Source: Bacilli bacterium
GTDB taxonomy: Bacteria; Bacillota_I; Bacilli_A; RF39; UBA660
Assembly: GCA_017887425.1 (NCBI GenBank)
Contig: JAGHHZ010000020.1
Location: 1-62,007, forward strand
DNA length: 62,007 bases
Direction of reading: 5' to 3'
Under the pieces are notes generated by a model, which was given only the letters and a program-made list of their open reading frames with translations, was not told the DNA's origin and did not search any database. Below, one piece after another: positions 1-62,007 of this stretch (positions within the stretch are counted from its first letter, which is position 1; every line of letters begins with the position of its first letter). A program made the translations under genes and the position numbers.

Positions 1-90
1 AAGTTTATAGAAACAAATCCACAGTGCGAGATATATTATACATCTAGTAGTATAATATATCAAAAAATATAATAGAAAGGGATCAATCTA
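1..90 (+). CDS. 3' end of a CDS truncated by the window edge, product unknown
   Basis: Frame 1 is open from base 1 (KFIETNPQCEIYY...) to TAA at 88-90. Confidence 0.4.
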
Positions 91-130
91 ATAGATTAAT
101 ATTTCTATAAGATTGATTATACGTGATGTT

Positions 131-682
131 ATGAAGACAACAGTTGGAATATCTAATCGTCATGTTCATCTAAAACAAAGTGATTTGGATATTTTGTTTG
201 GCCAAGATTTAACCGTTAAAAATAAAATAAATCAACCAGGACAATTTGCAGCTAATGAACTAGTAACTATTAAAACTGATAAAGCTGAAATTAGTAATGT
301 AAGAGTACTAGGACCAGTTAGAGGTTATACGCAAATAGAAATTTCTAAAACTGATGCTTATAAATTGGGATTAAATCCTCCCGTTAGAACTTCTGGAGAT
401 TTAGAAAATAGTGAAGTAGTAACTTTAATTGGACCTAAAGGAAGTATAAAAACTAATGGTTGCATTATTGCTGATAGACATTTACATATAACTTATCAGG
501 ATAAAGAAAAATATCATATGCCAGACAAAATATATGTAAAAGTAGGGGGGATTAAACCAGGCATTATTGAAGTTAATGTTAAGGCAAGTGATGAAGCTTA
601 CTTTGAAATTCATTTAGATACTGACGATGCGAATGCATTCTTACTTAAAAATGGCGATGAAGTCGAAATAGTAGATTTATAA
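131..682 (+). CDS. pduL: PduL-family phosphate propanoyl/acetyltransferase
   Basis: Motifs GISNRHVHL, NQPGQFA, RVLGPVR and IADRHLH; likely ATG at 131. Confidence 0.9.
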   Translation: MKTTVGISNRHVHLKQSDLDILFGQDLTVKNKINQPGQFAANELVTIKTDKAEISNVRVLGPVRGYTQIEISKTDAYKLGLNPPVRTSGDLENSEVVTLIGPKGSIKTNGCIIADRHLHITYQDKEKYHMPDKIYVKVGGIKPGIIEVNVKASDEAYFEIHLDTDDANAFLLKNGDEVEIVDL

Positions 683-683
683 T

Positions 684-726
684 AAAAAAATGGTATTAAT
701 TTCTAAAATTTTCATACCATTTTTTT
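684..726. terminator. Bidirectional intrinsic terminator between convergent genes
   Basis: AAAAAAATGGTAT (684-696) pairs with ATACCATTTTTTT (714-726). Confidence 0.6.
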
Positions 727-1469
727 ATATATTCTTTACCACTATCTAATAAATCACTACCAACATCACCAATAATATCAATAGCTTCTTTAGTGTATTC
801 GACAAATTCATCTTTAACATTAATAATAGCATTATAATTTTCTTCTCCTAATTTTTCTTTAGAAAACTCTTTTAAATTATTTGCACCTTTTTTAATTAAT
901 TCACTAGCTTTATTAAAAGCATCTTTAGCTGTTTCAGAGATTGTTTCTTTATAATTGGGAAATTTATTCTCAATTTTATTATCGATACTAGAAGCAATTT
1001 CTAAAACTTTTTGTTTCCCGTTATCGGTTAATTCATCAAAGGTAACACCATTTATTTCGCTGTCGTAAAATAAGAAATCGACAATGGTAACAAATACTCC
1101 TTTAGCTTTATCTTTAGCATTATTAACTGTTTCACTATTTAAAATATTATCGATATCTTCTTCTATACTATTAAATGTTTCAATTGCTTTTTCATCCGCA
1201 CTACTATATTCTTCAGTTGTTTTATCAGTATTGATATTTGGTTCATTAGTATATGTTTCATTAGGATTTGATTCGATAACAGGATTAATATTAGGTTCAT
1301 CTTGTTCAATTTGTGGTTCGTTATTTTCTGTTACTGTTTCCTGATTATAATGTTGATAGTTTTCTTGTAAAGTGCTTTCTGTTTTTGAACATCCAACCAT
1401 ATTTACAACGATGAATCCAGATAATATAATAGCAATAATTTTTTTATTATTAATTATTCTCAATTTCAT
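696..1469 (-). CDS. Putative lipoprotein of unknown function
   Basis: Basic N-terminus, hydrophobic stretch, lipobox-like MVGC, E/N/T/P-rich linker. Confidence 0.7.
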   Translation of the reverse strand: MKLRIINNKKIIAIILSGFIVVNMVGCSKTESTLQENYQHYNQETVTENNEPQIEQDEPNINPVIESNPNETYTNEPNINTDKTTEEYSSADEKAIETFNSIEEDIDNILNSETVNNAKDKAKGVFVTIVDFLFYDSEINGVTFDELTDNGKQKVLEIASSIDNKIENKFPNYKETISETAKDAFNKASELIKKGANNLKEFSKEKLGEENYNAIINVKDEFVEYTKEAIDIIGDVGSDLLDSGKEYIKKWYENFRN

Positions 1470-1611
1470 TTAACCACCTCATATTGCAATATTATATCAT
1501 TTTTTTTAAAATATACAAGTTGATTAAATGATTTATTTTTATCATACTATTTAATAAGTAATTGATTAAAATTGATATTTATAGTATAATATTAACGTTA
1601 GGAGTGAAGGT

Positions 1612-2088
1612 ATGGAATTTATAAAAAAACATAAAGCTCAATTTATTGTTGGTGTTGTTTGCTTAATATTACTGATATTAGCTTTTTTTGCTGTTTATCG
1701 GATGTTTTATCCAAGTAGTAGTAAAAGTGTTTATGGTAGCAGATTAGAAAACGCTCCCGAAATAGATAATGCTGTTATCGAAAAAATAAAAAATGAAATT
1801 ATTGATTCTGATTTAGCTTTAGAAGTAACTTATGAAACTAAAGTCGCAACAATGAAATTTTTTATCGATGTTAAATCAGATACTAAATTAGAAGAAGCCA
1901 AACAATTATCACAAATTATTTTAGACTCTTTAAGCACCAAAGTTATCGATTTTTATGATATCGAACTTTTCTTTACTGATCCAAGTGGCGAAAACACAAA
2001 CTATCCATTAATTGGTTATCACTCAAAAAGTTCAACTGAATTTAGCTGGGTTGATAATGTTGCTGAAGGTGACGAAGATGAAGAATAA
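1612..2088 (+). CDS. Hypothetical membrane-anchored protein
   Basis: N-terminal TM helix; RBS GGAG upstream. Confidence 0.7.
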   Translation: MEFIKKHKAQFIVGVVCLILLILAFFAVYRMFYPSSSKSVYGSRLENAPEIDNAVIEKIKNEIIDSDLALEVTYETKVATMKFFIDVKSDTKLEEAKQLSQIILDSLSTKVIDFYDIELFFTDPSGENTNYPLIGYHSKSSTEFSWVDNVAEGDEDEE

Positions 2089-4102
2089 AAAAGTAATAAT
2101 TGGTGTAATCGTCGTTGTTTTATTAGCAATAGCTTCATTTTTAGTTTACTTTTTTTTAACAAGAGAAGATAAAATAACAACTTTAAATTTATTTGAAAAA
2201 CAATGGATTGAAAGTAATAAAAATAATGTTATCGATATGTCAATTGCTGATAGTATTCCTATTTTAAGTTATAATGGCGAAGGAATAATTCTAGACTTTT
2301 TAGATTCTTTAAACGATGAAACTGGTCTTGCCTTTAATAAGGTATCTTATCGTTTAGGCGATGAAGTAAAATCAGAATATGCTTTTAAATTGGTCGATAA
2401 TGTTGAAGAAAATCAAATATTAGTTTACACAGATAACTATGTTTTAGTAACTAAAGATCAAACTTTTTTAAGTATTGAAAGTTTAGAAGGTTTAACTATC
2501 GGTGTTTTAAATGAAACATTAACTAATATTAATAATTATCTACACAATGCGGATGTTAGTTATAAAACATTTGAAAATAATGATGAACTTATTAATGAGT
2601 TTAATAATACTGAAACTGATTTAGATGCGATTGTTTTATTGAAAACTACTGATTTAAAACAAATGATTGATAATAATTATAAAATAGCTTTCAATATAAG
2701 TGATTATAAAAAATATTATGTTTTAACACTAGGAAGTACAGAAAGATTAAATACTATCTTAACTAAATATTATAGTCGTTGGTCTAGTCTAAACTATGAA
2801 GATTCTTATAATAAATATTTATCTAAAAATTATCTAAGCTTTAAAGGTATTAGTGATGAAGAAACAGTAAAATTTAGAAGTAAAAGATATAATTATGGCT
2901 TTGTGGAAAATGCTCCATTTGATACTTTATTAGATAATCGTTTAGCAGGAATAAATTATCAGTTATTATCAAGTTTTTCTGATTTAACTAGTGCTGAGAT
3001 ATCTTACCGCGAATATAGTAATATTAATGATTTATTAAATGCATTTAATTCTAACGAAATAGATTTATTTTATGGAATAAATGCTTCAGAAGAATATGCT
3101 TTAGATGTTTATAAAACAGTACCTGTTTTTGAAAATAATCTAATGATTTTAAAACATTCTTCAAATAGTACAATTGTTAATTCTATTAAATCATTAAATG
3201 ATGTTTTATGTTTGGAAAATAGTATAATTGCTAAGTATTTTACAGATAATAATATTACAGTAAAAATTTATCCTAATATGAAAGAATTAATTAACAATAT
3301 TGATGAGAATAGCGTGATTGCTTTAGATGTATATAATTATAATTATTATTCAGAGCAATTACATGATTATATTATTGCATATCAATTTAATGATACAAAT
3401 TATTCTTTTGTTGCCAGAGATATTGGAGATAATAAGATATTTAATGAATTTTTAGATTTTTACATTAGATTTAATGATACGCAACAATATGTGACAAGTG
3501 GCTTAAGCGAATTGTTATTGGTTAATAAAACACCAATAATCTTAAAAAACATTGCTGTTGTTTTAGGTAGTATTGTTGGTATATTACTAATTGTTCTAGC
3601 TGTTATAAAAATTAAACCAAACAAAAAACACATCAATTTATCTAAAGAGGATAAATTAAGATATATTGATGAATTAACTTTATTAAAAAATCGTAATTAC
3701 TTAAACGCTTCAATTGAAAAATGGGATAGTAGTGATGTTTATCCCCAAACAATTGTTGTTGTCGATTTAAATAATATTGCTTATATTAATGATAACTATG
3801 GTCATACGGAAGGTGATGAAGTTATCAAACAAGCAGCTAATATTTTAATTGTTAATCAAATGGAAAATAGTGAAATTATTAGAACTAATGGTAATGAATT
3901 TTTAATTTATTTAGTAGGTTATGAAGAAAAACAAGTAATTACCTATATGCGAAAATTAGGAAAAGAATTAAAAGAACTAAAACATGGTTTTGGAGCTGCT
4001 ATGGGATATAGTATGATTAATGATGCAATTAAAACTATCGATGATGCGATTAATGAAGCAACTTTAGATATGCGCAATAATAAAGAGGAAACAAAAGATT
4101 GA
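2078..4102 (+). CDS. Membrane sensor with solute-binding-like extracellular domains and a degenerate GGDEF domain
   Basis: Two TM helices flank a large ectodomain; DLNN..YINDNYGHTEGD; signature reads RTNGNEF; likely ATG at 2078. Confidence 0.8.
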   Translation: MKNKKVIIGVIVVVLLAIASFLVYFFLTREDKITTLNLFEKQWIESNKNNVIDMSIADSIPILSYNGEGIILDFLDSLNDETGLAFNKVSYRLGDEVKSEYAFKLVDNVEENQILVYTDNYVLVTKDQTFLSIESLEGLTIGVLNETLTNINNYLHNADVSYKTFENNDELINEFNNTETDLDAIVLLKTTDLKQMIDNNYKIAFNISDYKKYYVLTLGSTERLNTILTKYYSRWSSLNYEDSYNKYLSKNYLSFKGISDEETVKFRSKRYNYGFVENAPFDTLLDNRLAGINYQLLSSFSDLTSAEISYREYSNINDLLNAFNSNEIDLFYGINASEEYALDVYKTVPVFENNLMILKHSSNSTIVNSIKSLNDVLCLENSIIAKYFTDNNITVKIYPNMKELINNIDENSVIALDVYNYNYYSEQLHDYIIAYQFNDTNYSFVARDIGDNKIFNEFLDFYIRFNDTQQYVTSGLSELLLVNKTPIILKNIAVVLGSIVGILLIVLAVIKIKPNKKHINLSKEDKLRYIDELTLLKNRNYLNASIEKWDSSDVYPQTIVVVDLNNIAYINDNYGHTEGDEVIKQAANILIVNQMENSEIIRTNGNEFLIYLVGYEEKQVITYMRKLGKELKELKHGFGAAMGYSMINDAIKTIDDAINEATLDMRNNKEETKD

Positions 4103-4911
4103 AAAAGTTTTTAACTGATTTATGGAAAGTTATTAGATTACCGGAAATGTTAATATTACCCGGTAATCTAGCTTTTTTTCTAATTCTTTCTTTAGCTCCA
4201 ATTTTAACACTATTCGGTATGATTTCGTCTGCTTTATCATTATCAACTTCTAGCATAACTAATGCTTTACAAAGTGTTGTTCCAAGTGGTGTTATGGAAA
4301 TTTTACTACCTTTTTTTGAAGGTGGCTTAAGTGTTACAAACTTTGTATTTATTATCGTTGGATTTTTTGTTGCTAGTAATGGTCCTGATAGTTTAATTAC
4401 AGCTTCTAATATTTTATATAAAAATAAACCTAAAAATTATATTTACCGTCGTATCAAAGCTTTATTTATGACGTTTTGGTTAATATTATTGTTTGTCTTT
4501 ACATTAATCGTTATGGCTTTTGGTAGCTTTATTTTAAACAATGTTTTAACTTTTGGTGTTATCGGACGTTTTATAGCTAATAACTATGTTATCATTACTA
4601 TAATTAAAGTTTTAATTGCTTTTGTCATGATTTTCTTTATAATTAAAATTTTATATACTATGGCACCCGATCAAAAAATTAAAAGTAAATATGTTAATTA
4701 TGGGGCATTATTTGCCACTTTATCAATTATGGTATTGACTGGTGGATATTCATTTTATGTGACAAATATAGCTAATTATGATGTTATTTATGGTGGCTTA
4801 GCTAATATTGCTATATTAATGTTATTAGTTTATTTTATATCTTATATCATTGTTTTAGGAATAGCTATTAACCATAACTATTACGAAAATAAAATGAATA
4901 AAATTAGTTAA
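4099..4911 (+). CDS. YihY/virulence factor BrkB family membrane protein
   Basis: LAFFLILSLAP start, multiple TMs, IYGGLANIAILML motif. Confidence 0.85.
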   Translation: MKKFLTDLWKVIRLPEMLILPGNLAFFLILSLAPILTLFGMISSALSLSTSSITNALQSVVPSGVMEILLPFFEGGLSVTNFVFIIVGFFVASNGPDSLITASNILYKNKPKNYIYRRIKALFMTFWLILLFVFTLIVMAFGSFILNNVLTFGVIGRFIANNYVIITIIKVLIAFVMIFFIIKILYTMAPDQKIKSKYVNYGALFATLSIMVLTGGYSFYVTNIANYDVIYGGLANIAILMLLVYFISYIIVLGIAINHNYYENKMNKIS

Positions 4912-4929
4912 TTTGTTTATAATAAGTAA

Positions 4930-5033
4930 TGAATATATATATTCAAAACACAGACTACTTTTAATACCGAGGAAGTTTCACTTGTAAACTTATAAGTATT
5001 GTTTGTGAATGTAGCTTTATGCTACATTTTTTT
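4930..5033 (+). ncRNA. Candidate ~100-nt small RNA (stand-alone transcription unit)
   Basis: TATAAT at 4918-4923; imperfect stem 4941-4960/4994-5010; inner hairpin AAGTTT/AAACTT; terminator AATGTAGC-TTTAT-GCTACATT-T-run; no ORF. Confidence 0.35.
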
Positions 5034-5088
5034 GTTGTAAAATTTTTCTTTTTTTGATATAATTCTTATAGTAAAGAAGGTGTTCAAT

Positions 5089-6438
5089 TTGAATAAGAAA
5101 GGGTTTGCAGTTAGTGGTATAATTTATTCAATTTTAATCTTATTTTTAATCTTAATTTTTAGCATATTAAGTATTTTAGGTGGTCGTAAATTAATATTAG
5201 ATAAATTAAAAAACGATGTTATGAACGAATTAAATGATGAAGTTTTTGAACTTGCTTATCGTGATCGAAGTGGAGCTAATAGGCCAGAATTATTAAGTAA
5301 TATGATACCGATTAGATATGATGGAACTAATTGGGTATATGCTGATATAAATGAAGAATGGTATAATTATGAAACACAAGAATGGGCTAATGCAGTTGTT
5401 TTAAATAGTGGAGTAGTCAAGAATGTTGGCGATACAATAACTGAAAGTGATATAGCTTTATGGTATGTGTGGATTCCAAGATATAAATATCAATTGTTTA
5501 ATGCAAATAATGAAGGTGTTGCTGAGCAGTTAATTAATATCGAATTTGAAAGGGGAACAGCAAGTACTGGAACAGTAAGCTGTACTGATGCCATTAATCA
5601 ATCTGATGAAAATGGTAATTTGATTAGTGAAACGTGTATTAATGCCACAAATGGTAATTGGTATACCCACCCCGCCTTTACTTTTGGTGATGAAGAAATA
5701 ACTGGTTTTTGGATAGGAAAATTTGAAGTAAGTGGTACTACTGATAATATTACTATAAAGCCAAATGTAAGTAGTTTAAGAAGTACAACAGTGTCTCAAT
5801 TCTTTACAGCAATCCAAAATATGAAAACTACATATGGCTTAAGTGGCGATAGTCATATGATGAAGAATATGGAATGGGGAGCAGTAGCATATTTAAAACA
5901 AAGTAAATATGGATTAGGAGAAACAGATATCGGAATAAATAATAATAGTTCATATATAACAGGATGTGGAGCAACAGCAGGAAGCTCTAGTAGTGATACA
6001 TGTGATGCTTATAATACTACCAATGGCATGTTAGCAAGTACAACGGGAAATATATATGGAGTATATGATATGAGTGGTGGAGCATGGGAACACGTGATGG
6101 GAAACATAGTCAATAGTAGTGGAGCTTTCTATGCGAGTAGTTCAGGATTTAGTAGTGCTCCAGATGCAAAATACTATGATGCCTATACATATGGAACAGA
6201 TTATGAAGATCATGGTCGAGGAAAGTTAGGGGATGCGACAAAGGAGACATTAGCGACATTTGGAAGTTATAATGGTGGTTGGTATAGCGATTCCACTAGC
6301 TTCGTCTACTCTAGTAGCTTTTGGTTCAGCCGGGGCGGCTACCACAACAGGGGTTCCGGTGCCGGTGTGTTCATCTTCGACAGCAGCAATGGTGGAGTCT
6401 TCAGCACCAACGGTTCGCGTGCAGTCCTCGTCCCATAA
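5089..6438 (+). CDS. Pilin-like (class III signal, no Glu5) surface protein with a C-terminal CLec/FGE-like domain; probable DGR target
   Basis: TTG start after GAAGGTG; NKKG|FAVSG plus hydrophobic helix; GVYDMSGGAWEHV; ends RGG...GAGVF...GSRAVLVP. Confidence 0.8.
   Translation: MNKKGFAVSGIIYSILILFLILIFSILSILGGRKLILDKLKNDVMNELNDEVFELAYRDRSGANRPELLSNMIPIRYDGTNWVYADINEEWYNYETQEWANAVVLNSGVVKNVGDTITESDIALWYVWIPRYKYQLFNANNEGVAEQLINIEFERGTASTGTVSCTDAINQSDENGNLISETCINATNGNWYTHPAFTFGDEEITGFWIGKFEVSGTTDNITIKPNVSSLRSTTVSQFFTAIQNMKTTYGLSGDSHMMKNMEWGAVAYLKQSKYGLGETDIGINNNSSYITGCGATAGSSSSDTCDAYNTTNGMLASTTGNIYGVYDMSGGAWEHVMGNIVNSSGAFYASSSGFSSAPDAKYYDAYTYGTDYEDHGRGKLGDATKETLATFGSYNGGWYSDSTSFVYSSSFWFSRGGYHNRGSGAGVFIFDSSNGGVFSTNGSRAVLVP
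6286..6435 (+). repeat. Putative DGR variable repeat (VR)
   Basis: 78/135 GC over 6301-6435; 30 of 50 codons end in C; variable-looking codons are NNC (AGC, TAC, CAC, GAC, ATC, ACC, AAC); located at the CLec 3' end. Confidence 0.75.
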
Positions 6439-6447
6439 TTATAGATT

Positions 6448-6480
6448 AAACTGATAAAATAATTGTTTATCAGTTTTTTT
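6448..6480 (+). terminator. Hairpin directly after the putative VR (terminator and/or DGR homing hairpin)
   Basis: AAACTGATAAA-ATAATTG-TTTATCAGTTT followed by T-run. Confidence 0.7.
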
Positions 6481-6509
6481 TAATTGCATAAAATATATTA
6501 GGTGATGTT

Positions 6510-7754
6510 ATGTACCTAACTGAATTAAATAAAGTAGTTGCTGGTATTATTTACAAAGATACTATGATAAATAAAATAAAAACTAATTCTAAAGAGATAG
6601 AAAAAGGTGATTTGTTTTTAGCTATTAATAAAGGTCATGATTATATAAATGAAGCTATCGATAATGGAGCAGTAGCTATTATTTGCGAGAATAACATAAA
6701 AGATATTCCACATATTAAAGTCAAATCAAGTATAGAGGCATTAGGCAAAATAGCAAATTATCTTCGCAATAAACATAAAATACCATTAATAGCTATTACT
6801 GGTAGTGTTGGAAAAACAACAACCAAAGAATTAGTAGCGTTAGTATTAAGCAAAAAATATAAAGTCTTAAAATCAATTAAAAACAATAATAATCATATTG
6901 GGTTACCTTTGACTTTACTTAATTTAGATGATACTTATGATGTAATAGTAACAGAATTAGGAATGAATCATCAAGGGGAAATTTCATACTTATCAAAAAT
7001 ATGTACACCTGATTATGCCGTTATAACGAATATTGGAACTGCTCATATCGGTTATTTAGGTAGTCAAAAAAACATATTAAAAGCTAAGTTAGAAATATTA
7101 GATGGTATGAATAATGGTTGCTTAATTATCAATAATGAAGATAAGTATTTAAAAAAATTAAAATATAAAAATATTATTAAAGTTGATCGAAAAAATTTAG
7201 AATTAAAAAACTTAAAATGTCAAGATAAAATAGAATTCGATATAAAAAATACACATTTTATTTTTAATTCGTATGAACATTTATTAATAGATGCATTAAT
7301 AGCTATCAAAATAGGAATATTATTTGATATTGATTTAAATCTAATTAGTGAAGCTATTTTAGAATATCAAAATAGTGAAGGTAGATTAAATATAATCAAA
7401 AACAAATATACGATAATTGATGATAGTTATAATAGTAGTTTTGAATCATTAGTTGGAGGATTAGAAATATTAAAAAATAAAGAAGATTTTAAGTTTATAG
7501 TGCTTGGTGATATGTTAGAATTAGGTAAATATAGTAATAAATATCATAAAAAGATAAATAAATATTTAAAAAAAATTAATAATAAACAAGTATTATTAAT
7601 CGGTAAATATACGAAAGTAATTAAAGGAAAACATTTTAATGATATTGATAAGTTAAGTGACTATTTAAAGCAAAATATAAAATATAATGATATTATTTAT
7701 ATTAAAGGAAGTCATGCTATGAATTTAGACAAAATAAAAGAAACTTTTAATTAA
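6510..7754 (+). CDS. murF: UDP-N-acetylmuramoyl-tripeptide--D-Ala-D-Ala ligase
   Basis: ITGSVGKTTTKE, NNHIGLPLTL, ELGMNH, IDDSYNSS, LGDMLELG. Confidence 0.93.
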   Translation: MYLTELNKVVAGIIYKDTMINKIKTNSKEIEKGDLFLAINKGHDYINEAIDNGAVAIICENNIKDIPHIKVKSSIEALGKIANYLRNKHKIPLIAITGSVGKTTTKELVALVLSKKYKVLKSIKNNNNHIGLPLTLLNLDDTYDVIVTELGMNHQGEISYLSKICTPDYAVITNIGTAHIGYLGSQKNILKAKLEILDGMNNGCLIINNEDKYLKKLKYKNIIKVDRKNLELKNLKCQDKIEFDIKNTHFIFNSYEHLLIDALIAIKIGILFDIDLNLISEAILEYQNSEGRLNIIKNKYTIIDDSYNSSFESLVGGLEILKNKEDFKFIVLGDMLELGKYSNKYHKKINKYLKKINNKQVLLIGKYTKVIKGKHFNDIDKLSDYLKQNIKYNDIIYIKGSHAMNLDKIKETFN

Positions 7755-8317
7755 AGCTTCTTTGTTTTTTCACTTTCAAATTGTTCGTCTTCTAATTTTT
7801 TATATAAATCTTTTCTAAAAGCTGTGATTTCAGCAATCTTAGCTAAAATCAAATTATAATCTTTAACTCCATAATAATTTTTTATTATTGAGCATAAACG
7901 ATTTATTTTTCTACTTGCTATTTTAATTTCATCAGTATCTAATTCTTTAGCTATAGCAGTTATTTTTTTAATACTTTTTACAGCTCTAGCATAACTAAAT
8001 AGTTGATAATAGTTAACATTTTTAGATAGTAAAACTCTTATAAATTTTTCGTCATCAGCAAAAGCAATATTAGCAGCTAATAATGCTTTAAAAGTATCAC
8101 TTTTATCACGATATTTATGACCTAAAAAAGCTAACTCACGTGATCTTTGCGCTAAGATTTCAACTAGAGCACCACCTTCAAAATTACTTCTTAAATAGCG
8201 AGAGTGATAACTTCCATCTTTTTTAGCTAATTCAATATCTTCACTAGATAATGTTAATAGTTCATCTTTTGTAACTACCTTTTCAAAATCAATTGTATTA
8301 TCTTTAATTCTTTCCAT
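7751..8317 (-). CDS. Hypothetical protein (orphan-like, own sigma-A promoter)
   Basis: 188-aa ORF; AGGGGGA RBS; TTGACA-N17-TATTAT on the minus strand at 8348-8376. Confidence 0.7.
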   Translation of the reverse strand: MERIKDNTIDFEKVVTKDELLTLSSEDIELAKKDGSYHSRYLRSNFEGGALVEILAQRSRELAFLGHKYRDKSDTFKALLAANIAFADDEKFIRVLLSKNVNYYQLFSYARAVKSIKKITAIAKELDTDEIKIASRKINRLCSIIKNYYGVKDYNLILAKIAEITAFRKDLYKKLEDEQFESEKTKKL

Positions 8318-8411
8318 AAAAAATCCCCCTTCAAAACTATGTCGGTTATAATAGCACATTTTAAAACTCTTGTCAAATTATGAATTATAGTTTATAATTA
8401 GTCACGGGTGA

Positions 8412-9898
<1,487 letters not shown>

Positions 9899-9971
9899 AT
9901 TAATCACCTAATAATTAATATGTTTTTGTATAAAACTTTAGAACCCTAACCATAATGTAATAGGTGATTAT

Positions 9972-10601
9972 ATGTATATAAATATTATAATTAAAACTTT
10001 TATTTTATATTTTTTTATCGTCATTTGTTATCGAATTATGGGAAAAAAAGAAGTTGGACAATTAAGTATTATCGATTTAATTGTTTCGATTTTGATTGCA
10101 GAATTAGCCGCTATGAGTATTGAAGAAACAAACCGTTCGATTTTAATTTCTGTAATTCCTATAGCACTATTAGTAATAATTCAAGTAAGTTTAAGTTTAT
10201 TAACATTAAAAAGTAACGCTTTTAGAAAATTCATCGATGGTAACCCTCAGATCTTAATAAATAAAGGAAAAGTTAATTTTAAACAAATGCAAAAGACAAG
10301 GTATAGTTTAGATGATTTAATTTCTCAACTAAGAGAACAAGGAATAAAAAACTTAGATGAAGTTAATTATGCAATTTTAGAAAATAACGGTAAATTATCA
10401 GTATTTAGTGATAACAATGTTTATCCGATGCCTATTATTTTAGACGGCGTAATTGATGTTGATACTGTTAAAAACATGAATAAAGATATCGATTGGGTTT
10501 ATAGTATTTTAAATAAAAATAAATTAAAACTAGATGAAGTTTTTTACGCTTTTTATACAAAAGATAAAACTTATATTATTAAAAAAAGTGAAACTAATTG
10601 A
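9972..10601 (+). CDS. DUF421 (YrbG/YetF-like) membrane protein
   Basis: RIMGKKEVGQLSIIDL, LREQGI, AILENNGKLSV. Confidence 0.9.
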   Translation: MYINIIIKTFILYFFIVICYRIMGKKEVGQLSIIDLIVSILIAELAAMSIEETNRSILISVIPIALLVIIQVSLSLLTLKSNAFRKFIDGNPQILINKGKVNFKQMQKTRYSLDDLISQLREQGIKNLDEVNYAILENNGKLSVFSDNNVYPMPIILDGVIDVDTVKNMNKDIDWVYSILNKNKLKLDEVFYAFYTKDKTYIIKKSETN

Positions 10602-10642
10602 CTATAATTTAATAAAAATATATAATTATTATAGGTGGTAGA

Positions 10643-11512
10643 ATGAAAAAAGGATTTACATTAGCCGAATTATTAGGGGTTATTATTATATTAGGAGTTA
10701 TCGCTTTAATAACTCTTCCTATCGTAAATAGGAATATAAGAGAAAGTCAAGAACAATTATATGCTACCCAATTAGAAGAAATTGAATTAGCTGCTGAAAA
10801 ATGGGCCTATAAAAATGTCGATTTATTACCTATAAACGAAGGTGAAACCATAACAGTAACTTTACTAACTTTAAAAGAATCCGGTGACTTGCCATTAGAT
10901 GTAAGAGATCCTAGAACAGAAGAATTAATGCCTAATGATATGGTTGTCACAATTGAATTTACTAACAACACTTATACATTTACGGTTGATGCTGAAAGTG
11001 GTAGTAATGTAACTGACGAAGTCGATGAAAATTCTCCAATTATTATTTTAAATGGCAGTCATATTGAATTTGTCGAAATAAATAGTACTTATAATGAACA
11101 AGGTGCCAAGGCAAAAGATAGAAATGGTAATGTTTTAAACGACATAAATGTTACTTATCAAGAAAATGGAACAGAAATTCCTCATGTCGATACATCAAAA
11201 TTCACAACATATACAGCTATATATAGTGTGACAAACGATGGTTATACATCACACATTACTAGAACGATAATTGTAAGAGATACAACAGCTCCTGATTTAG
11301 TTATTCCTGATAATATCGATTTAACTGCTAGTCAATTAATTAATTTTGATGTAATGGAAGGTGTTTCAGTTACTGATAATAGTGGAGAAACTATCAATGT
11401 TACAACTAGTGGTTTTGATACAACGCCAAGTGATAAAATAGTTGAATACACAGCTTGTGATAGTCGTAACAATTGTGTTACTAAAAGAAGATTAATTAAA
11501 ATTGTTGAGTAA
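10643..11512 (+). CDS. Type IV pilin-like protein with Ig-like (DUF5011-type) domains
   Basis: KKG|FTLAELLGVIIILG prepilin motif with Glu5; PIIILNG...GAKAKD and DTTAP Ig-repeat motifs. Confidence 0.88.
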   Translation: MKKGFTLAELLGVIIILGVIALITLPIVNRNIRESQEQLYATQLEEIELAAEKWAYKNVDLLPINEGETITVTLLTLKESGDLPLDVRDPRTEELMPNDMVVTIEFTNNTYTFTVDAESGSNVTDEVDENSPIIILNGSHIEFVEINSTYNEQGAKAKDRNGNVLNDINVTYQENGTEIPHVDTSKFTTYTAIYSVTNDGYTSHITRTIIVRDTTAPDLVIPDNIDLTASQLINFDVMEGVSVTDNSGETINVTTSGFDTTPSDKIVEYTACDSRNNCVTKRRLIKIVE

Positions 11513-11516
11513 AAAT

Positions 11517-11918
11517 ATGAAACATGAAAAAGCTTGTGGAACAATTGTTATTAATGATAATAAAGTTTTAGTTATTCAACAAAAACAAGGATTTTGGGGA
11601 TTTCCTAAAGGTCACATGGAGCAAGGAGAAAATGAAATAGAAACAGCTATTAGAGAAACAAAAGAAGAAACTAATTTGGATGTAATTATTGAAGATAAAA
11701 CTCGTTTTTGTTTAACTTATGTTATTGAAGATAAAAATATCCATAAAGAAGTTGTTTATTTTGTGGCTAAAGTTGATGGTAAAGTAGATATAAAACCTCA
11801 AATAGAAGAAGTAAATAGTATTGCTTGGATTGATATTGCTAAAGTAGAAGATATTTTAACTTTTGATAATCTTAAAGAATTGTGGGAAAGAATATTAAAT
11901 CATATTAAGACCAACTAA
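11517..11918 (+). CDS. NUDIX hydrolase (Ap4A hydrolase-like)
   Basis: WGFPKGHMEQGENEIETAIRETKEET Nudix box. Confidence 0.9.
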   Translation: MKHEKACGTIVINDNKVLVIQQKQGFWGFPKGHMEQGENEIETAIRETKEETNLDVIIEDKTRFCLTYVIEDKNIHKEVVYFVAKVDGKVDIKPQIEEVNSIAWIDIAKVEDILTFDNLKELWERILNHIKTN

Positions 11919-11966
11919 TTTGGTCTTTTTCTTTTGCAAAACACATATAATTACATGGGTGATTAT

Positions 11967-12746
11967 ATGAATTTTGATATAGGCGATTTAGTCACAAGAA
12001 AATCATACAATAATGATACTGTTTTTGTTATAACTGATATTATCGATAATATTTATTATTTAAAAGGTTTAAATGTTAGATTATATGCTGATAGTGACAA
12101 AGAAGACTTAGTTAAATTTGATAGTGTCGATGAAGAAGATAAAGAATTCGAAGAAAGAGTAAAACCAGATATCAATTTAAATAGAGATGACTATTTTTAT
12201 TTACCTGGCAAAATATTACATATAGATAGTGATCTAGATTATTTAAATCGTTGTTTAAATTATTATAAAGAAGCTAATATTTGGGCAGTAGGAATAAACG
12301 AAAATGAAGAAAATATTCCATTATACATAAGAGATTGGTTAGAAGAATATAATCCTAATATTATTGTTATAACTGGTCATGATGCTTATTATAAAAAGAA
12401 GGGTACACAAGATAATATCAATGCTTATAAGAATAGCGCTAATTTTGTTAAAGCAATTCAAGAAGCTAGAAAATTTGAAAAGAACCATGATAAATTAATT
12501 ATTATTGCTGGAGCTTGTCAATCAGATTACGAAGAGTTAATTAAAGCAGGAGCTAACTTTGCTAGTTCTCCAAAAAGAGTAAATATTCATGCTTTGGATC
12601 CGGCTATAATTGCTACTAAAATGAGTTTATCTGATGTTAATCATGATATAGATTTAAAAGGAATTATTGAAAAAACAAAATATGGAAAAAATGGTATTGG
12701 GGGAGTTATTACTAAAGGAACAATGTATACGGGGTATCCAAGATGA
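11967..12746 (+). CDS. yabG: Sporulation peptidase YabG
   Basis: VTRKSYNND, LPGKILHIDSD, ITGHD, AGACQS, GANFASSP. Confidence 0.92.
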   Translation: MNFDIGDLVTRKSYNNDTVFVITDIIDNIYYLKGLNVRLYADSDKEDLVKFDSVDEEDKEFEERVKPDINLNRDDYFYLPGKILHIDSDLDYLNRCLNYYKEANIWAVGINENEENIPLYIRDWLEEYNPNIIVITGHDAYYKKKGTQDNINAYKNSANFVKAIQEARKFEKNHDKLIIIAGACQSDYEELIKAGANFASSPKRVNIHALDPAIIATKMSLSDVNHDIDLKGIIEKTKYGKNGIGGVITKGTMYTGYPR

Positions 12747-12952
12747 TTGGAGAAGTTAGAAGTAAATTAAATGATTATGTCGGTCAAAAGGTAACAATTA
12801 AATATAATTTAGGAAGAAATAAATATGAAAAATATCACGTCACCATCAAAGAATTATATGAAAATGTTTTTTTAGTTGAATTAAATAATAATGCGAAAAA
12901 GTCTTTCACTTATACTGATATAATAACTAAAACAATAAAAATCGATTATTAG
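12743..12952 (+). CDS. veg: Veg family protein
   Basis: GQKV...NLGRNK...SFTYTDIIT; follows yabG as in Bacillus. Confidence 0.85.
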   Translation: MIGEVRSKLNDYVGQKVTIKYNLGRNKYEKYHVTIKELYENVFLVELNNNAKKSFTYTDIITKTIKIDY

Positions 12953-12963
12953 TTTTATAAAAA

Positions 12964-12996
12964 TTAAGTAAGATTTAAGTAAGATTTAAGTAAGAT
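12964..12996. repeat. Three tandem copies of an 11-bp unit
   Basis: TTAAGTAAGAT at 12964, 12975 and 12986, just upstream of the Fic promoter region. Confidence 0.9.
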
Positions 12997-13056
12997 AATC
13001 TTGAAAAAAAGTGGCTAAAATGATATAATATTAACATATTAAAGAGGTGACAAATT

Positions 13057-14055
13057 ATGAGTAATTATATACCACCATTTGAAATAACTAATGATATGTT
13101 AAGTTCAGTTTCAGATATAATGGAAAAAATAGGAAGATTAGATAACACATTGAATTTAGATAAGAATCCAAGATTAAGAAAGCAAAATAGAATTAATTCG
13201 ATTCATTCTTCATTAGCAATAGAAAATAATAAATTAAGTTATGAACAAGTTGTAGATGTAATTAACGATAAACTTGTTATGGGACCTCAAAAGGAAATTC
13301 AAGAAGTTAAAAATGCTTATAACGCATATAATATGCTTACTAAAATGAATCCATATTCTTTAGAAGATTTAAAAAAGATACATGGTATAATGACTTTTTT
13401 AACAGTTGAAGATTCTGGAGAATTTAGAAAAGGTTCTGAAGGTGTATTTGATGGTGATAAATGTATTTTCATTTGCCCACCAGCTGATCGAGTGAATCAA
13501 CTTATGATAGATTTATTTACTTGGATGAAAGACAATAAAGATAATATTCATCCTTTAATATTGTCAAGCATTTTTCATTATGAATTTGTATTTATTCATC
13601 CTTTTAGTGACGGAAATGGAAGAATAGCAAGATTGTGGCAAAATATTATATTGTATAATTGGAAAAGTGTCTTTGAATATTTACCGATGGAATCAAGAAT
13701 TCACAAATATCAAGAAGAATATTATGATGCTATTGCTAAATGTCATAAAAATGGTAATTCAAATATTTTTATTGAGTTTATGTTAAAGATGATTAATGAA
13801 ACTTTAGATGATGTGTCTATAAATTCTTTGGAGTCAATGGATAATATTACTATTAATATGAATAAACTACTATCTGTAATGAAGATAAATAAGCCTATGA
13901 CTGCAAAAGAAATAATGGCTAAATTAAATATAAAATCTAAAGAAACATTAAGAAATACATACTTAGATCCGGCAATAGAGGCGGGGTATGTTAAATTAAC
14001 TATACCCGATAAGCCAACAAGTAAAAATCAAATGTATTATAAAACTAATAACTAA
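13057..14055 (+). CDS. Class II-type Fic protein with C-terminal HTH-like domain
   Basis: HPFSDGNGRIAR; N-terminal inhibitory-type SLAIEN; C-terminal PDKPTSKNQMY. Confidence 0.92.
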   Translation: MSNYIPPFEITNDMLSSVSDIMEKIGRLDNTLNLDKNPRLRKQNRINSIHSSLAIENNKLSYEQVVDVINDKLVMGPQKEIQEVKNAYNAYNMLTKMNPYSLEDLKKIHGIMTFLTVEDSGEFRKGSEGVFDGDKCIFICPPADRVNQLMIDLFTWMKDNKDNIHPLILSSIFHYEFVFIHPFSDGNGRIARLWQNIILYNWKSVFEYLPMESRIHKYQEEYYDAIAKCHKNGNSNIFIEFMLKMINETLDDVSINSLESMDNITINMNKLLSVMKINKPMTAKEIMAKLNIKSKETLRNTYLDPAIEAGYVKLTIPDKPTSKNQMYYKTNN

Positions 14056-14141
14056 AACAATAAAAATCGATTATTAAACTATTGCATTTTTAAAAAAAAT
14101 AGTTTATACTTAAATTGTAATACTGAAGGGAGAGGTTTTTA

Positions 14142-14399
14142 ATGGAAATTACATCAGTTACAGTTCGTAAAGAAGAAAAAGAAAATTCAAGAATGAGAGG
14201 AAAAGCATCAGTTCTAATTGATGATTGCTTTGCAATTCATGATATTAGAATTATCGAAGGTAATGATGGTTTATTCATAGCTATGCCTAGCCGTCAAAAA
14301 GCTAATGGGGAATATCGTGATATAGCTCATCCAATTAACCAAGAAACTCGTAAGATGTTCCAAGATAAAATTTTAGAAGCTTACAAAAATGCTGAATAA
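14142..14399 (+). CDS. spoVG: Septation regulator SpoVG
   Basis: IHDIRIIEGNDGLFIAMPS, YRDIAHPIN; TTGCAT-N17-TATACT upstream. Confidence 0.95.
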   Translation: MEITSVTVRKEEKENSRMRGKASVLIDDCFAIHDIRIIEGNDGLFIAMPSRQKANGEYRDIAHPINQETRKMFQDKILEAYKNAE

Positions 14400-14434
14400 A
14401 GCATTTTTTTTGATATAATATTGGTGGTGATTTG

Positions 14435-15256
14435 ATGAAAACATTAATTATACCTTCTAATTTAAAGCAAGTTAAATTAAATTGTGATGGGGTTATTATT
14501 GGTATTAAAGGATTAAGTATCAATATGCCTACCTATTTTGAATTAGAGGATTTAAAAAATATCAACAAAGAAATATTTGTCTGTTTAAATAAAAACATGC
14601 ATAATGAAGATATCGCTTTATTAAAAGATACTTTAATTAAGCTAAATGACTATAATATTAAAGGTGTAATATTTTATGATTTAGCTATTCCTAATTTAGC
14701 TAAAAAGTTAAATCTAAACTATGATTTAGTTTGGAGTCAGGAACATATGACAAATAACTATTACACTATTAATTTTTGGTATGAACAAGGAATTAAATAT
14801 ACTTGGGTATCTAACGATATAACATTAAGAGAAATGCAAGAAATAAAAGAAAATACTAAAGCTAAATTAATGGTAACTTTATTTGGTTATCTACCTATTT
14901 TCGCATCTCAAAGACATTTGGTTAAAAATTATTTAAAAACATTCAATTTAAGTGATAATTCTAAAATAAATTATATGGAAAAAGAAGGGAAAACATATCC
15001 TTTAATTGATGATGAGCATACCGTTGTCTATACTGATTTTGTTTTAAATGGTTTAAAAGAAAAATTAATTTTAAACTATGACTATATCGTTTTAAATAGT
15101 TTTTTAATTGAAGATGATAAGTTTAAGAAAGTTTTAAATATATTTAATAGCGTTAATGAAGAAAATATTGATAAAAAAGAAGAAGAATTAAATGAATTAT
15201 TTGATAACTTAAAGAAAGGCTTTTTCTATAATGAAACTGTTTATAAGGTGAAGTAA
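14435..15256 (+). CDS. Peptidase U32 family protein, short subunit (TrhP1/YrrN-like)
   Basis: GVIFYD and WSQEHM motifs; overlaps the second U32 gene. Confidence 0.75.
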   Translation: MKTLIIPSNLKQVKLNCDGVIIGIKGLSINMPTYFELEDLKNINKEIFVCLNKNMHNEDIALLKDTLIKLNDYNIKGVIFYDLAIPNLAKKLNLNYDLVWSQEHMTNNYYTINFWYEQGIKYTWVSNDITLREMQEIKENTKAKLMVTLFGYLPIFASQRHLVKNYLKTFNLSDNSKINYMEKEGKTYPLIDDEHTVVYTDFVLNGLKEKLILNYDYIVLNSFLIEDDKFKKVLNIFNSVNEENIDKKEEELNELFDNLKKGFFYNETVYKVK

Positions 15257-16440
15257 TGAAACCAGAATTATTAGCTCCAGCCGGAGATTTAGAAAGATTA
15301 AAAGTAGCTTGTTTATATGGTGCTGATGCTGTTTATATTGGTGGTGCTTTATTCGGATTAAGAGCTAATGCTACCAACTTTACAATCGATGAGATAAAAG
15401 AAGGGGTAGAATTCGCTCATAATTTAAATAAAAAAGTTTATGTAACAGTCAATATAGTATTACACAATAAAGAAGTTAAATTTTTAATTGATTATTTAAA
15501 ACAATTAGATGAAATTGGTGTCGATGCGATTATTGTAAGTGACCCAACTGTTTTAGATTTAGCTAAAAAAAATACTAATTTAGAAGTTCATATTTCAACG
15601 CAGCAATCAACTTTAAACTATGAAGCAGTTGAATATTTAAAAGGTTTAGGAGCGACAAGAGTTGTCTTAGGTAGAGAAACAAGTAAAGAAGAAATCAAAG
15701 AAATTCAAAAAGTTGGCTTAGAAGTCGAAATATTTATTCATGGGGCGATGTGTGCTAGTTTTAGTGGTCGATGTGTATTATCTAATTACTTGACTAATCG
15801 CGATGCAAATCGCGGTGGTTGTAGTCAAATTTGTCGTTGGGATTTTGACCTATTAGATGAAAGTAAAAATCATTTAAAAGGCGATAAAAATTTTACTTTT
15901 TGTTCTAAAGATTTATCTTTATTAAAACATATTAAAGAAATTTGTGAAATGGGCGTTACTTCATTAAAAATCGAAGGAAGAATGCGTTCAATTTATTACA
16001 TTGCAACAGTTGTAAGTATTTATCGTAAAGCAATAGACGATGTATATAATAAAAAATATGTATACAATTCTAGATATGAGAATATACTATCAAGGGTAGC
16101 TAATAGAGATAGCATTGTTCAATTTTTCGACGGTAATTATTCTGAAATTTGTAGTTATTATAACGATCGAATTGAAGTTTCAAATCAAGACTTTTTAGGT
16201 GTTGTTATAGATTACGATGAAAAAACTAAAATAGCGACAATTGAACAACGTAATTATTTTAAAAAAGGTGATATTGTTGAGTTTTTTGGCCCTAATAATA
16301 TTGGAACAACTTATCAAATAAACGAAATATATGATACCGATAATAACTTGATTGATATTGTTAGACATCCTAAACAAATCGTTTATTTAAAAGTTGATTT
16401 TCCTTTGAATATTAATGATATGATGCGAATAAAAATTTAG
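15256..16440 (+). CDS. Peptidase U32 family protein (TrhP2/YrrO-like tRNA hydroxylation)
   Basis: PELLAPAG, HGAMCASFSGRC, NRGGCSQICRW, SLKIEGRMRS. Confidence 0.9.
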   Translation: MKPELLAPAGDLERLKVACLYGADAVYIGGALFGLRANATNFTIDEIKEGVEFAHNLNKKVYVTVNIVLHNKEVKFLIDYLKQLDEIGVDAIIVSDPTVLDLAKKNTNLEVHISTQQSTLNYEAVEYLKGLGATRVVLGRETSKEEIKEIQKVGLEVEIFIHGAMCASFSGRCVLSNYLTNRDANRGGCSQICRWDFDLLDESKNHLKGDKNFTFCSKDLSLLKHIKEICEMGVTSLKIEGRMRSIYYIATVVSIYRKAIDDVYNKKYVYNSRYENILSRVANRDSIVQFFDGNYSEICSYYNDRIEVSNQDFLGVVIDYDEKTKIATIEQRNYFKKGDIVEFFGPNNIGTTYQINEIYDTDNNLIDIVRHPKQIVYLKVDFPLNINDMMRIKI

Positions 16441-16502
16441 TATTGACAAAAGTTCAAAATTGTAGTATTATTTTCTAGATTTAAATTAGTGAGGTGAACA
16501 AA

Positions 16503-16970
16503 ATGTCAAATAAAGAAGTCTATGTTACTAGTAATGGTTTAGAAGAAATGAAAAATGAATTAGACCATTTAATTAATGTTAGACGTCCAGAAGTTATCAA
16601 TGCTTTAAAAGAAGCTAGAGCCTTAGGTGACTTATCAGAAAACGCCGAATATGATGCAGCAAGAAACGACCAAGCAGTCGTAGAAAATAGAATTAAAGAA
16701 CTAGAAGTATTAATTGAAAATGCTAAAGTAATCGATGATGTTTCAACTGATAAAGTAACAATTGGAACAAATATAAAAATAGAATATGTTGAAGATGGAG
16801 ATGTCGAAACATATACAATTGTTGGAAGCACCGAAGCTGATCCATTTGAAAACAAAATATCTAATGAATCACCAATTGCTCAAGCTATTTTAGGACTAAA
16901 AGTAGGCGATATCGCTTCTGTTGAAAGTCCTAATGGTAAATATGACGTTAAAATAGTCGAGATTTTTTAA
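16503..16970 (+). CDS. greA: Transcription elongation factor GreA
   Basis: EARALGDLSENAEYDAA, ISNESPIA; TTGACA-N17-TATTAT at 16443-16471. Confidence 0.96.
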   Translation: MSNKEVYVTSNGLEEMKNELDHLINVRRPEVINALKEARALGDLSENAEYDAARNDQAVVENRIKELEVLIENAKVIDDVSTDKVTIGTNIKIEYVEDGDVETYTIVGSTEADPFENKISNESPIAQAILGLKVGDIASVESPNGKYDVKIVEIF

Positions 16971-17063
16971 AACATCTATTTTAAAGATGTTTTTTTTAAA
17001 ATAGCTTGAAAATAAAACTTAAATATTATATACTAGTTAATGAACTTTGAAGGAGGATAATAA

Positions 17064-18299
17064 ATGAAAGAAGTTGTAATTAAAATTGAAGGTGAAGATT
17101 GGAAAAAAGCTTTAGATAAAGCATTTAAAAAATTAAATAAAGAAGCTAAAATAGATGGTTTTAGACCTGGTAAAGCACCTAAAGAAGTTTATATCAAAAA
17201 ATATGGTATGACTAGTCTTTATATGGAAGCGGCTGAATCTTGTTTAAATGAAGCTTATGAGATGATGTTAAAAGAAAATGGTGATGATGTAATTGTTGCA
17301 CAACCAGAAATTAATCTTAGTGCTGTAACTGATGACTATGTTGAATTTAAATTTAACTTAACTTTAAAACCAGAAGTTAAATTAGGTAAATATAAAGGTT
17401 TAGATGTTAAAAAAGATACTGTTAAAGTAACTAAAAAAGAAGTTAGTGAAGCTATTGAACAAATGCGTCAAAGATATATTGAAAATATCGATAAAGAAGG
17501 AAAAGTTGCGAATGGCGATGTTGCTATCATCGATTTTGAAGGATTTAAAGATGGTGTTGCTTTCGATGGTGGCAAAGGTGAAGATTATTCATTAAAAATC
17601 GGTAGTAATACATTTATTCCAGGATTCGAAGAAAAAATTATCGGTATGGAAAAAGGCGAAGAAAAAGATATTAATTTAACTTTCCCTGAAGATTACCACG
17701 CTGAAGATTTAAAAGGAAAAGATGTTGTATTTAAAGTAAAAGTTAAAGAAATTAAAGAACAAAAATTACCAGAATTAGATAAAGATTTCTTCTTGGATTT
17801 AGGAATGGAAGGAATTGAAACTAAAGAAGATTTAGAAAAACAATTAGAAGAAAATATTAAGGTAAGAAAAGAAGCTGAAGCTGATAATAAATATATCGAT
17901 GACTTATTAGCTGAAGTTGCTAAAAACACTAAAATCGATATTCCTGAAGCTATGATTGAAGAAGAAATTGACCGTATTTTAAAACAATACGAAGAAAATT
18001 TAAAAATGCAAGGAATCACTTTAGAAATGTTCTATCAATTTACAAATAGTGATGAACAAGCATTAAGAGATCAAATGCAAGAAGAAGCAAAAAACCGTGT
18101 TACTTATCGTTTAATTTTAGAAGAAATTGCTAAAGAAGAAAAAATTGAAGTAACTGATGAAGATGCTGAAACAGAAGCAACTAATTTAGCTACTAGATAT
18201 CAAATGGATAAAGATGAATTCTTAAAACTATTTGGTGGTCTAGATATGGTTAAATATGATTTAAAAATGCGTCAAGCTTTAGAAGTTCTAAAAAAATAG
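17064..18299 (+). CDS. tig: Trigger factor
   Basis: GFRPGKAP, FKBP domain IGSNTFIPGFEE. Confidence 0.96.
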   Translation: MKEVVIKIEGEDWKKALDKAFKKLNKEAKIDGFRPGKAPKEVYIKKYGMTSLYMEAAESCLNEAYEMMLKENGDDVIVAQPEINLSAVTDDYVEFKFNLTLKPEVKLGKYKGLDVKKDTVKVTKKEVSEAIEQMRQRYIENIDKEGKVANGDVAIIDFEGFKDGVAFDGGKGEDYSLKIGSNTFIPGFEEKIIGMEKGEEKDINLTFPEDYHAEDLKGKDVVFKVKVKEIKEQKLPELDKDFFLDLGMEGIETKEDLEKQLEENIKVRKEAEADNKYIDDLLAEVAKNTKIDIPEAMIEEEIDRILKQYEENLKMQGITLEMFYQFTNSDEQALRDQMQEEAKNRVTYRLILEEIAKEEKIEVTDEDAETEATNLATRYQMDKDEFLKLFGGLDMVKYDLKMRQALEVLKK

Positions 18300-18333
18300 A
18301 ACTTTTTTTGTTATAATATTACTAGGTGATTTT

Positions 18334-18861
18334 ATGCGAGTAATAAGTGGCAAATACAAAGGAAAAGTTTTAGAAGGATTTAATATTAAAGGAACAAGAC
18401 CAACGATGGATCGAGTCAAAGAATCGATGTTTGCTAGTATTCAAAATTATTTGAAAGATGCAATTTGTTTAGACTTATTTGCTGGAAGTGGCAGTTTAGG
18501 AATTGAAGCCTTAAGTAATGGTGCCAAAAAATGCTATTTTGTCGATAATAATTCAGTTGCTATTGATAAAATTAAAAGAAACACTTTAGAAATCGACAAT
18601 AAAGAAATAATAAAAAGCGATTGCTTTAAAGCCTTATTAGATTTTAAAGATAAAGTTAAATTTGATATTATTTTATTAGATCCACCATATCATGATAATT
18701 TATTAAATAGAGTTTTAGAAAAAATAACGGAATATGACTTACTAAATGAAAATGGTATTATCGTTTGTGAACTAGAAGAAGATGTTTTAGACACCAAACT
18801 AACTTTACTTAAAGAAAAAAAATATGGTAGTAAAAAAGTTAAAATATTCACTCAAAAGTAA
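18334..18861 (+). CDS. rsmD: 16S rRNA m2G966 methyltransferase
   Basis: MRVISGKYKG, TRPT.DRVKE, LDLFAGSG, DPPY. Confidence 0.93.
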   Translation: MRVISGKYKGKVLEGFNIKGTRPTMDRVKESMFASIQNYLKDAICLDLFAGSGSLGIEALSNGAKKCYFVDNNSVAIDKIKRNTLEIDNKEIIKSDCFKALLDFKDKVKFDIILLDPPYHDNLLNRVLEKITEYDLLNENGIIVCELEEDVLDTKLTLLKEKKYGSKKVKIFTQK

Positions 18862-19001
18862 CGTAAATAAAACGTAAAAATTAAAAATTATGGTAACTAT
18901 AAATTAAAAAATGAAAGAAATTTCATTTTTTTTTAATTTTTTTCAAAAATAAAAAGGAAATCATCAACTTTTCGCCTATATAACTAGTAGGGAGGTAAAA
19001 A

Positions 19002-21050
19002 ATGTTTAAAAGAAATTTAATTAGACAAGATGGTTTTAAAGATTGTGGTCCGACATGTTTATCGATGATAATAAAACATTATAAAGGTTATATCGATATT
19101 AACGAACTAAAAGAAATGTGTAAGACCGATAAAAATGGAACAACTGCTTACCATTTAATTGAAACAGCTAAAAAATGTGGTTTTGAAAGTTATGGTGTTA
19201 AATGTAATCTAGAAGATATTAATAAAAATAATATTATCTTACCTTGTATAGCTCATGTAATATTAAATAACTCCTACAAACATTATGTTGTAATAAAAAA
19301 AATCGATTATAAAAAGAAAAAAATAACTGTATATGATCCAATAGGAACTATTAAAACGTATACATATGAAAACTTCCAAAAAATATTTAGTAATATAATC
19401 ATTCTTTTGTACCCTATTAAAGTTATCAAAAATATCCCCAATAACTCAATAAAAAAATTTATTTTAGAAATAACAAAAACCTCAACAAAACAATTAATTC
19501 AAATTATAATTATTTCGATTTTTATTACATTATTTTCCATTATAATTTCATTTTATCTGCAATACATGGTCGACAATGTTAATAATCAAGGAAAAATTTA
19601 TTTTATTTTCACGTTATTTTTAATTATTTATATTATGAAAATAATTTCTGACTTTCTAAGAAACAAAATCATTATTTTAGTTAATCAAAAAATCGATTTT
19701 AATCTTAATTATAATAGCTTTAAACAAATCATAAATCTCCCTTATTGTTACTACAAAAATAATACGACAGGTGAAATCATATCCAAAATAAATGATCTCG
19801 ATGTTGTACGACAAGTTATCAGTAAAGTTGCTATAAGTATCTTTATTGATTTACCGCTCACTTTATTATCTTTAATTATTATGTATATTTTAAATGAAAA
19901 GTTATTTATTATAAGTTTAATAATAATGCTCTTATATTGGTTGGTTTTAATACTATTTAGAAATCCTTTAAACGAAAAAATTGAGGATACAACTTTGGCC
20001 AAAGCCGACACTACTTCCTACATGGTCGAAAGAATTAATGGATATGAGACGTTAAAAGGTTGTAATAAAGAACATATAGCTCTTAAAAAATTTGAAGACA
20101 AATATGCTGCACTTTCTAATAAAATATACGATTTAGATAATTGTTATAATTATCAATTACTATTAAAAGAAATAATCAATGATTTAGGATTTATTTTTAT
20201 TATACTAATCGGTATTCTTTTAGTTAAAGATAATATTATAACAATTGGACAACTATTATCTTTTAACTCTTTATTAGTTTATTTTCTAACTCCGATTCGT
20301 AATATTATCGATTTAGATGATAGTATCAAACAATCTAAAATAGCTGTTAAAAAAATACTAAATTTATATTACGACAAAAAAGAAAATGGTATTTTAGATA
20401 AAAAGATGAAAGGAGAAATTATTTTTAAAAATTTAAGTTATACTTTTAATGATACAAGAAATGTTTTAGAAAACATTAATTTAAAGATAAACCAAAATAG
20501 TAAAGTTATGGTAATAGGTGAAAGTGGTAGTGGGAAAAGTACTTTATTTAAAATATTAAAAAAATACTATACGGTTCCCAGAGATAAAGTTTATATTGAT
20601 AATGTCGATATAAATGATTATCAAAAAAGCAATATTGTCTATGTTTCCCAAAATGAGATTTTATTTACAGATACGATTTCAAACAATATTGATAGTGACA
20701 ATATTATTGATATATCCAAAATATGTTTAATTGACGAAATAGTTAAAAATAATCAATTAGGTTATAATATGTTAATTGAAGAAAATGGCTTTAACCTATC
20801 AGGTGGTGAGCGACAAAGAATTATTTTAGCGCGTGCTTTAGCTAACGAATTTGATATTCTTATTATCGATGAAGGATTAAGTCAAGTTGATATTAATATG
20901 GAAAGAAAAATACTTAAAAATTTATTTGAAAATTATAATGATAAAACGATTATATTTATTTCTCATCGTCTAGAAAATATGGATTTATTTAACCAAGTAA
21001 TAAAATTAAAGAAAGGAAGAATAAGTGATGACTTATCCAAAAATATATAA
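19002..21050 (+). CDS. Peptidase C39-containing ABC transporter (double-glycine peptide exporter)
   Basis: QDGFKDCG (catalytic Cys), HYVV, VYDP; GESGSGKST; LSGGERQR; Walker B reads IIDE. Confidence 0.93.
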   Translation: MFKRNLIRQDGFKDCGPTCLSMIIKHYKGYIDINELKEMCKTDKNGTTAYHLIETAKKCGFESYGVKCNLEDINKNNIILPCIAHVILNNSYKHYVVIKKIDYKKKKITVYDPIGTIKTYTYENFQKIFSNIIILLYPIKVIKNIPNNSIKKFILEITKTSTKQLIQIIIISIFITLFSIIISFYLQYMVDNVNNQGKIYFIFTLFLIIYIMKIISDFLRNKIIILVNQKIDFNLNYNSFKQIINLPYCYYKNNTTGEIISKINDLDVVRQVISKVAISIFIDLPLTLLSLIIMYILNEKLFIISLIIMLLYWLVLILFRNPLNEKIEDTTLAKADTTSYMVERINGYETLKGCNKEHIALKKFEDKYAALSNKIYDLDNCYNYQLLLKEIINDLGFIFIILIGILLVKDNIITIGQLLSFNSLLVYFLTPIRNIIDLDDSIKQSKIAVKKILNLYYDKKENGILDKKMKGEIIFKNLSYTFNDTRNVLENINLKINQNSKVMVIGESGSGKSTLFKILKKYYTVPRDKVYIDNVDINDYQKSNIVYVSQNEILFTDTISNNIDSDNIIDISKICLIDEIVKNNQLGYNMLIEENGFNLSGGERQRIILARALANEFDILIIDEGLSQVDINMERKILKNLFENYNDKTIIFISHRLENMDLFNQVIKLKKGRISDDLSKNI

Positions 21051-21483
21051 TAATTTTCCATATATTTTAAATCAAAAAACTTCCAAAGTTGTAAAAATAT
21101 GGATACTATTCCTTATCCTTTCTTTTATAATTTTCCTTATTATTGCTTTTAATTATAAATATTATAACTATAAAACATATTTAGGATATATAAAAAAAAT
21201 TGATAATTCTTTACATCCGTCTTTTTATGTAAGAGAAGACGAAGTAGGGAACTTATCAAACTATGAATTATTGATAGATAATGAAAAACATAGCTTTCAA
21301 ATAATATCTATTAGTAATCAGTATTATCTTATTGATAATCAACCGTTTTATGAAGTTGTTATAAAAACGAATTTACCTGATAAATATTTAATTGAAAATA
21401 ATATCATAAATTTAGTTTTTAAAATGAATCAAACAACATTATATCAAGAATTTAGAAAGGAATTTAATTTATGGAAAAACTAA
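21028..21483 (+). CDS. Short single-TM accessory export protein (truncated HlyD/ComB-like)
   Basis: Overlaps the transporter stop; one TM plus ~110-aa soluble domain; assignment from position. Confidence 0.55.
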   Translation: MTYPKIYNNFPYILNQKTSKVVKIWILFLILSFIIFLIIAFNYKYYNYKTYLGYIKKIDNSLHPSFYVREDEVGNLSNYELLIDNEKHSFQIISISNQYYLIDNQPFYEVVIKTNLPDKYLIENNIINLVFKMNQTTLYQEFRKEFNLWKN

Positions 21484-21611
21484 ATAAAAAAGATTTAATG
21501 AGTGTTAATGGTGGTGGAATAACTTTAGGTGTAGGCTTACTTATTGGTGCGGGAGTAGTTTTTATAATCGGTGTTATTGATGGTTTTATGCGACCACTTA
21601 AATGCAATTAG
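21471..21611 (+). CDS. Double-glycine leader peptide 1 (46 aa; not in ORF track)
   Basis: MEKLNKKDLMSVNGG|GITLGVGLLIGAGVVFIIGVIDGFMRPLKCN; RBS AAAGGA. Confidence 0.85.
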   Translation: MEKLNKKDLMSVNGGGITLGVGLLIGAGVVFIIGVIDGFMRPLKCN

Positions 21612-21622
21612 GAGGTGAAAAT

Positions 21623-21784
21623 ATGTTAGAAAAACAAGAATTATTGCAAATAGTTGGTGGTATAAGTATAACTGGTAGCTTAATAAATGCAATTCATCGC
21701 GGAATATCAACTATTATGGATGTTGGAAGAAGTTTAGGTAGTGCCATTAGAAGAGCTATCGGAGGTACTATGTGTCCAATTTAA
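21623..21784 (+). CDS. Double-glycine leader peptide 2 (53 aa)
   Basis: MLEKQELLQIVGG|ISITGSLINAIHRG...MCPI; RBS GGAGGTG. Confidence 0.85.
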   Translation: MLEKQELLQIVGGISITGSLINAIHRGISTIMDVGRSLGSAIRRAIGGTMCPI

Positions 21785-21927
21785 TAAGAAAAAATTACAA
21801 ATTAATTTTAACATTGCTCATTATAATTTGCTTACTTCCTATTTTCCCTATTTGTATTGAAATAATTTTTAAATTAGGAACAATTGTCGGTAGTACCATT
21901 AGAACTCTATCTACTTGTTCTATTTAA
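21772..21927 (+). CDS. Small hydrophobic peptide 3 (51 aa, no GG leader; not in ORF track)
   Basis: GGAGGT at 21761-21766 then GTG; MSNLIRKNYKLILTLLIIICLLPIFPICIEIIFKLGTIVGSTIRTLSTCSI; terminator follows. Confidence 0.7.
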   Translation: MSNLIRKNYKLILTLLIIICLLPIFPICIEIIFKLGTIVGSTIRTLSTCSI

Positions 21928-21932
21928 AATAG

Positions 21933-21970
21933 AATGGCTTATTCAATGAATAAGTTCATTCTTTTTTTTG
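21933..21970 (+). terminator. Intrinsic terminator of the peptide cluster
   Basis: GAATGGCTTATTC-AAT-GAATAAGTTCATTC followed by T-run. Confidence 0.65.
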
Positions 21971-22088
21971 TTATTTCCGATTAAAACATTAAATAATTAA
22001 TAATTTATTTAATTTACTTTTAAAAACTATTGAAAACAAAAGAAAAAAGTGCTATAATGTCAAGTAGTTGTACGGAAGGAGGGATCAT

Positions 22089-22280
22089 ATGTCTAAAGTC
22101 GTTGTCAAAAATGGGAACGTTGATGGTGCATTGAAAATGTTTAAACAAAAAAATGTTAAAGATGGCCTCCTAAAAGAAGTAAGAAAAAGAGAACATTATA
22201 GCAAACCAGGAGAAAGACGAAGAGAAGCTAAAAAAGAAGCTATTAAAAATAGTCGTCGTCGTGAAAGAAATTATAACTAA
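22089..22280 (+). CDS. rpsU: 30S ribosomal protein S21
   Basis: EVRKREHYSKPGERRR. Confidence 0.93.
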   Translation: MSKVVVKNGNVDGALKMFKQKNVKDGLLKEVRKREHYSKPGERRREAKKEAIKNSRRRERNYN

Positions 22281-22320
22281 GCCAAATAGGCTTTTTTATT
22301 AAATTAGAAAGGAAAATATT

Positions 22321-22764
22321 ATGAGAGAAAGAATAATGATTGATTTAAAAAATGCAATGAAAAATCAAAATAAGGAAATTCTTAATGTTGTAAGAATGGT
22401 TAAAGGTGCCATTCAATTAGAAGAAATTAATAAAAAAAGAGAATTAAATGATGAGGAAATGGTAGCTGTAATTTCTAAACAAATTAAAACACGTAAAGAA
22501 ACAATTGCTGATTTAGAAAAGAGTGGTCGTACTGATTTAATTAAACAAACCGAAAGAGAAATCAGCATTTTAGAAAGATATATGCCAGCTATGATGAGCG
22601 AAGAAGAAATCAACAAAACTATCGATGAAGTTTTTAAAGAAGTAAATCCAACTAGTCAGGCTGATACTGGTAAAGTAATGGGTAAATTATCTGGCTTACT
22701 AAAAGGTAAGGCTGATATGTCATTAGTTAATAAATTAGTCAAAGAAAAATTAAATAATTTATAA
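22321..22764 (+). CDS. GatB/YqeY domain protein
   Basis: DLKNAMK, KQIKTRKE, GKVMG; follows rpsU. Confidence 0.92.
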   Translation: MRERIMIDLKNAMKNQNKEILNVVRMVKGAIQLEEINKKRELNDEEMVAVISKQIKTRKETIADLEKSGRTDLIKQTEREISILERYMPAMMSEEEINKTIDEVFKEVNPTSQADTGKVMGKLSGLLKGKADMSLVNKLVKEKLNNL

Positions 22765-22837
22765 AAATTGTATGAAAAATACAATTTTTTTAATATTTTT
22801 AAGTGTTCAAGTGATATAATATTTATAGGTGATAAAA

Positions 22838-24169
22838 ATGTATGACAATAAGAAAATGTTCATATTAGGTATGGCTCGTTCAGGTTATGAAGTAGCTAAA
22901 GTTTTAGCTAAACATAACTGTACGATTTTAATTACTGATATGAAAGAACAAGATGAAGAAAAAGTAAATGAGTTAAAACAATTAGGAATTAACTTAATTG
23001 TGACTGATAAACCAGAAGAATTATTAGATAATACCTTTGATTATGTTGTTAAAAATCCTGGTATAAAAGTAGAACATCCCGTTTGTTTAAAAGCAGAAAC
23101 TTTAAATATTCCGGTTATTAATGAGTTAGAAGTAGCTTATCACTATTTACCAGCTAACACTAAAATAGTAGCTATTACTGGTAGTAATGGTAAGACGACA
23201 ACTACTACATTAACTTATGAAATTTTAAAAGCTGCTAATCTACCAGCTCATTTAGGTGGTAATATCGGTTTTCCAATGTGTTCTTTACTAAATGATTTAA
23301 AAGAAAATGACATAATTGTAATCGAGTTATCAGCTCAACAACTACATGATTTTTATGATTTCAAAACTGATATCGGTATTCTAACCAATCTAACACCAGT
23401 TCATTTAGATCATTTTAAAACATATGAAAATTATAAAAGATGCAAGAAAAAAATATTTAATCATCATACCAATAGTGATTTAGCTATTTTAAATGGTAAC
23501 GATCAAGATGTGTTAGATTTAACTAGCGATATTAAATCTAATAAAGTTTATTTTTCAGCTAACAAAAAGTGCGATATTTATATAGAAAATTCAGCTATTC
23601 ATTATAATGGTGAAGAAATAATTAAGTTAGATGAAATTAGAGTAAAAGGAAATCACAACTACGAAAATATTATGTGTGCGATTGTCGTTGCTAAAAAATT
23701 CAATGTGTCTAATGAAGTAATCAAAGAAGTTTTAAACAAATTTTCTGGTGTTGAACATCGATTAGAATTTGTTAAAAAACTTAATAATCGCGAATTTTAT
23801 AACGATTCCAAAGCAACTAATGTTACTTCAACTATTATCGCTTTAGATTCGTTTAATAAACCAACTATTTTATTACTTGGTGGTTTAGATAGAGGACATT
23901 CTTTTGATGAATTACTACCACATATGAAAAATGTAAAACTAGTTGTTTGTTATGGAGAAACTAAAGATAGAATTTTAGATTTTTGTAATCAAAACAAAAT
24001 CGAATGTTATAAAACTGAAATCCTAGAAGAAGCAACTAAATTAGCTTATAACTTATCAGGCGAAAATGATGTTATTTTATTAAGCCCTGCTTGTGCTTCT
24101 TGGGACCAATATGAAAAATTTGAAGACCGTGGAGATGACTTTAAGAGAATTGTTGAATTATTAAAGTAG
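22838..24169 (+). CDS. murD: UDP-N-acetylmuramoyl-L-alanine--D-glutamate ligase
   Basis: ITGSNGKTTTT, GGNIG, YNDSKATN, LLSPACASWDQY. Confidence 0.96.
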   Translation: MYDNKKMFILGMARSGYEVAKVLAKHNCTILITDMKEQDEEKVNELKQLGINLIVTDKPEELLDNTFDYVVKNPGIKVEHPVCLKAETLNIPVINELEVAYHYLPANTKIVAITGSNGKTTTTTLTYEILKAANLPAHLGGNIGFPMCSLLNDLKENDIIVIELSAQQLHDFYDFKTDIGILTNLTPVHLDHFKTYENYKRCKKKIFNHHTNSDLAILNGNDQDVLDLTSDIKSNKVYFSANKKCDIYIENSAIHYNGEEIIKLDEIRVKGNHNYENIMCAIVVAKKFNVSNEVIKEVLNKFSGVEHRLEFVKKLNNREFYNDSKATNVTSTIIALDSFNKPTILLLGGLDRGHSFDELLPHMKNVKLVVCYGETKDRILDFCNQNKIECYKTEILEEATKLAYNLSGENDVILLSPACASWDQYEKFEDRGDDFKRIVELLK

Positions 24170-24176
24170 GTGATTT

Positions 24177-24473
24177 ATGGAAGTATTTTCGGTACTATGG
24201 CATTCATTAGAAAATGAAAAAAAATATTCAGTAGGAGTATTAGTCTATAATCAGAATTGGCACTTCAAATATAATCAAGGATTAATTAAGGAAGCAATAG
24301 AACAAGGTTTTCGGCCTTTTCCTGATATGCCTGATATAAAAAAAGAATATATAAGTGACTTTTTGTTCCCAACATTTCAAAATCGTTATCTAGAAAGAGA
24401 TAATATTGAGGTGATGAAGAATCAATTAGGACAATTAGTTACTGATAAAATCTTAATTAAACATATAAAATGA
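24177..24473 (+). CDS. Small protein resembling a stand-alone HipA N-terminal subdomain (HipS-like)
   Basis: VGVLVYNQNWHFKY...FRPFPDMPD...LFPTFQNR; ATGA-coupled to the kinase gene. Confidence 0.55.
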   Translation: MEVFSVLWHSLENEKKYSVGVLVYNQNWHFKYNQGLIKEAIEQGFRPFPDMPDIKKEYISDFLFPTFQNRYLERDNIEVMKNQLGQLVTDKILIKHIK

Positions 24474-25293
24474 AAGAGATTGATAATATGCAACGAATCG
24501 AAGTTTCAACCCTAGATTTTGTAAGAATCGAACCGCGAGGAAAAGGCGTCGCTGAAAAATTTTGGGTTAATCATGATAATCTAAGAAAGTTAGTAAAAAT
24601 AAATGGTGAAAATAGTGACCAAGATCTTATGGAAAAAGTTTCATCACTTATTTTAAAAAGATTAGGCGTTAATGTGGTTGATGTTGATTTAGGATACGAT
24701 AAATATGCGAAATCAAACTGTTGTCTAGTAACAAGTTTTCTTGATGACGATGAAGTGTCATATGATACTTATACTTGTGACGTTATAAGAAGAACTGATC
24801 AATTAGAAGAATTAAGATTATGTTTTGACCAAATATTTACTAAGTATTCTTCTTTAACATTAATAGATGAATCTAATTTAAAGCAATTAAAAAAAGACTT
24901 TATTAGAATAATTTTTAGTAAATGTCTAACTGACAATTTAGATTCAAAATTAGAAAATATCGGTTTAATTTTTAACGAAAGAACCAAACAATACCGTATT
25001 CCTCCATCCTATGATAATGGTGTCGCTTTTCACAGTTATCAATCAATTGGAACGCCTTACTGTTGCATTGGAAATCAATATTTTGAAATACCTTTAATTA
25101 TTAACTATTTATTAGATAATTATCTAGATGATATAAAAGATGTTATTAGTAATTTAGATGATTTAGTTAATAATGATTTAGAAAGCTTAATAGCTCCTTA
25201 TGTATCAGATAATATAAAAAAACAATATATAATTGATTTTATGAATGGTTTAAACAACGAAATAAAACAAAAGTTAAACAAAGAAAGGAAATT

Positions 25294-25297
<4 letters not shown>
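24470..25297 (+). CDS. HipA/HipT-like kinase
   Basis: GKGVAEKFW loop, LVK, EKVSS helix, NLDSKLEN catalytic loop, PPSYDNG. Confidence 0.7.
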
Positions 25298-26987
<1,690 letters not shown>

Positions 26988-27055
26988 TTCCTTTTTAATT
27001 TGACAAAATGCAAATAAAATGATAGTATACATCTTGTCAAAAAAGGGGGATTATT

Positions 27056-28840
27056 ATGAAATATGGTGATGCTCTAAGAATATTAGAGTTAGATGGCGAT
27101 TATACAGAAGAACAACTTAAAAAAAACTATCGTAATCTAATGAAGAAATATCATCCAGATTTACACACTAAAGAAAGTGAACAAGAAAAATTAATTTTAG
27201 AAAAAAGAGCCAAAGATATTAATGAAGCTTATGAAATACTTGCTAAAAGTGTAAAACATCGTTCGAATAATACAAAAACTAATTCAAGTTATGAAACAAC
27301 TCTAGAAAGAACTAAAAAAGATGTTATTAATAAACTAAATACACAATTAGAACGCCTTAAAAATTTTTTTGCTAGTGATGCTTTTATTCATAAGGGAGAA
27401 GAAATAAGATTTATCAAAGAAGCAATTATTAATATTAGAAGTTGTACAACTGATTTAGAGATTTTTAACGTTATGAATAATCTTAAATTTAATATTGAGC
27501 AAAATAATCTTGATTTATTTAATAGCTTTGTTGATAATTGGCAAATAGATTCTATTATGCAAAAAGCATTAGATGAAATTTATTATAAGTATAGTGATAA
27601 AGTTAAATATACTAAAAGTATAATCGATACTATGGAATTAATCGAAAGACTAAAACAAGAATGTTATAGCAAAGTTAATGAATATGAAAATAAAATAAGA
27701 AGACAAATAAACCAAAAATTAGATAGGTATGTTGCTAAATACTCTAATAGTGAATTTTACTTTTTAATAAGTAACGAAGTTGAAAGAACAAAACAAATAT
27801 TAGAAGACAAAATATGTGATATTTATTTTGATGCTGCTTATGAAGAATCAAAAGAATATTTTAATGATATTATAGCTAAACTCTATCACCAATTTGAAAA
27901 AGAATTATTAAATTTACTTAAGAAAGCAACGATGAGAAATAAAAAAATAACTAAATTATATGATTATTTTTTAAATGAACGTCAATTTCAAGATTTTTTA
28001 AATTCAAAAGTAACTTATTTATATACTAATATATTAAGTGAAGACTTTGATAACTTATACGAAAAAATAGCTGATGAGGTTAATTCTTTATATCGTCAGT
28101 TAAAAATAGAAAAAATGGATTTAAATAAAATTAAAAATAATTTGCTGCAAAATTATGTTGTGAGTGTTAGTCGCTTAGATACTTTAAAAGATAGTGAAGA
28201 AATTAACTCTATAACCAGACTATATCAACAAGCTTTACAATTTTTAACAAGTGTAGGAGATAAAGATGTTTCTTTAGATATGATTCCCCAACTTTTAAAT
28301 GTTGATTTTTCTGACTTAGATTATGCTAAAAAAACAATAATCGATATAATTTTCTATTCAACTTCTGATGATTGTGATATTTATATTAAAAGAAAAAAAT
28401 CTAGTATTAATGGTAATATCATCAAGGCTAGAAGTGTTGATAGACAAGTCGAATATGATTATAATATTGAAAAATTAAATTGCAATTTTTCAAGCTCTTT
28501 ATCGTTAAGAGAATTTAAAGAAAACTATATTTCTTTGCAACAATTCTTACAACAAGCAACATATATTGGTAAATATGCAAAAGCTAATCAATATTTATTG
28601 GGTAATGTTAAAGGTGTTGCTTTATATGCTACTGCTGATAACGTTTTGTTTTTAGACCTTGATCAAAATAAGTTTAAATTTGTTATAGATAGAGATAATA
28701 TAAGCTATTTTGATGACGCGAATGTTAGTGCTGAATTAAAAGATAAAGTAGAAGTATATAAATTGTTAATGGAACAATATTCTTTAGTATTTGATGCTGA
28801 TGAAATCACACAACCTAAAACCAAAAAATTTTCTAATTAA
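27056..28840 (+). CDS. J-domain protein with large uncharacterised C-terminal region (paralog 1)
   Basis: N-terminal LKKNYRNLMKKYHPD...INEAYEIL; TTGACA promoter at 27000. Confidence 0.85.
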   Translation: MKYGDALRILELDGDYTEEQLKKNYRNLMKKYHPDLHTKESEQEKLILEKRAKDINEAYEILAKSVKHRSNNTKTNSSYETTLERTKKDVINKLNTQLERLKNFFASDAFIHKGEEIRFIKEAIINIRSCTTDLEIFNVMNNLKFNIEQNNLDLFNSFVDNWQIDSIMQKALDEIYYKYSDKVKYTKSIIDTMELIERLKQECYSKVNEYENKIRRQINQKLDRYVAKYSNSEFYFLISNEVERTKQILEDKICDIYFDAAYEESKEYFNDIIAKLYHQFEKELLNLLKKATMRNKKITKLYDYFLNERQFQDFLNSKVTYLYTNILSEDFDNLYEKIADEVNSLYRQLKIEKMDLNKIKNNLLQNYVVSVSRLDTLKDSEEINSITRLYQQALQFLTSVGDKDVSLDMIPQLLNVDFSDLDYAKKTIIDIIFYSTSDDCDIYIKRKKSSINGNIIKARSVDRQVEYDYNIEKLNCNFSSSLSLREFKENYISLQQFLQQATYIGKYAKANQYLLGNVKGVALYATADNVLFLDLDQNKFKFVIDRDNISYFDDANVSAELKDKVEVYKLLMEQYSLVFDADEITQPKTKKFSN

Positions 28841-28854
28841 AAAGAGGGATTATT

Positions 28855-30651
28855 ATGAATTATCAAGAAGCTTTGTCATTGCTTGGATTACGTTCTTGTT
28901 TTAACGAAGAACAATTAAAAAAAGCTTATCGTAAATTGATGAAGAAATATCATCCGGATTTATATGAAAATAAATCACAAGCCGAAAAATCAAAAGCTGA
29001 AGAATTAGCTAAAAAAATAAACGAAGCATATAATGTATTATTAAAATCATTAAACGGAACTAATAAATCTAGTAATTATACTTATTATGATTTTAATTTA
29101 GAAAATAAAAAAGCCGAATTTATTAAATATTTTAAAGATATTTTAAAAAGTGTTAATCAAGAAATACCATTTAAATTTCGTAAACAAGAAAAAGATATTA
29201 TAACTGTAGCTTTATATAATATTAATAAAGCAAGAAGTATGCAGGAATTACAAAATGCTTTCAGTCAAGCTAAAGCTGATTTAAATCAAAATAATCTATC
29301 ATTATTTAACTATTATCTTGCAAGTTATATGCCACATTGTCAAAAATTTTTCTTACAACTGAATTTGATAATTACAGCCTATAAAAAGACATTGAATTAT
29401 CAAGATGGTGTTTCTGATGCATATAGGCATTTCAAAAAAATGCAAGAAGAAATAGAAAAGACTATCAAGTATTATCAAAAGATTTATAGGGAACAAATTG
29501 AAAAAAGAGTTTCAGCAATACTAGAAATGGTTTTAAACTCTAATAGTAGTTTTATAAATAAATTATCTAAAAATGATCTTTCCTTATTAAAAAAAGCATT
29601 AAATGAAGAAAAAGAAGAGATAATTAGTTCTTTATTATGTATTGCTGAACAAAATTGTAGTAATAGTATTGAATCAGAATTAGAATATGAATATAGTAAT
29701 GTTTATGCTGAGTTAGAAGCAATAATCAAAAAGTATAAAACAATATTTGAAACTAATCAAAGTAAAGTTTTAGAATTGATTAACTCATATAAAAATAGTG
29801 ATGAAAAGTTAAAAATAAAATTATCAGAAGTAACTAAACTTTTATTAGAAAACTTATTAAGTGATAATTTTGATTCAATGTATAATAAAGCGGTTAAAAG
29901 CATACTATTAGAAAATAAATTAGATTTTTCTAAAATAAAAAAATCTTTATTAGCTAAATTTTCAAAAGTTATTGCTAATATAGATACAAATAATAAATAT
30001 CATATATCTTTATTAACCGCAGAATTTGTTGAAATAAATCAAAAATTATCCCAACCAGACCATATTAATTTTGAATTTTTTGCAGAACTTAACAATATAT
30101 CATTTGTCGATTTAAAAACTGATGCAGAGATTATTAAAAGAGTATTCACTGAAAATATTAACTTTAATCAAGATAAAATCTTTATTGATAATGACGGTAA
30201 TTTTGTTTCAGCTTTTCAATACAATAATAAGATTTATGTTTTGTCTCCATCAGTCGGTATAACAAGAGTATTAGAAAGTGCTGATTTCTTCAAATCTTAT
30301 ACGTCTTTATTATCATTTTTGGAACATGGAATCTTTATAGGAAAAGAAAATAGCGAAGGTACAATTGTTCTTTATGTAAATAAAAATTTTGGAATTTGTT
30401 ATAATCCACTAGTTTCTAAAAAATATTTTATAGATACAACTGAACATATTTTTAGTACAAGATTTAATTTTTATTCTTTAAATTATGATGCATATAAAGA
30501 TAAAAGTTTTATGATTTTAGCTCTTGAAAATTATTTCGGGCTACACAAACAACGTTTAATAAATGATGATAATTATAAAGAATATAACTATAATAAGATA
30601 ATTATAAAAAATAATAATTATAATAAAATTAATAATGAGTATAAATACTAA
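28855..30651 (+). CDS. J-domain protein with large uncharacterised C-terminal region (paralog 2)
   Basis: LKKAYRKLMKKYHPD...INEAYNVL. Confidence 0.85.
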   Translation: MNYQEALSLLGLRSCFNEEQLKKAYRKLMKKYHPDLYENKSQAEKSKAEELAKKINEAYNVLLKSLNGTNKSSNYTYYDFNLENKKAEFIKYFKDILKSVNQEIPFKFRKQEKDIITVALYNINKARSMQELQNAFSQAKADLNQNNLSLFNYYLASYMPHCQKFFLQLNLIITAYKKTLNYQDGVSDAYRHFKKMQEEIEKTIKYYQKIYREQIEKRVSAILEMVLNSNSSFINKLSKNDLSLLKKALNEEKEEIISSLLCIAEQNCSNSIESELEYEYSNVYAELEAIIKKYKTIFETNQSKVLELINSYKNSDEKLKIKLSEVTKLLLENLLSDNFDSMYNKAVKSILLENKLDFSKIKKSLLAKFSKVIANIDTNNKYHISLLTAEFVEINQKLSQPDHINFEFFAELNNISFVDLKTDAEIIKRVFTENINFNQDKIFIDNDGNFVSAFQYNNKIYVLSPSVGITRVLESADFFKSYTSLLSFLEHGIFIGKENSEGTIVLYVNKNFGICYNPLVSKKYFIDTTEHIFSTRFNFYSLNYDAYKDKSFMILALENYFGLHKQRLINDDNYKEYNYNKIIIKNNNYNKINNEYKY

Positions 30652-30722
30652 AAGTAAAATACTCTTTTTTATATCCATTTTTTTTATAATATGGTATAAT
30701 TTTATAGTAGAAGGTGATAAAG

Positions 30723-32936
30723 ATGGCTAAGAAAAAAGTAAGAAAAGAGGTAAAAAAAGAAAACAAGGCTTATATTGAAATATATGGTATCTTACTTATA
30801 TTAGTCGCAATTATTGGATGCTGCCGTTTTGGTTTGTTAGCTAACATCATCGATGGCTTTGCCGGATTCTTAGTAGGTGTTTTATGGGCTGTTTTGTTAG
30901 TAATAGTTGGTGTAATTGGTGGCTATATGATTGTTAAAAGACAAAAACCCGATTTACTAACTACTAAGTTAATCGGCTTGTATATAATTATTTTAGGAGT
31001 TTTGTGTTTCTTTCACTTAGGATACATAAAAAATTTAACAGCCGATGGAACAACTGTTGAATATGGTGTGATAATCGAAGAAACATTTAATAATTTAAAT
31101 AATTTTATCGATGGAACTAGTGATATTCAAGGTGGAGGAATGATTGGTGCTTTACTTAGTGTATCTTTAGTAAAATTAGTATCATTACAAGGAGCTAGTG
31201 TTGTCAGTATTGTTTTAATAATTTGTGGTTTTATTATGTTTAGTGGTATTACCATTTACGACATTGTTAAATCATTAAAAGAAGGAGTTAAAAAAACCGT
31301 TCAAGGAACAGTTAATTTAACCCATAAAGTTAAAGATAAAGAACATATTAAACAAGTTGAAGAAGAATATGAAAAAGATGATAAAATTGTCATTTCTAGT
31401 ATGGATGAATTAGTAACTAACGATGATAAGAAAGAAGTTAAAGAAGATATTGAAACTATCGAATTAGACGAAATAAAAGAAACTAATGTCAATTATAAAT
31501 TCCCACCGATCACTTTATTAAGTAAACCTACTAAAAATAACAATAAAAATAATCAAGAAGCAATTAAAGATACGGTTAATGTTTTACAAGAAGTATTCCA
31601 TGATTTTGGTGTTGAAGCAAAAGTAGTAGCTATTAATATTGGTCCAGCTGTAACGCAGTATGAATTAGAAATAAAAGCCGGAACTAAATTAAGTAGAATA
31701 GTTAGTTTAGATAAAGAATTAGCACTATCACTAGCCGCTAAGAGTGTTCATATTCAAGCCCCAATTCCAGGTAAAAAAACAGTCGGGGTTGAAATACCTA
31801 ATAAATCGATTACGATGGTAAGTGTAAGAGAAATTTTAGAAGCCATTCCTAAAGGAATGGAAGATTCAAAACTTCTTGTAACTTTAGGAAAAGATATAAT
31901 GGGAAAACCAATTTTCTGTGAAATAAATAAAACTCCACATTTACTAGTAGCCGGTTCTACTGGTTCAGGTAAATCTGTTTGTATCAACAGTATGTTAGTA
32001 TCTATATTAATGCGAACTAAACCTGAAGAAGTTCAATTAGTGTTAGTTGATCCTAAGAAAGTTGAATTATCGATGTATAACGGAGTGCCACATTTAAAAA
32101 CACCAGTTGTAACTGATCCTAAAAAAGCTAATATTGTTTTAAAGAAGATTGTTGTTGAAATGGAACATCGTTATGACTTATTTGAACAAAGTGGTACTAA
32201 AAATATTGCTGGTTATAATGCTTATATTGATAAGAAAAATAAAACTAAAGACGAATTCAGTCAAATTAAAAAATTACCTTACATTGTCGTTATAATTGAC
32301 GAATTAGCTGACCTTATGTTAGTAGCAGCTAAAGAAGTTGAAGAGTCAATTATGCGAATTACGCAAATGGCTAGAGCAGCGGGAATTCATTTGATTGTTG
32401 CAACTCAAAGACCATCAACTGATGTTATTACAGGTGTAGTTAAAGCAAATATTCCTTCGCGTATTTCATTTGCTGTATCTTCAAGTATCGACTCAAGAAC
32501 TATTTTAGATATGACAGGTGCTGAAAAATTACTAGGTAAAGGTGATATGCTATTCTTACCGCAAGGAGAAAACACACCAATAAGAGTTCAAGGAACTTTT
32601 GTTTCGGATGAAGAAATTAAAGCAGTTGTCGATTATACTATCTCACAACAAAAAGCTCGTTATGATGAAAGTTTGACTATTGAAACTGAGGATTTAAAAG
32701 GCTCAACTACAATGACAGAAAAAGATGCTACAGAAGAACCATTATACAATGAAATAGTCGAATTTGTTGTAACTCAAGGAAAAGCAAGTGCATCATTACT
32801 ACAAAGGAGATTTAGATTGGGTTATAATAGAGCAGCTCGTGCTATCGACTTACTAGAAGAAAGAGGAATTATTGGTCCTTCTAATGGTTCTAAACCGCGA
32901 GAAGTATTAGTTAAATTAGAGAAAAAAGAAGAATAG
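30723..32936 (+). CDS. ftsK: FtsK/SpoIIIE DNA translocase
   Basis: N-terminal TMs, AGSTGSGKS, IDELADLM, ATQRPS, SASLLQRRFRLGYNRA. Confidence 0.95.
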   Translation: MAKKKVRKEVKKENKAYIEIYGILLILVAIIGCCRFGLLANIIDGFAGFLVGVLWAVLLVIVGVIGGYMIVKRQKPDLLTTKLIGLYIIILGVLCFFHLGYIKNLTADGTTVEYGVIIEETFNNLNNFIDGTSDIQGGGMIGALLSVSLVKLVSLQGASVVSIVLIICGFIMFSGITIYDIVKSLKEGVKKTVQGTVNLTHKVKDKEHIKQVEEEYEKDDKIVISSMDELVTNDDKKEVKEDIETIELDEIKETNVNYKFPPITLLSKPTKNNNKNNQEAIKDTVNVLQEVFHDFGVEAKVVAINIGPAVTQYELEIKAGTKLSRIVSLDKELALSLAAKSVHIQAPIPGKKTVGVEIPNKSITMVSVREILEAIPKGMEDSKLLVTLGKDIMGKPIFCEINKTPHLLVAGSTGSGKSVCINSMLVSILMRTKPEEVQLVLVDPKKVELSMYNGVPHLKTPVVTDPKKANIVLKKIVVEMEHRYDLFEQSGTKNIAGYNAYIDKKNKTKDEFSQIKKLPYIVVIIDELADLMLVAAKEVEESIMRITQMARAAGIHLIVATQRPSTDVITGVVKANIPSRISFAVSSSIDSRTILDMTGAEKLLGKGDMLFLPQGENTPIRVQGTFVSDEEIKAVVDYTISQQKARYDESLTIETEDLKGSTTMTEKDATEEPLYNEIVEFVVTQGKASASLLQRRFRLGYNRAARAIDLLEERGIIGPSNGSKPREVLVKLEKKEE

Positions 32937-33029
32937 AATTAATAATTTATTTAAAAGTATCTAAGGATACTTTTTTTTAAAAATAATAATAAAAAATAAA
33001 CTAATATCTTGTCGAATTATGTTATAATA

Positions 33030-33136
33030 AAATTAGGGTAGTGTTTCATTATATAGCAATTGTAGTTGGAAGGAGGATTTTTAAACTTCATTAAATTAAC
33101 TTGAAACATTATTCATTAGAAGTTTAAGGAGGATTT
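33030..33136 (+). promoter_or_regulatory. Long, potentially pseudoknotted 5' leader of the SPFH operon
   Basis: -10 TATAAT at 33023; pairings 33039-48/33102-11 and 33082-89/33119-26 next to the RBS. Confidence 0.35.
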
Positions 33137-34357
33137 ATGGGATTTATTAAAGCTTTTGCAGGTTCACTAGGAGGAACTTTTGCAGATCAATGGAAAGATT
33201 TTTATGCACCAAGACAAGACATTCCTGAAACAGCTGCTTTATTTCAAGCAGTACCACAAGGTGAGAATGCTGGACGTGGAGAAAATACTAAAGGTAGTGA
33301 AAACATAATTAGTAATGGTAGTAAAATTATTGTGCCAGAAGGAACTGCCTTAATTACTATTCAAGATGGAGCAATTACAGGATGTATTGCTGAACCGGGA
33401 GGATTTATTTTTAATTCAGAAGACCCTAACTCACAATCTATGTTTGCAGGTGATGGTATCTTTGGTCAAACTATTAAACAAACTTGGGAAAGATTTAAAT
33501 TTGGTGGTCAACCGGGTTCTCAACAATTAGCATTTTATGTTAATTTGAAAGAAATACCAAATAATAAATTTGGAACTCAATCAGAAATATATTGGGATGA
33601 TGCTTATTTTGGTACACAAGTAGGATGTGTAACAAGAGGTACTTATACTTTAAAAATAGTGGATCCATTATTGTTTGTTAAAAATTTTGTACCAGCTAAA
33701 TATGTACAACCAGGGGCTCCAGCATTTGATTTTGCTGATATGGATAATGATGCAGGAACACAATTATTTAATGAAGTTGTAAGTACTTTATCTGCTGCAT
33801 TTTCTAATTATACAAACGATCCAAGTAAAGGAAATCGTATATCTAAAATTCAAGGTGATCAAATCGGTTTTGCACAAGCAATGGCTAAAGCTGTTGAAGA
33901 TGCATATCAATGGAAATCATCTCGTGGTCTTGAAATTGTCAAAACAGCTATTCTTGCTATCGAATATGACGATGATACTAAAGCATTAATGAGTGATGTT
34001 AAGAAAGCTGATGCTTTATCTGGTGCTCGTGGCAATGCATTTATGCAACAAGCAGCTGCTCGTGGAATTCAATCAGCTGGTGAAAACGGTGGTGGAGCTG
34101 GTATGGCTTTCATGGGAATGGGTATGAATGCTGCTGGCGGTATGATGGGTGCAATGCAACAACAACCAACACAATCAAGCTATCAGCCAGCATTTGGTCA
34201 AACAAATCAACAACCACAACCAAATCAAGCAAATCAACAACAAGCCACTACACAAGATCCAACAACTAAATTGTTAGAAATGAAAAAACTTCTTGATGCT
34301 GGAGCAATTACTCAAGAAGATTATGACAAAATAAAAGCACAATTATTGGGGTTATAA
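33137..34357 (+). CDS. SPFH-like (YdjI/virion-core-like) protein with Gln-rich linker and C-terminal SHOCT motif
   Basis: ISNGSKIIVPEG, KEIPNNKFGT, KKLLDAGAITQEDYDKIKAQLL. Confidence 0.85.
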   Translation: MGFIKAFAGSLGGTFADQWKDFYAPRQDIPETAALFQAVPQGENAGRGENTKGSENIISNGSKIIVPEGTALITIQDGAITGCIAEPGGFIFNSEDPNSQSMFAGDGIFGQTIKQTWERFKFGGQPGSQQLAFYVNLKEIPNNKFGTQSEIYWDDAYFGTQVGCVTRGTYTLKIVDPLLFVKNFVPAKYVQPGAPAFDFADMDNDAGTQLFNEVVSTLSAAFSNYTNDPSKGNRISKIQGDQIGFAQAMAKAVEDAYQWKSSRGLEIVKTAILAIEYDDDTKALMSDVKKADALSGARGNAFMQQAAARGIQSAGENGGGAGMAFMGMGMNAAGGMMGAMQQQPTQSSYQPAFGQTNQQPQPNQANQQQATTQDPTTKLLEMKKLLDAGAITQEDYDKIKAQLLGL

Positions 34358-34360
34358 AAA

Positions 34361-35842
34361 ATGAAGGATAATTATAATGAAAATATAACTCCTTCAAATA
34401 ATCAAAATACAACAATAATTCAAACTGATACAGATGGTAAAATCGGTCAAGATAAATGTCCAAAATGTGGTGCGACAGATATTTCTATGAATACCAATAC
34501 TGGTCGTTTAAGATGTAACTTTTGTAGATACGAATTTGAACCAGAAAAACTAGAAGGTATGGATAATGATATCAGTCAATTACAAGGTCAAGTAATTGGC
34601 TCTGGAGCAACAGATATAGTTGCTGATACTGCTGATATTTTAACTTTTAAATGTAGTAGTTGTGGCGCTGAAGTTGTAATTGATACAAGTGAAGCTAGTC
34701 AAGCTCGTTGCCATTGGTGTAGAAATACTTTATCTATTAATCAACAAATACCAAACGGAAGCATTCCTGATGTTGTTTTACCATTTAAGATAAAAAAAGA
34801 AGATGCTAAAGTAGAAATCGAAAAGTTTGTTGGTAAAAGAAAGTTTTTTGCTCATCCTAAATTTAAAGAAGAATTTACTACAAATAATATTATGGGAGTT
34901 TATTTTCCTTATATGGTTGTCGATGTTAACGCTCATGCAAAGTTAGTCGGCCAAGGAGAACATTTAGTAAGAAGATATACAAGGGGTAGTGGAAATGATC
35001 GTAAGACATATTATGATGCTGATCTTTATGATGTCGAACGAGAATTTGATTTAACTATTGATGATTTGACTGTCGAGTCTAGTTCAGATAAATTAGATAA
35101 AAAATCCGATGATAAAACGACAAATGTTATTAATGCTATTATGCCGTTTGATACTGAAAATGCTGTAAAATGGAATGCTAATTATTTAAGAGGCTTTACA
35201 TCAGAAAAAAGAGATACTAATATTGAGCAATTAAAAGGGTTAGTAGAAACTCAATCAAAAGATATCACAAGATTTGCAGCTAATGAAACATTAGGACAAT
35301 ATGATCGTGGTGTCGCTTGGTCAAGTGAACAATTAGATGTTAAAGGTCAACAATGGAAAGCAGCCTATTTACCAGTGTGGTTATATAGCTATCAACAAGT
35401 AAAAGGAGATAAGAAGGTATTACATTATGTTGCTGTAAACGCTAGAACTAAAGAAGTGATGGGGAGTGTCCCAATCCATATGCCTAAATTATTTTTAATA
35501 TCTTTTCTAGTTGAATTGTTAGGTATAATCGCAATGTTATTTGTTGATTTTGATTATAGTTGGCTATTCTTATCAGCAGGATTTATTTACTTTTTTGTAA
35601 TATATGCTAAATATCGTAATCAAGGAGCAAGACATAAACATGAATTAGAAACAAAAAGAAATTATTCTAACTTGCGAAAAGTCGATAGGTTAGTTAAAAG
35701 AAGAACTGGTCTTACTAATTCGCGAATGTCTGGAGCTAATAACAATAGTGTTAGTGGTCAAAGTTTTGGAGAAAGATTTTTTGATAATTTAACTGATGAT
35801 CCAGCAGTTAATATAGTTAAAAACAATATTAATAAAAATTAA
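34361..35842 (+). CDS. Zn-ribbon membrane protein (YdjG-like)
   Basis: CPKCG, CNFC, CSSCG, CHWC; YLPVW; C-terminal TMs. Confidence 0.8.
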   Translation: MKDNYNENITPSNNQNTTIIQTDTDGKIGQDKCPKCGATDISMNTNTGRLRCNFCRYEFEPEKLEGMDNDISQLQGQVIGSGATDIVADTADILTFKCSSCGAEVVIDTSEASQARCHWCRNTLSINQQIPNGSIPDVVLPFKIKKEDAKVEIEKFVGKRKFFAHPKFKEEFTTNNIMGVYFPYMVVDVNAHAKLVGQGEHLVRRYTRGSGNDRKTYYDADLYDVEREFDLTIDDLTVESSSDKLDKKSDDKTTNVINAIMPFDTENAVKWNANYLRGFTSEKRDTNIEQLKGLVETQSKDITRFAANETLGQYDRGVAWSSEQLDVKGQQWKAAYLPVWLYSYQQVKGDKKVLHYVAVNARTKEVMGSVPIHMPKLFLISFLVELLGIIAMLFVDFDYSWLFLSAGFIYFFVIYAKYRNQGARHKHELETKRNYSNLRKVDRLVKRRTGLTNSRMSGANNNSVSGQSFGERFFDNLTDDPAVNIVKNNINKN

Positions 35843-35898
35843 AGTCAAACATTTAAGTTTGACTTTTTTTATATAAAAAACTAACAAAAATTGTTAGT

Positions 35899-36516
35899 TT
35901 AGATTTTGCGATACAAACCAATAGCTTTACCTAAAATTGTCACATTATTCATAATAAAAGGTTCCATTGTATCATTTTCTGGTTGTAATCTAATATAGCC
36001 ATCTTCCTTATAAAATGTTTTTAAAGTAACTTCATTATCTTCGGTCATTGCTACAACAATTTCACCATTATTAGCAGTATTTTTTCTTTCAACAATAACA
36101 ATATCGCCGTCTAAAATACCTGCATTAATCATACTTTCACCATCAACTAATAGAGTAAAAACTTCTTTGTTTTTTGGAATTAGATAAGAAGGTAAACTAA
36201 AAAATTCATCTGGTCTTTCAATTGCTTCAATTGGATTACCAGCGGTAATTTTACCTAATAGAGGAACTTCTGTAATTAGTTCATTTTTAACTTCATATTC
36301 ATTATCAACCAAAATTTCAATCGTTCTATTTTTACTGTCTTCTTTTCTAATATATCCTTTTTTTTCTAAATTATTTAAATGTACTTGAACGGTTGCAGTA
36401 CTTGATAGATCCATTTCTTTACATAATTCTCTAACTGTTGGTGCATATCCGTGCTTGACAATATACTGTTTAATTTTGTCTAATAGTTTTTCTTGCTGAT
36501 TAGTAAGTTTTTCCAT
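35899..36516 (-). CDS. lexA: SOS repressor LexA
   Basis: PTVRELC, GKITAG cleavage site, GESMINAGI, VTLK. Confidence 0.96.
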   Translation of the reverse strand: MEKLTNQQEKLLDKIKQYIVKHGYAPTVRELCKEMDLSSTATVQVHLNNLEKKGYIRKEDSKNRTIEILVDNEYEVKNELITEVPLLGKITAGNPIEAIERPDEFFSLPSYLIPKNKEVFTLLVDGESMINAGILDGDIVIVERKNTANNGEIVVAMTEDNEVTLKTFYKEDGYIRLQPENDTMEPFIMNNVTILGKAIGLYRKI

Positions 36517-36545
36517 TCTAAAACCTCCTTTAACATCATATTTAC

Positions 36546-36633
36546 ATTTTAACACACAAATATACATTTGTCAAACAAATTTTCGGTTTTTAATCAAAAA
36601 ACGCTTGACACGAATTTATGTTCGTGATATGAT
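36546..36633. promoter_or_regulatory. Divergent sigma-A promoters with SOS-box-like operators
   Basis: Minus: TTGACA(36574-69)-N17-TAAAAT with CAAAT-ATAC-ATTTG in the spacer; plus: TTGACA(36605)-N17-TATGAT with CGAAT-TTAT-GTTCG in the spacer; CAAAC-AAAT-TTTCG between them. Confidence 0.8.
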
Positions 36634-36656
36634 TGAATCATGAAAGGAATGGTGCT

Positions 36657-36845
36657 ATGGAATATTATACGATTAATGACATCAAAATTTTAACGGGATA
36701 TAATGAAAAGCAAATACGACTGATAATTAAAAAGCTAAACGACGAAGTGCTAGAAAAATATAAAAACAATAAAATAAAACCGTTATTATTTGTAGATAAG
36801 ATTGAAAAAAATTATTTTTTAAAAAGAATGGAGATTGAATTATGA
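36657..36845 (+). CDS. Small HTH-like protein (DUF3173/excisionase-like), LexA-divergent
   Basis: YYTINDIKILTGYNEKQIRLIIKKLN; RBS GAAAGGA. Confidence 0.6.
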   Translation: MEYYTINDIKILTGYNEKQIRLIIKKLNDEVLEKYKNNKIKPLLFVDKIEKNYFLKRMEIEL

Positions 36846-36982
36846 AAGAAATGTTAAAAAGTAAAACTATTATTGCCTTTATTGTTATTGTCTTAGGACT
36901 TGCTTTAATAAGTACTCCTAGTACCAAACTAGAAAATAATCAAGAATTTAATGAAGAACATATTTCTGCTAACTTAAAATAA
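36842..36982 (+). CDS. 46-aa single-TM peptide, candidate SOS cell-division inhibitor (not in ORF track)
   Basis: MKEMLKSKTIIAFIVIVLGLALISTPSTKLENNQEFNEEHISANLK; ATGA overlap with the upstream gene. Confidence 0.65.
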   Translation: MKEMLKSKTIIAFIVIVLGLALISTPSTKLENNQEFNEEHISANLK

Positions 36983-37001
36983 CTTTAGAATACATCTAAA
37001 G

Positions 37002-37427
37002 TTATTTTGCTATTTTACTAGGAAAAGGAATTATTTTTTTTACCTTCGTTTCTTCATCATAAACATAATGATATAAAGATTGAATAATACTTATCATTTG
37101 TTCTTCTGTTAAGTTAGTTAAATAAAACAACGCTTGAACTTTACTAACTTTTTTGTCTAATAAATAAAAGTTAGGAAAATCAAATTGAATTTCAGTTATA
37201 ACTTCAGTAACAGTTGTTTTTTTACCTCGTTTATGTTTATTAGTTTGAAATAAAAAATGAGTTGGTAAATTATTTTTTTCCAATTCCTTTAAAATTAAAC
37301 TATTAACTGCATAATTTTCTTTATACTTTCGATAAATAGTAGGAAAAACATTTTTTAAAAATATTTGCATCATTTTGTCGTCGTCTTCAAATCGCAGTTC
37401 TTCAATTGGTATTAAATAATATTTCAT
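37002..37427 (-). CDS. Hypothetical protein
   Basis: 141-aa ORF, RBS AAGGAG. Confidence 0.65.
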   Translation of the reverse strand: MKYYLIPIEELRFEDDDKMMQIFLKNVFPTIYRKYKENYAVNSLILKELEKNNLPTHFLFQTNKHKRGKKTTVTEVITEIQFDFPNFYLLDKKVSKVQALFYLTNLTEEQMISIIQSLYHYVYDEETKVKKIIPFPSKIAK

Positions 37428-37435
37428 AATTCTCC

Positions 37436-38038
37436 TTAATTAAGTATTTTTTTAATTTCTTTTTTAGCTTTGCTTTTAGCTTTTCTAAATACTTTTTTTC
37501 TAATTCTTTTACTAAAAATACAAACAATTATAATAATAATCAAAACTATTCCGCCAATAATATAGTAAGTATGATAAGAAGTATCTTGCCACATTCCTAC
37601 TTGATTATTTTTAGCTATTAATTCACTTGCTTCTAATGTTGTTAAATATTTATAATCGCCATAAATATAATCAACTTGTCCTAAACCTTGTTGGATTATT
37701 AAATCTTGTAATAATTTATCATCGACAAATACCCAAACTAAATGTCTGTCGTATTTATCTAACTTATCACTATTTTCATCATATTCTATTTCGATTTTAT
37801 TAGCATTTGTTAATAAATCACAAGTATAATTGCTAGCTTCTTTACCGAACGGTTCGATTTCATTGGTTGATTCAGGAGTGTCGATTGCTAAAAATCTTGT
37901 CTTTATTTCTTCACCATCCAGAATAAACCATGCTGTATCACCATCGACACATTTGCTTAAAGTGACCTCGATTTTCTCACTTGCTTCAGCATTTGTTATA
38001 AATAACAAACTTATTATTATTCCAAATATTATTTTCAC
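37436..38038 (-). CDS. Thermonuclease (SNase-like) with signal peptide and C-terminal TM
   Basis: CVDGDT, RFLAIDTPE, DKYDRHLVWV. Confidence 0.9.
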   Translation of the reverse strand: MKIIFGIIISLLFITNAEASEKIEVTLSKCVDGDTAWFILDGEEIKTRFLAIDTPESTNEIEPFGKEASNYTCDLLTNANKIEIEYDENSDKLDKYDRHLVWVFVDDKLLQDLIIQQGLGQVDYIYGDYKYLTTLEASELIAKNNQVGMWQDTSYHTYYIIGGIVLIIIIIVCIFSKRIRKKVFRKAKSKAKKEIKKILN

Positions 38039-38124
38039 ACTAACCACCAATAACATTATATCACTAAAACTTTACAAATAATCGTAAAAATGCTATAATT
38101 ACACAGTTGATTGGGAGTGGAATT

Positions 38125-39936
38125 ATGGAGAAAATAAGAAATATAGCAATTATTGCCCATGTTGACCATGGTAAGACAACTTTGGTTGACAAATTATTGC
38201 AAGCTTCAGGAACGTTTAGAGAAAATGAAAATGTTGCTGATTTATCAATGGATTCAAATGATTTAGAGAAAGAAAGAGGAATAACAATTTTAGCTAAAAC
38301 AACAGCTATTAATTATGATGGATATCGTATTAATATTTTAGATACACCGGGTCATGCTGATTTTGGCGGTGAAGTTGAACGAATCATGAATATGGTTGAA
38401 GGAGTGTTATTAGTAGTTGATGCTTATGAAGGAACAATGCCACAAACTAGATTTGTTTTAAAAAAAGCTTTAGAAGCAGGAGTAACACCAATTGTAGTTG
38501 TTAATAAAATTGATAAGCCATCAGCTCGACCTAAAGAAGTAGTTGATGAAGTACTAGACTTATTTATCGAATTAGGAGCAGATATTGATCAATTAGATTT
38601 TCCGGTTGTTTATGCATCTGCTTTAGCTGGAACTTCTAGTATTTATCCAGAAATTGAAAAACAAGAAAAAACAATGGTCCCAATTTTAGAAGCAATTATT
38701 AATTATATACCGGCCCCTAATGCTTCATTAGATGGTGGTTTTCAATTCCAACCAGCTTTATTAGATTATAATGATTTTGTTGGAAGAATTGGTATTGGTC
38801 GTGTTAAAAGAGGAAAAGCTAAAGTTGGGGAAATGGTTACTTGTATCAGAAGAGATGGGACAACTAAACAATTTAGAATTCAAAAAATGTATGGATTTTT
38901 AGGACTAAAGAGAATTGAAATAAACGAAGCTAATGCTGGTGAAATTGTTGCTATAGCAGGATTACCAGATATCGAAGTAGGGGAAACAGTTTGCACAATT
39001 GGACAGGAAGAAGCTCTACCTTTACTTAAAATAGATGAACCAACTTTACAAATGACATTTGGAGTTAATACCAGTCCATTTTGTGGTAAAGAAGGTAAAA
39101 TTTTAACCGCTCGTAAGATTGAAGAAAGATTATATAAGGAAACAGAAAGAGATGTTTCTTTGAAAGTTGAACCTAATGATAATGAATCGTTTATTGTATC
39201 AGGTCGTGGTGAGTTACATTTATCAATTTTGATTGAAAATATGCGCCGTGAAGGTTTTGAATTACAAGTTTCTAAACCACAAGTAATAACTAAGGAAATC
39301 GATGGTGTTATGTGTGAGCCATTTGAAGATGTTTTAATAGAAGTACCAGAAGAATATGTCGGATCAGTTATCGAGGCGATTGGTAATCGTGAAGGTGAAA
39401 TGGTTAATATGACCAATCGTGAGAACCAAGTGAGATTAAATTATATTGTTCCTTCGAGAGGATTAATTGGCTTTATGACAGAATTTATGACGATGACTAA
39501 AGGATACGGCATTATTAATCATACTTTTAAAGAGTATCGTAAATTAGCAGGATCTAAAGTTGGTCAAAGAAAACAAGGCGTTTTAGTATCGATGGAAAAT
39601 GGTAAGGCTACAGCATATGCATTAGGTCAATTAGAAGATAGAGGAGTTATGTTTATTGAACCTGGTGCGGAAGTTTATGAAGGAATGATTGTTGGAGAAA
39701 ATAATCACGACAATGATTTAGCTGTCAATGTTGTTAAAGGAAAAAAACTAACTAATACTCGTGCTAGTGGCAGTGATCATACCGTTGTTTTAAAAAGACC
39801 GCGCCAATTAAGTTTGGAAGTTTGTCTAGATTATATTAATAATGATGAATTAGTTGAAGTAACACCTTTAAGTTATCGTTTGAGAAAGAAGATACTTAAT
39901 ACTGAATTAAGAAAAAAAGCAGATAGTAAAAAATGA
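38125..39936 (+). CDS. typA: Translational GTPase TypA/BipA
   Basis: IAHVDHGKTT, GRGELHL, EVTP. Confidence 0.96.
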   Translation: MEKIRNIAIIAHVDHGKTTLVDKLLQASGTFRENENVADLSMDSNDLEKERGITILAKTTAINYDGYRINILDTPGHADFGGEVERIMNMVEGVLLVVDAYEGTMPQTRFVLKKALEAGVTPIVVVNKIDKPSARPKEVVDEVLDLFIELGADIDQLDFPVVYASALAGTSSIYPEIEKQEKTMVPILEAIINYIPAPNASLDGGFQFQPALLDYNDFVGRIGIGRVKRGKAKVGEMVTCIRRDGTTKQFRIQKMYGFLGLKRIEINEANAGEIVAIAGLPDIEVGETVCTIGQEEALPLLKIDEPTLQMTFGVNTSPFCGKEGKILTARKIEERLYKETERDVSLKVEPNDNESFIVSGRGELHLSILIENMRREGFELQVSKPQVITKEIDGVMCEPFEDVLIEVPEEYVGSVIEAIGNREGEMVNMTNRENQVRLNYIVPSRGLIGFMTEFMTMTKGYGIINHTFKEYRKLAGSKVGQRKQGVLVSMENGKATAYALGQLEDRGVMFIEPGAEVYEGMIVGENNHDNDLAVNVVKGKKLTNTRASGSDHTVVLKRPRQLSLEVCLDYINNDELVEVTPLSYRLRKKILNTELRKKADSKK

Positions 39937-39955
39937 ACCACTAAATTGTGGTTTT

Positions 39956-40297
39956 TTATTGAAAGAAAACAGGTCCATTTTGTTTAGTTACATTATTAGC
40001 TTCTACTTTAACAGTTTGATTTGCCTGATTATTTTTAATCTCGTTAACTACATTTGGTTGAGGTGAGTCAACCTTTTTAAATTCGTTCATAACGCGAAAC
40101 ATTGTTTTGGCGTTATTGATAACTGGGCCAGCTTGTTTAATAATCGGAATGGCTTGATTAACTATTCCTAAAGTTTTTTGAGTACCACTTAAAATCGAAC
40201 TCCACTTGATTCCACCAAACAAAGAGCGCAATCCGCCTCGAGCAACAGGGGAAAAAGTAGTATAAGGAATACCAGTATAGTAAGGATAATAATTCAT
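39956..40297 (-). CDS. VrrA/YqfQ-like protein
   Basis: QKTLGIVNQAIPIIKQAGPVINN; Y/P-rich N-terminus. Confidence 0.65.
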   Translation of the reverse strand: MNYYPYYTGIPYTTFSPVARGGLRSLFGGIKWSSILSGTQKTLGIVNQAIPIIKQAGPVINNAKTMFRVMNEFKKVDSPQPNVVNEIKNNQANQTVKVEANNVTKQNGPVFFQ

Positions 40298-40418
40298 AAT
40301 TTATCCTCCTTTCAAAAATATTATATGATTTTATAAAAAAAAGTTTTACATTTTGAAAAAATATGGTATAATCATTATAGTAAAAAGAATAGCAAGAGGG
40401 AATGTGTGGTGATATACT

Positions 40419-42392
40419 TTGAACAAACCTAGATATTTGTTGCCATTTATTTATGTTTATCGAATGGTTCGTTTTTTGTTGCTAGTTATCATTAAAGTAT
40501 TTAAGTATATCAATGTTGGCTTTTTTATAACATTGTTTACTTTAATAGATGTCGTTATTACTGCAATATATTATTTTGTAAAGTTTGTTTTAATAGGATT
40601 TTTATGCCTATCAGTTTTTGTCTATAAAACACTTAGGTATACTCTTATTGGATTTGTAGTTATTTCAAGAATCTTATATCGTTTTATTAGATACGTTGCT
40701 TTTGGAATAGCTTTCCCATTTGTTTTAATTGCAAGAGCATTTATCAAACTAAATGAAATAAACGAGAAGATGTTGGCTAAACAACAATTAGAACAAGAAA
40801 AAAGAGCTGCCGCTCGTGAACGCAATAGACAGATTAGAGAAGAAAATAGAAAACGTTTAGAAGAGCTAAAAATTAAAGAAAAAGAACGAGAAGAACAAAG
40901 AAAACAAGAAAGAAGAGAAGCTCGCGAAAAAGAAAAACAGAGAACCAAAGCAGATATTTATATTAATGAAAATGTCACTTTAGAGAAAAAAGGGTTTAAA
41001 GATTATATAAATGATGCTTTCTTAGCAATTGGTCAAATACCATCAAAAATTAAAAATTTATTTACTAATAATCGTTTTGTTAAAAATGCTAAAAATAAAA
41101 AGGATATTAACCGACAAGCTTTATTACTTGATTTTGAAGGTGCCGACGCTGAAAAAAGTGAAGAAAAAATCATGTATAAATATGTTGCTAAAAATCCAGA
41201 AGGGAAGATAATTAAAGGATATTTCCCAGCTTACTCAAAAGTTGAAGTTCATTCATTCTTATTAAGTGAAGGTAATGAAGTATATAGTATCGAAACTAAT
41301 AAATGGATTCAAAGAATATATGGTAATCCAAATAGAATGAATAAAGCTAAAATTAAAACAAGAGATTTGATTTTCTTCTGTACTCAGTTATCGACTTATG
41401 TTAAGGCTGGTATCACTTTAGTAGAATCATTAAAAATACTATCTCATCAATTTAAAAATAAAACTTATTCGAGAATTTTTAGAACGATGATTTATGATTT
41501 ATCGATGGGAGATAATTTCTCAACTGCGATGGATAAACAGGGTGATGCTTTCCCACGACTATTGATCAATATGGTTAAAACATCAGAAATGACCGGTGAA
41601 TTACCAGAAGTTTTAGATAATATGGCAGACTATTTTACTGAAACTGATAAGACAAGAAGACAAATGATTACAGCAATGACTTATCCAACAATTATTTTCA
41701 TTTTTGCAATTGCTGCAGTTATATTCATAATGGTATATGTCGTTCCACAATTCGTTCGAATTTATGAGGGAATTGATGGTGCAACTATTCCAGGTATAAC
41801 AATATTTGTTATGAACTTAAGTGCCTTTTTACAACATAATTATTTATATTTAATTATTGGTGTTGCTTTATTTATTTTAGTATTTGTTTACTTATATCAA
41901 AATATCAAAGCCTTTAAAACCTTTGTTCAATGGACTGTTATGCATATGCCAGTATTTGGGAAAGTCGTTATATATAATGAAGTTACAATGTTTACCAAAA
42001 CTTTTGCTTCATTGTTAGCCCATAACGTTTTCATTACTGATAGTATGGAAATATTGAATAAGATGACTAATAATGAAATATATAAAATGCTTATTCTTGA
42101 TACGATAACAAATTTAGCAAAAGGTGAAAGAATTTCCTTAGCATTTAAAGATCATTGGGCATTCCCAGTACCTGCCTATGAAATGATTACAACTGGTGAA
42201 AGAACTGGTCAATTAGCCGAAATGATGGAAAAAGTATCTGCATATTATCAAGAATTACACCGTAACGCTGTTACGAGAATTAAAACATTCGTCGAACCAT
42301 TTATGATTTTATTCTTAACTTTTGTAGTTGGCGGTATTGTTTTATCAATCGTTATTCCAATGTTTAGCTACTACGGTTCAATCAATGTTTAA
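40419..42392 (+). CDS. pilC: Type IV pilus platform protein (PilC/T2SS-F family) with long N-terminal extension
   Basis: QLSTYVKAGITLVESL, SEMTGEL, AMTYP, GERTGQL, FVEP. Confidence 0.9.
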   Translation: MNKPRYLLPFIYVYRMVRFLLLVIIKVFKYINVGFFITLFTLIDVVITAIYYFVKFVLIGFLCLSVFVYKTLRYTLIGFVVISRILYRFIRYVAFGIAFPFVLIARAFIKLNEINEKMLAKQQLEQEKRAAARERNRQIREENRKRLEELKIKEKEREEQRKQERREAREKEKQRTKADIYINENVTLEKKGFKDYINDAFLAIGQIPSKIKNLFTNNRFVKNAKNKKDINRQALLLDFEGADAEKSEEKIMYKYVAKNPEGKIIKGYFPAYSKVEVHSFLLSEGNEVYSIETNKWIQRIYGNPNRMNKAKIKTRDLIFFCTQLSTYVKAGITLVESLKILSHQFKNKTYSRIFRTMIYDLSMGDNFSTAMDKQGDAFPRLLINMVKTSEMTGELPEVLDNMADYFTETDKTRRQMITAMTYPTIIFIFAIAAVIFIMVYVVPQFVRIYEGIDGATIPGITIFVMNLSAFLQHNYLYLIIGVALFILVFVYLYQNIKAFKTFVQWTVMHMPVFGKVVIYNEVTMFTKTFASLLAHNVFITDSMEILNKMTNNEIYKMLILDTITNLAKGERISLAFKDHWAFPVPAYEMITTGERTGQLAEMMEKVSAYYQELHRNAVTRIKTFVEPFMILFLTFVVGGIVLSIVIPMFSYYGSINV

Positions 42393-42403
42393 GGGGGATA
42401 ACA

Positions 42404-43177
42404 ATGGAATTAAGTATTATAATCGGACTATTTGTATTAGGAACCATTCTTGGTTCCTTCTACAATGTTGTTGCTTATCGTTTACCGAAAGGCGAATCAA
42501 TTATATATCCTGCTAGCCATTGTCCAAATTGTAATCATAAATTAAGACCATGGGAGTTAATTCCCATTTTTTCTTACTTATTACAAAGAGGAAAATGTTC
42601 TAAGTGTAAACAAAAAATATCTATTTTTTATCCAATATCAGAAATATTATGTGGATTGTTATTTGTTTTTTGTTATTTATCTTTTGGGATATCTTTAGAT
42701 TTAATTATCGCTTTAACTTTTACATCGTTATTAATAATTGTTATTTTAAGCGACTATTATTATATGATTATCGAAGATAGTGTTTTAATTATCTTTAGTA
42801 TATTATTAATAATTGAAATTTATTTTATTCATGGTTTTAATTATTTATTAGATCATTTATCTTCTGCTATAATTGCTTTTTTAATTATGTATCTATTAAA
42901 ATTAGCTGGTGACTTTATTTTTAAAAGAGAATCAATGGGTGGCGGTGATATAAAATTAATGGCTGTTTTTGGCCTTATGATTGGTTGGAAAATGTCAATA
43001 ATAACGATATTTTTATCAGCTTTTATCGCTTTGCCAGTTTCGATTTTTATTTTAAAAACCAATAAAAATCATGAAATACCTTACGGTCCATTTCTAAGTA
43101 TTGCTGCTTTAATTATCTATTTTACGCATTTAGATATGGGTACAATTATTAATTTTTTAACCAGTTTGTATTTATAA
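42404..43177 (+). CDS. pilD: Prepilin peptidase (A24) with Zn-binding N-terminal domain
   Basis: GSFYNVVAYRLP, CPNC...CSKC, MGGGDIKL, IPYGPFL. Confidence 0.93.
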   Translation: MELSIIIGLFVLGTILGSFYNVVAYRLPKGESIIYPASHCPNCNHKLRPWELIPIFSYLLQRGKCSKCKQKISIFYPISEILCGLLFVFCYLSFGISLDLIIALTFTSLLIIVILSDYYYMIIEDSVLIIFSILLIIEIYFIHGFNYLLDHLSSAIIAFLIMYLLKLAGDFIFKRESMGGGDIKLMAVFGLMIGWKMSIITIFLSAFIALPVSIFILKTNKNHEIPYGPFLSIAALIIYFTHLDMGTIINFLTSLYL

Positions 43178-43235
43178 AATCTAGGCAACTAGATTTTTCT
43201 TTTAAAATATAGTATAATGATAACTGGTGAACTTT

Positions 43236-43703
43236 ATGTATAAAAAATTATTTATTTATACAGTGATATTTGTTTTTATCGATCAACTATCTAAAGGATT
43301 AATCAATATAGGTATGAATTTAAATCAAAGTATTGAAATTATACCTAATTTTTTAAACCTAACTTATGTTCATAATACTGGAGCTGCTTTTAGTATCTTT
43401 GAAGGAGCTAAGTGGTTTTTTATAATAACAGCAATTATTGTTTTAAATATAATTTATATATTTTTTATTAAAGATAAAGAATTAAAAAATAGTGAAATTG
43501 TTATTTATTCTTTATTGATAAGTGGAATAATTGGTAATTTAATTGATCGTGTTGTTTTTGGTTATGTTATCGATTTTATCGATGTTAATATTTTTAACTT
43601 TGCTATTTTTAATTTAGCTGATAGTTTTATTGTTATTGCTGTTATTTTATTACTAATAATGATGGGTGGTAAAAATGCAAGAGATAATAGTCGAAATAAA
43701 TGA
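43236..43703 (+). CDS. lspA: Lipoprotein signal peptidase II
   Basis: NTGAAFS, GNLIDR, VIDFI, FNLAD. Confidence 0.95.
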   Translation: MYKKLFIYTVIFVFIDQLSKGLINIGMNLNQSIEIIPNFLNLTYVHNTGAAFSIFEGAKWFFIITAIIVLNIIYIFFIKDKELKNSEIVIYSLLISGIIGNLIDRVVFGYVIDFIDVNIFNFAIFNLADSFIVIAVILLLIMMGGKNARDNSRNK

Positions 43704-44568
43704 TGAGAGAATCGATACTTTTTTAGCTAAAACTTTAGATATTAGTCGTAGTAAAGCAGCTAAAATGATTGAGGATAATGTCTTAGTTAATAATAAAAAA
43801 GTGAAAAATAGTTATTTAGTTAAAGAAAATGACAAAATAAGTATTACTGAATATGAAGAAGAAGAGATAAAAGCCATTCCAGAAAAAATGGATTTAGATA
43901 TTGTTTATGAAGATGATGATGTAATTGTTGTTAATAAAGAAAATGGTATAGTAGTTCATCCCGCTATTGGCAATACTCATCATACCTTAGTTAATGGATT
44001 ATTATACCATTCAAAAGAATTGAGTAGTAAAAATGGTGAATTTAGACCAGGAATTGTGCATCGAATTGATGCTTATACTACTGGTTTATTAATGATCGCT
44101 AAAAACGATAAAGCCCATGATTTTTTAGCTAAACAATTAAATGAAAAAACAGTTCATCGCAAATATATCGCTTTAGTTTGGGGCGTTATCAATAATGATA
44201 CTGGAACTATCGATGCGCCGATTGGTCGCGATAATTTAGATCGTAAAAAAATGGCAGTTGTAAGTGGGGGAAAAGAAGCTATTACCCATTTTAAAGTTTT
44301 AAAAAGATATAAAAATGCTACTTTAATTGAGTTAAAACTTGAAACAGGAAGAACACATCAAATTAGAGTACATATGAACTATATTGGCTATCCAGTGGTT
44401 AACGATCCGGTTTATGGAAGAAGAAAACTAATTGATAACACAGGACAGTGTTTACATGCTAAAGAATTAGGATTCATTCATCCAACTACTAAAAAATATA
44501 TGGAATTTAGTTGTGAATTACCAGTGTGTTTTACAAACATCTTAAAAAAATTTGAGGAGGAAATATGA
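43675..44568 (+). CDS. RluA/RluD-family pseudouridine synthase
   Basis: S4 domain, RPGIVHRID, LETGRTHQIRVH. Confidence 0.93.
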   Translation: MQEIIVEINDERIDTFLAKTLDISRSKAAKMIEDNVLVNNKKVKNSYLVKENDKISITEYEEEEIKAIPEKMDLDIVYEDDDVIVVNKENGIVVHPAIGNTHHTLVNGLLYHSKELSSKNGEFRPGIVHRIDAYTTGLLMIAKNDKAHDFLAKQLNEKTVHRKYIALVWGVINNDTGTIDAPIGRDNLDRKKMAVVSGGKEAITHFKVLKRYKNATLIELKLETGRTHQIRVHMNYIGYPVVNDPVYGRRKLIDNTGQCLHAKELGFIHPTTKKYMEFSCELPVCFTNILKKFEEEI

Positions 44569-45725
44569 ATTATACAATATCAAAGCAAAATGAAGAACTT
44601 GTTATGAAGTTATTGCATTATTTTATAACTGACCAAAATTATAACCCAGTTATTTTAAGAGGAGCTCAAAATGAAATTTGGTTAGAAAATTTAGATAGTG
44701 ATTATAAAATAATTAGAATTGTATCCAATTATATTCACAACGACGAACAATTAGATTATGATATTTTTAAAACAAAACAAATTATGAAATCAATAAAGAA
44801 AAAAACTTTATCATTTAAAGTTCCGACTTTAAGTATTTTTCTTAATTTAGGTGATAATGTTCATATGGATAAAGAAGCTAATTTTGATTACATTACCTGT
44901 TTAAATGTTAAAAATATTAACGATGTTGTTAAAAATAATCATCTTTTGGAAGTTTTCCCTGATATTAAGAAAACTTTAAATTATAAAGAAGAGGGAATGA
45001 ATTTGTTTGTTAAACTAACTTCTGAGATAAATAAAAAAACAGAAAAAGATGCAATTCAAGCCGAAGATATCTTTCGACCTAAAAAGCCAACAATTACATA
45101 TGCTTTAATAATTATTAATGTTTTAGTTTTTTTAGCGATGTATATTTTTGGTAATGGTAGTGAAGATAACATAACTTTATTAAATTTCGGAGCTAATAAT
45201 AGAACCTTCGTATTAGGTTTTCATGAATATTATCGCTTGATAGCTTCATGTTTTATTCATATTGGAATATTACATTTATTTGTTAATATGTATTCATTGT
45301 TTGTTATTGGAACGCAAATTGAAAACTTCTTTGGTAAAATAAAATATTTAATTATTTATTTAGGAAGTGCACTTTTTGGTAGTTTATTATCTATTTGTTT
45401 TAGTAATAGTATCAGTGCGGGAGCAAGTGGTGCTATCTTTGGACTTTTAGGAGCAATGCTTTATTTTGGTCATCATTATCGCTTATATTTAGGCAATGCC
45501 TTATATAGTCAAATTATACCAGTTATTATTTTAAACTTAGCTTTAGGTTTCTTTACAACTGGTATTGATAATGCTTGCCATATTGGTGGTTTAATTGGTG
45601 GTATATTTATATCAATGATTTGTGGATTGAAATATAAAAATAACAAAATGGAAAGACTTAATGGAATTATTTTAAGTGTTATATTTTTAGCTTTTATTAT
45701 GTTTTTAATTAGTTCATTAGTATAG
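44565..45725 (+). CDS. Rhomboid protease with N-terminal soluble domain (GluP/YqgP-like)
   Basis: HIGILHL..N, GASGA, HIGGLIGG. Confidence 0.92.
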   Translation: MNYTISKQNEELVMKLLHYFITDQNYNPVILRGAQNEIWLENLDSDYKIIRIVSNYIHNDEQLDYDIFKTKQIMKSIKKKTLSFKVPTLSIFLNLGDNVHMDKEANFDYITCLNVKNINDVVKNNHLLEVFPDIKKTLNYKEEGMNLFVKLTSEINKKTEKDAIQAEDIFRPKKPTITYALIIINVLVFLAMYIFGNGSEDNITLLNFGANNRTFVLGFHEYYRLIASCFIHIGILHLFVNMYSLFVIGTQIENFFGKIKYLIIYLGSALFGSLLSICFSNSISAGASGAIFGLLGAMLYFGHHYRLYLGNALYSQIIPVIILNLALGFFTTGIDNACHIGGLIGGIFISMICGLKYKNNKMERLNGIILSVIFLAFIMFLISSLV

Positions 45726-45736
45726 GGAGTGATTAT

Positions 45737-47359
45737 ATGGAATTAACTTACGTTTTTGGACACCAGAAACCTGATACAGATTCTATTTGTGCTAGTATCA
45801 GTTTATCTTATTTGAAAAATAAACTAGGTTTAAAAACCGAACCAAGAACTTTAGGAGAAATTAATAAAGAAACAAAATTCGCATTAAAATATTTTAATTT
45901 AAAACAACCAAAATATTTAAACGATGTTAAATTACAAATTAAAGATATTGAATATAAAAAAAATTGCTATATGAATAGTAAAGAATCAATTAATAAAGCT
46001 TTTAATTACATGAATGATAACGAATTAAGTGGTTTGCCAATTGTTGATGATAGCAAAAAATTGTATGGTTTAGTCACTTTAAAAGAATTGGCTAGAGAAT
46101 TAATTCAAGGTGATTTTACTAAATTAAGAACATCTTACGATAATCTACTAGAAACATTGGAAGCAATTCCTTTATTGCGCTTTGATGAAGAAATCGAAGG
46201 AAATGTCATGGCAGCAGCTTATCGCAGTACGACCATTATTCAAAGTGTTAAAATGACTAATAATGATATTTTAATAATTGGTGATCGTAACAATATTTTA
46301 GAATATGCAATTAATTGCCAAGTTAAATTAATAATTTTAGTTGGTAATGGTGAAATATCAGAACATAATTTAGAATTAGCTAAAGAAAAAAGAATTAATA
46401 TTATTCAAACTCACTATGATACATATCATACAACTAAATTAATTGGTTTAAGTAATTATATTGAAAATGTTTGTTTTACATCACCAACATGTATAGACGA
46501 AACAGATTATTATACTTCATTTAAAGAGATAAGCAATAAAACTAAACATACTAATTATCCAGTTTTAAACCAAAAGGGTGAATGTTTAGGTTTATTTCCT
46601 CTTACTTTATCTAGTTTAAAAAATCCTAAAAGAGTTATCTTAGTTGACCATAATGAAAAAGAACAAAGCGCTGAAGGATTAGATGAAGCAACGATTGTCG
46701 AAGTTGTTGACCATCATAAACTAGGAACAGTAGCTACAACTTTGCCGATTAATTTTAGAAATATGGCAGTTGGTAGTTCGAATACAATTGTTTATAATTT
46801 ATTTAAAGAAAATAAAGTTGTTATTCCATCTAATATAGCTGGAGCTATGTTATCAGGAATATTATCAGATACTCTTATTTTAAAATCTCCAACCACAACT
46901 AAACTAGATATTGAAGCTGTTAAAGAATTATCTTCTATCGCTTCAGTTGATTATCAAGAATATGGTATTGCGATGTTTAAGGCTGGATCATCATTAGAGG
47001 GTATTGATAAAGAAGATATCATATATCAAGACTTTAAAAACTTTAATTATAATAATGATAAAATTGGTGTTGGTCAAGTATTTACGACCGATGTTGATTA
47101 TATTTTAAATAATAAAGAAGAATATGTTGAATTACTTAACAAAATATCTATTGATAGAAAATATAAAATAGTTTTACTATTTATAACAGACATTATTAAA
47201 AATGGTTCATATATTTTATATAATGATGAATCACAAGATATAATTAAAGAAAGTTATAAATTAGAACGAATTAAAGAAGGTCACTATTTAAAAGACATTG
47301 TTTCAAGAAAAAAACAAATGATACCACCAATTTTAGAAACATTAGAAAAATTGTCTTAA
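45737..47359 (+). CDS. ppaC: Mn-dependent inorganic pyrophosphatase with CBS/DRTGG insert
   Basis: GHQKPDTDS, VDHNE, DHH, SDT.LKSPTTT, SRKKQ. Confidence 0.92.
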   Translation: MELTYVFGHQKPDTDSICASISLSYLKNKLGLKTEPRTLGEINKETKFALKYFNLKQPKYLNDVKLQIKDIEYKKNCYMNSKESINKAFNYMNDNELSGLPIVDDSKKLYGLVTLKELARELIQGDFTKLRTSYDNLLETLEAIPLLRFDEEIEGNVMAAAYRSTTIIQSVKMTNNDILIIGDRNNILEYAINCQVKLIILVGNGEISEHNLELAKEKRINIIQTHYDTYHTTKLIGLSNYIENVCFTSPTCIDETDYYTSFKEISNKTKHTNYPVLNQKGECLGLFPLTLSSLKNPKRVILVDHNEKEQSAEGLDEATIVEVVDHHKLGTVATTLPINFRNMAVGSSNTIVYNLFKENKVVIPSNIAGAMLSGILSDTLILKSPTTTKLDIEAVKELSSIASVDYQEYGIAMFKAGSSLEGIDKEDIIYQDFKNFNYNNDKIGVGQVFTTDVDYILNNKEEYVELLNKISIDRKYKIVLLFITDIIKNGSYILYNDESQDIIKESYKLERIKEGHYLKDIVSRKKQMIPPILETLEKLS

Positions 47360-47404
47360 ACTGATAAAATTGTCAATTTTTATTGATATTTTATCAGTTT
47401 TTTT
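47358..47404 (+). terminator. Intrinsic terminator of the pilC...ppaC run
   Basis: AAACTGATAAAAT / ATTTTATCAGTTT arms followed by T-run. Confidence 0.7.
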
Positions 47405-47462
47405 GACATTTTATTTAGTTCTAAAGTACTATAATTTTTAATAAGTTAAAGTAGGTGATAAT

Positions 47463-48368
47463 GTGCGAAAAATGCATTTAAAAAGAAAGAAAAATTTTAA
47501 ATTTTTAAGTTACTTTTTATTTGTTATAGCATTATTTATTATTATTAGTTTTATTTTAAAAGATGTAAAGTTAAGTAGTAATGAAAATTTTATTAATCAA
47601 CTATTACATAATTCTAATAGTCATATTGTTTATAATGTTGAAAATGACTTATTTAGTGAATTTATAAACACTATTAATAATATTCAATTATCAGAGCCAA
47701 TTACTATTTTAGATAAAGTTTTTGCCTATGAAAAAGAACCAGAAGCAACGCAAGTTTTTGCTTATATTCAAAATAATGTTGTCGATAATCCCCGTGTCTA
47801 CATTTATAGTACCCATCCAAATGAAGGATATTTAGGTGAGAAATTAGAAGGATATGACTTAGATAATACCGTTATTTTGGCTTCAATTTTATTGCAAGAA
47901 AAATTAAATGAAAAGGGAATTGGAACAATTATTGAAGAGAGAAGTGCTAGTGAATATATTAAAGAACATGATTTAGATTATAATCAAAGTTATCTTGCAA
48001 CAAGAGAATTTTTAAAAGAAAAATTAGAAGAAAATGATTTTGATTTAATAATCGATTTGCACCGTGATGCAGTTTCAAAAGATATTACTACAACTACAAT
48101 AGATAATCAAGATTATGCGAAAATAATGTTTGTCGCTAATGTTAATTATAAAGAAAACATCGCTTTAGCTAATAATTTAAATAACATTATTAACGATAAA
48201 TATCCAACTTTATCGCGAGGAATTTATAATAAATATATTGATAATTTTAATCAAGATTTAAATAGTAATGTTGTTTTAATCGAATTAGGCGGTAATTATA
48301 ACAAGATGGAGGAGGTATTATTGTCGATTGATGCTTTAGCAAATTCAATAGAGGAGCTATTAAAATGA
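47463..48368 (+). CDS. spoIIP: Stage II sporulation protein P
   Basis: VYIYSTHPNE, IDLHRD, IELGG. Confidence 0.85.
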   Translation: MRKMHLKRKKNFKFLSYFLFVIALFIIISFILKDVKLSSNENFINQLLHNSNSHIVYNVENDLFSEFINTINNIQLSEPITILDKVFAYEKEPEATQVFAYIQNNVVDNPRVYIYSTHPNEGYLGEKLEGYDLDNTVILASILLQEKLNEKGIGTIIEERSASEYIKEHDLDYNQSYLATREFLKEKLEENDFDLIIDLHRDAVSKDITTTTIDNQDYAKIMFVANVNYKENIALANNLNNIINDKYPTLSRGIYNKYIDNFNQDLNSNVVLIELGGNYNKMEEVLLSIDALANSIEELLK

Positions 48369-48700
48369 AAAATGTTAAATTAAGAACCAAAGTATTTCGC
48401 ATTAGTTTTATTATTTTATTTGCTATTTTTATAACTGTTTTTATTAGTAATAAATATGGTTATTATGAATATCAAAAGCATGAGCAAGTTACTTTAACCC
48501 AAGAACAAATTAAACAGTTTGAACAAGATGTTAAAGATGGGAAAAAAGTTGATTTAGAAAATTATTTATCACATACTAGTAAAAACTATCAAACTAAATT
48601 TTCACAAATGGGGTTAAATCTATCTAATTCAATAGCCAATACTATTAAAAATGGTGTCGATGGATTCTTTAAGTATGTCAGTAAATTTGTTGTCGAATAA
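48365..48700 (+). CDS. Hypothetical single-TM protein
   Basis: ATGA overlap with spoIIP; one TM. Confidence 0.7.
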   Translation: MKNVKLRTKVFRISFIILFAIFITVFISNKYGYYEYQKHEQVTLTQEQIKQFEQDVKDGKKVDLENYLSHTSKNYQTKFSQMGLNLSNSIANTIKNGVDGFFKYVSKFVVE

Positions 48701-48780
48701 AAGCGAAAAAATATTCGCTTTTTTCTTTACAAGCTAATTTTCTTTTGATAAAATTTTATTAGATGAGGTGGTGAATTAAA

Positions 48781-49986
48781 ATGGAAAGAATTATATTTCA
48801 CATCGATGTTAACAATGCCTTTTTATCATGGACAGCACTTGATTTACTTAATCAAGGATATAAATATGATATAAGAGACTCGTATGCTGTTATTGGTGGT
48901 GATCCTAAAGCGAGAAAAGGAATTGTTTTAGCTAAATCTAACGCTTGTAAAAAACTTGGTATTTATACATCGATGACTTTATATGAAGCAAAGAAAAAAT
49001 GTTCTGTTTTAAAAATATATCCCCCTAATTATAAGTTTTATAGTGAAATGAGTAATAAATTATTTGATTTGTTAAGTAAATATACCCCTGATATTGAAAT
49101 TGCCAGTATCGACGAATGCTATCTAGATTATGGCAAAGTAAAAAGTTTATATGGCGATGAATATGAATTTGCTACTAAATTACAAAAAGAAATTTACGAA
49201 ACTTTAAAATTTACCGTCAATATTGGAATCGCTAATAATAAATTGTGCGCCAAAATGGCTAGTGATTTTAGTAAGCCAAACAAAATTCATACTTTATATG
49301 CTAATGAAGTTGAATCTAAAATGTATCCGTTACCGATTAATGACTTATTTATGATTGGTAAAAAAACAAGTGAAAAACTAATGAATCTAGGTATTAAGAC
49401 AATCGGCGATTTAGCTAATTTTCCTTATGATAAATTATATCCTCATTTTAAAAATCAAGCTAAATTTTTAATTAATCAAGCAAGAGGAATTGATGATAGC
49501 ATTGTCGATAGTGAAACATTTATTCCAAAAGGAATCAGTAATGAAATAACACTAGAAAAAGATATTACGATAAAAGAAGAGTTATATCCTTATTTGATGA
49601 GTATATGCGAAGCTATTAGTGTTAGATTAAGAAGACAAAAGAAATATGCAATGGTTATTTGTGTTATTTTGAAAGATAATTATTTTAAAAGAAAATCCCA
49701 TCAAAAAAAATTAGTTAATGCTACCAATGTCACAAGTGATATTTATAAATTTGCTAAAGAAATTTTAGATGAGATGTGGAATGATGAAAGAATCAGACTA
49801 ATTGGAGTAAGATTAGATAAATTAGTTGATAATGTTATGTATCAAGCATCTTTATTTGATAGTGATAATAATATTGAAGAATCGAAAGTCGATGTTGTTA
49901 TCGATAATCTAAAACAAAAATATGGTAACAAAATTATTACTAAAGCTAGTTTGAAAAATGATAAAAAACAGTTTAAAGGATTATAA
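48781..49986 (+). CDS. dinB: DNA polymerase IV
   Basis: HIDVNNAF, SIDECYLD, CAKMASD..KP, RLIGV. Confidence 0.93.
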   Translation: MERIIFHIDVNNAFLSWTALDLLNQGYKYDIRDSYAVIGGDPKARKGIVLAKSNACKKLGIYTSMTLYEAKKKCSVLKIYPPNYKFYSEMSNKLFDLLSKYTPDIEIASIDECYLDYGKVKSLYGDEYEFATKLQKEIYETLKFTVNIGIANNKLCAKMASDFSKPNKIHTLYANEVESKMYPLPINDLFMIGKKTSEKLMNLGIKTIGDLANFPYDKLYPHFKNQAKFLINQARGIDDSIVDSETFIPKGISNEITLEKDITIKEELYPYLMSICEAISVRLRRQKKYAMVICVILKDNYFKRKSHQKKLVNATNVTSDIYKFAKEILDEMWNDERIRLIGVRLDKLVDNVMYQASLFDSDNNIEESKVDVVIDNLKQKYGNKIITKASLKNDKKQFKGL

Positions 49987-50041
49987 ATTTGTTATATTTT
50001 AATTTTTGTGTTATTATATTTCCTACTAAAGGGGGATTTTT

Positions 50042-51037
50042 ATGGAATATGAACTAAAAAAAGAAGATTATGAAGATATTAATAGTCTAATAATGATAAG
50101 TGCCCAAATAAAAGATTTATATGATGAATTATATAAACTAGAATTAAATGGTAAAAAAGGTACAAGTGAATATCAAGCAGTAATTACTAGACTAAAATCA
50201 TCTCTTTTTGTTGAGGATAATATTTATGGACGAATTGGTGATGATTATGATAAAAATCTTCAGATTTTAAAATACTTAAATCAAAATAATCGTTTAGAAG
50301 AATTTGAAAGAAAAATACCAATTTTTAGCCCCAATTTAGTAATGGCTAGAATAAGTGCTAAATTAACTAGAAATATCATATTGAAAACTGGAAACATTAT
50401 TCCTGATGAAGTTAAATATTTTTTAGAAATAAATGGTATATCAAGTAAAGAACTAACTGATTCACTTTCAACTTCTATAAACGTTAAAGAAAGTATTACT
50501 TTAGACCTTATGAATTGTCTTTTAGCAATTATTGAAGACAAACAACACCCAGATAAAGATGTTAATAATCAATTAAAAGAAACAAAATATACCGTTAGTT
50601 ACTTATATCATAAAGTAGAGAAGTCTTTATTAGAAAATGGCTTTGAAATTGAGAAAAATCCTTATGTTGAGACGCTTTTAGTTGGTCAAATGAGTCATTG
50701 GCCAAAAGAAATTATTGAGAAAATAAAACAATTATATGGTATAGAATATTATAATCAAGCTATAAATGCTATGTTAGTTTATGAAGATGAAGATTTAAAA
50801 GATAAAAATATAATGACTAAAATGATAGTATACCAATCATTTTTAAGAACGATTTTTCTTTTATTCGATGGGGATACAATTATGGATTTAAACTCTAAAT
50901 TCCACGATTTAATCGATGATGATAAGATGCAAAAAGTTTTTTCAACTAGAAAAGAAGTGGTTGAAATGATTATAAATGCTTACAGAAAAGTAAAAAATGA
51001 TAAAAACATTCCTAAAATAATTTCATTAAAATTATAA
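50042..51037 (+). CDS. Hypothetical protein
   Basis: 331-aa ORF, AAAGGGGGA RBS, no recognised motif. Confidence 0.75.
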   Translation: MEYELKKEDYEDINSLIMISAQIKDLYDELYKLELNGKKGTSEYQAVITRLKSSLFVEDNIYGRIGDDYDKNLQILKYLNQNNRLEEFERKIPIFSPNLVMARISAKLTRNIILKTGNIIPDEVKYFLEINGISSKELTDSLSTSINVKESITLDLMNCLLAIIEDKQHPDKDVNNQLKETKYTVSYLYHKVEKSLLENGFEIEKNPYVETLLVGQMSHWPKEIIEKIKQLYGIEYYNQAINAMLVYEDEDLKDKNIMTKMIVYQSFLRTIFLLFDGDTIMDLNSKFHDLIDDDKMQKVFSTRKEVVEMIINAYRKVKNDKNIPKIISLKL

Positions 51038-51102
51038 AAAAATAACATAAAAAAATTGTAATTATGTGAAAATTGTGTTAAAATAACAAATAGGTGATAA
51101 AA

Positions 51103-51624
51103 ATGGACTTAAATGAAATTAAAAATTCATTAAATTCCAACCCTAATTTAACCGATGACATCAAAGACTGTTTAATGGAATTAATTAGTTTATTTAATAG
51201 TAAATTTCCTGATGTTAAGCTTACTAATTTAAATGAACGTTTAAAAACTTTAAAAATAATAAGAGGAAGTCGTTTTTTAATCAAAAACTCATCTTATTAT
51301 GATCCAATCGACAATGAAATATTAATTAATCTAGTTAAAATAGATGACAGCATTGATTGTAAACATGTTTTTATGCGGGAACTATTAAATATGATAACAG
51401 CTAAAGATAATTTTACAGGATTTAATAAGGACAATGCCTATGAAGCTTTAAATATTGGTTATACAGAAATTTTAGCTAATTATTTAGTAGGAAATGAAAA
51501 CGAGTCTGAATATGAAGATGAAATAGTTGCTACTAATATGATTGCAGAGGTTATAGGTAATGATACATTATTTAATGCTTACTTCAACAATGATGAAACT
51601 TTGATAATGAATAGTGTTTGTTAG
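51103..51624 (+). CDS. Hypothetical protein with degenerate zincin-like motifs
   Basis: RELLN in place of HExxH; ALNIGYTE in place of LNEGxTE. Confidence 0.6.
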   Translation: MDLNEIKNSLNSNPNLTDDIKDCLMELISLFNSKFPDVKLTNLNERLKTLKIIRGSRFLIKNSSYYDPIDNEILINLVKIDDSIDCKHVFMRELLNMITAKDNFTGFNKDNAYEALNIGYTEILANYLVGNENESEYEDEIVATNMIAEVIGNDTLFNAYFNNDETLIMNSVC

Positions 51625-51636
51625 AAGGAGTTTTAT

Positions 51637-51891
51637 ATGAACGAATTTATGGATATTATGAGACTAATGAACAATGGTCTAAATAATGAAAGTACTTTAA
51701 AAGAAACTTACCCTAGAATTGTTAAGTTAGCTTTACTTAAGAATCCTGGTAATATCGATAAAGTAACCGCATGGATGTTACCTGAAGAATGTTTTTCTCG
51801 TCCTCATCCTGGGTTAAATGAAGTAGTATCAGCTTGTCAAGAAGTAGTTCCAACAATGGAACAATCTATCGAACAGCCGAGAGTTAGATAA
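51637..51891 (+). CDS. Hypothetical protein
   Basis: 84-aa ORF, RBS GAAGGAG. Confidence 0.6.
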   Translation: MNEFMDIMRLMNNGLNNESTLKETYPRIVKLALLKNPGNIDKVTAWMLPEECFSRPHPGLNEVVSACQEVVPTMEQSIEQPRVR

Positions 51892-51894
51892 ACT

Positions 51895-52085
51895 GTGAAA
51901 AAGAAGTAGTACTAAAAGCAATTATTTATAGAGAGAATGTGGTTGGTGGAAACATTTGATAATCTTTTAGGAATTCACCTTTGGAGTTTGTTTTGGTGAC
52001 GCGTTATAGTCAAAAAGGTAGTTAATCTACAAATTAAGGTGGTACCACGAGCAATTCGTCCTTTGGGATAAATTGCTTTTTATTT
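51895..52085 (+). promoter_or_regulatory. T-box riboswitch (Phe)
   Basis: AGAGA and GGTGGAA in stem I; specifier TTC at 51974-51976; AAGGTGGTACCACG at 52036-52049; terminator; upstream of pheS. Confidence 0.92.
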
Positions 52086-52101
52086 TGAAAGGAGATAAAT
52101 T

Positions 52102-53145
52102 ATGATTGACGCAAAAAAAATAAAAGAAGAATTAATTGATGAAATAAAAAATATAACTGATCCTAAAGCTTTATATGATATAAGAGTTAAATATCTTGGT
52201 AAAAAAGGAATTATTAGTGAATTAGTTTCTAATTTAGGAAAATTATCAATCGAAGAAAAAAAACAATATGGCCCTATTATTAATACCTTAAAACAAGAAG
52301 CAACTAAGTTATTTGACGATAAAAATAAAGAAATCGAATTAAATGTTTTAAACGAAAAATTAAAAAATGAAAAAATTGATATTTCTTTACCAAGTATCAA
52401 AGTACCTGTTGGTAGTCCTAATATTTTAGAAAAATTAATTGAAGAAGTTGAGGAATTATTGATATCTTTAGGCTATGATGTTGTCGATGGTCCAGAAGTA
52501 GAAGAGGATAAATACAATTTTGAAATGTTGAATATTCCTAAAGGACATCCAGCTCGTGATGCACAAGATACTTTTTATATTAAAGGAGAAGAGATTCTAC
52601 TTAGAAGTCAAACTTCTCCAGTTCAAGTAAGAACTATGTTAGCTTGTAAAGGTGAAAAACCAGTTAGAATGATTTGCCCTGGTAAGACTTATCGTCGGGA
52701 TAATGATGATGCTACTCATTCTCATCAATTTATGCAAATAGAAGGTTTATTAGTTGATAAAGATATTAGTTTATCAGATTTAAAAGGAACAATTGATATT
52801 ATTGTTAAAAAATTATTTGGTGAAAATATCGAAACAAGATTTAGACCAAGTTATTATCAATTTACTGAACCATCTGTTGAAGTTGATATTAGTTGTTTTA
52901 ACTGTAAGGGTAGTGGTTGTCATATTTGTAAACATACTGGTTGGATAACCGTAGCAGGAGCCGGCGTTGTTCATCCTAATGTTTTAAGAATGTGTGGATA
53001 TGACCCAAAAGTTTGGTCAGGATTTGCCTTTGGCTTTGGTGCTGAAAGACTAGCAATGCTTAAATATGGTATCGATGATTTAAGAGTTTTCTATAATACT
53101 GATTTAAGAGAATTAGCAACTTTTGATAGAAAGGAAAGTGAGTAA
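52102..53145 (+). CDS. pheS: Phenylalanyl-tRNA synthetase alpha subunit
   Basis: HPARDAQDTF, RSQTSPVQ, FTEPS, AFGFGAER. Confidence 0.97.
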   Translation: MIDAKKIKEELIDEIKNITDPKALYDIRVKYLGKKGIISELVSNLGKLSIEEKKQYGPIINTLKQEATKLFDDKNKEIELNVLNEKLKNEKIDISLPSIKVPVGSPNILEKLIEEVEELLISLGYDVVDGPEVEEDKYNFEMLNIPKGHPARDAQDTFYIKGEEILLRSQTSPVQVRTMLACKGEKPVRMICPGKTYRRDNDDATHSHQFMQIEGLLVDKDISLSDLKGTIDIIVKKLFGENIETRFRPSYYQFTEPSVEVDISCFNCKGSGCHICKHTGWITVAGAGVVHPNVLRMCGYDPKVWSGFAFGFGAERLAMLKYGIDDLRVFYNTDLRELATFDRKESE

Positions 53146-55518
53146 ATGATAAGTTTAAATTGGGTTAAAGATTATATTGATATAAATGATCAAGATTTAA
53201 ATGACTTAGCTGTTAAAATTACTAAAGCAGGTATTAATGTCGAAGCTGTAATAAGCAATAAGATCGATAATTTAGTAATTGGTGAAGTAATTGATTGTAT
53301 CGATCATCCTGATAGTGATCATTTACACATTTGCCAAGTAAACATTGGTAATGAAATTAAACAAATTGTATGTGGCGCTTCCAATGTTCGAAAAGGAATT
53401 AAAGTAATAGTTGCACTACCAGGTGCAATATTACCAGGTAATTTTGAAATTAAAAAAAGTAAAATTAGAAATGCTGAATCAAACGGAATGATTTGTGCTT
53501 TGTTTGAACTAGGTTTAGAAGAAAAAACCGAAGAAAATTATAATAAAGGAATTTATGAACTAGATGCTGATGCCCCAGTAGGTGAAGATCCACTAAAGCA
53601 TTTAGGTCTAGAAGACACATTGTACGAATTAGATGTTCATAAACATCGTAACAATGACTGTTATTACCACATTGGTTTTGCTTACGAAATTGCTGCTATT
53701 TTAAATAGAAAAGTAACTTTGCCAGTTGATAATTATAACGAAATTAATGATGATATTAATAATCATTTTAAATTAGAAGTAAAAACTGCTAAATGTCCTT
53801 ATTATTTAGCTAAAATGGTAACAGATGTTAAAATAAAAGAAAGTCCTGATTTTATTAAAAAAAGATTAGTTGCCGCTGGTATGCGTCCAATTAATAATGT
53901 TGTCGATATTTCTAACTATGTTATGCTAGAATATGGACAACCTCTACATTTCTTTGATAAAGATAAATTAGGTGATTATATTTTAGTAAGAGATGCTAAA
54001 GAAGATGAAGAAATTATAACTTTAGATGGTAAAAAAAGACAATTAAAAACTACTGATATTGTTATAACTGATGGTAATAAACCTGTTTGCATTGCTGGTG
54101 TTATGGGTGGGGAAAATACCGAAGATGATATCAATACCAAAAGTATTTTAATTGAAAGTGCTATTTTTGATGCTGTAAACATTAGAAATACAGCTAATAG
54201 ATTAAATTTAAAAAGTGAAGCTTCAATTAGATATGGTAAAGGATTAAACTATGAATATACTTTAAAAGCAATTAATAGAGCTTGTCACTTACTAGAAAAA
54301 TATGCTGATGCTAAAGTTTTAAAAGGTATGGTTACTCATGACAAAGTTGATAAAAAACCTAATATCGTTGAATTCACGGCTAACGAGGTTAATAAAATAC
54401 TAGGTATTACTATTAGTCATGAAGACATGGAAGTAGAATTAAAAAGATTAGATTTTGATTATCAAGTCAAGAAAGATAAATTTATCGTAACTATTCCTAA
54501 AAGAAGATTAGATATCGATCCTAATGTTAATGATATTGCTGAAGAAATCGGTCGATTATATGGTTATCATAATTTAGTTTCGACTTTGCCTAAAACTAGT
54601 ATTAGAAAAGGTGAATATGTTGGTAATGTTAAATACCGCAAAATAATTTCTAAAAGATTAAGAAGTTTAGGCTTAAATGAAGTAAAAACTTACACTTTAG
54701 TATCAAAAGATATGGCTGAATTATTTAAATATGATAATAAAGAAAATTTAGTTTTACCAAATCCGATGAGTAGCGATAAAGAATATATCAGAACCACTTT
54801 AATTCCATCTTTACTAAAAGTTTTAAATTATAATAAAACTCATAAAGTTAATGATATTATGATTTATGAAATAGCTAAAACATATGACATAAATTATCAA
54901 GAAACTAGTAAAATATGTGTTTTAATGAAAGGTAATTATATTAATAATAATTGGCAAAATATCAAAATACCAGTTGATTTTTACTTAATTAAAGGTATAT
55001 TAGAAAATATTTTAGATTATTTAGGTTTAAAAAATCGTTATAGTTTAATAGCTGAAGAAATTCCTAATATGCATCCTGGCATGAGCGCTAAAGTATTATT
55101 AGATAAAAAAGAAATCGGTATTATTGGGCGTATTCATCCAGTATTATCTAAAGATGATATTTATTTATTTGAAATTAGTATGGATGCTTTGATGACAGGC
55201 GTTAAACCTTTAAAATATAAAGAAGTGTCTAAATATCCAAGTATTAACAAAGATTTAGCTTTCATCGTTAAAAAAGATGTTAGTTCTAATGAAATAAGTG
55301 AGGTAATTAGAAAATCAGGTGGTAGATTATTAACTAATATCGAAGTATTTGATGTTTATACTGGTGAAAAAGTAGAAAATGACGAAAAATCAGTCGCTTA
55401 CGCTTTAACATTTAACGATCCTGCTAAAACTTTGACAGAAGAAGAAGTTAATACTTTATTTGAAAAAATTATTAAAGATGTTGAAAGCAAATTAAATGCG
55501 AAATTAAGAAATATGTAG
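53146..55518 (+). CDS. pheT: Phenylalanyl-tRNA synthetase beta subunit
   Basis: HPDSDHL, IVCGASNV, RPINNVVDISNY, EEIGRLYGY. Confidence 0.96.
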   Translation: MISLNWVKDYIDINDQDLNDLAVKITKAGINVEAVISNKIDNLVIGEVIDCIDHPDSDHLHICQVNIGNEIKQIVCGASNVRKGIKVIVALPGAILPGNFEIKKSKIRNAESNGMICALFELGLEEKTEENYNKGIYELDADAPVGEDPLKHLGLEDTLYELDVHKHRNNDCYYHIGFAYEIAAILNRKVTLPVDNYNEINDDINNHFKLEVKTAKCPYYLAKMVTDVKIKESPDFIKKRLVAAGMRPINNVVDISNYVMLEYGQPLHFFDKDKLGDYILVRDAKEDEEIITLDGKKRQLKTTDIVITDGNKPVCIAGVMGGENTEDDINTKSILIESAIFDAVNIRNTANRLNLKSEASIRYGKGLNYEYTLKAINRACHLLEKYADAKVLKGMVTHDKVDKKPNIVEFTANEVNKILGITISHEDMEVELKRLDFDYQVKKDKFIVTIPKRRLDIDPNVNDIAEEIGRLYGYHNLVSTLPKTSIRKGEYVGNVKYRKIISKRLRSLGLNEVKTYTLVSKDMAELFKYDNKENLVLPNPMSSDKEYIRTTLIPSLLKVLNYNKTHKVNDIMIYEIAKTYDINYQETSKICVLMKGNYINNNWQNIKIPVDFYLIKGILENILDYLGLKNRYSLIAEEIPNMHPGMSAKVLLDKKEIGIIGRIHPVLSKDDIYLFEISMDALMTGVKPLKYKEVSKYPSINKDLAFIVKKDVSSNEISEVIRKSGGRLLTNIEVFDVYTGEKVENDEKSVAYALTFNDPAKTLTEEEVNTLFEKIIKDVESKLNAKLRNM

Positions 55519-55570
55519 CATTTTCTTTGCTTTTTCTTTTATTTTTGATATAATTATTTTAGGTGATATT

Positions 55571-55783
55571 ATGGGGGATGAATATTTAGAAAGACAAGTT
55601 GATTCGGCAATTGGCAATATTGAAATAGAAGGTCATGATATTCCAAAAAAAGAAAAAGATTTAATTTTAAAAACATTTAAAAAATATAAAAATCGTCTTG
55701 GCGATAAAGCAATTGATTCTCTTCTTTATGGATTAGTTAGTGAAATAGAACACGAGGAAAAAGAAAATGCTAGAAAAAAATAA
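55571..55783 (+). CDS. VbhA-like Fic antitoxin
   Basis: SAIGNIEIEG inhibitory-type motif; overlaps the downstream Fic gene. Confidence 0.7.
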   Translation: MGDEYLERQVDSAIGNIEIEGHDIPKKEKDLILKTFKKYKNRLGDKAIDSLLYGLVSEIEHEEKENARKK

Positions 55784-56438
55784 TATTCATGACGCTTTAA
55801 ATACCCAATCAAAATATTGTTATCCTGATACTGATGTTTTAATTAATAGTCAAGGTATAAGAGATCAAAAAACATTAGACATTGTCGAAAGAAGAATCAG
55901 CGCTTTAATGCTTTTAGATTTACAAACAAAAAAAATTCCGAAAGCTTTTGAATTGTTTCGAACTGATTATTTGTTAAAGATTCACGAAACTGTTTTTAGT
56001 TATCTTTATCCATTTGCTGGAAAAATAAGAAATGAAAATATTATGAAAGGTAATACTCCTTTTTGTCGACCTGAATATATTGCTAATTACTTAAGAATGA
56101 CTATCGATAAAATGAAAGACGATGTTAAAAAGTTAAAAACTAAAGAAGATATTGTCGATTTTTTAGCTTATTATTATTCGGAACTAAATATTATTCACCC
56201 ATTTAGAGAAGGCAATGGTCGCGTATTAAGAGAGTATTTAAGGCAAGTTGTCGGATTTATTTCTTTAAATAATTCTTTGGATTATGAATTAGATTTTTCT
56301 AATGTCGATGAAAAGGATAAAGAAAAATTAATTAACGGTTCAATTGTGAGTGCGGCTACTGGCGAGTTAGAATATTTAAAATTATTTTTTGATAGTACAT
56401 TAAAAGAAAAGATAGTTAATCCGTCATTTAAAAGATAA
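55767..56438 (+). CDS. Class I-type Fic toxin
   Basis: YCYPDTDVLIN, HPFREGNGRVLR. Confidence 0.92.
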   Translation: MLEKNNIHDALNTQSKYCYPDTDVLINSQGIRDQKTLDIVERRISALMLLDLQTKKIPKAFELFRTDYLLKIHETVFSYLYPFAGKIRNENIMKGNTPFCRPEYIANYLRMTIDKMKDDVKKLKTKEDIVDFLAYYYSELNIIHPFREGNGRVLREYLRQVVGFISLNNSLDYELDFSNVDEKDKEKLINGSIVSAATGELEYLKLFFDSTLKEKIVNPSFKR

Positions 56439-56485
56439 AATTTAATTTTATCTTTTTATGTTATAATATTAATTAGGTGAAGTAT

Positions 56486-58243
56486 ATGAGTAAAATAAGA
56501 GTAATGGATGAGATTTTAGCTAACAAAATAGCGGCTGGAGAAGTTGTTGAAAGATGTGCTTCAGTCGTTAAAGAGTTAGTTGAAAATAGTATTGATGCAA
56601 ATGGTAAAGAAATAAAAATTGAATTAAAAGAAGCGGGAACTAGTTTAATCAAAGTAACTGATGATGGTACTGGTATGGATAAAGAAGATGCGGTTGTTGC
56701 TTTTAGTCGTCATGCAACGAGTAAGATAATGGATGAATCTGATTTATATAACATTAATACTTTAGGTTTTAGAGGGGAAGCTTTAGCTAGTATTGCCTCT
56801 GTTAGTAATGTCTTACTTAAAACAAGTACTGGGGAAGTTGGAACTTTAGTCAATATTAAAGGCGGTAAATTAATTAAAGTAGAAAATACCGATGCTAGAA
56901 AAGGAACAGTTATTGAGGTAAGTGAACTATTTTATAACACTCCAGCCCGTCTAAAACATATGAAAAGTTTATATACTGAACTAGCTAGTATAACTGATTA
57001 TGTCAACAAAATAGCTTTATCACATCCTGAAATAAGGTTTACTTTAATTAATAACAACAATGTTATTTTAAAAACAGATGGTTCTGGTAATTTACTTAAA
57101 ACTATCAGTGCTATTTATGGTGTTGATATTGCGCGTAAAATGTTAGAAATAAATGGCGAAGATGATGATTATAGTATTAATGGTTTTATTAGTCTCCCTG
57201 AAATTAATCGTGCTGGACGTAATCATATGGTAACTTTAGTTAATGGTAGAGTAGTAAGAAATCAAGAACTAAATAAAATAATTAACGATAGTTATCATTC
57301 TTATAAACCAGATAATCGTTATCCGATTGTCGTAATTAGTATCGAGTTAGACCCTAGCTTAGTTGATGTTAATATTCATCCAACTAAAATGGATATTAAA
57401 TTTAGTAAATTAGAAGAGTTATTAGAATTAGTTAAAAAAACGATTACTAGCAAGTTGAATCGTCAAACTCTAATACCAGAAGCAAGTATTACAGATTTTC
57501 CTATTGTCGAAGAAGTTCAAGAACCTATTTTAAAAGAAAATACTATTATCGAAAATAAACCAAAATATGAAGAAATAACTTTAGATTTTAATGTTCAAGA
57601 AGAACCAGTTATTTACGAGAAAAAAGAAGAGAAAGAAGAAGAACGATTACCTTTACTTTACCCAGTTGGTTTGGTTCATGGAACTTATATTGTTTGTCAA
57701 AACGAAATAGGTATGTATTTAATTGACCAACACGCAGCTAAAGAAAGGATTAATTATGAAATGTTTAAAGAAAAACTAACTAATCCAACTAAAGAAAACA
57801 TTCCAATGCTATTACCTCTTACAATCGAATTATCGAATAATGAATATATTGTTTTAAAAGAAAATTTTGCCTTTTTAGAAAATATGGGGTTTGAAATATC
57901 TGAGTTTGGCATTAATTCGGTAATTATCAAAGCTCATCCAACTTGGTTAACGAAAGATTTTGAGGATTTACAAATAAGAAAAATATTAGAACTAGTATCA
58001 AGTAAAGAAAAAGATTTTGATTTAGCTAAATTTAACGATCATTTAGCTGCTACTTTAGCTTGTAAAGCAAGTATTAAAGCCAATACAAATTTAAGTATTA
58101 ATGAAATGGAAGCGCTAATTAGTGATTTAAGAAAATGCCACAATCCGTTTAACTGTCCACATGGTAGACCAACTATTATAACTTTTACTAAATATGATTT
58201 AGAAAAATTATTTAAACGAAGTGGTTTTGAAAGTTTAAAATAG
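56486..58243 (+). CDS. mutL: DNA mismatch repair protein MutL
   Basis: KIAAGEVVER, GFRGEAL, DQHAAKERINYE, CPHGRP. Confidence 0.96.
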   Translation: MSKIRVMDEILANKIAAGEVVERCASVVKELVENSIDANGKEIKIELKEAGTSLIKVTDDGTGMDKEDAVVAFSRHATSKIMDESDLYNINTLGFRGEALASIASVSNVLLKTSTGEVGTLVNIKGGKLIKVENTDARKGTVIEVSELFYNTPARLKHMKSLYTELASITDYVNKIALSHPEIRFTLINNNNVILKTDGSGNLLKTISAIYGVDIARKMLEINGEDDDYSINGFISLPEINRAGRNHMVTLVNGRVVRNQELNKIINDSYHSYKPDNRYPIVVISIELDPSLVDVNIHPTKMDIKFSKLEELLELVKKTITSKLNRQTLIPEASITDFPIVEEVQEPILKENTIIENKPKYEEITLDFNVQEEPVIYEKKEEKEEERLPLLYPVGLVHGTYIVCQNEIGMYLIDQHAAKERINYEMFKEKLTNPTKENIPMLLPLTIELSNNEYIVLKENFAFLENMGFEISEFGINSVIIKAHPTWLTKDFEDLQIRKILELVSSKEKDFDLAKFNDHLAATLACKASIKANTNLSINEMEALISDLRKCHNPFNCPHGRPTIITFTKYDLEKLFKRSGFESLK

Positions 58244-58303
58244 GTATGATTAAATTCATATCTTTTTAAAACAATTAAAGTTATAGAGCTAATAAAAAAG
58301 ATA

Positions 58304-58720
58304 CTAAATTTCTTTATAGAAATAAGTAGTATCTTTAACTAGATAATCATTTTTTAAATATAGACTATGAGCTGACAATCTTCTTTTATTAGATGTAAAT
58401 TCGATTGAATTTACATTTTTTTCTTTAGCAATTTCTTCAACTTTTTTAAGAAGTAATGTTCCAATTCCTTGATTTCTTTCGCTACTAGCTACACAGACAT
58501 AATTAAGATAAAAAGCAGTTTTATTTTTAATAATATCATTTCTAATATCGATCATAATATGACCAATAACATTGTTATCTTTAACCGCAATTAAACTTAA
58601 ATAAGGACTATTTTTTAATGATTCAATTATGTTTTCTTTAGTATTTATGTCAGGAAAACTTTCCAAAATTAGACTAGCTAATGATTCATATTCGTCAGTT
58701 AAATATTTAATTTCAAGCAT
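58304..58720 (-). CDS. GNAT acetyltransferase
   Basis: VCVASSERNQGIGTLLL, AHSLYLKNDY. Confidence 0.88.
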   Translation of the reverse strand: MLEIKYLTDEYESLASLILESFPDINTKENIIESLKNSPYLSLIAVKDNNVIGHIMIDIRNDIIKNKTAFYLNYVCVASSERNQGIGTLLLKKVEEIAKEKNVNSIEFTSNKRRLSAHSLYLKNDYLVKDTTYFYKEI

Positions 58721-58856
58721 AACATCACCCAATTTAATTATATTATTAAATTAAGTTGTTGTAAAGATTTAATATCTAATAAAATTCATAAAAATTAAAT
58801 AATATGTAAGTGTTTAGGATTAAATATGATATAATTAAATTGTTGAGGTGAAGTGT

Positions 58857-60542
58857 ATGCGTTTAAGTGAAAACTTTTTTTATACTTTTAGAGAAGATGT
58901 TAAAGATGAAGAAACCGTAAGTGGTAATTTACTTGTAAAAAGTGGTATGGTTAAAAAAATTGGTAATGGTATTTATATGTATATGCCATTAGGTTTAAAA
59001 GTTTTAAAAAACATTGAAAATATCATTAGAGAAGAGATGAATAAAGCGGGAGCTAATGAATTATTGATGCCTAATTTATTACCAGAAGATGTTTATATCA
59101 GTAGTGGTAGAAGAGATAATTTTGGCGATTCAATGTTTAGTTTAAAAGACCGTTATAATCGTTCTTTAGTACTTGGACCTACTCATGAAGAATTTTTTGT
59201 TGAAGCTGCTAAAATGAAAGTAAAATCATATAAAGATCTACCATTTAATTTATATCAAATTGGCAATAAATATCGTGATGAACCAAGACCTCGCTTTGGT
59301 TTAATTCGAGTAAGAGAATTTTTTATGAAAGATGCTTATAGTTTTGATACTGACTTAGATGGCTTAGATAAATCTTACCGTAAAATGTTTGAAGCTTATA
59401 AAAAAATATTCGATAGAATTGGTATCGATTATCGCATCGTAACAGCTGATACTGGAGTTATGGGTGGATTATTAAGTGAAGAATTTCAAGCCGTTACCGA
59501 TATTGGTGAAGATATTTTAGTTTTATGCGATTGTGGATATGCTTCTAATATCGAGGTAAGCGAATGTGTTATCAATAAAGAAAAAGCTGAAAAACCTAAA
59601 GTAAGAGAGCTAGTTCATACACCAAATGCGAAAACAATCGAAGAAGTTTCTAATTTATTAGAAGAAGATAAAGATAAGTTTGTTAAAACTTTAATTTATA
59701 AAATAGATGATACTTTATATGCTTGTTTAGTTAGTGGTGATAGAGAAATCAACGAAACTAAATTATTAAAATTAATAGGTGGAACTAAAATCGAACTAGC
59801 TAGTTTTGAAGAAGTAGAGAAAGTTACTAATGCTAAGGTTGGCTTTGCTGGTCCAATTGATTTAGATATAAAAATAGTAATCGATAATGATATATTATAT
59901 AAATATAACTATATAGTTGGTGCTAATAAAACTGATTACCACTATAAAAATGTCAACACTTCTGATTTTAAATATGATTACATTGGGGATATTAAAAATG
60001 TTAAAGAATTTGATGCTTGTCCTAAATGTGGTAAAAAATTATACTTTAAAAATGGTATTGAAATAGGTAATACTTTTAAACTAGGAACTAAATATTCTAA
60101 AGCATTAGATTTAAACTATTTAGATGAAAACAACACTTTAAAACCAGTAGTAATGGGTTGTTATGGAATTGGTTTAGGACGTATTATGGCAAGTGTCGTC
60201 GAACAAAAAAATGATGAACACGGTATTATTTGGCCAGTTAATATTGCTCCATTTAAAGTAAGTATTGTTTTAATTGATAAAGAAGATGATTTACAAAAAT
60301 CAATTGCTAATGCTTTATATAATAATTTGATGAATAAACAAATCGATACTATCTTAGATGATCGTGATTTAAGAGCAGGTGTTAAATTTAACGATATGGA
60401 TTTAATTGGTATACCATACAGAATAACAGTTGGTAAAAAGGCTAAAGATAACTTAGTTGAATTAAAAATTAGAGAAACTAATCAAGTGTTTGATGTTCAT
60501 GTTAATGATATTGTTACTAAAATAATTGAATTAATGAAATAA
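58857..60542 (+). CDS. proS: Prolyl-tRNA synthetase (bacterial type with editing insert)
   Basis: LGPTHEE, YRDEPRPRFG, MGCYGIG. Confidence 0.96.
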   Translation: MRLSENFFYTFREDVKDEETVSGNLLVKSGMVKKIGNGIYMYMPLGLKVLKNIENIIREEMNKAGANELLMPNLLPEDVYISSGRRDNFGDSMFSLKDRYNRSLVLGPTHEEFFVEAAKMKVKSYKDLPFNLYQIGNKYRDEPRPRFGLIRVREFFMKDAYSFDTDLDGLDKSYRKMFEAYKKIFDRIGIDYRIVTADTGVMGGLLSEEFQAVTDIGEDILVLCDCGYASNIEVSECVINKEKAEKPKVRELVHTPNAKTIEEVSNLLEEDKDKFVKTLIYKIDDTLYACLVSGDREINETKLLKLIGGTKIELASFEEVEKVTNAKVGFAGPIDLDIKIVIDNDILYKYNYIVGANKTDYHYKNVNTSDFKYDYIGDIKNVKEFDACPKCGKKLYFKNGIEIGNTFKLGTKYSKALDLNYLDENNTLKPVVMGCYGIGLGRIMASVVEQKNDEHGIIWPVNIAPFKVSIVLIDKEDDLQKSIANALYNNLMNKQIDTILDDRDLRAGVKFNDMDLIGIPYRITVGKKAKDNLVELKIRETNQVFDVHVNDIVTKIIELMK

Positions 60543-60594
60543 ATTCGACATTTTTCAACTGATTAATAGGGTATGATAATAATGGTGAAGAATT

Positions 60595-61041
60595 ATGAAA
60601 AAATATTTATTAACTATTATTGTATCTTTATTAGTCGGTTTTTTATTGTCTTTTTATATGTTAAAAGAATATGAAAAAACGGATATTTTTCCTGTTTTTA
60701 ACGAAAGTGAAACTGCTTATTTAATCCAACAAGGTGTTTATTCTAGTATGGAAAGTATGCAAGAAAATACCACTCATTTAACTGACTATATTTATAGTGT
60801 TATCGATGATATGTATTATGTTTATATTGGTATTTCACTAGATAGTTCTAATGTTAATAAACTTCAAGAATACTATAAAAATAAAGATATTAATACCATT
60901 ATTAAAACAACTACATTAACTGACCAAGAATTTATTGAAACTTTAAGACAATATGATATGGTTTTAAATAATACTAGTGATGAAGATACAATTAAAGAAA
61001 TATGTAAACAAGTATTAAGTAAATATAAGGAGGAACCGTGA
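60595..61041 (+). CDS. Single-TM protein with SPOR-like domain (possibly SpoIIB-related)
   Basis: N-terminal TM; YLIQQGVYSS; directly upstream of radC. Confidence 0.5.
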   Translation: MKKYLLTIIVSLLVGFLLSFYMLKEYEKTDIFPVFNESETAYLIQQGVYSSMESMQENTTHLTDYIYSVIDDMYYVYIGISLDSSNVNKLQEYYKNKDINTIIKTTTLTDQEFIETLRQYDMVLNNTSDEDTIKEICKQVLSKYKEEP

Positions 61042-61721
61042 ATGTTTTAATTAAAGATATTCCTTTAAATGAAAGACCAAGAGAAAGATTAATAAATAAA
61101 GGAGTTGAATATTTAAGTAATGAAGATTTATTAGCTATTTTACTTAAAACAGGTACTAAAGAAAATTCCGTTAAAGTTTTAGCTAATAATATTCTAAAAC
61201 AATTAGATGATATTAATAATTTAAAAGAAATTAATTTAGAAAGATTAGTTAAAATAAAAGGGATTGGCAAAGCTAAAGCTTGTGAGTTATTAGCCGCAAT
61301 CGAATTAGGAAAAAGATTAAATAAAAAAATCGATAATCTTAATCAAATTAAAATTTATTCTTCAAATAGTATTTATGAATATTATCAAGATAAATTAAAA
61401 GATAAATTACAAGAATATTTTTATTGTGTTTATTTAGATACCAAAAACCATATTATTAAAGATAAATTATTATTTATTGGAACGATTAATGAAAGTTTAA
61501 TTCATCCTCGAGAAATATTTAAAGAAGCTTATCTTTTAAGTGCTTCAAGTATTATATGTATTCATAATCATCCATCGGGGAATGTTAATCCTTCCAATAA
61601 TGATATCATAATGACTAAACAATTAGTTGAAGCAGGTAAAATATTAGGAATTAAAGTTTTAGATCATATTATTATCGGTAAGAATAATTATTATAGTTTT
61701 AATGATAATGATTTGGTTTGA
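61038..61721 (+). CDS. radC: RadC family JAB-domain protein
   Basis: ERPRERL, HPREIF, HNHPSG...SNND, LDHII. Confidence 0.95.
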   Translation: MNVLIKDIPLNERPRERLINKGVEYLSNEDLLAILLKTGTKENSVKVLANNILKQLDDINNLKEINLERLVKIKGIGKAKACELLAAIELGKRLNKKIDNLNQIKIYSSNSIYEYYQDKLKDKLQEYFYCVYLDTKNHIIKDKLLFIGTINESLIHPREIFKEAYLLSASSIICIHNHPSGNVNPSNNDIIMTKQLVEAGKILGIKVLDHIIIGKNNYYSFNDNDLV

Positions 61722-61957
61722 TTTTTCATATAAGATATGTGTAATATAAATTTATAATTAAAATTCAATTTGTAAAATAAGCAAAATTAAATGATAAATA
61801 AAGTGCCAATTTAGAATTGGTGCTTTTAATTAGACAAAATATGTATTGTTTGATAAAATAAATGTAATAAAGTAATGTAATAAGTTTCTATTTCAATTAA
61901 ATGAAATATATTGTTTAGCATATTGTTAGTTTATTAGTATATTTAAAAGGTGATTTT

Positions 61958-62007
61958 ATGTATATATTTAAAATTATATTAACTTTTTTATTAATCGTTT
62001 TATTTTA
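61958..62007 (+). CDS. 5' end of a CDS with hydrophobic signal/TM, truncated by the window edge
   Basis: AAAAGGTGA RBS then MYIFKIILTFLLIVLF. Confidence 0.5.
   Translation, partial: MYIFKIILTFLLIVLF

Follow-up and report, generated by a model that had tools for sequence, protein, structure and literature searches.

To our knowledge, no prokaryotic system for targeted protein hypermutation other than DGRs has been described. Phage tail fibres, lipoproteins, and Bacteroides type V pilus adhesins are among the published DGR targets; the Treponema denticola target TvpA, for example, is a lipoprotein with a lipoprotein signal. DGRs that contain a small MutS-domain-I protein (MSL) form Architecture D, which includes the Legionella DGR, and the Treponema denticola DGR has seven non-adjacent targets (Wu et al. 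2018, PMC5758913). The text of the report on the Bacteroides type V pilus adhesins mentions neither type IV pili nor prepilins (bioRxiv 10.1101/2024.11.15.621889). For modular type IV pilin subunits, a tip location has been proposed (PMC8179133). In the open literature searched, DGR targets headed by a type IV pilin are mentioned only among the rare entries of a domain list (PMC11661182). A literature search for a DGR with a type IV pilin or prepilin found no relevant paper, and Roux et al. 2021 is silent on pili. The DGR mechanism itself is already known, and a pilin-like carrier is little described.

Here, we analyzed a target gene within a 62,007-nt stretch of DNA (the window). It probably encodes a pilin-like carrier with a CLec/FGE-fold module, whose variable region (VR) was recently written by a DGR and is now orphaned and static. 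The system resembles Architecture D DGRs in its cassette of template (TR), MSL, Avd, and DGR-type RT, in its CLec-type target with a C-terminal adenine-mutagenised VR and a possible post-VR hairpin, and in that targets may be non-adjacent. It differs from them in that the targets have type IV prepilin-type N-termini and the host has a ~1.2-Mb genome of 26% GC, against which the VR forms a conspicuous GC island. In addition, the paralogous targets here are divided between two related templates that share 84% identity, and the copy in the window appears to have lost its template. As in Treponema denticola, one cassette acts in trans on scattered paralogous surface proteins of FGE/CLec fold, but the target has a class-III-like signal where TvpA has that of a lipoprotein, and the remote copy no longer corresponds to any template found in its own genome. 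The DGR variable proteins of solved structure TaqVP (5VF4) and Mtd (1YU0) likewise have a CLec-type fold with C-terminal variable residues, although their identity to the target is only 13–18%, the whole-chain TM-scores are 0.3–0.4, and neither has a pilin-like helix. The Bacteroides adhesins are also the adhesive component of a pilus diversified by gut-bacterial DGRs; however, they belong to another pilus class, whereas the type IV pathway of PilD, PilC, and PilB suits the carrier described here. In modular type IV pilins such as Streptococcus sanguinis PilB (PMC8179133), a bulky binding module likewise follows a class III signal and an alpha-1 helix. In contrast to PilB, the target has no evident small pilin head and no Glu5, and a retroelement rewrites, or once rewrote, its module.

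The ORF that encloses the target gene spans positions 5080–6438 of the forward strand. Its likely start is the TTG at 5089, which is located 6 nt past GAAGGTG. Public gene calls place the start identically, and the 449-aa product is also called in public assemblies. The reading frame continues uninterrupted across the CGG codon, which specifies the nearly invariant Arg of WFxRGG. From the N-terminus to the C-terminus, the protein consists of the class-III-like signal and helix, the conserved module, and the DGR variable region at its end (Table 1). All statements of the initial annotation on the sequence of 5089–6480 were reproduced.

Table 1. Features of the target gene and of the type IV machinery in the window.
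Feature	Position	Strand	Description and basis
Target gene	5089..6438	+	449 aa plus stop, TTG start; ORF list and translation
Leader MNKKG and hydrophobic tract FAVSGIIYSILILFLILIFSIL	5089..5232	+	class-III-like signal without Glu5; sequence and AlphaFold2 helix
C-terminal module, ~390 aa	5263..6438	+	from ...SGANRPELL; common to canonical-prepilin paralogues on C31 and C26/C27
Variable region (VR)	6292..6429	+	gapless alignment to TR2 (L167:758-895)
GC-rich VR 3' end, IMH-like element	6412..6438	+	...TCGCGTGCAGTCCTC, then GTCCCATAA; VR/TR2 alignment
Hairpin and T-run	6448..6484	+	perfect 11-bp stem, 7-nt loop; fold computed
PilC-type platform protein	40419..42392	+	657 aa, two T2SSF domains
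PilD prepilin peptidase	42404..43177	+	A24_N_bact plus Peptidase_A24; sole one found in the genome

The N-terminus reads MNKKG followed by FAVSGIIYSILILFLILIF, with Gly instead of Glu at position +5, which agrees with the class III signal without Glu5 that had been claimed for it. It conforms to the definition in PMC8179133 of a short hydrophilic leader with Gly or Ala at its end, followed by ~21 hydrophobic residues at the start of an alpha-1 helix of ~50 residues. In the AlphaFold2 model, a continuous helix comprises residues 5–48 and passes without a break into the lectin module, and there is no pilin beta-sheet head. Among 85 homologues, residues G5 and F6 hardly vary, and every genus orthologue has Gly, Thr, or Ser at position +5. 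Glu5 is also absent from some minor or tip pilins. The target was matched neither by Pfam N_methyl PF07963 (E up to 1) nor by NCBIfam TIGR02532 (E up to 0.1) or other NCBIfam models, and it is not among the 19 N_methyl ORFs of the genome. The paralogues on C31 and C26 do match, and canonical GFTL(V/I)E is found in paralogues that carry the same C-terminal module. The PilC and PilD genes claimed for the window are both present, and a PilB-type T2SSE extension ATPase is encoded at C31:10577-11713.

The missing profile matches, the missing Glu5, and the direct joining of the helix to the lectin module in place of a pilin head would also suit a mere signal anchor, that is, a single transmembrane helix tethering the lectin to the membrane, with no PilD cleavage and no filament. 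We consider such an anchor unlikely, though it is the strongest of the alternatives, because the leader Gly is followed by Phe and the motif K[KR]G[FI]A[VI]S persists in genus orthologues with identities as low as 40%. The same module on canonical prepilin paralogues, and a genome with N_methyl ORFs, PilB, PilC, and PilD, also argue against it, and a lectin tethered beneath the cell wall would presumably reach few ligands. This alternative touches the carrier only; the DGR origin of the VR is unaffected by it. For the carrier, the leader, the helix, the conserved motif, and the paralogues make the proposed identity of a type IV minor pilin or tip adhesin plausible, whereas a match to N_methyl or TIGR02532 and a globular pilin head were not found. 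PilD would cleave the target between Gly and Phe, and a type IV filament would display the lectin module, possibly at its tip because Glu5 is missing. The module would there bind a ligand.

The C-terminal module is common to several genes of the assembly. In tblastn, the identity over residues 60–452 was 79% on C31 and 68% on C26. Paralogous prepilin genes with the same 3' end, which had been anticipated, were thus found on C31 and C26/C27. The AlphaFold2 model of the target had a pLDDT of 82. Its best Foldseek matches were TaqVP (5VF4, E 2e-7) and Mtd (1YU0, E 4e-4), followed by the FGE-like PvdO (5e-3), which is in line with the CLec/FGE-like fold predicted earlier. The sequence profile also matched 5VF4 (E 0.0016), and the match to Pfam FGE-sulfatase was weak and under the cut-off (E 0.01, 16 bits).

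The 3' end of the gene differs in composition from the rest of the window. Positions 6301–6435 contain 78 G+C in 135 nt (A=22, C=39, G=39, T=35), and this is the sole stretch of the 62-kb sequence (GC 0.267) where any 135-nt interval reaches 70 G+C. Among the final 50 codons, the third base is C in 30 and C or T in 42, compared with 29 codons ending in C among the other 399; the fraction of A is 0.17 and 0.36, respectively. The recount thus returned exactly the GC content of ~58% and the 30 C-ending codons that had been reported. The encoded C-terminal peptide contains ...GVYDMSGGAWEHV... and, before the stop, SDSTSFVYSSSFWFSRGGYHNRGSGAGVFIFDSSNGGVFSTNGSRAVLVP. The perfect hairpin noted past the stop codon is present at 6448–6476 (AAACTGATAAA-ATAATTG-TTTATCAGTTT) and is followed by a T-run. 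It is AT-rich and terminator-like, with a folding energy of -7.6 kcal/mol (z = -4.1 vs shuffles), and may represent the post-VR hairpin of a DGR. The same hairpin is also present in the orthologue of a sister species (G016), whose VR looks freshly written.

The cognate template of the VR was predicted from the scaffold common to the strain orthologues, and a sequence with 96% identity to this prediction was afterwards found in L167, a conspecific strain. This template, TR2, reads AACGCCAACTTCGTCAAC...GTCCTC and lies upstream of MutS_I (MSL), bAvd, and an RVT_1 RT of DGR type. The VR, which comprises 46 codons at the end of the module, differs from TR2 at 20 of the 41 template adenines and at 8 of the 97 other bases (Fisher p = 3e-7 for adenine bias). 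In the orthologue P0012, 16/41 adenines and 0/97 non-adenines differ. VR and TR2 are the same through GTCCTC and then split, with GTCCCATAA in the VR and TTTCAGAC in the TR, and the TR/VR pairs on C27 show the same boundary. Together with the strain differences, which fall in NNC codons on a common scaffold, these alignments identify 6292–6429 as a genuine DGR variable region. They bear out the DGR variable repeat that had been claimed for the 3' end. Three of the eight non-adenine differences recur in other strains, an indication of a TR2 allele. The other five (6295, 6297, 6320, 6351, and 6398) are private to the window, and four of these are GC-to-AT changes; some of the five could reflect an unseen TR2 allele and not decay.

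A portion of the L167 RT is 100% identical over 801 nt to an RT in L044, which is convergent with, and located directly past, the orthologue P0012. The coverage of L044 is 2.8x and the two assemblies overlap inside the cassette only, so the order target-cassette-pilin-pgk could result from two cassette copies or from a mis-join.

No RT or TR was found in the window, as the initial annotation had stated, and the predicted remoteness of the target from both was borne out. The assembly holds two DGRs, with RTs on C27 and C34 that carry the DGR motif [ILV]GxxxSQ and YMDD (IGNYTSQ/YMDD on C27, IGNMTSQ/YMDD on C34). The third RT, on contig C15, was rejected as a DGR, as it has no DGR motif (YADD, QGACTSP) and the repeats nearby have no adenine bias. 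The cassette on C27 is TR-MSL-bAvd-RT (bAvd 76 bits, MutS_I 44 bits). Its cis target occurs in the assembly with two VR alleles, and all 19 positions at which these differ are at template adenines. The template of this cassette, TR_C27 (C27:2532-2677), is homologous to the VR in the window but was ruled out as its cognate template by 19/99 non-adenine mismatches, whereas the VRs on C27, C26, and C31 have only 1–2. As judged from these alignments, the C27 cassette is a sister cassette that serves two canonical-prepilin paralogues, with a scaffold different from that of the window VR. The search for a template elsewhere in the genome therefore yielded the TR-like copy and the DGR RTs that had been anticipated, but the only related template was not the cognate one.

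Neither TR2 nor a TR2-type RT was found in the 1.24-Mb assembly. At a completeness of 87.6%, the assembly lacks ~12% of the genome, which could contain a TR2 cassette, and its absence is unproven. Both sites at which other strains have TR2 cassette sequence are empty here. Directly past the target, the order is target, terminator, MurF, and at the gap/pilin-pgk site, where L167 has the cassette, there is only an 82-nt spacer (C20:10918-10999). A weak match at C3:247-412 was rejected as a template and is instead a decayed, AT-rich remnant of a C-terminal gene end. A DNA search of 30 genus genomes gave nothing nearer than 80%, over part of the query, and scans of JGI metagenome contigs and viral contigs gave no match. 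In the scan of genome contigs, an 18-mer of the inferred template matched >120 unrelated GC-rich genomes and was hence uninformative.

The locus varies strongly among strains. In nine syntenic target genes from other metagenomes, nucleotide diversity was ~0.02 at the 5' end and 0.19–0.30 across the final ~200 nt of coding sequence; in the flank immediately after the stop, it reached 0.42. There were ~13 VR alleles among 19 close orthologues. Some of these alleles are common to divergent backgrounds (e.g., P0004, P0007, and P0011), which suggests that the DGR generally acts slowly on this locus. In four other samples (L168–L171), the VR is identical in DNA to that of the window although the flanks carry SNPs, a comparison of consensus contigs, which cannot reveal low-frequency VR variants. 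Samples with this allele, besides that of the window, are ERZ15810798, ERZ2641769, ERZ27280790, and ERZ28619532. Cluster members with differences in other parts of the protein have the identical VR as well. The hypervariability claimed for the gene was thus found among strains, where it is concentrated at the VR end, but not in the lineage of the window itself. These sequences show a locus that was diversified within the species and that looks frozen, not hypervariable, in the lineage of the window.

Could the VR still be an active remote target, rewritten in rare or episodic homing by a TR2 cassette in the unassembled part of the genome, or by the RT and Avd of C27 with TR2 RNA? The incompleteness of the assembly and the slow DGR activity leave room for this, as do the intact IMH-like end and candidate post-VR hairpin. 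The GC content of the VR (0.58) is as high as that of the G016 orthologue, which, in the same hairpin context, has a fresh VR (22/39 A and 3/99 non-A differences to TR_C27). Nevertheless, continued activity is improbable in light of the missing TR2 and TR2-type RT, the two empty cassette sites, the identity of the VR in five assemblies from different samples despite flank SNPs, and the private non-adenine changes, mostly GC-to-AT. That the GC-rich tail is a horizontally acquired or gene-converted segment, or a compositional chance, has next to no likelihood: recombination does act at the 3' end, as seen in decayed C-terminal remnants, which L039 and L045 have downstream of the gene and which also occur on contig C3, but the mismatches are adenine-specific relative to a template beside a DGR RT, the strain differences are confined to NNC codons, and the fold is that of DGR variable proteins.

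We propose that the VR was written by a TR2 cassette and later orphaned as follows. The gene would encode a surface protein with a class-III-like N-terminal helix and a C-type-lectin/FGE-fold module ending in the VR. In this species, the TR2-MSL-bAvd-RT cassette would copy TR2 into cDNA, placing random bases opposite the adenines of the template, chiefly those of AAC codons, and this mutagenized cDNA would replace the VR (mutagenic retrohoming). NNC codons, adenine depletion, and a GC content of 58% would result, the last because the template itself is GC-rich. In a lineage without TR2, the VR allele would remain static and gather ordinary AT-biased point mutations. The absence of TR2 from the assembly, together with the two empty cassette sites, suggests that the VR in the window has reached this orphaned state. 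The adenine signature between VR and TR2, the composition of the cassette, the confinement of strain hypervariability to the VR, the identity of alleles across samples, and the fold are directly supported.

What a DGR diversifies reveals where selection on interactions is fastest. In the present case, a gut lineage with a reduced genome, never brought into culture, spends many genes and no fewer than two DGRs on pilin-headed targets. This 1.24-Mb genome has 19 prepilin-type ORFs, and some genomes of ~1.1 Mb have up to ~20 copies of the family. The copy in the window is an ordinary and apparently inactive member. The states found for this one gene form a natural series, with the cassette adjacent, with the cassette deleted, rewritten by the other template in a sister species, and decayed to background GC. 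Such a series could be used to calibrate the rate at which an orphaned VR erodes and the specificity between templates and targets.

Tentatively, and with more doubt than confidence, this genus of gut Bacilli with small genomes may use type IV filaments to display a whole set of lectin modules programmed by DGRs. Two or more template scaffolds, among them TR_C27 and TR2, would then be mutually exclusive, each addressing its own subset of paralogues, and sister species would differ in the template that has captured an orthologous locus. As cassettes are gained or lost, a locus would pass from a hypervariable to a frozen state or back, and the specificity of a subunit would be set by the last template to write its VR. 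The Glu5-less orthologue adjacent to BrkB would be a tip or initiator subunit. The gene order GGDEF-BrkB-target-MurF is kept in conspecific strains, and BrkB lies upstream of the target in 8 of 10 genus orthologues.

The target gene, whose 449-aa product is also reported by public gene calls, has an unusual 3' end. G+C accounts for 78 of the 135 bases at 6301-6435, 30 of the last 50 codons end in C compared to 29 of 399 elsewhere in the gene, and adenine falls from 36% to 17% in the GC-rich end. A second 135-nt stretch with at least 70 G+C was not found across the 62-kb window (GC 0.267). The features that the initial annotation had read here (GC rise, C-ending codons, peptide, N-terminus MNKKG/FAVSG and post-stop hairpin) were all reproduced in full.

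The annotation had further proposed that this 3' end is the variable region (VR) of a diversity-generating retroelement (DGR), with a template repeat (TR) that differs at adenines and lies beside a DGR reverse transcriptase (RT). The source assembly does contain such a TR on contig C27 (TR_C27), but it is not the cognate one: it differs from the window VR by 19 adenine mismatches plus mismatches at 19 of 99 non-adenine positions, and the latter rule against it as the template. Searches of the same assembly and of 30 genus genomes gave no closer copy. The expected template, TR2, was first written down from the scaffold common to the VRs of different strains. In L044, a sequence from another metagenome, the VR is followed directly by an RT gene in convergent orientation to the target gene. 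The product of this gene is 100% identical to RT cluster P0132; the identity between P0132 and the C27 RT is 85%. The P0132 contig L167, from a conspecific strain, carries a cassette whose upstream repeat matches the predicted TR2 at 96% identity. L044 matches L167 perfectly across 801 nt of the RT and a further 26 nt. Compared to this real TR2, the VR of the L044 orthologue (P0012) has mismatches at 16 of 41 adenines and at 0 of 97 other positions, and the window VR at 20 of 41 and 8 of 97, respectively (Fisher p = 3e-7). Because of this adenine bias, the window VR is a DGR product of TR2 type, which is the central result and bears out the proposal. Three of its eight non-adenine differences also occur in VRs of other strains, which suggests a TR2 allele. 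The other five (6295, 6297, 6320, 6351 and 6398) are private, and four of them are GC-to-AT.

Table. Features of the target locus, the DGR cassettes and related sequences.
Feature	Location	Strand	Description
Target ORF	5080-6438	+	likely start TTG 5089, 6 nt past GAAGGTG; 449 aa
Perfect hairpin 3' of target gene	6448-6484		11-bp stem, 7-nt loop, T-run; -7.6 kcal/mol, z = -4.1
N_methyl ORF in window	10643-11512		289 aa; N_methyl and bacterial Ig-like domain
PilC-type platform protein	40419-42392		657 aa; two T2SSF domains from ~residue 320; ~300-aa N-terminal extension, unassigned
L167 (P0132 contig) cassette	TR2 758-895		MutS_I, bAvd, RT; TR2 upstream
C27 cassette	TR 2532-2677	-	order TR, MutS-domain-I protein (MSL), bAvd, RT
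C34 DGR TR	~C34:12873-12958		AAC-rich
C34 DGR VRs (two)	~C34:11925-12024 and 12625-12705		within 588-aa ORF opening with N_methyl motif
C34 RT region	C34:14110-14742		IGNMTSQ/YMDD
C15 RT	C15:13315-13902 (L006)		347-aa ORF; YADD, QGACTSP, without DGR motif
Cassette-type post-VR hairpins	L039:4351-4375, L044:2339-2362, L007:248-272
Decayed C-terminal remnant	L039:4424-4759 and L045:~2250-2580		111 aa; two conspecific strains
AT-rich, promoterless remnant	L003:150-410 (contig C3)		last ~85 residues of family member (...HERGKLGDATKETL...STRAVLTP*)

Homologues of the target protein number >7,900 at E <= 1e-10. About 18 of these are orthologues of equal length (82-91% identity), with nearly identical first 100 residues and with the last 50 varying at fixed positions. 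Eight orthologous genes from other metagenomes were compared at the DNA level, and the order GGDEF, BrkB, target, MurF was found in all of them wherever the contig covers both neighbours. Their nucleotide diversity, ~0.02 near the 5' end, climbs to 0.19-0.30 across the last ~200 coding nt and to 0.42 in the flank immediately after the stop; two different downstream arrangements occur there among strains. As had been anticipated, the coding variation falls in NNC codons, on one scaffold common to all strains including the window.

The structure prediction agreed with the suggested CLec/FGE-like fold. In the AlphaFold2 model (85-sequence alignment, pLDDT 82, pTM 0.81), a continuous helix (residues 5-48) leads into a beta-rich module. 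The best Foldseek matches in the PDB were two DGR variable proteins, TaqVP (5VF4, E 2e-7) and Mtd (1YU0, E 4e-4), and the FGE-like PvdO came next. The sequence profile also matches 5VF4 (E 0.0016), and the sole Pfam match is a sub-threshold hit to FGE-sulfatase.

The proposal of a type IV pilus adhesin was supported in part. The N-terminus satisfies the published description of class III signals (PMC8179133): the leader is hydrophilic with Gly as its last residue, ~21 hydrophobic residues follow, and the alpha-1 helix is long. As noted initially, Glu5 is missing. Conservation of K[KR]G[FI]A[VI]S extends across the genus. The genome encodes PilB as well as PilD and PilC, both of which are found in the window as annotated, and its 1.24 Mb contain 19 ORFs with the N_methyl prepilin motif, many of them 370-1,085 aa long. 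Against the pilin reading stand the missing Glu5, the lack of any match of the target protein to N_methyl models, and the AlphaFold2 model, where no pilin head domain is visible. The protein may be cleaved by PilD and displayed on a filament, perhaps at its tip.

The source assembly (1.24 Mb, 36 contigs, ~26% GC, completeness 87.6%), in which the window is contig C32, contains three RVT_1 ORFs. Two of them, on C27 and C34, have the DGR hallmark [ILV]GxxxSQ together with YMDD; a DGR RT and TR-like copies, looked for in the genome or its relatives, are therefore present as these two RTs, TR_C27 and the TR2 cassette of L167. The C27 cassette has the gene order that Wu et al. 2018 (PMC5758913) call Architecture D. 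Converging on the cassette is its cis target, a gene that encodes a canonical prepilin of 1,085 aa (...AFTLIELLGV...) bearing Ig-like repeats; the VR end of this gene straddles the C26/C27 contig break. The break is caused by two VR alleles: the contig ends overlap by 318 nt (C26:7749-8066 and C27:1-318, the latter being L007:1-318) with 19 differences, all in the VR at template adenines. This shows that the C27 DGR was active in the population sampled. In the C26 allele, a template AGA codon has become an in-frame TGA; TR_C27 is thus able to generate nonsense alleles. A 529-aa paralogue on C31 (MKKGFTLVELL, Pfam N_methyl) has a VR that differs from TR_C27 at 17 of 39 adenines and 2 of 99 other positions. 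A second complete DGR lies at C34:11025-14742 (partly L008), and a related VR-like sequence at C12:5987-6956. The C34 VR type differs from the C27/TR2 type, and its carrier is again a prepilin. The third RT, on C15, was rejected as a DGR RT: the motif is absent, and the nearby repeats (C15:10517-10649 compared to 12646-12786, and tandem 11973-12735) show no adenine bias. It probably belongs to another class of retroelement.

The target had also been described as remote, and the window VR is indeed DGR-written without an adjacent cassette; current diversification, in contrast, was not supported. The cassette follows the target gene in L044, whereas the terminator and MurF follow it in the window. 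Neither TR2 nor a P0132-type RT was found in the 87.6% complete source assembly. The L167 cassette adjoins a gene for a 123-aa prepilin and pgk, lying upstream of them (stretch compared, L167:593-757). In the homologous flank of the source genome (96% identical), the gap and pilin genes are separated by an 82-nt spacer alone (C20:10918-10999); the TR2 cassette is thus a presence/absence polymorphism between these two sites. The window VR allele recurs without a single DNA difference in four other samples, where the flanks carry SNPs, and it is identical too in cluster members whose proteins differ outside it; the comparison used consensus contigs, which hide rare variants. Other VR alleles are likewise common to divergent strain backgrounds, and activity at the target locus is therefore slow in general. 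Given an incomplete assembly and consensus contigs, the window VR is probably no longer diversified in its own genome; remote from any cassette, it is most likely orphaned and static there.

The pilin-like lectin protein encoded by the target gene ends in a genuine variable region written by a DGR. The mechanism and cassette are shared with MSL-type DGRs that act on non-adjacent targets (PMC5758913), and the fold with known DGR variable proteins. DGR diversification of pilus adhesins has been published for Bacteroides type V pili (bioRxiv 10.1101/2024.11.15.621889, which does not mention type IV pili). Pili are not mentioned by Roux et al. 2021, and 'GspG-type pilin' appears in one survey as a rare VR-bearing domain (PMC11661182). 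Type IV pilins of modular build have been described (PMC8179133), but none is known with a retroelement-programmed module such as this one. The mechanism is thus already known, and the type IV-like carrier with a two-template partition of paralogous targets is a little-described variant.

The target gene is an old syntenic orthologue, with BrkB upstream in 8 of the 10 genus orthologues examined. GC of the last 135 nt ranges from 0.58 (source genome and the sister species G016) to 0.32-0.36 (G008, G014 and G024), the latter being the level of the gene body; VRs at stages between fresh writing and full decay would be expected to span such values. The G016 orthologue has the same terminator hairpin as the window, and its VR fits a TR_C27-type scaffold (mismatches at 22 of 39 adenines and 3 of 99 other positions). 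One locus can therefore take its VR from different templates, and the hairpin context of the window is compatible with homing. Cassette-type flanks carry a different post-VR hairpin, ATTTCAAAC-NNNN-GTTTGAAAT, with a 9-bp stem and a 4-nt loop (GAAT, GCTT, AGGT, TAAT or GAGA). Judged from sequence, a compensatory stem change (ATTTC...GAAAT to AATTC...GAATT) suggests that this structure is conserved. In L039 and L045, the present VR and hairpin come first, then the 111-aa remnant of the target gene, and then the old terminator that precedes MurF; the arrangement resembles the insertion of a new 3' end in front of the old one. The C3 remnant lies directly 3' of the end of a sigma-factor-like gene. 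Among genus genomes (G003, G005, G021 and G024 listed), the lectin-module family is strongly expanded in some species, reaching 16-23 tblastn matches in genomes of 1.0-1.1 Mb, and nearly absent from others (0-1 match).

Follow-up and report, generated by a model that had tools for sequence, protein, structure and literature searches.

The window (the whole 62,007-nucleotide stretch of DNA that was analyzed) contains a five-gene operon at 19002–21927, encoding a C39-peptidase ABC exporter, a 152-aa membrane protein, two peptides with double-glycine (GG) leaders, and a 51-aa peptide, here peptide 3. The original prediction had read these open reading frames between rsmD and rpsU; all were found where it had placed them, and its flanking genes are correct (rsmD at 18334–18861, rpsU at 22068–22280). 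The features of the locus are as follows.

18908..18936, forward strand: terminator of rsmD, read from the sequence as a hairpin followed by a T-run; it also forms the upstream part of a repeated "terminator + promoter" cassette
18955..18984, forward strand: predicted sigma-H-type promoter, with −35 AGGAAAT (18955–18961) and −10 region CGCCTATATAAC (18973–18984)
19002..21050, forward strand: peptidase-containing ABC exporter of 682 aa, with a C39 domain, a 6-TM domain, and an ATPase (Pfam)
21025..21483, forward strand: 152-aa single-pass membrane protein, read from its AF2 model and Foldseek as a possible minimal accessory resembling a membrane-fusion protein
21471..21611, forward strand: peptide 1 precursor of 46 aa, comprising a 15-aa GG leader and a 31-aa hydrophobic, GxxxG-rich peptide ending in RPLKCN
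21623..21784, forward strand: peptide 2 precursor of 53 aa, comprising a 13-aa GG leader and a 40-aa peptide that is cationic and amphipathic, contains the motif GRSLGSAIRR, and ends in CPI
21772..21927, forward strand: peptide 3, 51 aa, leaderless, with an N-terminal basic stretch, a TM helix, and a peptide-2-like C-terminal helix; candidate immunity or decoy peptide
21926..21968, forward strand: intrinsic operon terminator, a hairpin of −13.3 kcal/mol (z-score −3.2) followed by U8

The genes of peptides 1 and 2 are separated by 11 nt and share a strand, one promoter, and one terminator; rpsU has its own promoter (TTGAAA-17-TATAAT) at 22030. This pairing of adjacent genes for GG-leader peptides within a single operon is the layout of class IIb bacteriocins.

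The exporter matches PF03412 (Peptidase_C39, 6e-33), PF00664 (ABC_membrane, 6e-35), and PF00005 (ABC_tran, 7e-24), all exceeding the cut-offs, and the motifs Q-x5-DCG (QDGFKDCG), HYVV, DP, and Walker A and B can be read in its sequence. It combines an N-terminal C39 domain carrying the catalytic Cys, His, and Asp with a 6-TM domain and an ABC ATPase, which are the defining elements of a PCAT; its whole-protein score against TIGR01193 (bacteriocin_ABC), 401.8 bits, falls under the curated cut-off of 523.85, thus marking it as a divergent PCAT member. Together with the GG leaders, these domains support the earlier reading of a C39/GG-leader system that would export two peptides.

The AF2 model of the 152-aa protein (pLDDT 86.9) displays a TM helix at residues 21–43, a beta-barrel at residues 45–138, and a C-terminal helix. 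Foldseek related this model to the beta-barrels of BesA, MacA, EmrA, ZneB, and Spr0693 with probabilities of 0.7–0.9, at non-significant E-values of 0.3–0.9, and none of the 41 members of the family matched Pfam or NCBIfam. The combination of TM helix, lipoyl domain, alpha-hairpin, beta-barrel, and HlyD-model match that characterizes HlyD/LcnD-type proteins was not found; by these tests, the protein may be accessory-like in function, yet lies outside that family. The usual LcnD/HlyD-type protein of class IIb systems has approximately 450 aa, whereas the accessory here, with 152 aa, would correspond only to the beta-barrel of such a protein. Among the 90 loci examined, 65 carry a conserved copy of its gene.

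Cleavage of the precursors would occur between MEKLNKKDLMSVNGG and GITLG in peptide 1, which ends in KCN, and between MLEKQELLQIVGG and ISITG in peptide 2, which ends in MCPI; the most probable start codon of the latter is the ATG at 21623, downstream of AGGAGG. Peptide 1 scores 27.9 bits against TIGR03949 (cut-off 21.5), a match that chiefly covers the leader and the Gly-rich start, and one of its relatives bears the NCBI name "class IIb bacteriocin, lactobin A/cerein 7B family". Peptide 2 belongs to no Pfam or NCBIfam family and its relatives are unnamed. The family searches were equally empty for peptide 3 and the 152-aa protein, and a PDB sequence search returned only noise. The leader profiles of the two peptides match each other with an E-value of 4e-9. 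The leaders span 15 aa in peptide 1 and 13 aa in peptide 2, the latter slightly under the 15–30 residues that are usual in class IIb. Both mature peptides contain small-residue helix-packing motifs (GxxxG or GxxxS), and their best-conserved stretches are IGVIDGYxRPLKCN in peptide 1 and GRSLG[ST]AIRR...CP in peptide 2, although 80 of the loci were chosen by the GRSLG[ST]AIRR pattern, so that the conservation of this motif is partly built into the sample. The two mature peptides resemble a pair of the class IIb type.

All three peptides carry a Cys among their last three residues, as originally noted. Those of peptides 1 and 2 are kept in 89 of the 90 loci and are lost from both in the sole exception; support for the possible disulfide linkage suggested earlier is thus only indirect.

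Peptide 3 starts at a GTG codon 6 nt past GGAGG, positioned on the Cys codon of peptide 2, so that its gene overlaps the end of the peptide 2 gene. Among its relatives, the start codon is ATG in 45 and GTG in 23, and the overlap geometry is unchanged in 44 of 68 loci; this arrangement is the geometry of translational coupling, which it suggests for the pair. Since 73 of the 90 related loci carry peptide 3 and its dN/dS is 0.32, it is, on comparative grounds, a real gene under purifying selection. It belongs to no Pfam or NCBIfam family, and AF2 predicts one long helix at residues 9–49. A lipoprotein or Sec reading was dropped, as no conserved lipobox was evident in the peptide 3 alignments.

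The resemblance to peptide 2 claimed in the original prediction was borne out by profile–profile alignment: hhalign aligned the two families over the C-terminal 26–30 columns, including the Cys, with a probability of 92% and an E-value of 6e-7. Among the controls, peptide 1 against peptide 3 gave an E-value of 0.38, and peptides 1 and 2 aligned in the leader only. At the level of these profiles, the tail of peptide 3 is paralogous to the C-terminal half of peptide 2, and the likeness goes beyond chance. However, 16 of the 73 peptide 3 sequences contain no Cys, and in 17 of the 90 loci peptide 3 is missing although the two exported peptides and their exporter are retained, which speaks against the toxin reading; 11 of these genomes have no copy at any other site, and the profile of peptide 3 run on peptide-3-less genomes matched only peptide 2. 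Peptide 3 is thus not an obligatory third component, and the peptides are either non-self-toxic or countered by an immunity encoded elsewhere in these genomes. Of the roles proposed earlier (mimic, immunity factor, or membrane partner), those of mimic or immunity partner agree with its conservation, purifying selection, and paralogous tail.

We also weighed whether peptide 3 instead works with the toxin or the exporter as their third partner; it could, for instance, be a membrane-anchored subunit acting with the 152-aa protein in the export or processing of peptide 2. The genes for peptide 3 and the 152-aa protein bracket the two peptide genes and, despite not being adjacent, are jointly missing genome-wide from 11 genomes. 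The joint loss occurred in at least 2–3 lineages, in which the exporter lies on long branches, and a single clade of the genomes lacking both was rejected by an AU test (p 0.0003; 39 rows, simpler model); the independent-pairs test of correlated loss had 3 usable pairs, at which it is underpowered and cannot attain significance. The joint loss, the long exporter branches, and the apparent coupling of peptide 3 translation to peptide 2 argue for such a partner. However, single losses also occur (the accessory without peptide 3 in 5 rows, peptide 3 without the accessory in 3 rows), and export evidently continues without both genes, since the peptides and the exporter are intact in those genomes. 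Moreover, the position and size of peptide 3 fit the known immunity proteins with one TMD, such as CbnZ (PMC6957408), as well as the mimic-type GIP. On these grounds, the partner role appears improbable, and an immunity role is preferred.

Within the order, peptide 2 was found in 289 of 301 genomes and 126 of 127 genera, most of which carry one copy, adjoining rpsU; the distribution is thus near universal rather than patchy. With peptide 3 conserved as well, the findings that the original prediction had named as refuting it were not obtained. The complete cluster is syntenic across the genus and the family. The dN/dS values of the five genes range from 0.19 to 0.44, with 0.22 for peptide 1 and 0.19 for peptide 2. 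The genomes of the order measure 0.6–1.6 Mb. The conservation of mature peptides over an entire order, in single copy at a fixed site by rpsU, is unusual for a bacteriocin and counts against that reading. No literature on this system was found for RFN20 with bacteriocin, or for SigH with two-peptide bacteriocin.

Such core-gene frequency and synteny in genomes of this size would be expected if the peptides served the envelope of the producer itself, as a channel or a lysis/holin-like device that releases DNA or spores, with peptide 3 and the accessory as assembly partners and with a housekeeping or developmental purpose instead of antagonism. The apparent co-regulation with DNA uptake and recombination genes, described below, and the joint loss of the accessory gene and peptide 3 with retention of the peptides point in the same direction. 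However, GG-leader peptides are not known to serve as structural components of membranes. Furthermore, peptide 1 scores above the curated cut-off of a bacteriocin family, and a gene for a small TM protein behind the two peptide genes is the standard class IIb layout (PMC2850506; PMC6957408). We therefore regard an envelope function as rather unlikely and retain the killing factor as the preferred reading.

The regulation of the operon was examined through its promoter. The consensus AGGAAATNNNNNACTTTTNNNCTATATAAC, with up to 4 mismatches allowed, matches the genome at 8 sites and the reversed control at none. The 30-nt motif precedes comEA-comEC, recG, dnaG-sigA, and nuclease genes in this genome, in which approximately 75 nt including the rsmD-terminator hairpin are also repeated upstream of comEA, two Rpn-like genes, and the gene of a 628-aa secreted protein; it is absent from the pilus ATPase operons of this genome, where it was expected. 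Across 8 other genomes, 41 motif matches were obtained against 7 in the control; the matches precede the ABC operon, comEA-comEC, a comK-like gene, and spoIIAA. At the equivalent position, other genera display AGGAAAT-N11/12-RNNGAAT, which equals the sigma-H consensus of Listeria, (A/G)(A/C)AGG(A/G)WWW - 11/12 nt - (A/G)(A/G)(A/C)GAA(A/T), whose published regulon includes comGA, comEA, and coiA (PMC4754846).

In the window, the −35 element fits this consensus (AAAGGAAAT, with a 12-nt spacer), whereas the −10 element reads GCCTATA instead of RRMGAAW; full matches occur in other genera, e.g., AAAGGAAAT-12-GTAGAAT. The −10 region in the window's own genus consists of CTAT or TAAT plus ATAAC, instead of GAAT. 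The strict consensus was found at 10/80 loci against 0/80 controls, and a relaxed two-block pattern at 38/80 against 3/80. Applied to the whole genome, the strict regular expression gave only 3 chance-like matches and missed the window promoter; the motif was recovered only after it was recognized that this genus uses a variant −10 region. The genome also contains spo0A and a sigH-like open reading frame of 202 aa (C16:44002-44583), which matches TIGR02859 over its full length with 108 bits, below the equivalog cut-off. The promoter is thus common to known sigma-H targets, and a sigH-like gene is present in the same genome; judged from these motifs, it would be of sigma-H type and in vivo would depend on this factor.

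This promoter bears on the suggestion in the original prediction that the cluster could be a developmental signal. As a statement on regulation, it is consistent with the sigma-H-type promoter common to comEA-comEC and other transition-state genes; as a pure signal, it has no visible receptor. In its fuller form, this alternative holds that the peptides are a lineage-wide pheromone pair of the transition state that coordinates competence or sporulation, with peptide 3 and the 152-aa protein as membrane sensor or modulator. Near-universal, single-copy genes with mature peptides under purifying selection suit a signal, as does the promoter, and the phr signaling-peptide genes of B. subtilis are themselves driven by sigma-H. 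Some loci hold the peptides without the immunity candidate, and C39 exporters also carry ComC- and BlpC-type pheromones (PMC7018657). However, no receptor is linked to the operon. A LytTR regulator and its kinase, the sole AgrC/ComD-type kinase of the genome, were considered as the peptide sensor and rejected, as they belong to an agrBDCA system with its own AgrB and AgrD, and hence its own signal. Additionally, the cytoplasmic parts of peptide 3 and the 152-aa protein, of approximately 10–20 residues, are too short for signal transmission, and mature peptide 1, a 31-aa, almost wholly hydrophobic GxxxG helix, is of the membrane-inserting type, unlike soluble pheromones. A signaling role is accordingly given little weight.

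Our favored explanation, which we hold to be somewhat probable, is that the operon encodes a class IIb-like killing factor made of two peptides, deployed at the time of competence and sporulation and accompanied by an immunity peptide derived from the toxin. One transcript, driven by the sigma-H-type promoter, would run from 18955 to the terminator at approximately 21968. The C39 domain of the exporter would cut peptides 1 and 2 at their GG motifs before their export, possibly assisted by the 152-aa protein as a miniature membrane-fusion-like partner. Once exported, the two peptides, one hydrophobic with GxxxG (peptide 1) and the other cationic and amphipathic (peptide 2), would pair in the target membrane, and their single near-C-terminal cysteines may form a joining disulfide. 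Peptide 3, made by translational re-initiation at the end of peptide 2, would sit in the producer membrane with its peptide-2-like helix outside and protect by competition with peptide 2. Since the promoter type is common to comEA-comEC and other transition-state genes, firing is proposed at entry into competence or early sporulation; the targets would be neighbors not in that state or other taxa, the lysis of which would free DNA and nutrients.

A bolder version extends this to a core, development-timed lysis weapon across the order: a disulfide-linked heterodimer, with a membrane-anchored decoy that evolved from peptide 2 acting together with the mini fusion-like protein on the exporter, which would be the standard source of DNA and nutrients once sigma-H activates DNA uptake. 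It goes further than the favored explanation, and we consider it unlikely.

Among known systems, gallocin A is regulated by a Blp-like two-component system, whereas a sigma-H-type promoter is predicted here. Both systems comprise two GG-leader peptides with a small third gene directly downstream, which confers immunity in gallocin A and is an immunity candidate here. The immunity peptide of gallocin A from Streptococcus gallolyticus (gllA1-gllA2-gip) is similar to the toxin peptides and has been proposed to protect by competition; activity needs cysteines/disulfides and involves a surface thioredoxin-like protein (PMC10100652), beside which a CxxC lipoprotein of this genome (C7:2594-2920) can be placed. 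However, the bonds of gallocin are intramolecular, whereas one Cys per peptide permits only an intermolecular bond or a free thiol here. The likeness of peptide 3 to peptide 2 is seen here in the sequence, is confined to the C-terminal half, and is fused to a TM anchor. Further differences are the exporter and mini accessory protein within the operon and its order-wide, syntenic occurrence.

The cibABC operon of Streptococcus pneumoniae encodes a two-peptide bacteriocin with the small immunity protein CibC and is transcribed by the competence sigma factor (ComX) alongside DNA-uptake genes; it acts in fratricide (PMC5295010). By analogy, the present operon may share both this layout and the logic of lysing cells without the immunity factor, thereby freeing DNA. 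However, cibABC relies on the separate exporter ComAB, whereas the operon here opens with the gene of its own exporter; the sigma factor in question is sigH-like and occurs in a lineage with spo0A and spoIIA genes; and conservation extends over an order instead of a species group. Carnobacteriocin XY/CbnZ and lactococcin G/LagC likewise have adjacent GG-leader peptide genes with GxxxG-type motifs, an immunity gene beside them (peptide 3 as the candidate here), and a C39 ABC transporter with an accessory protein (PMC6957408, PMC2850506). Apart from the small accessory and short peptide 2 leader described above, the operon differs from these classical class IIb systems in that its distribution is not patchy at the level of strains. 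In Bacillus subtilis, YknWXYZ confers protection against the SDP cannibalism toxin, which the cells themselves make at the onset of sporulation; it likewise combines an ABC transporter, a membrane-fusion-like protein, and a small membrane protein, but it has no C39 domain and is encoded apart from the toxin genes.

The common promoter motif offers a way to define the sigma-H regulon in organisms that have never been grown. The immunity candidate, as a probable derivative of the toxin itself, would be a clean sequence-level case of an idea that, for gallocin A, rests on modelled shapes only. Bacteriocin loci are usually strain-variable; here, a complete module of exporter and peptides shows the constancy of a housekeeping gene in over 120 genera of gut bacteria that are uncultured and have genomes of approximately 1 Mb, and its predicted promoter is of the type that also serves DNA uptake. 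If the favored explanation is true, the killing or lysis of neighbors would be part of the basic lifestyle of this lineage.

Five forward-strand genes follow rsmD in the window and end at a terminator, downstream of which rpsU has a near-consensus promoter of its own.

18334–18861: rsmD, the upstream neighbour of the operon
19002–21050, forward strand: exporter of 682 amino acids with Peptidase_C39, ABC_membrane and ABC_tran domains, each above the Pfam cut-off
21025–21483, forward strand: accessory ORF of 152 amino acids with one transmembrane helix and no family
21471–21611, forward strand: peptide 1
21623 (ATG, preceded by AGGAGG) to 21784, forward strand: peptide 2
21772–21927, forward strand: peptide 3
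about 21968: terminator ending the operon, a hairpin of -13.3 kcal/mol (z -3.2) followed by U8

All the sequences quoted in the original prediction proved correct when the window was re-read. The exporter scores 401.8 bits against TIGR01193, below the curated 523.85. Of the Rfam families, a single one exceeds its gathering score in the window, a T-box leader (RF00230; 51886–52066, forward strand, 104.5 bits).

A patchy distribution had been named as a refutation of the proposed peptide system, and the opposite was found: a profile search detected peptide 2 in 289 of 301 genomes and in 126 of the order's 127 genera, mostly as one copy per genome, the searched genomes measuring 0.6–1.6 Mb. Within the genus, 28 of 30 genomes have it, as do all seven further genera sampled in the family, and the cluster usually lies directly upstream of rpsU-yqeY. 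The loci compared came from 28 relatives and 80 species-representative genomes picked by the pattern GRSLG[ST]AIRR; the latter are MAGs of uncultured gut bacteria bearing the labels Bacilli, Mollicutes or Tenericutes, and include Candidatus Faecisoma merdavium, a member of the window's genus. Within the peptides, conservation is strongest in the mature-region motifs, and that of GRSLG[ST]AIRR is partly built into the sample because the 80 loci were picked by it; in more distant loci it varies, e.g., GKAFGSALRR and GQALGSSLRR.

Individual loci depart from this layout. One of them (L089, contig CAMVNW010000043.1) is decaying, with stop codons in peptide 1 and an exporter ORF cut to 565 amino acids, and its peptides 2 and 3 are still intact. 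Extra short GG-leader peptides are found in three relatives: MLYLTDDELASINGG|SLIISCPSYTIFIKVYRFVVNLFLGK stands alone behind a sigma-H-type promoter in locus L144 (contig C13 of the relative's genome G355), MKELENNELKEINGG|CLWSKKIIHAVTKLIYGFINRLAII is located between peptides 2 and 3 in L070 (3384–3524), and MINITNEELKKISGG|CNWRRIVVLLRYLCRFI lies in L035 (4626–4754). In size and charge, these are closer to peptide pheromones.

Lack of conservation of peptide 3 had been named as a further refutation, and the gene is conserved: 73 of 90 loci keep it 3' of peptide 2, and its median dN/dS in the genus and near relatives is 0.32, compared with 0.22 for peptide 1, 0.19 for peptide 2, 0.25 for the exporter and 0.44 for the accessory gene. 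The start codon is ATG in 45 and GTG in 23 of 68 loci; in 44 of these it stands precisely 12 nt ahead of the point where the stop codon of peptide 2 ends, using the codon for that peptide's conserved Cys, and an SD-like sequence is found in only 22 of the 68. This overlap geometry suggests that translation of peptide 3 may be coupled to that of peptide 2 by termination-reinitiation. The proposed resemblance between the two peptides was borne out by profile-profile comparison of their families, which match over the last 26–30 columns (probability 92%, E 6e-7), with G-x3-G-[ST]-x-I-R ... C common to the tails. The controls were negative: peptide 1 versus peptide 3 gave E 0.38, and the match of peptide 1 with peptide 2 was confined to the leader. 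When whole genomes without peptide 3 were searched with its profile, the sole weak match was peptide 2 itself. The AF2 model of peptide 3 is a single long helix (residues 9–49, pLDDT 82.6), and its layout of basic N-terminus, hydrophobic middle and amphipathic tail suggests an N-in, tail-out topology.

Peptides 1 and 2 both keep a single near-C-terminal Cys in 89 of 90 loci, and the lone exception, which lacks it in both, also lacks peptide 3. With one Cys each, the exported peptides can either bond intermolecularly or keep a free thiol; a heterodimer disulfide of peptides 1 and 2 is possible, based on this one joint loss. In peptide 3, the Cys is present in 57 of 73 loci. The window's genome also encodes a CxxC thioredoxin-like lipoprotein (contig C7:2594–2920). 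Gallocin A is a direct precedent on three counts: its immunity peptide resembles the toxin peptides, disulfides are required, and a thioredoxin-like surface protein is involved (PMC10100652).

Peptide 1 passes the class IIb TIGR03949 cut-off, with a match mostly to the leader and a Gly-rich start, and has a relative carrying a class IIb name at NCBI; the relatives of peptide 2 are without names. Class IIb operons with immunity proteins show the same layout, in which two GG peptides are followed by a small transmembrane protein, and such immunity proteins can have a single TMD (PMC6957408).

The AF2 model of the accessory protein, built on 41 sequences, contains a TM helix (21–43), a beta-barrel (45–138) and a terminal helix (pLDDT 86.9). 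A Foldseek search of the PDB gave no match with E < 0.1, and about 85 residues are repeatedly aligned to the beta-barrel domain of the membrane-fusion proteins BesA, ZneB, MacA, EmrA and Spr0693 (probabilities 0.7–0.9, rmsd ~4.3 Å). On the model, the protein may be read as a minimal adaptor-like accessory. Membership of the membrane-fusion family itself fails, as the protein is without a lipoyl domain, a hairpin and an HMM match.

The genes of peptides 1 and 2 lie between the accessory gene and peptide 3, so that a single deletion cannot take out these two outer genes. The loci of 79 exporter sequences divide into 59 with both genes, 12 with neither, five missing only peptide 3 and three missing only the accessory gene. 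Both genes were absent from 11 genomes of the "neither" group when sought genome-wide, with the positive controls found. Ten of the "neither" rows group in three clades, each with support of its own, on long branches of the exporter tree, and a single clade for these ten was rejected by an AU test (p 0.0003) run on a reduced row set under a simpler model, the group having been defined after the tree was seen. A sign test on independent pairs had only three pairs, with which significance is unreachable. The coupling of the two genes in loss is suggestive, not proven. The persistence of peptides and exporter without either gene counts against an absolute need for immunity.

Within the roughly 60 nt ahead of the exporter start codon, a similar promoter-like block is shared by many loci of the order whatever the upstream gene; that gene's terminator is followed by AGGA(A/T)(A/T)(A/T), 11–12 nt and a -10 region. 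The form seen in many genera is AAAGGAAAT-N12-GTAGAAT, identical to the sigma-H consensus used for Listeria, where sigma-H drives comGA, comEA and coiA (PMC4754846). The strict consensus was found at 10 of 80 loci versus 0 of 80 controls, and a relaxed two-block pattern at 38 of 80 versus 3 of 80. Eight genomes of other genera gave 41 matches to the sigma-H-type pattern versus 7 in the reversed control; these precede the exporter operon, comEA-comEC, a comK-like gene, spoIIAA with a sigma-F-like gene, one more GG-leader peptide, Rpn/PDDEXK-type genes, a UvrD-like helicase and secreted proteins, all named by reading the sequences alone.

In the window's genome, the -10 region is the variant CTATATAAC, and the 30-nt consensus AGGAAATNNNNNACTTTTNNNCTATATAAC, with up to 4 mismatches, has 8 matches and 0 in the control. 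The sites lie before this operon (18955), comEA-comEC (comEA at C4:66985), recG, dnaG-sigA (C16:45195, 4 mismatches), two Rpn-like genes, a restriction-enzyme-like gene and the gene for a 628-aa secreted protein preceding spoIIAA; the motif was not found at the pilus ATPase operons. A sigH-like gene of 202 aa (C16:44002–44583) is directly upstream of dnaG-sigA, and spo0A is present. The B. subtilis sigA operon has a sigma-H promoter. The operon is probably a member of a transition-state regulon of the sigma-H type, together with the genes for the DNA receptor and channel.

An approximately 110–130 bp cassette, in which an AT-rich stretch and a hairpin terminator (aaatgaaagaaatttcattttttttt) accompany the sigma-H-type promoter, recurs at no fewer than five sites of this genome (G000), with a different gene behind each, and looks like a portable "terminator + promoter" module.

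Window 18866–18984: cassette copy
G000 C4:~66900–67014: cassette copy
G000 C4:~58640–58744, reverse strand: cassette copy
G000 C14:~50690–50788, reverse strand: cassette copy
G000 C25:~25690–25797: cassette copy

Three direct TTCGACA repeats before a comK-like gene of this genome (C13 ~6418, reverse strand; tttcgacacaattcgacaaatttcgacaat) resemble Spo0A boxes, and similar TGTCGAA/TTCGACA words occur upstream of spoIIAA (C25) and spo0A (C20). Rpn/PDDEXK "putative transposase"-type genes are multi-copy in this genome and in two relatives (G355 and G357), reaching up to 8 copies in one genome, each behind a near-identical sigma-H-type promoter, through which they would be co-expressed with DNA-uptake genes.

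It had also been proposed that the peptides could be a developmental signal. The motif common to the operon and comEA-comEC lends support to the developmental part, as regulation; as to signalling, the only AgrC/ComD-type kinase with a LytTR regulator in the window's genome is part of an agrBDCA system, so that no receptor for the operon peptides is in view. This agr-type quorum-sensing system comprises the LytTR regulator, a 435-aa AgrC-like kinase, AgrB and a 36–39-aa AgrD-like precursor (…CFVVIVDEPECPK).

G000 C15:132–2143 and C7:507–1273, both reverse strand: agr system, split over two contig ends
L118 (a fetched locus) 3667–6527: agr system

On the best-supported reading, the operon encodes a two-peptide killing factor of class IIb-like type, equipped with an exporter of its own, a minimal accessory and an immunity or decoy peptide derived from the toxin; peptide 3 would protect by competition. 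Gene anatomy, conservation, paralogy, selection, the accessory fold and the common promoter motif are the observed part of this reading, and toxicity, competitive immunity, the disulfide and sigma-H dependence its inferred part. A precedent is cibABC, where a competence sigma factor transcribes a two-peptide bacteriocin and its immunity gene for the lysis of non-competent cells (PMC5295010). The main doubts include the lineages without peptide 3 and a conservation unusually strong for a weapon. Competence and early sporulation would be the states in which the killing factor is turned on, and it is best read as a core trait that has become fixed in the order.

Follow-up and report, generated by a model that had tools for sequence, protein, structure and literature searches.

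Which product is made from the promoter that faces lexA in an uncultured gut bacterium with a reduced genome, and what would this product do once the DNA has been damaged? RF39-type bacteria are frequent inhabitants of the gut and have reduced genomes, and to our knowledge neither the cell cycle nor the DNA-damage response has been characterised for any of them. The window, which is the whole stretch of 62,007 nucleotides that was analysed, belongs to a metagenome-assembled genome of 1.24 Mb with 26.6% GC, and all genomes compared with it were also metagenome-assembled. The organism is an uncultured RF39-type gut bacterium of the genus CAG-878, Candidatus Faecisoma, which in the GTDB belongs to the family CAG-822 and the order RF39 (PMC8035907), and the locus described here is its core SOS locus. 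Small membrane proteins encoded divergently from lexA are already well known in Firmicutes and Actinobacteria, so that the basic finding of such a gene is not surprising.

The lexA-divergent promoters and the predicted LexA operator

The box, the promoter and the two open reading frames that had been described in the original prediction were all recovered in place. Together with lexA, a second box and the end of the operon, they form the following locus:

35899..36516, minus strand: lexA, encoding the SOS repressor of 205 aa (TIGR00498, Pfam)
36546..36574, minus strand: lexA promoter from a consensus scan, with -35 TTGACA at 36574-36569, a 17-nt spacer and an extended -10 TGtTAAAAT, the -10 being at 36551-36546
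36572..36585, minus strand: predicted LexA box 2, CGAAAATTTGTTTG, overlapping the -35 of lexA
36605..36633, plus strand: operon promoter from a consensus scan, with -35 TTGACA at 36605-36610, a 17-nt spacer at 36611-36627 and an extended -10 TGaTATGAT at 36625-36633
36611..36624, plus strand: predicted LexA box 1, CGAATTTATGTTCG, filling the spacer of the operon promoter
36657..36845, plus strand: gene A, an open reading frame with a ribosome binding site, encoding an HTH-like cytoplasmic protein of 62 aa that is distantly related to phrog_989
36842..36982, plus strand: gene B, encoding a peptide of 46 aa, from its open reading frame, ribosome binding site and conservation
36981..37009, plus strand: end of the operon, a weak AT-rich terminator hairpin AACTTTAGA-ATACA-TCTAAAGTT followed by a T-run

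The identity of LexA is certain, since the protein reached 229 bits against TIGR00498 in the NCBIfam scan (cut-off 110.95); by Pfam, a LexA_DNA_bind domain (PF01726) and a Peptidase_S24 domain (PF00717) were identified. The gene is present in one copy in the genome and is preceded by the ribosome binding site AAGGAGG, 7 nt 5' of the ATG at 36516. Longer versions of two genes, starting from an ATG at 36567 for lexA and from a TTG at 36633 for gene A, were rejected, since both codons fall within the promoters or 5' of them, and the alignments to the family models begin at the shorter starts.

The intergenic gap between lexA and gene A comprises 140 nt and contains two divergent promoters of the sigma-A type. 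Both agree with the consensus at 11 of 12 positions and carry the TG motif in addition, and they were the two best matches in a consensus scan of 1.7 kb. The promoter of lexA was found to be invariant or nearly so in 19 orthologous regions.

Box 1 is nested in an extended palindrome, CACGAA...TTCGTG, at positions 36609-36626, and fits CGAAC-N4-GTTCG, the consensus of the Firmicute LexA (Cheo) box. The nine specified bases of the box have a probability of about 7.5e-7 per position at 26.6% GC, and the strict pattern was identified at 4 sites in 1.24 Mb, with about 2 being expected. The relaxed pattern CGAA-N5-GTTYG gave seven sites in the genome, a number equal to the chance expectation from composition. 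It is the placement and conservation of these sites, and not their count, that give the relaxed box its weight: five of the seven lie in promoters, namely those of lexA, the operon of genes A and B, recA, an ATPase-uvrA operon and a gene for an ORF6N-domain protein. A site related to the LexA box was also identified upstream of dinB.

Box 2 lies over the -35 of lexA and is a putative site of autoregulation. Its arms are kept in the 19 species as well as in relatives that contain gene B only. This second box was absent from the original account of the sequence.

When the lexA-gene A intergenic regions of the 19 species were aligned, the arms of both boxes and the operon promoter were invariant, and the four central bases of the boxes were free to vary, a pattern that has the appearance of a typical operator footprint. 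Each of the 28 recA promoters retrieved from the genus contains the motif C[GA]AA-N6-TTCG, which has a variable centre and always lies the same distance 5' of the -35. Because of this footprint-like conservation, the recA promoters and the placement of the sites in the regulon, we take the motif to be the probable LexA operator of the lineage, and the A-B operon to be a likely member of a small SOS regulon. It had been claimed that an SOS box sits in the -35/-10 spacer and that the operon is controlled through it and divergent from lexA. The former was borne out at the GTDB loci with gene B, all of which (26 of 26 species) have a divergent lexA and a promoter with TTGAC and a box in the spacer; the predicted control is supported by the box, the promoter and these same 26 loci.

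At the end of the operon, the stem of the terminator hairpin is kept and its loop is variable among the species carrying gene A. This AT-rich hairpin was not called by a terminator scan based on G+C, and no family was matched in an Rfam search of the locus. A promoter-like ATGACA-17-TATAAT inside gene A (36676-36704) was rejected; it is not conserved, with the Tyr-Asn codons behind it being variable, and is therefore treated as a chance occurrence in AT-rich DNA.

Gene B beside lexA and the additional gene A

The start of gene B and the stop of gene A share an ATGA, and a GGAG is present 8 nt 5' of this start. The encoded peptide begins with MKEMLKSK (+2), continues with a hydrophobic helix of residues 9-24, over which the mean hydropathy reaches a peak of 3.17, and has an acidic tail (-2) ending in NLK, the last part of a conserved Y-[IV]-S-x-N-L-K. 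In the AlphaFold model, residues 2-24 form a helix and the tail is disordered; an N-in, C-out topology is predicted. Gene B is under purifying selection, with a median dN/dS of 0.40 and substitutions by codon position in the order 3 > 1 > 2. The 46-aa membrane peptide that had been pointed out in the sequence is conserved beside lexA in all 26 species, selected, and provided with a single predicted helix.

Gene B matched no family in Pfam and NCBIfam at E <= 1, including no LysM and no YneA model, and a PHROG scan of genes A and B assigned no curated family. No sequence similarity of gene B to YneA, SosA or any curated family was detected. Among 5.8 billion database proteins, clusters of the gene B type numbered only 13, all of them unnamed.

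With only 16 residues, the hydrophobic stretch lies close to the limit that separates membrane anchors from signal peptides. A secreted pre-peptide is conceivable on this account, in which the basic, hydrophobic N-terminus would serve for export as a signal sequence, and the 19-22 residues at the C-terminus, once set free, would signal DNA damage; the short core, the Ser/Thr/Pro-rich STPST behind it and the conserved C-terminal motif would agree with such a fate. However, the family has no consistent small-x-small cleavage motif, since species that have gene B but no gene A contain IGSRQAK or IGGSNNK at this position, and the N-terminus and the helix are the best-conserved part of the peptide, even when host and phage versions are compared, which is unusual for a disposable signal peptide. 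Secretion is considered very improbable, and gene B is discussed below as coding for a membrane peptide.

Gene B is a single-copy gene adjoining lexA in all 26 relatives that have it, 22 of which are members of the genus and 4 of other genera of the family, so that the gene was found across 5 of the 8 genera of this family. The conservation opposite lexA that had been expected for related genomes was also found, gene B being divergent from lexA at each of the 26 GTDB loci. Loci identified with the gene B profile include uncultured Bacilli/Tenericutes gut genomes assembled from metagenomes, Acholeplasma sp. CAG:878, Candidatus Faecisoma merdavium and Candidatus Pelethosoma. Gene A is missing from 8 of the 26 species and from other genera, and there lexA faces gene B directly. 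In related genera, gene B is often located between lexA and tkt, with the transketolase gene being the next one, and in a more distant Bacilli genome the order lexA, DUF896 (YnzC) gene, tkt was identified. These arrangements match the neighbourhood lexA-yneA-yneB-ynzC-tkt of B. subtilis. From this gene order, gene B is regarded as the ancestral partner of lexA, and it occupies the chromosomal slot which yneA or sosA takes in other Firmicutes.

Other genera contain small single-helix peptides of unrelated sequence in the same slot and behind the same kind of promoter. This matches the pattern reported for the SOS division inhibitors of Gram-positive bacteria, in which the position is conserved and one membrane helix is present, with little sequence similarity (PMC6851548). 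Three members of the genus (G003, G006 and G019) have kept lexA without gene B, which indicates that gene B is dispensable in them.

For gene A, no family was identified in Pfam or NCBIfam at E <= 1. The gene had been described as a DUF3173/excisionase-like regulator. The assignment to DUF3173 was rejected, as neither gene A nor its phage paralogue gave a match at this threshold; of the excisionase-like regulator, the HTH fold stands as weakly indicated. Gene A was matched by phrog_8896 (excisionase) with an E-value of 0.0054 and by phrog_989 (function unknown) with an E-value of 0.0057, and relatives linked to it by the A1 profile matched phrog_989 with E-values of 3.9e-11, 5.3e-16 and 1.5e-9; for P0057, P0060 and P0062, the E-values ranged from 4e-11 to 5e-16. 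On this basis, gene A appears to be a diverged, distant member of phrog_989, a small family of phage early operons. The AlphaFold model (pLDDT 80) has the order beta-alpha-alpha...beta-alpha. With this model, Foldseek identified nothing significant in the PDB (best E-value 1.5), and in BFVD it gave weak matches to small phage HTH proteins (E 0.03-0.09, TM 0.64-0.77), with PrtN and excisionase entries lower down the list.

A search of 1.8 billion representative proteins with the gene A profile resulted in 18 matches, so that the family is tiny. The closer relatives that were examined have the same lexA-A-B layout wherever the contig extends far enough. The most distant ones are found in prophage early operons (P0057 in L062/L063, P0060 in L098, P0062 in L100), directly after a cro-like gene facing a CI-type repressor, which is of the S24 type in L062/L063 and L098; P0061 lies on L099, a contig of 980 bases without informative neighbours. 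In the INPHARED phage collection no match to P0060 or to the phage peptide B' was found, and scans of IMG/VR with single phage relatives of gene A gave no matches.

Gene A is present in 18 of the 26 species that carry gene B and is restricted to a sub-clade with a LexA at least 86% identical to that of the window. Its dN/dS of 0.22 shows strong constraint. The confinement to one sub-clade agrees with one event in which gene A was inserted 3' of the SOS promoter and 5' of gene B. Gene A is thus a later addition, apparently phage-derived, and was absent from the original system. Its product would most likely be a co-induced DNA-binding accessory, second-tier regulator or modulator, the co-induced DNA-binding accessory being the most economical reading.

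Homologues of gene B on temperate phages

The peptide had been proposed to be lineage-specific. It is not strictly confined to the host chromosome, since homologues were identified on temperate phages. In L098, the gene directly behind the relative of gene A overlaps it by ATGA and encodes a peptide of 50 aa starting with MKEMLKSKSMLAFIF. This peptide reached 30 bits against the host B profile, and the best of 200 shuffles reached 9.6 bits. A 48-aa phage version, MIEMLKSKTIILFVIMILG..., scored 43-44 bits against the same profile and was found on three IMG/VR viral contigs; it comprises at least 28 protein clusters, some of them on contigs of 25-38 kb. With phage peptides at 30-44 bits overall and shuffled controls at 10 bits or below, the phage peptides can be regarded as real homologues of B by sequence. 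The N-terminus and helix are conserved between the host and phage versions, and the tails differ. The existence of phage homologues of B, in one case directly behind a relative of gene A, is a new observation.

Two further candidate relationships were rejected. For the small membrane peptides behind the gene A relatives in L062, L099 and L100, which reached at most 11.6 bits, homology to B could not be demonstrated, and the 84-aa protein preceding the phage peptide B' is not demonstrably related to gene A (hhalign probability 6%).

All contigs whose context was read are phage-like. In the contexts examined, the phage B gene sits between a lysogeny module, consisting of an integrase, an ImmA-type protease and an XRE repressor facing cro, and replication genes (ERF, DnaB, DUF6291). 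The homologues are located in early operons behind cro-like genes, with one copy placed after a lysis cassette. The phage copies are under phage repressors, and such repressors also answer DNA damage. The presence of B on phages is compatible with a role as a checkpoint peptide, because a division brake would serve the damaged host as well as the induced phage. It equally keeps alive the reading of B as a toxin and that of a phage-specific function.

As a toxin, B would be an SOS-induced membrane peptide of the TisB/DinQ or Fst type, which depolarises or perturbs the membrane and causes growth arrest or persistence, and on phages it would serve for host shut-off or addiction. Two membrane peptides of E. 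coli, TisB and DinQ, are under LexA control, and B resembles such toxins as a small hydrophobic peptide with a charged tail and predicted LexA control; its presence on mobile elements is also typical of toxins. However, on the opposite strand and downstream of gene B no conserved antisense promoter or RNA element was identified, there is no Rfam match, and the downstream sequence is not conserved among the species with gene B only, although an antisense RNA acting in trans would still be conceivable. Moreover, the fixed yneA/sosA slot and the conserved tail of 20-24 residues suit the checkpoint class better. A membrane toxin is the main alternative to a division inhibitor, but we regard it as unlikely.

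The A-B pair, or B alone, could also be a phage module at its root, with a mainly viral function such as superinfection exclusion, control of lysis timing or, for gene A, control of the early lytic programme; the copy beside lexA would then be a domesticated or parasitic remnant which uses LexA as its repressor. The distant relatives of gene A in prophage early operons, each followed by a small membrane peptide in the contexts examined, point in this direction, as do the phage-like contigs and the number of protein clusters with B homologues. In addition, phage and host share a layout in which early genes are faced by an S24 repressor. Against this origin, several genera have B, but not A, as the fixed neighbour of lexA, the predicted LexA operators are conserved and B is under purifying selection, which argues for a long-standing function of B in the host. 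The phage copies lack a LexA box, none having been found when the phage early regions were scanned, and at the host locus no integrase or att-like remnants were identified, the flanks consisting of housekeeping genes. A mainly viral module is considered quite unlikely.

Proposed function of B and comparison with known inhibitors

Division inhibition is the best-supported function for gene B, and by analogy we lean towards an SOS division inhibitor similar to YneA and SosA. In the undamaged cell, LexA would sit on the two operators, with autoregulation of lexA exerted at box 2 and RNA polymerase blocked at the divergent promoter by LexA on box 1 in the spacer. After DNA damage, RecA-stimulated self-cleavage of LexA would free the operon promoter. 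The resulting mRNA with its short leader would be translated into the product of gene A and then, by translational coupling through the ATGA overlap, into that of gene B, the ancestral and probably functionally central product. Peptide B is predicted to cross the membrane once by its helix, with a short basic N-terminus in the cytoplasm and an acidic tail of about 22 residues outside the cell. Its helix may dock on the septal peptidoglycan synthase, an FtsW-type SEDS protein with its PBP, and pause septation during repair, and a CtpA-type S41 protease, which perhaps reads the conserved C-terminus, would then remove it. The HTH-like gene A would have been acquired in one sub-clade from the early operon of a temperate phage, entering the locus behind the SOS promoter and ahead of gene B. 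Temperate phages that infect these hosts contain B homologues in repressor-controlled early operons, consistent with the use of the same division brake after induction.

For YneA, it was shown that septal wall synthesis is blocked by docking of the membrane helix on TM7 of FtsW (PMC13396833), and AlphaFold 3 modelling suggests docking on FtsW also for SosA (PMC13396833). Both proteins are cleared by CtpA-type proteases (PMC13396833, PMC6851548). The genome of the RF39-type bacterium encodes three SEDS proteins of the FtsW/RodA family and one C-terminal processing protease of the CtpA-type S41 group, so that both candidate targets and a protease are available and the proposed mechanism of B is feasible in this organism.

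SosA of S. aureus (PMC6851548) is a small single-helix membrane protein, as is predicted for B, and like B it lacks LysM and is encoded divergently from lexA. It is LexA-controlled, as predicted for B from the box, and has an extracellular C-terminal part, as also predicted for B, with a conserved extreme C-terminus, which in SosA was linked to removal by the CtpA protease (PMC6851548). SosA comprises 77 aa, whereas B comprises 46 aa, and no sequence similarity was detected between them. The critical residues of SosA are extracellular and close to the membrane, whereas conservation in B is highest in the N-terminus and the helix. Two further differences from SosA are the phage-derived gene in front of B in this clade and the homologues of B on phages.

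YneA of B. subtilis and Listeria (PMC13396833) shares with B the position divergent from lexA on the tkt side and an N-terminal membrane helix, which for B is predicted. It is the first gene of a small SOS operon with the additional genes yneB and ynzC. With about 100 aa, YneA is larger and requires a peptidoglycan-binding LysM domain, while B lacks LysM and has a tail of about 22 residues. The accompanying genes also differ, being the resolvase-like YneB and the DUF896 protein YnzC in the case of YneA and the phage HTH-like gene A in the locus described here.

Small early phage proteins that stop host division are represented by gp56 of Bacillus phage SPO1 (bioRxiv 10.1101/2020.02.06.938217) and Kil of lambda (PMC3961180). 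The phage copies of B are early phage genes as well, and a similar activity would be ascribed to them by analogy only. Neither gp56 nor Kil is homologous to a host SOS gene, whereas phage and host B form one family. The distant relatives of gene A that match phrog_989 follow cro-like genes in prophage early operons, whereas gene A is chromosomal, lies beside lexA and is preceded by a LexA box.

A more far-reaching reading is offered tentatively, as a possibility rather than an expectation: B may be a DNA-damage checkpoint peptide common to the RF39 host and its temperate phages, with A as its dedicated partner. Phages would have taken up, or originally supplied, the SOS division brake of the host, and B in the phage early operon would prevent the cell from dividing while the phage is induced; the conserved module of MxEMLKxK and helix would act on the same membrane target in both cases. 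Gene A would then code for a PrtN-like second-tier activator, or for a modulator of the peptide or LexA, and would have returned to the SOS locus of the host along with a B cassette of the phage type.

Under the preferred reading of B as a host division inhibitor, the 46-residue peptide without LysM would be among the smallest effectors of this kind, and an arrest of septation by little beyond a membrane helix, if it occurs, would make B a compact natural probe for the inhibition of FtsW/SEDS proteins. What deserves further attention is how the peptide of the host is linked to its phage counterparts. The phage-borne homologues lead to the testable idea that phages use the host's own SOS checkpoint peptide. 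For RF39-type bacteria, the locus supplies a defined predicted LexA operator and a candidate checkpoint effector, within a minimal predicted regulon of lexA, recA, the uvrA operon, the ORF6N gene and the A-B operon.

The lexA locus and its flanking genes

The operon of gene A (HTH-like) and gene B (a 46-aa membrane peptide), which is divergent from lexA, is preceded by a leader of 18 nt, CATGAAAGGAATGGTGCT (window 36639-36656), located between the -10 element and the start of gene A. The leader was found to be nearly invariant among 19 aligned species, most of which differ by G/A or G/T at two or three positions, with more differences in the most diverged species. As judged from this alignment, the leader is conserved beyond what would be needed for a ribosome-binding site alone. 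For the same 19 species, the median dS of gene B was 0.46, half of the value of 0.94 obtained for the adjacent gene A. The lower value for gene B could reflect a constraint at the RNA level, codon bias, or noise due to the short length of the gene.

Features flanking lexA and the A-B operon
33137-35842, upstream of lexA: genes for an SPFH/Band-7 protein and a 493-aa protein
35841-35866: strong bidirectional terminator, closing this gene stretch
37002-38056, minus strand, convergent with the A-B operon: genes for a 141-aa protein and a staphylococcal-nuclease-type nuclease

The SPFH/Band-7 protein consists of 406 aa and carries a SHOCT tail, and in the 493-aa protein, two zinc ribbons are combined with membrane helices at the C-terminus. 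On the other side of the locus, no family was found for the 141-aa protein, and the nuclease has a signal-like segment at the N-terminus and a membrane segment at the C-terminus. Both of these genes adjoin the locus again in several, not all, species.

In three members of the genus, G019 (locus L049), G003 (L050) and G006 (L046), lexA is present and genes A and B are both absent. Here, the gene facing lexA encodes a secreted protein with a length of about 460 aa, and the sole box left at lexA is the degenerate autoregulatory one. In G010, lexA contains an in-frame TAA.

Predicted LexA boxes at other promoters

Predicted LexA boxes outside the window, on contigs of the same genome (G000)
C5, 61789-61802: recA promoter, immediately upstream of the -35 element
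C25, 21347-21360: within the promoter spacer of an ATPase gene (AAA_21/AAA_15) that precedes uvrA
C14, 7864-7877: within the promoter spacer of an ORF6N-domain gene

Together with the boxes at lexA and at the A-B operon, these predicted sites outline a putative, very small SOS regulon.

Box-like site and dinB in the window
48704-48717: box-like site CGAAAAAATATTCG, 64 nt ahead of dinB
48781-49986: dinB, coding for a Y-family polymerase with IMS domains

A terminator-like hairpin, AAAAGCGAA...TTCGCTTTT, which belongs to the gene upstream of dinB, has this site as its core, and the site is a candidate operator, a candidate terminator, or both.

Phage relatives of genes A and B

In temperate phages, a conserved 84-aa protein precedes the B-like peptide, the phage-borne homologue of gene B.

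Genes for the 84-aa protein
L101, 3744-3998
L103, 3744-3998
L134, 2202-2456
L136, 5744-5998

No Pfam or PHROG family was identified for this protein, and hhalign, with a probability of 6%, gave no demonstrable link to gene A.

Behind each of the examined phage relatives of gene A lies a small peptide (56-77 aa) with a single helix, and no homology between these peptides and gene B was detectable.

Pairs of a phage gene A relative and a single-helix peptide
L062, 4287-4717
L099, 388-748
L100, 4001-4346

The start of the peptide overlaps the preceding gene in these three loci; no such overlap is present in L063, which is the L062 prophage in another genome. This arrangement suggests that an HTH protein and a membrane peptide constitute a recurring functional pairing.
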